From positions 1 to 32,000 of the forward strand of contig JAJRZD010000053.1 of the NCBI GenBank assembly GCA_024275415.1: a stretch of 32,000 bases of DNA, given 5' to 3'. Source of the DNA: an archaeon. GTDB taxonomy: Archaea; Asgardarchaeota; Thorarchaeia; Thorarchaeales; Thorarchaeaceae. The notes below the pieces were generated by a model, which was given only the letters and a program-made list of their open reading frames with translations, had not been told where the DNA came from and did no database searches. Each line of letters begins with the position of its first letter. The first letter of the stretch is position 1. Below are positions 1-32,000 of this stretch, piece by piece. Position numbers and translations under genes: made by a program.

Positions 1-129
1 CCTACCGAAACGTTTCTGATTAGTCCTCATAATTCCCGTATTTATCAGATCTAGGAAAGTCCGAGCGTGGCGACCGAGTCCAACCCTCCTATAATGTTTC
101 TCTCGTGAACGAAATCAGGAAGATATCCT

Positions 130-1596
130 TTACAAGTATCCCACCAAGTGACTTGCAATTTGATAAGACATATGTACCGGCACTGCGTTTCCTATTAGCC
201 TGTATTTGGTCGCAGTAGAACCCGGAAGAATCCAGTCATCTGGGAAGCCTTGAATTCTTTTATATTCTTCAATACTTAGAGGTCTTGGTTCTTCGGGATG
301 AACAAGCATCGAACCTTTTTGAGCTGGAGATGTTACCAGAGTCGGTGAAGGTTCATCCCACGATAGTCTTCTATAGAATCCCATTTTTCCCCCTCCAGAG
401 TTATATGCTCCCCCCATCGCCTGTCGGATTGAATCCTTTGGAAGATGCCTCCAATTTCCCCCTGGCGGGATTAATATCATGTACCCACATCTATTTTCTG
501 AAAGCTTTAGGTACTCGGGTTTGTTCTTGTGCAAGTCGGTTACGGCTTCCCAAAATGAAACCCACGGTTTTGTACTCTCATCAAACAGAGTTTCTTGCTT
601 CCAATTCGATCCCCCTGCATTCGGGGTATTCGAATGAGTCGGTTTTGGCATTGGTAGGAGATCACTCTTACATCCAATAATAATCACCCTCCGTCGTTCT
701 TGGGGCGTTCCAAAATCTGCAGCATTTAGGACATCATACCGAATGTGATATCCGGTGCTATTCAACATCTCTAGTACAATTTTGAACACCGACCCCTTCT
801 CCTCGTCTGGTAGCAATTTTCGACCATTCCTTTCAGAAATCGGTACATGTTTCAGCCGAGATGAAAGAATCCCTGTCACTTCTTCGATTACGAAGATTTT
901 TGGTTGAAGGTCATTGATCGCCCTTATAAACTCCTTAAGGGGTGATGAACGAGGGTCGCTAAACCCTTTTCGTTTTCCTGCAGTCGAAAATGGTTGGCAT
1001 GGCTGACCACCTGTAAGAACATCGATCTCTCCCACATCCAGTCCGGTTTCACTAAGTATTTTGTTTGAAGAAACCGTTGCAAAATCATTCAATACAAATG
1101 GTATATCTGGTAAGTTGTTCTCAAGTGTCATGCGAGAATAATCATCGATATCAGTAGCGAGTTTAATATCGAAACCTGCAGCCAGAAATCCCAAATCCAG
1201 GCCCAGTGCACCTGAGAATAAGGACACGACATTGTATCCATTAGTCTTGAATTTCCTAAGTTCCTGTATTGGTGGAGGTGCGATTGGTCTGTCAAGGTTC
1301 TTTCGTTCAATACCTCCCTGATGCTCGTCCCAAACTTTTCTCACCCTATCAATAAGAGTAGAAAAATCGTCCGGTGTTTCTTTTGCTTCGACAAGAGCTT
1401 CTTCAAAGGCATTGATGTGGCAGCAAGGCAATTTCTCGCCTGCTTCAACCCGTTCCCTCTCGTATATCCAAGTCTTTAGCCCTACAAACGCCCTGATATG
1501 CCCCTTTGATTTGTTTTTTGATTGCTGTAATTGGTAATATTCCTCTTTCAGAGTTTGATAACGGCTTATGCATTCATTCATACTTCCATCAACCAT
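130..1596 (-). CDS. DNA (cytosine-5)-methyltransferase with ~115-aa N-terminal extension
   Basis: Motif I FSGALGLDLG, motif IV GGQPCQPFS (catalytic PC), motif VI variant IEEV, motif VIII QERRRV, motif IX RPLSIEEYKRIQGFPDDW, motif X GNAVP. TRD region GGKMGFYRRLSWDEPSPTLVT resembles GGNCC/GGWCC-type MTases (from recall). Confidence 0.95.
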   Translation of the reverse strand: MVDGSMNECISRYQTLKEEYYQLQQSKNKSKGHIRAFVGLKTWIYERERVEAGEKLPCCHINAFEEALVEAKETPDDFSTLIDRVRKVWDEHQGGIERKNLDRPIAPPPIQELRKFKTNGYNVVSLFSGALGLDLGFLAAGFDIKLATDIDDYSRMTLENNLPDIPFVLNDFATVSSNKILSETGLDVGEIDVLTGGQPCQPFSTAGKRKGFSDPRSSPLKEFIRAINDLQPKIFVIEEVTGILSSRLKHVPISERNGRKLLPDEEKGSVFKIVLEMLNSTGYHIRYDVLNAADFGTPQERRRVIIIGCKSDLLPMPKPTHSNTPNAGGSNWKQETLFDESTKPWVSFWEAVTDLHKNKPEYLKLSENRCGYMILIPPGGNWRHLPKDSIRQAMGGAYNSGGGKMGFYRRLSWDEPSPTLVTSPAQKGSMLVHPEEPRPLSIEEYKRIQGFPDDWILPGSTATKYRLIGNAVPVHMSYQIASHLVGYL

Positions 1597-1781
1597 ATTT
1601 CCAACTAACAGCGCATTAATGGTTACATACCATTTCCGTGAGTGGTTTCTGATGCCTTTTTGTTTCTATCGAATTTACCAATCATTTTTGTGTTTGTGAG
1701 TTAATAAATCCGTGGAACGAACTATCAGGAATTTAAGGGGCATCCCTTTTATCATTCATCCTGCTTCATTCAAATAAAGTA

Positions 1782-2483
1782 TTGGAGTTATCCGATGTGG
1801 AGATTGATCATCCCGTTCAAGAAGCATCTCGGAGAAAAGAAGACTTTGTATCTAGCATTCTTGAGTGGTCTAAGGACAACCTTCGTTCTTTTCCCTGGAG
1901 AGAAAATCCAACCCCCTATTCGGTATTGGTTGCTGAGATACTGCTTAGAAGAACTACTGCTACAGCTGTAAGCCGGATTTTCCCTCTATTCATGGAAACA
2001 TATCCGAGTCTGGAATCTTTATCTAAGGCTGCCCCTACCGAACTAGAATCTATGCTTTCTACAATAGGCTATCAGAAAAAGAGAGCAGCTATCTTGAACA
2101 CTGTCGCAGCTTATATCTTGAAGGAGTTTCAAACTGTCCCTTCTACGAAAGAGGATTTACTCCAAATCCCTCATGTAGGGCACTATACAGCTGGAGCGAT
2201 ACTTTCCATTGGTTATGGAATACCATCAGGAATGGTAGACTCTAACGTTGAGAGGATTTTTAGAAGATACTTCTGCAATGTCGTTGCCAATACAGGGAGG
2301 TTTTCATTACTTCGAAAAATAGCCGACCTTCTTGTCCCCCAAAAAAACCATACAAACTATAACTATGCCCTTCTAGATATTGGAGCATTGATTTGCAAAT
2401 ACGGCCGCCCTAGATGCGAAGTATGCCCATTGAAAAGAACTTGTGACCATTTCACATGTAATTGTCCTTCTAACAATTTATAA
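1782..2483 (+). CDS. mig: HhH-GPD [4Fe-4S] DNA glycosylase, Mig-like T:G mismatch thymine glycosylase
   Basis: FPWR, EILLRRTTA (Mig-type rather than MutY QQT), HhH IPHVGHYTA with Tyr where EndoIII has Lys, MVDSN, and Cys-x6-Cys-x2-Cys-x5-Cys (CKYGRPRCEVCPLKRTC). TTG start; adjacent to a C5-MTase. Confidence 0.85.
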   Translation: MELSDVEIDHPVQEASRRKEDFVSSILEWSKDNLRSFPWRENPTPYSVLVAEILLRRTTATAVSRIFPLFMETYPSLESLSKAAPTELESMLSTIGYQKKRAAILNTVAAYILKEFQTVPSTKEDLLQIPHVGHYTAGAILSIGYGIPSGMVDSNVERIFRRYFCNVVANTGRFSLLRKIADLLVPQKNHTNYNYALLDIGALICKYGRPRCEVCPLKRTCDHFTCNCPSNNL

Positions 2484-2530
2484 AGAACGAATTTGTCATC
2501 CGAGCGTCTGTGGAGTCTTGGTTGTAGGAG

Positions 2531-3499
2531 ATGATGTTATTGGATTCGGAACTGTCGGATCTGGAATTTGAATATCTTACCGAGGTACTAATGGATATTA
2601 ATGGAATTGCCAAACACAAGGCTGGAAAAATCATTACGTTGAGAGATTCCTTCTGTGGTTTTAATAACATAACTGAAAATGAGTTGAACGAGATACAATC
2701 ACTCTCATCCGAGCAGGTCATGGAAGTAATCACTGTCCTACAGAGTATTGATTTCGATAGTGGTGTAGAAATCCTGTTCACTAAAAGGCGGTTGGAACTG
2801 TTCCTGAGGAACCAGTTCAGACGTCTTAATAGGCTGACTCTTGATTCGTTTGACATCAATATGTTCTTGATCAAAGCTCTAGGATTCACAACAGCGGAAG
2901 AAGCAATCGAGTTCTATTTGTACCAACGGATAACTCGTTCAGCTGTCACCTCGTGGGGACAAAAAACGATTGAAGACATTTGTATTCTTGCGGGGGCTGA
3001 AAAAATCCCTTCTGCTGACAATGTGGGCGTATCTGGAAAAAACTTTGACTTGAAAAAAGTGACGCCTGAAAAGACATATTATATCCAAGTAAAATCAGGC
3101 CCCAACACTATGAACATTGGAATGGTTCAATCACTTAATGATATGATAAACAAAATCGAAAGGAATCAGGAAAATGTTACGGGAATACTTGGCATGACCT
3201 ATGGGGAAAGATCTCAGATTTCATCACAGATTATGGGTGCTCTTGATGATGCAGAGAGCCGTGCAAAAATCGGAAAGGAGTTCTGGGCGCTTCTTTCCGG
3301 AAGAGATACATATTATACTGAATTGATTGAACTGATTGATAACATATCACATAATGACACAAATGGCTACAACATGACTTTTCTTGAAGCTGTGGTTCAG
3401 AAAAAACAAGAATTAGAGGCGGAATGGGAAGAAAAGTATGGGTCTCTAGGATCATCCGGACTAGATGCTTATGTTCAGAGCTTGATAGACGGAGCCTGA
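2531..3499 (+). CDS. Putative type II restriction endonuclease (PD-(D/E)xK, EcoO109I/TdeIII-like) with N-terminal HhH-like domain
   Basis: FDL...YIQVKSGPNTMN catalytic-type motif, upstream INMFL...RSAVTSWG helix, location beside a C5-MTase, AGGAG just upstream of the ATG. Confidence 0.7.
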   Translation: MMLLDSELSDLEFEYLTEVLMDINGIAKHKAGKIITLRDSFCGFNNITENELNEIQSLSSEQVMEVITVLQSIDFDSGVEILFTKRRLELFLRNQFRRLNRLTLDSFDINMFLIKALGFTTAEEAIEFYLYQRITRSAVTSWGQKTIEDICILAGAEKIPSADNVGVSGKNFDLKKVTPEKTYYIQVKSGPNTMNIGMVQSLNDMINKIERNQENVTGILGMTYGERSQISSQIMGALDDAESRAKIGKEFWALLSGRDTYYTELIELIDNISHNDTNGYNMTFLEAVVQKKQELEAEWEEKYGSLGSSGLDAYVQSLIDGA

Positions 3500-4083
3500 T
3501 AACCCCTGAGATGTCAAATTTTTGCGTCCTAAAGTGAGCAATTTCATGTGGTCTGAAATCAAGTGAGATAATGAAACAAAATATCTTGTGAAGAATGCAG
3601 CAGACTTGATTAGCATACGAAATATGTCGTGTTTTGCAACCATTGTATCCCCCTGACATATCATCTTTCATAGCTCATTGTTGAAAGGCGCTCTGTCAGC
3701 AGTTCTACTAGCATTAAGAGCTGCAATGGTAACTCATGGCATTGCATCCTTCTTTTGCTTTTACAGACTCGACCCCTTACTCGACAATAATGTGAGAATA
3801 TTGCATCTGTTCACCCGAAATCGTATCTGTATCAATCAATTGACTTGTCCACAATCCACCTCGATTAACCATATTCGGAAACTGGCTCGGAACCCACGAG
3901 CTATAGAAACAAGTACGCCTTCTGCGACGACAGTGATACTTTCAGCGACCTCTCCAGGTAGCTTGTGTGCCTTTCACAAGACAGTCGTACAGCATAATCT
4001 ACTAGTGTTCATCCTTTGCTCAATGTCCGCACCATAAAGGTTACTTGGAGAGAGCCGAGAGCAACCGTATCCGAGGCAGGGTC

Positions 4084-6069
4084 ATGTCAGAGTTCAGGCT
4101 AGAAGCACCGTTCAAACCCACAGGCGACCAACCGCAGGCCATCGTCAAGCTCGTCGAAGGACTAGAGGCGGGTCTCGACCACCAGACCCTCCTCGGCGTC
4201 ACTGGCTCCGGCAAGACCTTCACCATGGCAAACGTCATCGAGCGCTACAATCACCCGACCCTCGTCATCTCACACAACAAGACCCTCGCCGCCCAACTCG
4301 CCTCCGAGTACAAGCAGTTCTTCCCACTCAATGCCGTCGAGTACTTCGTTTCCTACTACGATTACTACCAGCCAGAGGCCTACGTACCCAGCAAGGACAT
4401 GTACATTGAGAAGGAGGTGGACATCAATGCGGAGATTGAGCGGTTGCGGCACTCGGCGACTAACTCACTGCGGACGCGCCGGGATGTGATAGTGGTGGCG
4501 TCGGTGTCATGTATCTACGGAGTGGGGAACCCGGACGAGTACGACCACTTCCGTATGTACCTTGAGGTGGGGATGGATATTGACCGGCGCGAGATACTGG
4601 AGAGGCTGGTGGCGATGCAGTATCAGCGGAACGACATGGAGATTCGCCCTGGGGTATTTCGAGTGCGAGGGGATGTCATCGATGTCTATCCTGCAGCGTC
4701 AGAGAACAGCATCAGGATCGAGTTGGATGGGGAGCGGATAGAGAGGATATCGACGCTGGAAGCACTGACAGGGAAGCGACTGTGGCAGAACGACTGGACG
4801 GAGCTCTTTCCAGCAAGACACCATGTGGCGCGGTACGAGACCATCCTTGAGGCGCTAGAACCGATACGGCAGGAGATGGAGGAACGTGTGGAGTGGTTCA
4901 AGAAGCAGGGGAAGCTGGTCGAAGCGGATCGGCTTCGGCGACGGACACTTTTCGACCTTGAGATGCTGCGTGAAACGGGTCACTGTACAGGGATAGAGAA
5001 CTACTCTCGATGGATTGATGGAAGATCTCCTGGCCAGAAGCCTTACACCCTACTTGATTATTTTCCGGATGATTTCCTGATGATAATTGATGAGAGTCAC
5101 ATGACAGTCCCCCAGATACGTGGCATGTACCATGGTGATCAAGCCCGAAAGAAGAACCTTGTTGACTATGGGTTCAGGTTGCCATCCGCTCTTGATAACC
5201 GTCCCCTCACATTTGACGAGTTCGAGGAATACATGAAACGGGTCATCTACACGAGTGCTACGCCTGGCTCCTACGAACGGCAGCATAGCAAACAGATCGT
5301 GGAGCAGCTTCTTCGACCCACCGGACTTCTTGACCCGTACATCACCGTCAGACCGATAAAGAACCAGATAGACGACCTTATCTCCGAGATTAGAGTCACA
5401 GAAGGTCAGGGCCACCGGATACTAGTCACCACCTTGACAAAGAAGACTGCGGAGATGCTCACAGAGTACCTTGTGGAGAATGGTCTGCGTGCTCGTTACC
5501 TGCACTCAGACATTGGGACTGTGGAGCGGATAGAGATCATCCGCCAGTTACGACAGGGCAAGTTCGATGTGCTAGTGGGAATCAACCTTCTCCGTGAGGG
5601 GCTCGACCTACCTGAAGTAGGGCTTGTCGCAATAATGGATGCTGACAAAGAAGGATTCCTTCGGACTGATTGGGCACTCATTCAGACCATGGGTCGTGCG
5701 GCACGAAACGCAGATGGTCGAGTGATTCTCTATGCAGACCATACCTCGGCCGCGATGCAGAAGGCAATTGATGAAACGAACCGGAGGAGGGCATACCAGA
5801 TCAAGTACAACAAGGCACATGGGATTACTCCAACGAGCATATCAAAGCATGTGCACGATATTGCCATAGGCATCAAAACAAAGGAGTTGCAGGAGCAGAG
5901 CACCCTTGAGGAATTCGACCCTCTAGAGGTCGAGGAGCTTCTAGACTACATAGTCAACTTGGAAGAGATGATGAAGGAAGCAGCCAGCAATCTCGAATTT
6001 GAGAAGGCTGCCAAGCTCAGGGATCAGATTGTCGAACTACGAAAGAGAATCGAGGACAGTGCGACATGA
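4084..6069 (+). CDS. uvrB: Excinuclease ABC subunit B
   Basis: Walker A GVTGSGKT, beta-hairpin FVSYYDYYQPEAY, DESH, INLLREGLDLPEV, QTMGRAARN, C-terminal UVR coil. Start set to ATG 4084 (MSEFRL) rather than TTG 4045. Confidence 0.98.
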   Translation: MSEFRLEAPFKPTGDQPQAIVKLVEGLEAGLDHQTLLGVTGSGKTFTMANVIERYNHPTLVISHNKTLAAQLASEYKQFFPLNAVEYFVSYYDYYQPEAYVPSKDMYIEKEVDINAEIERLRHSATNSLRTRRDVIVVASVSCIYGVGNPDEYDHFRMYLEVGMDIDRREILERLVAMQYQRNDMEIRPGVFRVRGDVIDVYPAASENSIRIELDGERIERISTLEALTGKRLWQNDWTELFPARHHVARYETILEALEPIRQEMEERVEWFKKQGKLVEADRLRRRTLFDLEMLRETGHCTGIENYSRWIDGRSPGQKPYTLLDYFPDDFLMIIDESHMTVPQIRGMYHGDQARKKNLVDYGFRLPSALDNRPLTFDEFEEYMKRVIYTSATPGSYERQHSKQIVEQLLRPTGLLDPYITVRPIKNQIDDLISEIRVTEGQGHRILVTTLTKKTAEMLTEYLVENGLRARYLHSDIGTVERIEIIRQLRQGKFDVLVGINLLREGLDLPEVGLVAIMDADKEGFLRTDWALIQTMGRAARNADGRVILYADHTSAAMQKAIDETNRRRAYQIKYNKAHGITPTSISKHVHDIAIGIKTKELQEQSTLEEFDPLEVEELLDYIVNLEEMMKEAASNLEFEKAAKLRDQIVELRKRIEDSAT

Positions 6070-8975
6070 AGGCTGCAAAGAAACCAATTCCGGATGCGGG
6101 CTCTGAGGGGCCAAAATCAATAATCGTGCTTGGCGCTGCGGAAAATAACCTGCGCAACATCAACGTCGAGATTCCGAAGAATAGTTTGACTGTCGTCACC
6201 GGAGTTTCTGGTAGTGGGAAAAGCTCCCTCGTATTCGATACGATATTCGCTGAAGGGCAACGACGGTTTGTCGAGAGTCTTTCGGCGTATGCCCGTCAGT
6301 TCCTTGGGATGCTTGAGAAGCCGAAGGTTGACTTCATGTCAGGACTCTCTCCATCCATATCAATAGATCAGAAAAGCGTAGGGCGGAACCCACGATCCAC
6401 TGTTGGCACAATCACTGAGATTTACGATTTCTTGCGACTCCTATATGCCCGTGTTGGTGAGCCCCATTGTCCCTCTTGTGGAAAGAAGATAGAGCCCCAG
6501 ACCGCCCAGCAGATTGTTGATCGAGTCCTCAAGCTAGGTGAGGGGACTCGCATCATGATCATGGCTCCAATAGTGAGGGGTAGAAAGGGCGAGTATCGAA
6601 AGGAGTTCAGAGACCTTGCCAGAAAGGGGTTCATCAGGGCAAGGGTAGACGGCGAACTTATTGACATAGAGGAAGGACTCTCACTCGACAGGTACTTCGA
6701 GCATACAATCGAGGTGGTGCTAGACAGGCTTCGAGTCAACGAGTCCACACGAGGACGGGTCGCTGAAGCTGTGGAACTTGCTTTGAACATGGCAGATGGT
6801 GTTGTCACCATTGTTGCAGATGGAAAGGAAATCACACTCTCGGAGAAGTTTGCATGTGTTGACTGCGGCATCAGCTTGCCTGAGATGGAGCCAAGGATTT
6901 TTTCATGGAACACCCCACAAGGCGCCTGTGAGGTCTGTACCGGTCTGGGAACGGTGAGAGAGTTTGACCCTGACCTTTTCATCAAAGACCCCAACCTCTC
7001 CATTAAGGAGGGTCTCTTCCTTACGGATGAGTGGATGACCAGACGGATGGTCGATGGCAGGTACGATGAGATTCTCCAGCGATACGGGTTAACAGTCGAT
7101 ACTCCTTGGAATGAGATGACCGAGGAACAAAAGCACCTCTTGCTCTGGGGCTCAGGTGACGAACTCTTCGAATTCACATGGAACGGGGAAAATGAGGAGA
7201 TCTTTGCTCAATGGAAGGGCACTTTCAAGAGACCCTTCGAAGGATGGGTAGAGAGGTCGAAGCGCCTATACAGACAGACTCGTTCTGATTATCGAAGGAA
7301 ACAGATTGAGAAGTTCATGTCCGAACAGACCTGTCCTGTATGTAATGGCGGTAGACTTCGAAAGGAGGCATTGGCTGTTACCTTCAACGGTCGTAGCATC
7401 GACGAACTTGATGGGATGTCTATAAAGGAGTTAAGGGCGTTCTTCGACTCCGCAAAGGTCGACCCTCGTCTTGAGCCCGTTGCATTACCAATCCTTCGTG
7501 AGATCCAAGGACGGATAGGGTTCCTTGAAGAGGTAGGTCTCGATTATCTTACCCTCAACAGGACTGCACCCACGCTGGCAGGCGGGGAGGCACAGCGTAT
7601 CCGTCTTGCAAGCCAGATTGGATCGAACCTTGTAGGCGTGACCTATGTGTGCGATGAGCCATCCATCGGTCTTCACGCACGGGACAACATCAGGCTACTT
7701 AATTCACTGAAGCGACTACGTGATGCTGGGAACACTGTGCTTGTTGTGGAGCATGACGAGGAAACGATGTTCAACGCGGACTACATCGTGGATCTCGGCC
7801 CTGGTGCTGGCTCGGAAGGAGGCGATGTGGTGGCCGCGGGAACACTTGAGGAGGTCTTGAAGTCAGAGCATTCATTGACTGCCAAGTTCCTCCGTGGTGA
7901 AGAGCAGATTCCAGTACCCAAGGAACGGCGGAAGCCCAATGGTCGGTGCCTTGTGATCAAAGGGGCTCGGCACCACAACCTCAAGAACATAGATGTCAAG
8001 ATACCATTAGGACTGTTCATCGCTGTCACTGGTGTATCCGGGAGTGGCAAATCAAGCCTTATTGTCGAAACATTGCAACGAGCGTTGGCAAGACGTTTCC
8101 ATAGGGCTGAGGAAACACCAGGTGCGCACGATTACATCGAAGGAGTTGACCAGCTCGATAAGGTGATTGTCATCGACCAGAGTCCTATTGGTAGGACACC
8201 TCGCTCAAACCCTGCGACCTATGTTGGTCTGTGGACGCCTCTCCGCGAGCTCTTCGCGTCCCTCCCTGAGTCCAAGATTCGTGGCTACAAGCCCGGACGG
8301 TTCAGTTTCAATGTCAAGGGTGGACGGTGCGAGAAGTGTCGTGGTGCAGGTGTCGATGTCATAGAGATGCAATTCCTTCCGCCTGTTCAGGTGACCTGTA
8401 GCGATTGCAAAGGCAGGAGGTACAACCGAGAGACCTTGCAGGTTCGTTACAAGGGGAAGAACATTGCCGATGTCCTATCGATGCGTATCGATGAGGCAGT
8501 TGAGTTCTTTGAGGGAATCCCCAGCATCTACAGGCGTTTGAAGACCCTCTGTGATGTCGGTATGGGCTATGTCCAGCTCGGCCAGCCAGCAACGACACTG
8601 AGCGGAGGCGAGGCTCAGCGGATCAAGCTGAGCAAGTTCCTCTCACGTCCTGCAACTGGACAGACTCTTCTTTTGTTGGATGAACCTACGACTGGTCTTC
8701 ATTTCGCGGACATCAAGAAGCTTCTCGAAGTCCTACACCAGTTGGTGGATCTTGGGAATACAGTGCTGGTTATCGAACACCAACTGGATGTGGTGAAGAC
8801 TGCGGACTGGGTCATTGACCTTGGGCCGGAGGGTGGCGACGAAGGAGGCTATCTTGTTGCTGAAGGAACCCCTGAACATATCACTACTGTCCCACAATCA
8901 TATACTGGGCGATACCTCAAGGAGTTGCTGGAGCCCAATAGAGCAAAACATGCCGGAGGTCGGGATAAAGAATGA
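6066..8975 (+). CDS. uvrA: Excinuclease ABC subunit A, copy 1
   Basis: Two Walker A GVSGSGKS, signatures LAGGEAQR and [16 protein letters not shown] and DEPTTGLH, Zn modules, UvrB-binding region. ATGA overlap with uvrB. Confidence 0.97.
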
Positions 8976-11833
8976 CAGGCTTCATTAGTGTGAGGGGCGC
9001 TGAAGAGCACAACCTGAAACATATTGATGTTGATATCCCCCGTGACAAGCTTGTTGTGGTCACAGGTCCAAGCGGGTCTGGAAAAAGCACACTTGTCTTT
9101 GACACGGTCTTTGCTGAAGGACAGCGGAGATATGTCGAATCGCTCAGTTCGTATGCACGACGCTTTCTGGGACGCCTCGACAAGCCAAAGGTTGAGAAGA
9201 TCACAGGTCTGCCTCCAGCCATTTCTATTGAGCAGAAGGGACGAACAAAGAATCCCCGGAGTACTGTCGCTACCAGCACAGAGATCCATGATTACCTGCG
9301 GCTACTATTCGCTAACATCGGGATACCACACTGCGTCCAATGCAAGCGTCCGATGGAACAGCTGACTCCTGAGTCTGCTGCGAGGCTCCTGCTCCATGAG
9401 AACGGTGGGCATCGGATACATATTCTTGCTCCCGTAATTCGAGGTGAGCCAGGGAAACACACCGAAACGTTCGAGAAGCTCCTTGGTAATGGGTTCGCAA
9501 GGGCGCGGGTAGATGGCGAGATACTGGATCTCGAAGGCATTGAGATTGATGGTCGGGAGAAACATACCATTGAAGTGGTTGTGGATCGGATTGAACTGAC
9601 TCATGTGAATCGAGAACGTTTGATTAGCTCCCTTGAAACTGCCCTTGAGGTTGGCAGTGGTGTGGCAATTGCCTACCGTGATGGGGCGGATGATCTTACC
9701 TTCGCTGACCAGCTCATGTGTCCCTATTGTGGGATCCAATATGACAAGCTTGGCCCAAAGGCGTTTTCTTATAACCGACCAGATGGTGCCTGCCCCGAGT
9801 GTAATGGGTTAGGAGTCACGATGGATATCAATCCCGATCTTGTCATTTTCGATGATGAGCTGACCGCGTGGGACCTTGCCAAAAAGGCATTCCTGAACCG
9901 AAAATGGCTCCTTAGACGCATTGATGCTCTTGCTGATGCTGTTTCAGAGTTTGACCCGTACATACCGTACAGGGATCTTTCGGACTTTGCAAAAGAACTA
10001 TTCCTCTGGGGTCGTCCCGATGTTCAGATCTCATATGTGGCTGAGAGCGAGAACTCACACTGGGAAGTCACTCGCAAATGGACTGGTGTCATGGCATGGC
10101 TGAAGACAACCTTTGAGAAGGGTAATAGAAGCGGGAAGCCATGGTATCGATATCTTGCTTCTCAGATTGGTGAGAGATACGCATCAAGGACGACCTGTCA
10201 TGCATGTCACGGCCGGAAGCTCAGGCCCGAAGCCCTTGCCGTCACGATTGCTGACAAGTCCATTGATGAGATATCTGCGATGACAATCGAGGCAGCGTAT
10301 GATTTCTTTGAGGGCTTGGAGCTGAGTGAACGTGACCAGCGTATCGCAGAACTAATCCTGAAGGAGATCAAGGCTCGGCTCAGGTTCCTCCTATCCGTTG
10401 GGTTGGAGTATCTTAACCTCGACCGTCTGTCCATGACCCTGAGTGGGGGTGAGAGTCAACGGATCCGTTTGGCAACACAGATTGGTTCGGCATTGACTGG
10501 AGTGCTGTACTGTCTTGACGAGCCTTCCATTGGACTTCACCCTCGGGATGTGAACCGGCTCATCGAAACCTTCTACAACCTCCGCAGTCTTGGGAATACC
10601 GTGGTCGTTATCGAGCATGACCGAGATACCATTCATGCCGCAGACTACATCATTGACCTTGGGCGCTTCGCAGGAGTACATGGCGGCGAAGTCGTCACAC
10701 AGGGAACACCCGAAGAGGTGCTATCCAATGACCTGTCCCTGACAGCCCAGTACCTTACGGGAACAAAACAGATACCTGTCCCAACGACAAGACGGGCTGG
10801 CACCGGGAAGTCTATTGTCCTGAAGGGAGCGTCACAGAACAATCTCAAGCGGATTGATGTCGAGTTCCCGCTTGGCAAGTTCATATGTGTCACAGGAGTT
10901 TCTGGCTCTGGTAAGAGCACACTCCTCAACGAGACCCTGTACAAAGCAATCGCTCGTGTGATGAACGGTGCTGCTCTCTCTCCAGGCAAGTACGAATCAA
11001 TCGAAGGCATCGAGTATATTGACCGCCTTGTTCTAGTGGATCAGTCCCCCATAGGACGCACCCCTCGTTCGAACCCTGCCACCTACACAAAGGTCTTTGG
11101 TGAGATACGCGACCTTTTTGCCAAGATGCCGGAGGCAAAGGCACGGGGTTACAGTCCGGGACGTTTCAGTTTCAACACACGAGAAGGACGATGTGAGAAA
11201 TGTCAGGGTAGCGGTGTCTTACAGGTTGAGATGCACTTCATGTCTGACGTGTTCATCCAGTGTGATGTATGCAATGGCAAGCGATTCGACAGAGAAACCC
11301 TTGAGATCACCTACAAGGGGAAGAACATCAACGAGGTCCTCTCTATGACGATCGAGGAAGCCCTCTTCTTCTTTGCAGACATCCCCAGAATTGCTGACAA
11401 ACTACAAACCCTGGCCGATGTCGGACTCGGGTATCTGCAGCTGGGGCAACCTGCAACCACCCTCAGCGGTGGTGAAGCACAAAGGATGAAGCTTGCAGCA
11501 GAACTAGCTCGACGGGCAACAGGGAACACGCTCTACATCCTCGACGAGCCGACCACAGGGCTTGCTGCATCAGATGTCCACACATTGCTGAAGGTGATCA
11601 ACCGACTTCTCGATAAGGGGAACACCATAATCATGATAGAGCACAATCTTGAGGTCATTAAGACCGCTGACTGGGTCATCGACCTTGGTCCCGAAGGTGG
11701 TGATAAGGGCGGAATGGTCGTAGCCACTGGCACTCCTGAAGAGGTTTCTGAGATGACTGACTCTTACACCGGCCTGCATCTGCGTGATGTCCTGTATGGC
11801 AATAATGTGAGGTATGGTACTATTGATGGCTAG
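8972..11833 (+). CDS. uvrA: Excinuclease ABC subunit A, copy 2
   Basis: GPSGSGKST and [17 protein letters not shown] and [16 protein letters not shown] and DEPTTGLA, Zn modules, UvrB-binding region retained. ATGA overlap with uvrA copy 1. Confidence 0.95.
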
Positions 11834-11944
11834 TCCGTCACATACTTGTGGTCATGGCACCCACCCAAATCCAAAAGTGCACGGATGACGAATGAATCTG
11901 ACGACTATCCTGTGAACACGACCAAGCAATAGTATGGAGATGAA

Positions 11945-13765
11945 TTGAATCCATTGCCAGACCATCTGACCAATCTAGTACGAGACCTACCCTTGCAACC
12001 AGGAGTCTACCTCTGGAAAGATGAGAAGGGACATATCCTCTACATTGGAAAGGCAAAGGAGCTTCGAAAGCGTGTCAGCTCGTATCTGAGAAATCATAGT
12101 GACAGGCGTACATGGGATCTCATGAAGCAAGTACGCGACCTCGAAACGATAGTGACGAATACTGAACGCGAAGCGCTCATCCTTGAGGCTACATTAATCA
12201 AGAAGCACCAGCCCCGATACAACCGTGCCCTCAAGGATGATAGGCGTCATGCATGGATACGCGTCGATCTTACTTCCGAAAAGCCCACATTCATTGTCAC
12301 TAGAGAGGTGGAGCGGGACGGTGCGCGCTACTTCGGGCCATACCGTAGCACGAAACGACTGGAGAAGTTCCTTGACACAGCACGGAAGTTCATCCCTGTT
12401 GCGATGTGTACTGACCCCACTAAGGTGAAGCGCGAGTGTATGGACTATCACCTCAATCGCTGCGTGGGCATCTGTAAGGAGAATCTCACAAGGGACGCAT
12501 ATCGAAGCCTAGTCGACCAGATGTGTCTATACTTGGACGGGAAGTCGGAAGAGCTTACTCGGTCAATCGAGCAAGAGATGGAACGGGCATCGGCGAATCT
12601 TGAGTTCGAGAAGGCTGCGGAACTGCGTGACCGCCTCGCCGACATCTCAATCATCATGCGACGCCAGAAGGTCGTGGATACACAAGGAGTTACACGTGAT
12701 ATTCTTGGAATAGCACGTACAGAGGAAGCTGCGCTCGTTGAGATGCTTCTTGTCAGGGGTGGGCGATTGATAGGACAGGACAGCTTCTATTTCGAGGAGG
12801 GCATGGAGTCCACCGATGCCGATGTTCTGACCAGTTTCATAGAGCAGTTCTATTTCATGCTACCAAAAGTCCCAGAGGAGATACTCCTTCCTGTAGAGAT
12901 CCCTAACATGCGACAGTTGTCCGACTGGCTCTCAGAAACTGCAGGCACTCCTGTCCAGATACAGGTCCCGCAAGAGGGGAAGCACCTCGAACTTGTTGAG
13001 ATGGCAAACAAGAACGCATATCGTCAATTGCGGAAGATCCTCATTCTTGGTGAACGGGACGAGGAGATAATCGATGATGGCGTCAAGGAACTCAAGAACG
13101 CTCTGGGGCTCTCTCGGGCACCACTGCATATCGAAGGGTTTGACATCGCCAATATCCAGGGGACTGACCCGACTGGCTCTTGTGTCGTCTTTGAGAACGG
13201 CCAACCCAACAGTGCCAGATATCGTATGTTCAGGATCCGTTCGAAACAGACCCCTGACGATTATGCCATGATGCGAGAGGTCATCTACAGGAGGTATCGC
13301 GGGCGTCTGGAGGAGGGCAAGGCACTTCCTGACCTTATCATCGTTGACGGTGGGAAGGGACAGCTGAATGTCGCTCTCAGTGCCCTTGAGGAGCTAGGAC
13401 TGGATTACCTTCACGTCGTTGGCATCGCAAAGCAGATGGAACTCCTTTACACACGCGACAACATGGATGGCATCGCTTTAGAGTATGGGTCTTGTGGATT
13501 GAGGCTTGTCCAACAGGTACGTGACGAGGCACACAGGTTCGCTCAGAAGTACCATCATATCCTGCGAGAGAAACGGTTCAGTGGGTCTATCCTCGAGGAA
13601 GCACCAGGTATCGGCCCCAAGCGTCGCAAAGCACTGATGCTGGCATTCGGCAGCTACGATGGCGTCAGGAATGCATCAGTGGAATCGATCGCTTCTGTGG
13701 ACGGGATGAACATGAAGAGTGCTATCTCTCTCAAGAACTGGATTGAAACCAATGACCCATTTTAG
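11945..13765 (+). CDS. uvrC: Excinuclease ABC subunit C
   Basis: GIY-YIG PGVYLW...YIGKA, Cys-rich region, UVR coil, RNase H-like IEGFDIAN/DDY/DGGKGQ/RDEAHRFA, C-terminal HhH PGIGPKR. TTG start. Confidence 0.97.
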   Translation: MNPLPDHLTNLVRDLPLQPGVYLWKDEKGHILYIGKAKELRKRVSSYLRNHSDRRTWDLMKQVRDLETIVTNTEREALILEATLIKKHQPRYNRALKDDRRHAWIRVDLTSEKPTFIVTREVERDGARYFGPYRSTKRLEKFLDTARKFIPVAMCTDPTKVKRECMDYHLNRCVGICKENLTRDAYRSLVDQMCLYLDGKSEELTRSIEQEMERASANLEFEKAAELRDRLADISIIMRRQKVVDTQGVTRDILGIARTEEAALVEMLLVRGGRLIGQDSFYFEEGMESTDADVLTSFIEQFYFMLPKVPEEILLPVEIPNMRQLSDWLSETAGTPVQIQVPQEGKHLELVEMANKNAYRQLRKILILGERDEEIIDDGVKELKNALGLSRAPLHIEGFDIANIQGTDPTGSCVVFENGQPNSARYRMFRIRSKQTPDDYAMMREVIYRRYRGRLEEGKALPDLIIVDGGKGQLNVALSALEELGLDYLHVVGIAKQMELLYTRDNMDGIALEYGSCGLRLVQQVRDEAHRFAQKYHHILREKRFSGSILEEAPGIGPKRRKALMLAFGSYDGVRNASVESIASVDGMNMKSAISLKNWIETNDPF

Positions 13766-13790
13766 GGACATTTCCCAAAAAATAGAAGAA

Positions 13791-13813
13791 ATCTTATAGG
13801 GGGTTATTACCCC
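13791..13813 (+). promoter_or_regulatory. TATA-like box followed by near-palindrome GGGGTTATTACCCC
   Basis: CTTATA about 30 bp upstream of ATG 13825, purine-rich BRE-like sequence before it, and a 14-bp imperfect palindrome (13800-13813) directly after. Confidence 0.35.
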
Positions 13814-13824
13814 GTAGAGTCGCG

Positions 13825-14061
13825 ATGACAATTAGAGTACTCTTCACAGTAATGGCAAAACCAAACAAGGCCAATGTCATACTACACAAGTTGAGGTCTC
13901 AAGAGGAGGTCATTGAAGCACACACGATTTCCGATGGGATATTCGATGTACTTGCTTGGATTGGCGTGCCGTCCTTGGAGCAGTACAGGCTGTTCATCGA
14001 GAGAATAGCAGATATGCCCGAAATAGACGATTTTGAGTCGTTCATCACTGTTGATAACTAG
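13825..14061 (+). CDS. Stand-alone Lrp/AsnC ligand-binding (RAM) domain protein
   Basis: 78 aa with the RAM pattern (EVIEAHTISDGIFDVLAWI...LEQY..FI.RI..MPEI..FESFI); no N-terminal HTH. Confidence 0.7.
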   Translation: MTIRVLFTVMAKPNKANVILHKLRSQEEVIEAHTISDGIFDVLAWIGVPSLEQYRLFIERIADMPEIDDFESFITVDN

Positions 14062-15404
14062 GGTGTCCCATTTATCTCTGCTAGGTGCTTCCTGTTCTTT
14101 CTGCCCCCATACATCCCATAGACGGCGAACCCGATCACTGTGAGGATCCCTCCTAGAACCAGTGTTTCGAAGTGCAAGCTTGGCACAAGCACCAGACAAC
14201 TGATGACGCCAAGGATTGGGATGAGTGGGAAGTAGGGCTCCTTGAACGTCCCCGGTACACTGAGCCCTTTCCTGTGCAACACGATGACCGATGCATTCAC
14301 GATTGAAAGTCCTACAAGATACCCAAAGTCTGAAAGTGATGCCACAAGAGACACATCACCCGGAAATGCAAAAATGGACACAAGGATGAGCGTTGTGATC
14401 AACGCCGGGATTGGGGTTCTAAGCCTCGGATGAACCTTGTCCAATATCGAGGGGAAATACCGGTCTCGCCCCATCGAGTATGCCACCCTTGCAGTTGCTA
14501 GAAAGGTCGCATTGAGCGCTGCATAGTTCGATGCCGCCATCCCCGCAAGCCCAATATACCCAGCCACTGGCCCCATCATGATCGCATACACATCCGCTAT
14601 CGGTGTGTTCGATTCAGCTATGTTCGTGTAATTCGTTGCACCCACTAGCACTAGCGCTGCCCCCATATACACTACCGTCGCAATGACTAACGTCAAGATG
14701 ATCGCCCGTGGGATGTTCCTTGCCGGCTCCTTTATCTCTTCTGACGCTGTTGTAATTAATTCGAAGCCAACGAAGCTGATATAAATAAATGAAACCGCTG
14801 TCATAAACTGGGGGATTCCCACAAAGTCGGGGATGAAGGGGGTGAGGTTGGCAGGTTGAATAAAGAAGAGTCCGATGAAGACGAAGCCAAAGAGGATAAA
14901 GGACTGAGCGATGTTAAGGACACCGAGGACACCGGAAACGCCTCTGATGCTGATGAGGTTAGTGATGAAAGTCACGAAGATGATAATGATTGCGATCATG
15001 CCGACGGTGGAGCTGGTCGCACCCACGATAAAGAACGCGAAGGTATGTGCCACTGCGAGAGCATAGAGTCCACAGGCAACGACATTGCCGATGAAAAGGA
15101 ACCAGCCTGTCAGGAACCCAAGAGAGCCACCAAATGTGTCGGCGGCGAAGGTATACCCACCGCCCTGTTTTGGAATTGAGCAAGCTAGTTCAGCATAGTT
15201 GATGGCGGTGAAGATAGTCAACAGTCCAGTAGCAAGGTATGCAATGACGATAGCAGGTCCTACCATTCCTGCGGCAGTGCCAGAGATGACATAGATACCA
15301 CCTCCAAGCATCGCACCCAGACCGATGTTTGTAGCACCAACGAGACCGAGACGACGTGCGAATTTACCGTCCGGGCGCTCATCACCGAAAGATTCGACCA
15401 ACAC
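14058..15404 (-). CDS. APC-family amino acid permease
   Basis: About 12 hydrophobic segments; TM1 GAMLGGGIY, YAELA, TM6 SFVGFE, EEIKEPARNIPRAI, ARVAYSMGRD. Confidence 0.92.
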   Translation of the reverse strand: MLVESFGDERPDGKFARRLGLVGATNIGLGAMLGGGIYVISGTAAGMVGPAIVIAYLATGLLTIFTAINYAELACSIPKQGGGYTFAADTFGGSLGFLTGWFLFIGNVVACGLYALAVAHTFAFFIVGATSSTVGMIAIIIIFVTFITNLISIRGVSGVLGVLNIAQSFILFGFVFIGLFFIQPANLTPFIPDFVGIPQFMTAVSFIYISFVGFELITTASEEIKEPARNIPRAIILTLVIATVVYMGAALVLVGATNYTNIAESNTPIADVYAIMMGPVAGYIGLAGMAASNYAALNATFLATARVAYSMGRDRYFPSILDKVHPRLRTPIPALITTLILVSIFAFPGDVSLVASLSDFGYLVGLSIVNASVIVLHRKGLSVPGTFKEPYFPLIPILGVISCLVLVPSLHFETLVLGGILTVIGFAVYGMYGGRKNRKHLAEINGTP

Positions 15405-15812
15405 TTACACCAGCTGTGACACGGGATTGACTCATTATCAGTCCAAGTCACTCGAAATCGTACCCTTTTTGAAGATTCCTAATGCATCTGTTTTTTGGCT
15501 CCCAACCGGCATTGCGTGGAAAAACGATGGTATCTGTTGATATAGGCTGATTCGAATCCCTGAAGAGGGAGGTTGCGAATACAGCTGGACTTCTCACAGG
15601 TCCTCCTTGTCTGTTCATTGTAGATTGCACGGCCTTGGATTCCAGAGTGAAGTCTTCACAGAACATAGCGATGGAGCGATTCTGAGGCCAGAGTCTTGTC
15701 AGGTGAATCTAAGGTTCTGGTTTCTCACCGCTCCGCTGCAAACACATCTAGGCAATCCAAAGGACGTTAGATGATGTTCTTCTTTGCGTGTTGGATGTAT
15801 CTGTGAACGACC

Positions 15813-15826
15813 CCGAAGTTTAAATG
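15813..15826 (+). promoter_or_regulatory. Putative BRE/TATA promoter of the ferredoxin gene
   Basis: CCGAAGTTTAAATG about 65 bp upstream of ATG 15891, followed by inverted repeat GAACCC-N8-GGGTTC (15853-15872). Confidence 0.4.
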
Positions 15827-15890
15827 TGAAATGCGACCGCAGAAACCATGTAGAACCCACAGTAAAGGGTTCGAAAGAGAAGTGACCAAG

Positions 15891-16073
15891 ATGATCTGGA
15901 AGGTAACTGATGCGTGTACAGCATGTGGGACTTGTGCTGATGTCTGCCCTGTCGATCCTACGCTCTATGTGATTGAGGACAAGGCAATCTATCAAGTCGA
16001 CCGTGCTGATGAATGCACTGAATGTTATGCTTGTGTCGATTCATGTCCCGAGGGCGCAATCGAAGAAGCATAG
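15891..16073 (+). CDS. 2[4Fe-4S] ferredoxin (60 aa)
   Basis: CTACGTCADVCP and CTECYACVDSCP motifs. Start set to ATG 15891. Confidence 0.93.
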   Translation: MIWKVTDACTACGTCADVCPVDPTLYVIEDKAIYQVDRADECTECYACVDSCPEGAIEEA

Positions 16074-16119
16074 ATCACAAAAACTACGAACTACGACTTT
16101 TCTTCTGAAAGTGTAGAAG

Positions 16120-16165
16120 GACAAGGGGTCCATTGCGATGGACGCCCTGTCACTATCTCTTTTTT
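16120..16165. terminator. GC-rich hairpin plus T-tract between convergent genes
   Basis: GACAAGGGGTCCAT-TGCG-ATGGACGCCCTGTC (16120-16151), then T6 at 16160-16165. Confidence 0.6.
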
Positions 16166-16170
16166 GCTGG

Positions 16171-16428
16171 TTATTTTACTCTGAACGGCTCACCTAGGAT
16201 CGAGTCAAACACCTCTTTCAGGGACGCGTCATGGAGTACCACTCTCACCGATGCGACCTCGTCCTCAGCCGGGTCATACGATCCTGAGACCAGCTCGATC
16301 GGGCTATCACCGTCAAGCATGAGCATGGTCTTGGCTTCATCCACTTCTTCATGCATATCAAATCTCGACTTTATCTTGTCCATGGCTTCTTTGTAAGCAG
16401 CTGGGTCAATTCTATAGAACAACTTCAA
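16171..16428 (-). CDS. Hypothetical protein (85 aa)
   Basis: Clean ATG ORF filling the gap, protein-like composition, divergent from the PLD gene. No family recognised. Confidence 0.75.
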   Translation of the reverse strand: MKLFYRIDPAAYKEAMDKIKSRFDMHEEVDEAKTMLMLDGDSPIELVSGSYDPAEDEVASVRVVLHDASLKEVFDSILGEPFRVK

Positions 16429-16522
16429 GGTGAACCCTCAAACAAAAGGATACCACAGAATAAGGTATAAGTCTATTCGATGCGTTCTGTCAATAGTTCT
16501 ACTAAGGAAATGAGGAGATAAA

Positions 16523-18256
16523 ATGCCTAAGACCTTCAACATGTTAGTTTGCATGTCGTTCGTTCTTGCCTTGGTGTTTGCTGCAACACCGCTTGCCGTG
16601 ACGCCAGCCACGACAGTTCAGCCCGTTGGTTCCGCTATTCCGGCACAGACCTATTCGTGGCAGACTTTCGATAGGAACATGAATGTCACCACTTTTGTAT
16701 CCCCTGACGGTAGCAAGGAACAGCTCTGGCACTTCCTGAACTCAGCGAAGGAGAGCATCTATGTGGAGATTTACGGGATCAACAATCCCCGTATTCTCGA
16801 TCTCATCCACGAGCTTCGTAACAGTAAGCCTTCGCTGGAGATGAAGTTCCTGTTGGGTTGGAATAGCCTTGGCTACCCGAGCCAGAACAAATATGTTGCC
16901 AACAACCTCACGCAGCTCGGATATGAAGTTCGTTGGACCAATGACACTGACTTTACTTATGCTCATCAAAAATTCGTGATAATCGACAACAAGACAACAA
17001 TCGTTCACGCAGGGAACTGGGCGAAGACAAGCTTTCCGGAATCGGATGGCAAAGCCAATCGTGAATGGAACATTGCGATGACAGATACCGAAGTAACAGG
17101 CTATTATCGCAATGTCTTCGATGGTGACTGGAGAAATGGTACACTTTATGACCCTGTAGCACATGGTACGGGCACTCCGTTGACCTATTCTTATTCTACA
17201 TCGACATATCAGGAGCCCTTCGCAACAGCTGGGACTTTCAGCGGACAGATGAAGGTGACCCCTGTGTTCAGCCCCGACACAAGCCTTGCCGGGATTCTGT
17301 ATATCATCAATTCAGCACAGGCAACACTCGACATCCAAATTCCGTACTTCACCAGCGTAGGGAACGGTGGTTCTGTTGATCAAATCATCGATGCAATCAT
17401 CGCAGCCAAGAACCGTGGTGTCACGGTACGAGTCATCAGCGAGGAAGAAAAGGACTGGGTCGAGATTGAAACGATCCTTCTAGAGCATGACATCCCCATC
17501 GTCTGGCAGGACACTCGCTGGTTCTCTGCTAATCATAACAAGGGGATTATCGCCGATGGACGGATCGTGATGATAAGTAGCATCAATTTCAGCGACAACA
17601 GCGTTGAGAATAACAGAGAAGCTGGAGTGATTATCGAGAACGAAGATGTCGCACAGTGGTATCAGACGGTCTTCGATTTTGATTGGGAGATTGCGGATTC
17701 TGATGCGCTTGATGATGTCAATGTCTATTGGACACCAAACATTCCCACAAACACTTCTGTCATCAATGTAACTGTCTTCGCACACATGCTGAATGGCTCA
17801 GCAAATGTCGATGATGTGGAGTTGGATGTGAAGATCAATGATGGTGCGTGGTCTAATGTGTCTATAATCGACAACATCTACCTGTCACAAGAGGATGACT
17901 TGGAGAACTATTACTACGTCATCCCTGCACAGGCGGACATGACCAACATCACAGTGGTCGGGAGGATACTTGTCGGCTCGACATGGTACACGGGTGTTCC
18001 TATGGTCATAAGAGTGCGAAACTCGATTGCCTCTCCCACTCCGACAACCACTACAACGCCAACTACCCCAACTACCCCGGCGACCCCGACTCCAACGCTG
18101 GATCCAGTCGCCCAGTTCATTGCAGACTATGGTCTATGGCTTGCAGTGGCAGGAATCGGCATCATTTGTGGTGGAGGATCTGCGGTAGCAATCAAGAAAG
18201 GTTTGATGCCCGGAAGCAAAAGAAAAAGGACTCGCCGTCGGCGAAAGCGGAAGTAG
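16523..18256 (+). CDS. Secreted, C-terminally anchored phospholipase D-family (2xHKD) protein
   Basis: N-terminal signal peptide; HQKFVIID and HNKGIIAD; Pro/Thr linker; TM helix; polybasic tail KRKRTRRRRKRK. Confidence 0.88.
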   Translation: MPKTFNMLVCMSFVLALVFAATPLAVTPATTVQPVGSAIPAQTYSWQTFDRNMNVTTFVSPDGSKEQLWHFLNSAKESIYVEIYGINNPRILDLIHELRNSKPSLEMKFLLGWNSLGYPSQNKYVANNLTQLGYEVRWTNDTDFTYAHQKFVIIDNKTTIVHAGNWAKTSFPESDGKANREWNIAMTDTEVTGYYRNVFDGDWRNGTLYDPVAHGTGTPLTYSYSTSTYQEPFATAGTFSGQMKVTPVFSPDTSLAGILYIINSAQATLDIQIPYFTSVGNGGSVDQIIDAIIAAKNRGVTVRVISEEEKDWVEIETILLEHDIPIVWQDTRWFSANHNKGIIADGRIVMISSINFSDNSVENNREAGVIIENEDVAQWYQTVFDFDWEIADSDALDDVNVYWTPNIPTNTSVINVTVFAHMLNGSANVDDVELDVKINDGAWSNVSIIDNIYLSQEDDLENYYYVIPAQADMTNITVVGRILVGSTWYTGVPMVIRVRNSIASPTPTTTTTPTTPTTPATPTPTLDPVAQFIADYGLWLAVAGIGIICGGGSAVAIKKGLMPGSKRKRTRRRRKRK

Positions 18257-18265
18257 TACACATCT

Positions 18266-18299
18266 GAGAATGGCGGCCCGTTATCAGGGGCTGCCTCTC
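18266..18299. terminator. GC-rich hairpin between convergent genes
   Basis: GGCGGCCC (18272-18279) / GGGCTGCC (18288-18295) with outer GAGA/TCTC, then TTTT. Confidence 0.5.
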
Positions 18300-18310
18300 C
18301 TACTTTTAAT

Positions 18311-18916
18311 TCACGCCCATTCATCAGCAGCACTCTCAGCCATCTGAGCGAACTTCTCACAACTCTCTGCATCTCGTAATTCATTGCGCTTCTTATGAAG
18401 AGTCGATGCAATGTGATATGCTCGTGCGACTTCGTTCCACTTTCCTAGAGCATCAAGACAGAGTGCAAGAGACTTCCAAGTTTCGGGATTCTCCGAATCG
18501 TGCTTGATCGATTCGTTATAGGCGACCACAGCATCATGGATCCGCATCAGGCTCTCCAACGAGCGAGCTTTTCTTGCATGTAGAATGGCGCTAGTAGGTT
18601 TCTCTTTAAGACCCGCCTCTGTGGTCATCAATGCTTCTTCAAAAGATCCAATGGAAAGGTATGCGGCAGCCTTGTTGACATACGCCAGCTCATCGTTGGG
18701 CTTTAGTGAGATTGCTTTGTCAAAAGATGCGATTGCCTTCATCTGTTCTCCAATCTGGATGTATGCCAGCCCTATCTCATTTAACACCCTAATATCGTCA
18801 GGATTGATTTCCAATGCCCTCCTGAATTCTTCTATGGACTTCTTGTTCTCTCCGCGTGCACGCAGGTTCATTGCTTGCTGGACAATATTTTCAAATGACT
18901 GCTTACTGGAAGACAT
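18311..18916 (-). CDS. TPR-repeat protein
   Basis: Repeated TPR pattern (EFRRALEINPDD, FDKAISLKPND, YNESIKHDSEN). Start set to MSSSKQ at 18916. Confidence 0.85.
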   Translation of the reverse strand: MSSSKQSFENIVQQAMNLRARGENKKSIEEFRRALEINPDDIRVLNEIGLAYIQIGEQMKAIASFDKAISLKPNDELAYVNKAAAYLSIGSFEEALMTTEAGLKEKPTSAILHARKARSLESLMRIHDAVVAYNESIKHDSENPETWKSLALCLDALGKWNEVARAYHIASTLHKKRNELRDAESCEKFAQMAESAADEWA

Positions 18917-19032
18917 AGATTCTCTCGTGCTGTAGGTAGTATTAATGCTATTGCTTGCAAAACAAGCGGCCAACCCCAAGGGTTTTAACGAGTTTGCATC
19001 GAAAAGGCTCCTGTCACAACGAGGCGAAAAGA

Positions 19033-27959: not shown

Positions 27960-28472
27960 TTATCGACGAGCAGTAAGTTCTTTTTGCCACTCCTTTAGGT
28001 CTGACCTCAGCTTGTTTAGGTCTGTCGGGCTTACTGAGTCAATTCGCCCATATGTCTTTAGAATCCTGACCCATCGACTCATCTTCACAATAATTGCACT
28101 AGAGGCACCTTTCTGCTCAAGTGACTCAGATGCTTCTGCAATCAACGTAGCGAGGTCACTAGCCAATGCCCCTTCACGAAGTTGGTTGTCCACGGAGTCC
28201 AAGATTGATGTGAAGACGGAGATTGCGCCTTTCTCTTCAAGCCTACCACTTGATGGAGGTGCAGACGCTGGAGCACTTGCGAGCTTTCTAAGGATCTCGT
28301 CAAGTTTCTCGCCATTCGAAGCAACTCGAAGTGTGAGGTCTTCGGTCGCTTCCTGAACTTCCCCTATATGTGAGATGACTTCTATCATCTTGTTGAGCAT
28401 CTCAGTCATCCTTTCCATTGCCACATTGATCTCTGCAAGTTTCGCCCGAATGTAAGTATCTTCTTCGCTCAA
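27960..28472 (-). CDS. Coiled-coil protein with Vps28 C-terminal-domain-like helical bundle
   Basis: N-terminal heptads, APASAPPSS linker, and C-terminal F..I.D / L..L.AE / K...W......D......L..DL pattern resembling the Vps28 CTD. TTG start. Confidence 0.55.
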   Translation of the reverse strand: MSEEDTYIRAKLAEINVAMERMTEMLNKMIEVISHIGEVQEATEDLTLRVASNGEKLDEILRKLASAPASAPPSSGRLEEKGAISVFTSILDSVDNQLREGALASDLATLIAEASESLEQKGASSAIIVKMSRWVRILKTYGRIDSVSPTDLNKLRSDLKEWQKELTARR

Positions 28473-28943
28473 TTAGAATCCATCCTTGGCTTGATAGAAA
28501 TCGTATCTTTGAGGCTAGAACCGCAATCTTTCACATTAACCTTTCTGTGGTGAGCCTGTTTTCCAAAGATGAATCCTTTCTGCTTCTTACAAAAGGATTA
28601 ACTCAGTTCATTCTTGGATCGAACCTGTAATGATTCTATTGTTTGGTGTCCTACTGCTGGTATTACAGGATTGGCTTGATTGGCTCGATAAGGATCCACT
28701 AGGCTTGATGGTTTCCAAGGTGCCCTTCTTTTAAGTGTGGGCTATTGTCTTTCATTTCATATGTAGGCCCGTGATGTTGAAGAAAGCTAGGAAAGTGGAG
28801 GGCTGTCCATTGGCAGTCCCTTCATATCTGTCTACCACCGACTACTTTCTCTCCATCGAGTTGCCAATCATCCGCTATCCTAAAGCTATTATATCTCGCT
28901 CAGAGCACATCTTTGTCTGAATATATCGAGCTGAGGTGGATTC

Positions 28944-29297
28944 ATGTACGCAATCAACTATACTGAGAGACCTGAGGAAGAAGTGACTCTCGCTGGTGCT
29001 AGCAAGACGACAGTCCGTTGGCTAATTGGACGAAATACTGGGGCAAAGACATATGCTATGAGGCTTTTCAAGATAGCTCCAGGGGGGAAAGTCCCGCTCC
29101 ATTCACACGATGAAGAGCATGAGATTTTTGTACTTCAGGGAAGAGCAAAGCTTCTTGGTGCACCAGAAGAAACGAATGCTCAGAAAGATGATGTCGTTTT
29201 CATTCCTTCCAATGTCGAGCATGGCTATGACAATACTGAAGGCACTGAAGATTTCCGTTTCATTTGTGTGATTCCACTCCTTAATAAGGACGAGTGA
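28944..29297 (+). CDS. Cupin_2 domain protein
   Basis: PLHSHDEEHEIFVLQG and IPSNVEHG. Confidence 0.9.
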   Translation: MYAINYTERPEEEVTLAGASKTTVRWLIGRNTGAKTYAMRLFKIAPGGKVPLHSHDEEHEIFVLQGRAKLLGAPEETNAQKDDVVFIPSNVEHGYDNTEGTEDFRFICVIPLLNKDE

Positions 29298-29361
29298 TTT
29301 GCCCAACTCCATCAATACTGATATCGCCTTCATGAGGACGATATCGAATGGAGTGATAACC

Positions 29362-30165
29362 ATGGCTCTATCAGAGAAGAAACTCTGGGTATTTGATGTA
29401 GACAATACTCTCATTCGTGATGTGGAACATCCTCACCCGTTTGATGACGCCCTTCAGTTGTGGGACTATCTCCTAGAAACAGGAAGGGATGTTGCTGCGT
29501 TGACCAACGTAGGAAGACTCTCAGCTCGCACAATCAATCATGTGTTGAAGGTGGCAGGCTTCAAGCTTGACCTTGACCACACGTTCAGTGCGGGTGCAGC
29601 AGCAGCAGCGTATATACATAACAGGAATCCCTCTGCACGATGTTTTGTGATCAGTGAGGGTGGGGCAACAGAGGATTTTATTGCGCGTGGTCTGGAGGTC
29701 GTCAACAACCCTCCTGTGGACTATGTTGCTGTAGGTGCTGATAGAGGTCTGACATTCCCCCGTTTGAATTTTGCAGCAAAGATGATCCGTGATGGTGCAA
29801 AGCTTATCTGTATCAGTGGGAGCCGCGACTATCCGGGTATTTATCTTGGCATCGAGGACATCTATATTGGTGAACGTTCTATCGTTGCAGCGTTGGAAGA
29901 CGCAACTGACGTAGAGAGCGTGATTGTCGGGAAGCCGTTGCCTGAGATTCTCCTAGAAACCACGAAGGCGTTGGGATACTCCCCGAATGAGGCTGTAATG
30001 GTAGGCGATAATCCTGCATCCGATATTGCTGGCGGGAAGGCAGCCGGCTTGACTACAGTCCTTGTTCGTCGCCCCGACAACATAGTTCCCTTTGACTCTC
30101 AGGGTTTGGACCAGTCGCCAGACCACACTGTGGAATCCCTTGCAGACATCATCAAGATGTTGTGA
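29362..30165 (+). CDS. HAD-superfamily subfamily IIA hydrolase (NagD-like)
   Basis: FDVDNTL, LTN, VGKP, MVGDNPASDI. Start set to MALSEK at 29362. Confidence 0.9.
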   Translation: MALSEKKLWVFDVDNTLIRDVEHPHPFDDALQLWDYLLETGRDVAALTNVGRLSARTINHVLKVAGFKLDLDHTFSAGAAAAAYIHNRNPSARCFVISEGGATEDFIARGLEVVNNPPVDYVAVGADRGLTFPRLNFAAKMIRDGAKLICISGSRDYPGIYLGIEDIYIGERSIVAALEDATDVESVIVGKPLPEILLETTKALGYSPNEAVMVGDNPASDIAGGKAAGLTTVLVRRPDNIVPFDSQGLDQSPDHTVESLADIIKML

Positions 30166-30166
30166 C

Positions 30167-30727
30167 TTATTTGACCCAGTGTTTCTCCTTGCTAAGTTGT
30201 TCTAGGTTTGCAGCGTGGACGATGTTTCCTATCTCCATGAACATGTCATTTACATTCGTTCCTGTTTTCGCGCTTGCCAGGATGAAGGGTGCCTTCAGGG
30301 CCTTTGCGTATTCTTTCGCTCCGAAGAAATGGGTTTCACCAGGAACAAGATCCGTCTTGTTCCCGACAATGATGTATGGGATGTTCTCGCCAAGGAATCC
30401 CATAGCTTCCTTAATCCATTTTGAAATAGATGCGAAGGTTTCCTGTCTTGTCACATCAAACATGATAATGAGCCCTTTGGCTCCCTCATAGAAGCTCGCA
30501 CGAAGCTGTCTGAAGACATCCTGCCCTGCAAGATCCCAGATCATCAACTTGACGTGTGTGTTGTCATTCCCCGCGTTCACTATTCGGGAGTAATGCTGCA
30601 CTCCTACCGTGCTCTGGTATTCTTTGCGGAAATACCCTTCTGACCATCTAAGGATGGTACTGGTTTTGCCTACAGCTGAATCTCCTATGATACATATTTT
30701 ATAGACGTAGGCAGGCCTAATTGTCAC
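30167..30727 (-). CDS. Small GTPase, Rab/Ras-like
   Basis: G1 GDSAVGKTS, G2 STVG, G3 WDLAGQ, G4 NKTD, G5 ASAK. No C-terminal Cys. GTG start. Confidence 0.92.
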   Translation of the reverse strand: MTIRPAYVYKICIIGDSAVGKTSTILRWSEGYFRKEYQSTVGVQHYSRIVNAGNDNTHVKLMIWDLAGQDVFRQLRASFYEGAKGLIIMFDVTRQETFASISKWIKEAMGFLGENIPYIIVGNKTDLVPGETHFFGAKEYAKALKAPFILASAKTGTNVNDMFMEIGNIVHAANLEQLSKEKHWVK

Positions 30728-31054
30728 GGACTCGTCCCCTGTTTTGCGACTCTTCTTACTGGATTACTCTTAGATGGAACCTGTCATTAAATGTATCTAT
30801 TCACATAAAATACTGTAATTTGAAGTGTTTCAATGAAGTTATGAGTAACTATCATCATTACACCCTATGATCGAAGTGGGTTAAGTACCATCGGTCAAGC
30901 TAAATAAGGATCTCAAAGCGCTTGGCATTTTTGATGAAAGAAAGGAATATGGTCGGCACATCAGCATTATGTACGACAGTTCTGACATCCTTATTACGTT
31001 GGTAGAAACCTATTAAAGAGCCCTCATGGACTGTAATTTTGGAGGAGTATTAAA

Positions 31055-32000
31055 TTGAGCAGGCGGAAATTTACTATTCTACCACTTGTGATATTACTCA
31101 GTGTCGCAGCATTTCTTAATATACCCCAGACTGCTGGTACGTCGACTGTTCCTGTTGATAGCTTGACTTTCGAGGTCATGTCTAGTGATTCTACTCGTAT
31201 GGATGCGTTGATTAACGGCGATATCGATTTCATTTATGACGGTGTAGACCCGTCCTATGTGGACAGTGATTCAACGAATCTGCAAATTGTGGAGGAAACA
31301 CAGAACGGATATGGTTATCTTTCTATAAACACCAATCGGTGGCCTTTGAACTATACCGCCATTCGAGTCGCAATTGCATTGGCTACAAATAAGACTGAGA
31401 TTGCAGGCTATTTTGAGAATGCATTTCCAATCGATGCAGCACTTCCACCTGCCAACCCCTTCAGCGCAGAGGGCACATTCGATACGACGTATTATGATGC
31501 GGATTTAGATGGAGCACGGGCGGTGTTGGACGAGGCTGGTTTCATTGATATTGATTCTGACGGATATAGAGAAGCCCCTAATAGCACTGCTTTTGCTGTT
31601 TCCATAGTTTCTGTAGATTTTGGACCCGGAACGACAATTCTTGAGCATATCCACAGTCAGTTGGATGCGATTGGTATCTCTTCGACAATCGAGTATTTCA
31701 GTATAGGTGAGTACATTTCTCAGTTGACGGTATACCATGACTATGGAATCTCATTTCTCAGTGCGAGTTTTCCCATTCTAGATCCCACTCCACTCTATGA
31801 CTTTACAAGTACGTCCTACGAATGGCTTCTCTTGTCAGGTTTGTTTTCAAATTCTACTTATGACACAACAGCGAATATGTTGAAGACAGAAATGGACAAG
31901 GCCAAAATTGAACAGTATTCATATGATCTTCAAGAAATTCTATTTGAGCAGTGTCCCATAATTCCGGTATATAGCAATCGCCTCGTCTATGCTTACAGCC
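31055..32000 (+). CDS. ABC transporter solute-binding protein, family 5 (partial, runs off the window)
   Basis: GGAGG upstream of TTG 31055; signal peptide MSRRKFTILPLVILLSVAAFL; ALINGDID, IRVAIALATNK, LDEAGF.D.D.DGYRE, QEILFEQCPIIPVY. Open to the window end; absent from the ORF track. Confidence 0.85.
   Translation, partial: MSRRKFTILPLVILLSVAAFLNIPQTAGTSTVPVDSLTFEVMSSDSTRMDALINGDIDFIYDGVDPSYVDSDSTNLQIVEETQNGYGYLSINTNRWPLNYTAIRVAIALATNKTEIAGYFENAFPIDAALPPANPFSAEGTFDTTYYDADLDGARAVLDEAGFIDIDSDGYREAPNSTAFAVSIVSVDFGPGTTILEHIHSQLDAIGISSTIEYFSIGEYISQLTVYHDYGISFLSASFPILDPTPLYDFTSTSYEWLLLSGLFSNSTYDTTANMLKTEMDKAKIEQYSYDLQEILFEQCPIIPVYSNRLVYAYS

Follow-up and report, generated by a model that had tools for sequence, protein, structure and literature searches.

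A Thorarchaeota genome encodes, within one uvr operon, two diverged and complete class I UvrA proteins, A1 and A2, which are best read as partners in an A1:A2 heterodimer that is the functional unit and main damage sensor of the system; judging from the sequence comparisons presented here, we place the probability of this reading at roughly one half. UvrA is the textbook example of a symmetric homodimer. The genes lie in a window of 32,000 nucleotides (the whole stretch of DNA that was analyzed) from a MAG of this Asgard lineage. In the literature searched, we found no published description of the Thorarchaeota tandem uvrA arrangement, which agrees with the sequence-only reading of this DNA, whose author knew of none. 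Database records name both genes simply "UvrA", making the distinction between A1 and A2 invisible in current annotation.

The uvrB, uvrA1, and uvrA2 genes are joined by ATGA overlaps, and the open reading frames fall where the sequence-only reading had placed them. As in canonical UvrABC systems, both uvrB and uvrC are found in the operon; their products exceed the curated cut-offs for their families, which identifies the cluster as a UvrABC excinuclease operon. The uvrB orthologues are 660–661 amino acids in length. uvrC is only loosely linked: a gap of ~110 nucleotides leaves it uncoupled from uvrA2, and in other Thorarchaeota genomes it lies 12 nucleotides to ~5 kb downstream of uvrA2. The genome as a whole contains a single uvrB, and its only UvrAs are A1 and A2. 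A foreign origin of the uvr genes, considered in light of a step in GC content at ~4 kb, was rejected; a low-GC restriction-modification island upstream accounts for the step, which therefore provides no evidence of foreign uvr genes.

Table 1 Genes, overlaps, and paralogue-specific motifs of the uvr locus (window positions).
Feature	Positions	Strand	Details
uvrB	4084..6069	+	661 aa; ATG at 4084, ORF open from TTG 4045; NCBIfam UvrB equivalog, 1028 bits vs cut-off 743
uvrB stop/uvrA1 start	6066..6069	+	ATGA overlap
uvrA1	6066..8975	+	969 aa; class I UvrA, more canonical paralogue
A1 dimer-axis motif	6261..6275	+	RRFVE; Phe68 at the Tyr55 position of Ct-UvrA
A1 UvrB-binding domain motif	6684..6704	+	LDRYFEH vs canonical LDKxKKH
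A1 signature I	7575..7589	+	LAGGE, distal ATPase site; 17/18 A1 orthologues
uvrA1 stop/uvrA2 start	8972..8975	+	ATGA overlap
uvrA2	8972..11833	+	953 aa; class I UvrA, derived paralogue
A2 Walker A-I	9065..9091	+	Pro33; V, I, or L in single UvrAs
A2 wedge motif	9152..9166	+	YARRF; Arg64 at the Gln65 wedge position of Ct-UvrA
A2 UvrB-binding domain motif	9440..9460	+	RGEPGKH vs canonical RGRKGE[YH]
A2 Walker B/D-loop	11543..11566	+	DEPTTGLA, distal ATPase site
uvrC	11945..13765	+	606 aa; start TTG 11945; TIGR00194, 547 bits vs 285

The two UvrAs share 51% identity across 954 aligned residues, and both belong to class I. Over their full length they exceed the cut-off of the NCBIfam UvrA equivalog (NF001503/TIGR00630; 1404 bits for A1 and 1327 for A2 versus 1147). 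Both match the UvrB-binding domain (PF17760, UvrA_inter; 125 and 93 bits) and the insertion or DNA-binding domain (PF17755, UvrA_DNA-bind; 71.5 and 41 bits), for each of which the cut-off is ~23 bits. Six CxxC pairs, corresponding to three Zn modules, occur at matching positions in each paralogue, and each contains two ABC modules with Walker A, Q-loop, signature, Walker B, and H-loop; the deviations are LAGGE in signature I of A1 and, in A2, GLA in D-loop II and GP in Walker A-I. This combination of two ABC modules, three Zn modules, and UvrB-binding and insertion domains is the full architecture of the canonical class I homodimers of G. stearothermophilus (2R6F/3UWX), T. maritima (3PIH), M. 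tuberculosis (3ZQJ), and Ct-UvrA (9GXK series), with whose chains A1 and A2 align end to end at 1000–1220 bits. The insertion domain is the most diverged part of the proteins, with 21% identity between A1 and A2 and 45–52% within each paralogue, whereas in the UvrB-binding domain A1 proteins share an identity of 0.77 and A2 proteins one of 0.71. The analysis thus bears out earlier claims that both copies keep all Zn modules and the UvrB-binding region, that both are full class I rather than class II proteins, and that their insertion domains are very different. The locus departs from canonical class I systems in that two diverged genes replace one, and its functional unit may be a heterodimer rather than a homodimer.

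The tandem is an order-wide feature, found in at least 17 independent assemblies, and is also present in the sister family. It is neither confined to one assembly nor, as the sequence-only reading had argued, an assembly duplicate. The 4-nucleotide overlap between uvrA1 and uvrA2 is kept in 16 of the 18 Thorarchaeota loci that were read. Orthologues of A1 (66–87% identity) and A2 (67–83% identity) each form more than 100 clusters, and none of the well-assembled genomes among those searched contained only one of the two. Some Thorarchaeota genomes carry further UvrA paralogues elsewhere. Synonymous sites are saturated (dS) at dN values of 0.1–0.27 for nearly all pairs; ω is ~0.03 for both copies in the only two pairs that were measurable, and the rate of evolution of A2 is only ~1.1 times that of A1. 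Thus, A1 and A2 are under strong purifying selection, and relaxed selection on the second copy is not observed.

In comparing A1 and A2 at 14 published dimer-contact or wedge positions, we found identical residues at 11; the remaining three comprise two conservative exchanges (F/Y and S/A) and the wedge (Q/R). Another position, M508, is V in A1 and T in A2 and varies among single UvrAs too. The F/Y exchange lies at the dimer axis, where a Y55-Y55 contact is formed in the Ct-UvrA dimer (PMC12796330); this position is F in 109/110 A1 clusters and Y in all A2 clusters. The wedge corresponds to Gln65 of Ct-UvrA, the residue that is pushed into the DNA helix (PMC12796330), a mapping that we confirmed on structures 9gxk and 3zqj. 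It is Q in 108/110 A1 clusters and R in 110/110 A2 clusters; in a small sample of canonical single UvrAs (n = 23; residue counts are HMM-based), Q occurs 21 times and K twice. The Walker A-I Pro is found in 109/110 A2 clusters and in 0/23 of these single UvrAs. D-loop II reads GLS or GLA in 16/16 A2 proteins and GLH in all A1 proteins. A2 therefore combines three features (Pro33, Arg64, and the D-loop II change) that never occur together in the single UvrAs sampled, from which A1 differs in having Phe68.

The sequence-only reading had based its proposal of a heterodimer in part on LAGGE in copy 1 and DEPTTGLA, in place of the conserved GLH, in copy 2. Both motifs are present, and the altered GLH of A2 is genuine; in the nomenclature of ABC ATPases, this element is not the H-loop but the D-loop after Walker B in ATP-binding domain II. 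The two changes are lineage-wide, yet LAGGE also occurs in single-copy Asgard UvrAs (L070-L072), as does GLA or GLS at D-loop II (L068 and L074), so neither marks a heterodimer. Moreover, each lies in the distal ATPase site of its own protomer (PMC6486640, PMC12796330); since the affected sites are of one kind, the pair does not combine a good site with a bad one. Judged by residue counts, Pro33 and Arg64 of A2 and Phe68 of A1 are better markers of the paralogues. A parallel may be drawn to heterodimeric ABC exporters such as TmrAB, which likewise consist of adjacent, co-translated ABC ATPase paralogues with paralogue-specific deviations in ATPase motifs. In exporters of this type the ATP sites lie between the chains, giving rise to one degenerate and one consensus site. 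In UvrA, by contrast, each chain contains both composite ATP sites, and the deviations of A1 and A2 each concern the distal one.

The UvrB-binding domains also carry paralogue-specific changes. Charge reversal of the RGRKGE motif is found in all A2 proteins and in none of the single UvrAs sampled, although the motif is variable in A2. LDRYFEH is conserved in A1, and similar variants occur in single-copy UvrAs (L038 and L070). Complementary erosion of the two UvrB-binding domains is a real pattern, but we draw no conclusion from it: the A1 variant does not go beyond what single UvrAs display, and residue-level data on UvrA-UvrB contacts were not found in the literature examined. Mfd, an alternative partner for the UvrB-binding domain of A2, was not found in the genome.

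Among the systems closest to the Thorarchaeota pair are fused double UvrAs (NCBIfam PRK00635-type, ~1800 amino acids, within a range of ~1600–2300), which likewise contain two diverged, full UvrA modules expressed 1:1. These proteins are abundant; they have been reported for Planctomycetes (PMC8567305) and are present in Asgard relatives, including a Heimdallarchaeota protein of 1916 amino acids. One of their modules often has the A2-like Walker A-I Pro or wedge Arg. Among fused representatives collected with A2 as the query, Pro is present in exactly one half in 46/125, and the wedge is Q/R or R/Q in 32 of ~125. The P/P and R/R combinations are roughly as frequent as chance would predict, indicating that A2-like modules tolerate pairing with their own kind; a depletion of R/R wedges, which would have pointed to a clash between two Arg residues, was not seen (5 observed versus ~4 expected). 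In contrast to the fused proteins, A1 and A2 are two polypeptides, divided by a stop codon and ATGA restart, and they fall below the PRK00635 (NF001885) cut-off (708 bits versus 3054). No fused Thorarchaeota-type A1-A2 protein was present among the best 150 representatives.

Phylogenetic analysis grouped A1 with fused N-halves (Heimdallarchaeota N-half; SH-aLRT 91), whereas the placement of A2 was unstable. AU tests of topologies that were generated by prune-and-regraft under LG+F+G4 and not fully optimized rejected nothing at the 5% level (A1 and A2 as sisters, p = 0.057; all in one clade, p = 0.062). For orthology of A2 with fused C-halves, the test gave neither support nor rejection (A2 with the Heimdallarchaeota C-half, p = 0.21). 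Given the unstable place of A2 and the failure of the AU test to reject any topology, we did not adopt the view that the Thorarchaeota tandem is a split Heimdallarchaeota fusion.

These comparisons suggest a model in which uvrB-uvrA1-uvrA2 constitutes a co-translated repair module that would yield A1 and A2 in about equal amounts. The two proteins would assemble into mixed dimers through their almost unchanged ATP-binding-domain-I interface, and these dimers would serve as the main damage sensor. Indeed, with a conserved interface and translation from one mRNA, cross-dimerization becomes the default expectation, and mixed A1:A2 dimers should form. In such a dimer, A1 would act as the near-canonical module and A2 as the derived one. 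A2 is set apart by the Pro in Walker A-I, by Arg in place of Gln at the wedge that is inserted into DNA, and by changes in both the distal-site D-loop and the UvrB-binding domain motif. The sensor would thus be asymmetric across its two-fold axis, as are the double UvrAs that are covalently fused in Heimdallarchaeota, in Planctomycetes, and in many further bacteria; DNA would still be handed on to the one UvrB, followed by UvrC. The heterodimer proposed in the sequence-only reading consequently remains plausible on grounds other than the LAGGE and GLA motifs, namely strict co-retention, the conserved interface, and the Pro33 and Arg64 that A2 has in common with second modules of fused proteins.

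It is tempting to speculate that the A1:A2 pair is an obligate, functionally polarized heterodimer in which A2 contributes the Arg wedge, the altered distal ATPase site, and the charge-reversed UvrB-binding motif. We regard this stronger version as unlikely. If correct, the sensor would contact the strands of the DNA, or the sides of a lesion, in different ways, and UvrB loading would follow a fixed orientation or stoichiometry (A1-A2-B1 instead of A2B2). Such a pair would offer a natural, separable system in which to study how UvrA chooses the damaged strand.

A possible but less probable alternative to the mixed dimer is that A1:A1 and A2:A2 are separate homodimeric sensors that share UvrB and UvrC and recognize different lesion classes or DNA contexts. 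Specificity would reside in the very different insertion domains and wedges, and the operon would provide co-regulation only; co-location could merely reflect a shared repair operon. The residues of the interface, which is fully canonical in A2, appear equally compatible with both homodimers, and each paralogue could act alone, since every catalytic and Zn motif is kept in both complete class I proteins. The greater divergence of the insertion domains between than within the paralogues fits this alternative, as do the additional UvrA paralogues of some Thorarchaeota genomes, which point to a tendency to diversify sensors. However, a near-identical interface combined with coupled translation would yield mixed dimers unless their formation were actively prevented, and we observed no interface divergence of a preventing kind. 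Moreover, the special residues of A2 resemble those of second modules in fused proteins rather than those of free-standing single UvrAs.

Class II UvrAs, including D. radiodurans UvrA2 (2VF7), DrrC, and Ecm16 (7SH1), are likewise encoded by a second UvrA-family gene beside that of a class I UvrA. They lie outside the uvr operon, and those involved in drug resistance act on DNA without UvrB. By comparison, A2 might be an accessory or regulatory protein that modulates or caps A1, or that works on DNA independently of UvrB in the manner of class II proteins; the changes in its UvrB-binding motif and in its distal ATPase site would be the means. The charge-reversed and variable RGRKGE motif, the lost His of the distal D-loop, and slightly faster evolution than A1 would be consistent with this role, which we nevertheless consider improbable. 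[quoted passage not shown] A2 matches class I structures far better than class II structures; for both A1 and A2, the similarity to 2VF7 and 7SH1 is lower and covers only part of the protein. In addition, uvrA2 is located in the uvr operon rather than in a biosynthetic or resistance cluster. That one copy is a redundant duplicate kept for dosage, or a neutral leftover, would fit the common family and operon, but this is very improbable and already contradicted by the conservation data: a neutral copy would be lost or degraded in some lineages, whereas order-wide retention, saturated synonymous sites, 51% identity between the copies, invariant paralogue-specific residues, and the number of clusters of each all argue against it.

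An A1:A2 heterodimer would bear on a debated aspect of DNA repair, namely how a symmetric sensor hands over an asymmetric lesion to UvrB, whether UvrA2B2 or UvrA2B1 is the working complex, and by what means the damaged strand is selected (reviewed in PMC7835731). A dimer split into two separately encoded, separately mutable protomers would allow the role of each protomer to be addressed directly by experiment, which is not possible with a homodimer. The fixed differences between A1 and A2 fall precisely on the DNA wedge, on the dimer axis, on the distal ATPase site, and on the UvrB-binding domain. With the tandem pair of Thorarchaeota and the fusion of Heimdallarchaeota, Asgard archaea have taken up the bacterial-type UvrABC system and rebuilt it in at least two ways.

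The uvrB-uvrA1-uvrA2-uvrC locus carries a genuine tandem UvrA pair that is both ancient and conserved. The products of uvrA1 and uvrA2 (A1 and A2) share 51% identity from end to end, and ATGA overlaps occur at both the uvrB/uvrA1 and uvrA1/uvrA2 junctions. The sequence-only reading had described a coupled uvr operon; all four genes, both ATGA joins and the whole-length divergence of the UvrAs were upheld, but uvrC, which follows uvrA2 after a gap of about 110 nt, lacks translational coupling. A1 and A2 each contain the Pfam UvrB-interaction and insertion (DNA-binding) domains together with six CxxC pairs at matching positions, in agreement with the proposal that both keep the Zn modules and the UvrB-binding region. 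Both resemble full-length class I structures (Ct-UvrA 9GXK, Bst 2R6F, Mtb 3ZQJ, Tm 3PIH) far more than class II structures (2VF7, 7SH1), and each exhibits every class I feature that can be assessed in sequence. Class II UvrAs are defined by loss of the UvrB-binding domain (PMC9328131), whereas this domain is present in A1 and A2. The source genome (3.5 Mb, 127 contigs, 92.9% complete) contains one uvrB, and neither a further UvrA nor Mfd was found in it.

Features of the uvr locus and its surroundings (window coordinates)
Feature	Position	Strand	Assignment or remark
C5 cytosine methylase	130-1596	minus	restriction-modification island
HhH-GPD glycosylase-like gene	1782-2483		restriction-modification island
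EcoO109I-like type II endonuclease	2531-3499		restriction-modification island
119-aa ORF	3678-4037	same as uvrB	immediately 5' of uvrB; candidate gene only; no Pfam match
uvrB	open from TTG 4045; probable start ATG 4084; end 6069	+	UvrB equivalog 1028 bits vs cut-off 743 (NCBIfam)
uvrA1, 969 aa	6066-8975	+	UvrA equivalog 1404 bits vs cut-off 1147 (NCBIfam)
uvrA2, 953 aa	8972-11833	+	UvrA equivalog 1327 bits vs cut-off 1147 (NCBIfam)
uvrC	TTG 11945-13765	+	UvrC equivalog 547 bits vs cut-off 285 (NCBIfam)
amino-acid permease	14058-15404	minus	downstream of uvr genes; repair link not evident
PLD-like two-domain protein	16523-18256		downstream of uvr genes; repair link not evident

The restriction-modification island (130-3499), which immediately precedes the uvr operon, is low in GC (about 0.41). 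T:G mismatch glycosylases accompany some m5C systems, and the glycosylase-like gene between the m5C methylase and the endonuclease is reminiscent of such sets.

The order uvrB-uvrA1-uvrA2 recurs in at least 17 independent assemblies of Thorarchaeota (Thor), and the tandem is thus not confined to the assembly in which it was noticed. The 4-nt overlap between uvrA1 and uvrA2 is preserved in 16 of the 18 Thor loci read, and the distance to the downstream uvrC varies from 12 nt to about 5 kb. Whole-genome searches located an adjacent A1-A2 pair on one contig in nearly every genome of the Thor family; where matches were fewer, the genome is incomplete or its assembly fragmented, and in two genomes that are 90-92% complete neither A1 nor A2 was matched. 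The sister family is represented by a single genome, which encodes uvrB, an A1-like gene at 63% identity and an A2-like gene broken across a contig end; this indicates that the pair is older than the Thor family. Elsewhere among the 161 Asgard genomes searched we found a single uvrA (often as uvrB-uvrA-uvrC), additional copies without linkage, or a fused double UvrA of 1917-1972 amino acids that occurs throughout one family, named Heimdallarchaeota in source records. Orthologues of A1 and of A2 each form more than 100 clusters at 90% identity (66-87% identical to A1 and 67-83% to A2, respectively), all annotated as plain UvrA; beyond these sets, identity falls to 53% or less. As the sequence-only reading had supposed, a full-text literature search, with most subscription journals outside its coverage, returned no description of an unfused coupled class I UvrA pair in Asgard archaea or elsewhere. 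A second UvrA cluster, absent from the source genome, is present in some Thor genomes (L075:2098-11809, L078:1929-17816). One member is a double UvrA of ~1630 amino acids with class II-like halves, from which the N-terminal and UvrB-binding part is missing; the other, a third single UvrA, is 44% identical to A1 and carries Ser or Thr at the wedge, the residue that enters the DNA helix.

We estimate a probability of roughly one half that a mixed A1:A2 dimer is the selected unit. A1 and A2 would be translated from one message through overlapping stop and start codons and, because their dimerising surface is almost unchanged, mixed dimers should form by default. Such a dimer would sense damage asymmetrically while continuing to act with the one UvrB of the genome and with UvrC. 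This attractive idea lends itself readily to testing, and its basis is comparative: strict co-retention of the genes, invariant paralogue-specific residues at the dimer axis and wedge, and the likeness of A2 to second modules of fused UvrAs.

In Ct-UvrA, dimer contacts comprise R54-L507, S58-I85, Y55-Y55, Y55-A84/P83/I85, F66-F66, G80-M508, L81-L507 and P83-L507/V510, and with ATP bound, Q65, Y62 and F66 are inserted into the DNA helix (PMC12796330). When placed on A1 and A2 by alignment to solved chains, most of these positions are identical. Fixed differences (A1/A2) occur at Y55 (Phe/Tyr), A84 (Ser/Ala), M508 (Val/Thr; also variable among single UvrAs) and the wedge residue Q65 (Gln/Arg). 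Pro33 in Walker A-I, Tyr54 and Arg64 are found in 109 of 110 A2 clusters; V, L or I at the Walker A-I position, Phe68 and Gln78 are found in 108 of 110 A1 clusters. In a small sample of 23 canonical single UvrAs (15 bacterial, 8 Asgard), none has the Walker A-I Pro and 21 have the wedge Gln.

Fused double UvrAs, which have been reported for Planctomycetes (PMC8567305) and are represented in NCBIfam by model PRK00635, are a large, little-described class. An exhaustive search of representatives with A2 returned mostly such proteins (1600-2300 amino acids), and the best 150 representatives of clusters built at 50% identity (P0005-P0154) are almost all fused. Among 125 that were retrieved with A2 as query and contain two N-terminal ATP-binding-I domains, the Walker A-I Pro is present in exactly one half of 46 (the C-half in 38), in both halves of 8 and in neither half of 71; wedge pairs are Q/R or R/Q in 32, Q/Q in 49 and R/R in 5, with R/R and P/P near their chance-expected frequencies. 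Given that the Pro is absent from the 23 single UvrAs, A2 resembles the second of two covalently linked UvrA modules. Asymmetric UvrA pairs as such are therefore not unprecedented; A1 and A2 differ from fused forms in being separate polypeptides. The class is very diverse: some second halves lack the UvrB-binding or insertion domain, and other proteins reach ~2340 amino acids with extra sequence. The 1916-aa Heimdall protein (L066:3499-9249, genome G028; P0011) has its own asymmetric motif erosion, with GLA in both D-loops of the N-half and LSNGE (signature I), ISGGE (signature II) and IDHN (H-loop II) in the C-half.

The conserved interface is equally compatible with homodimers, and the main alternative, though less probable, is two homodimeric sensors, A1:A1 and A2:A2, that differ in lesion preference. 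The asymmetric ATPase motifs once taken to favor a mixed dimer are real and lineage-wide, with LAGGE as signature I in 17/18 A1 orthologues and GLS or GLA replacing GLH in 16/16 A2 orthologues. Neither is diagnostic of a heterodimer, since LAGGE is also present in Asgard UvrAs encoded as single copies (L070-L072, of which two come from near-complete 1.4-Mb genomes) and GLA/GLS in others (L068 and L074). Moreover, both deviations fall in the distal ATPase site of their own protomer (PMC6486640, PMC12796330) and thus produce no good-site/bad-site split across a dimer.

Synonymous sites are saturated in almost all Thor pairs (dN 0.1-0.27); in the only two measurable pairs, omega is ~0.03 for both genes, and dN of A2 is ~1.1 times that of A1. 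Within-paralogue identity is alike in every domain (UvrB-binding domain, 0.77 in A1 and 0.71 in A2). The insertion domain evolves fastest in each paralogue (0.52 in A1, 0.45 in A2), and its two versions share 21% identity, as divergent as had been remarked from the sequence. The low omega and even conservation indicate that copy 2 is not decaying, and relaxed selection is not borne out. The idea that A2 is an accessory protein or acts without UvrB fits these conservation data poorly and is improbable; plain redundancy fits them poorly as well and is very improbable. Within the UvrB-binding domain, A1 keeps the canonical RGRKGEY and has LDRYFEH where most UvrAs carry LDKxKKH, a variant inside the range of single UvrAs (L038, L070). 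A2 keeps KKH and has R[GD]E.GKH in place of RGRKGE, a charge reversal not seen among the single UvrAs sampled. Residue-level UvrA-UvrB contact data were not found in the literature searched.

The A1 sequences form one strongly supported clade and the A2 sequences another (SH-aLRT 99-100). A1 and the sister-family A1-like protein group with N-halves of fused proteins, Heimdall included (SH-aLRT 91). A2 has a long stem and an unstable position: one tree places it beside Heimdall C-halves, the other beside a single-copy Asgard UvrA. In AU tests of regrafted topologies (LG+F+G4), no topology was rejected at 5%: p was 0.057 for A1 and A2 as sisters, 0.21 for A2 with the Heimdall C-half, 0.42 for A1 with the Heimdall N-half and 0.062 for all in one clade. 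A2 may have arisen by duplication in the Thor ancestor, by shared ancestry with fused forms or by separate acquisition.
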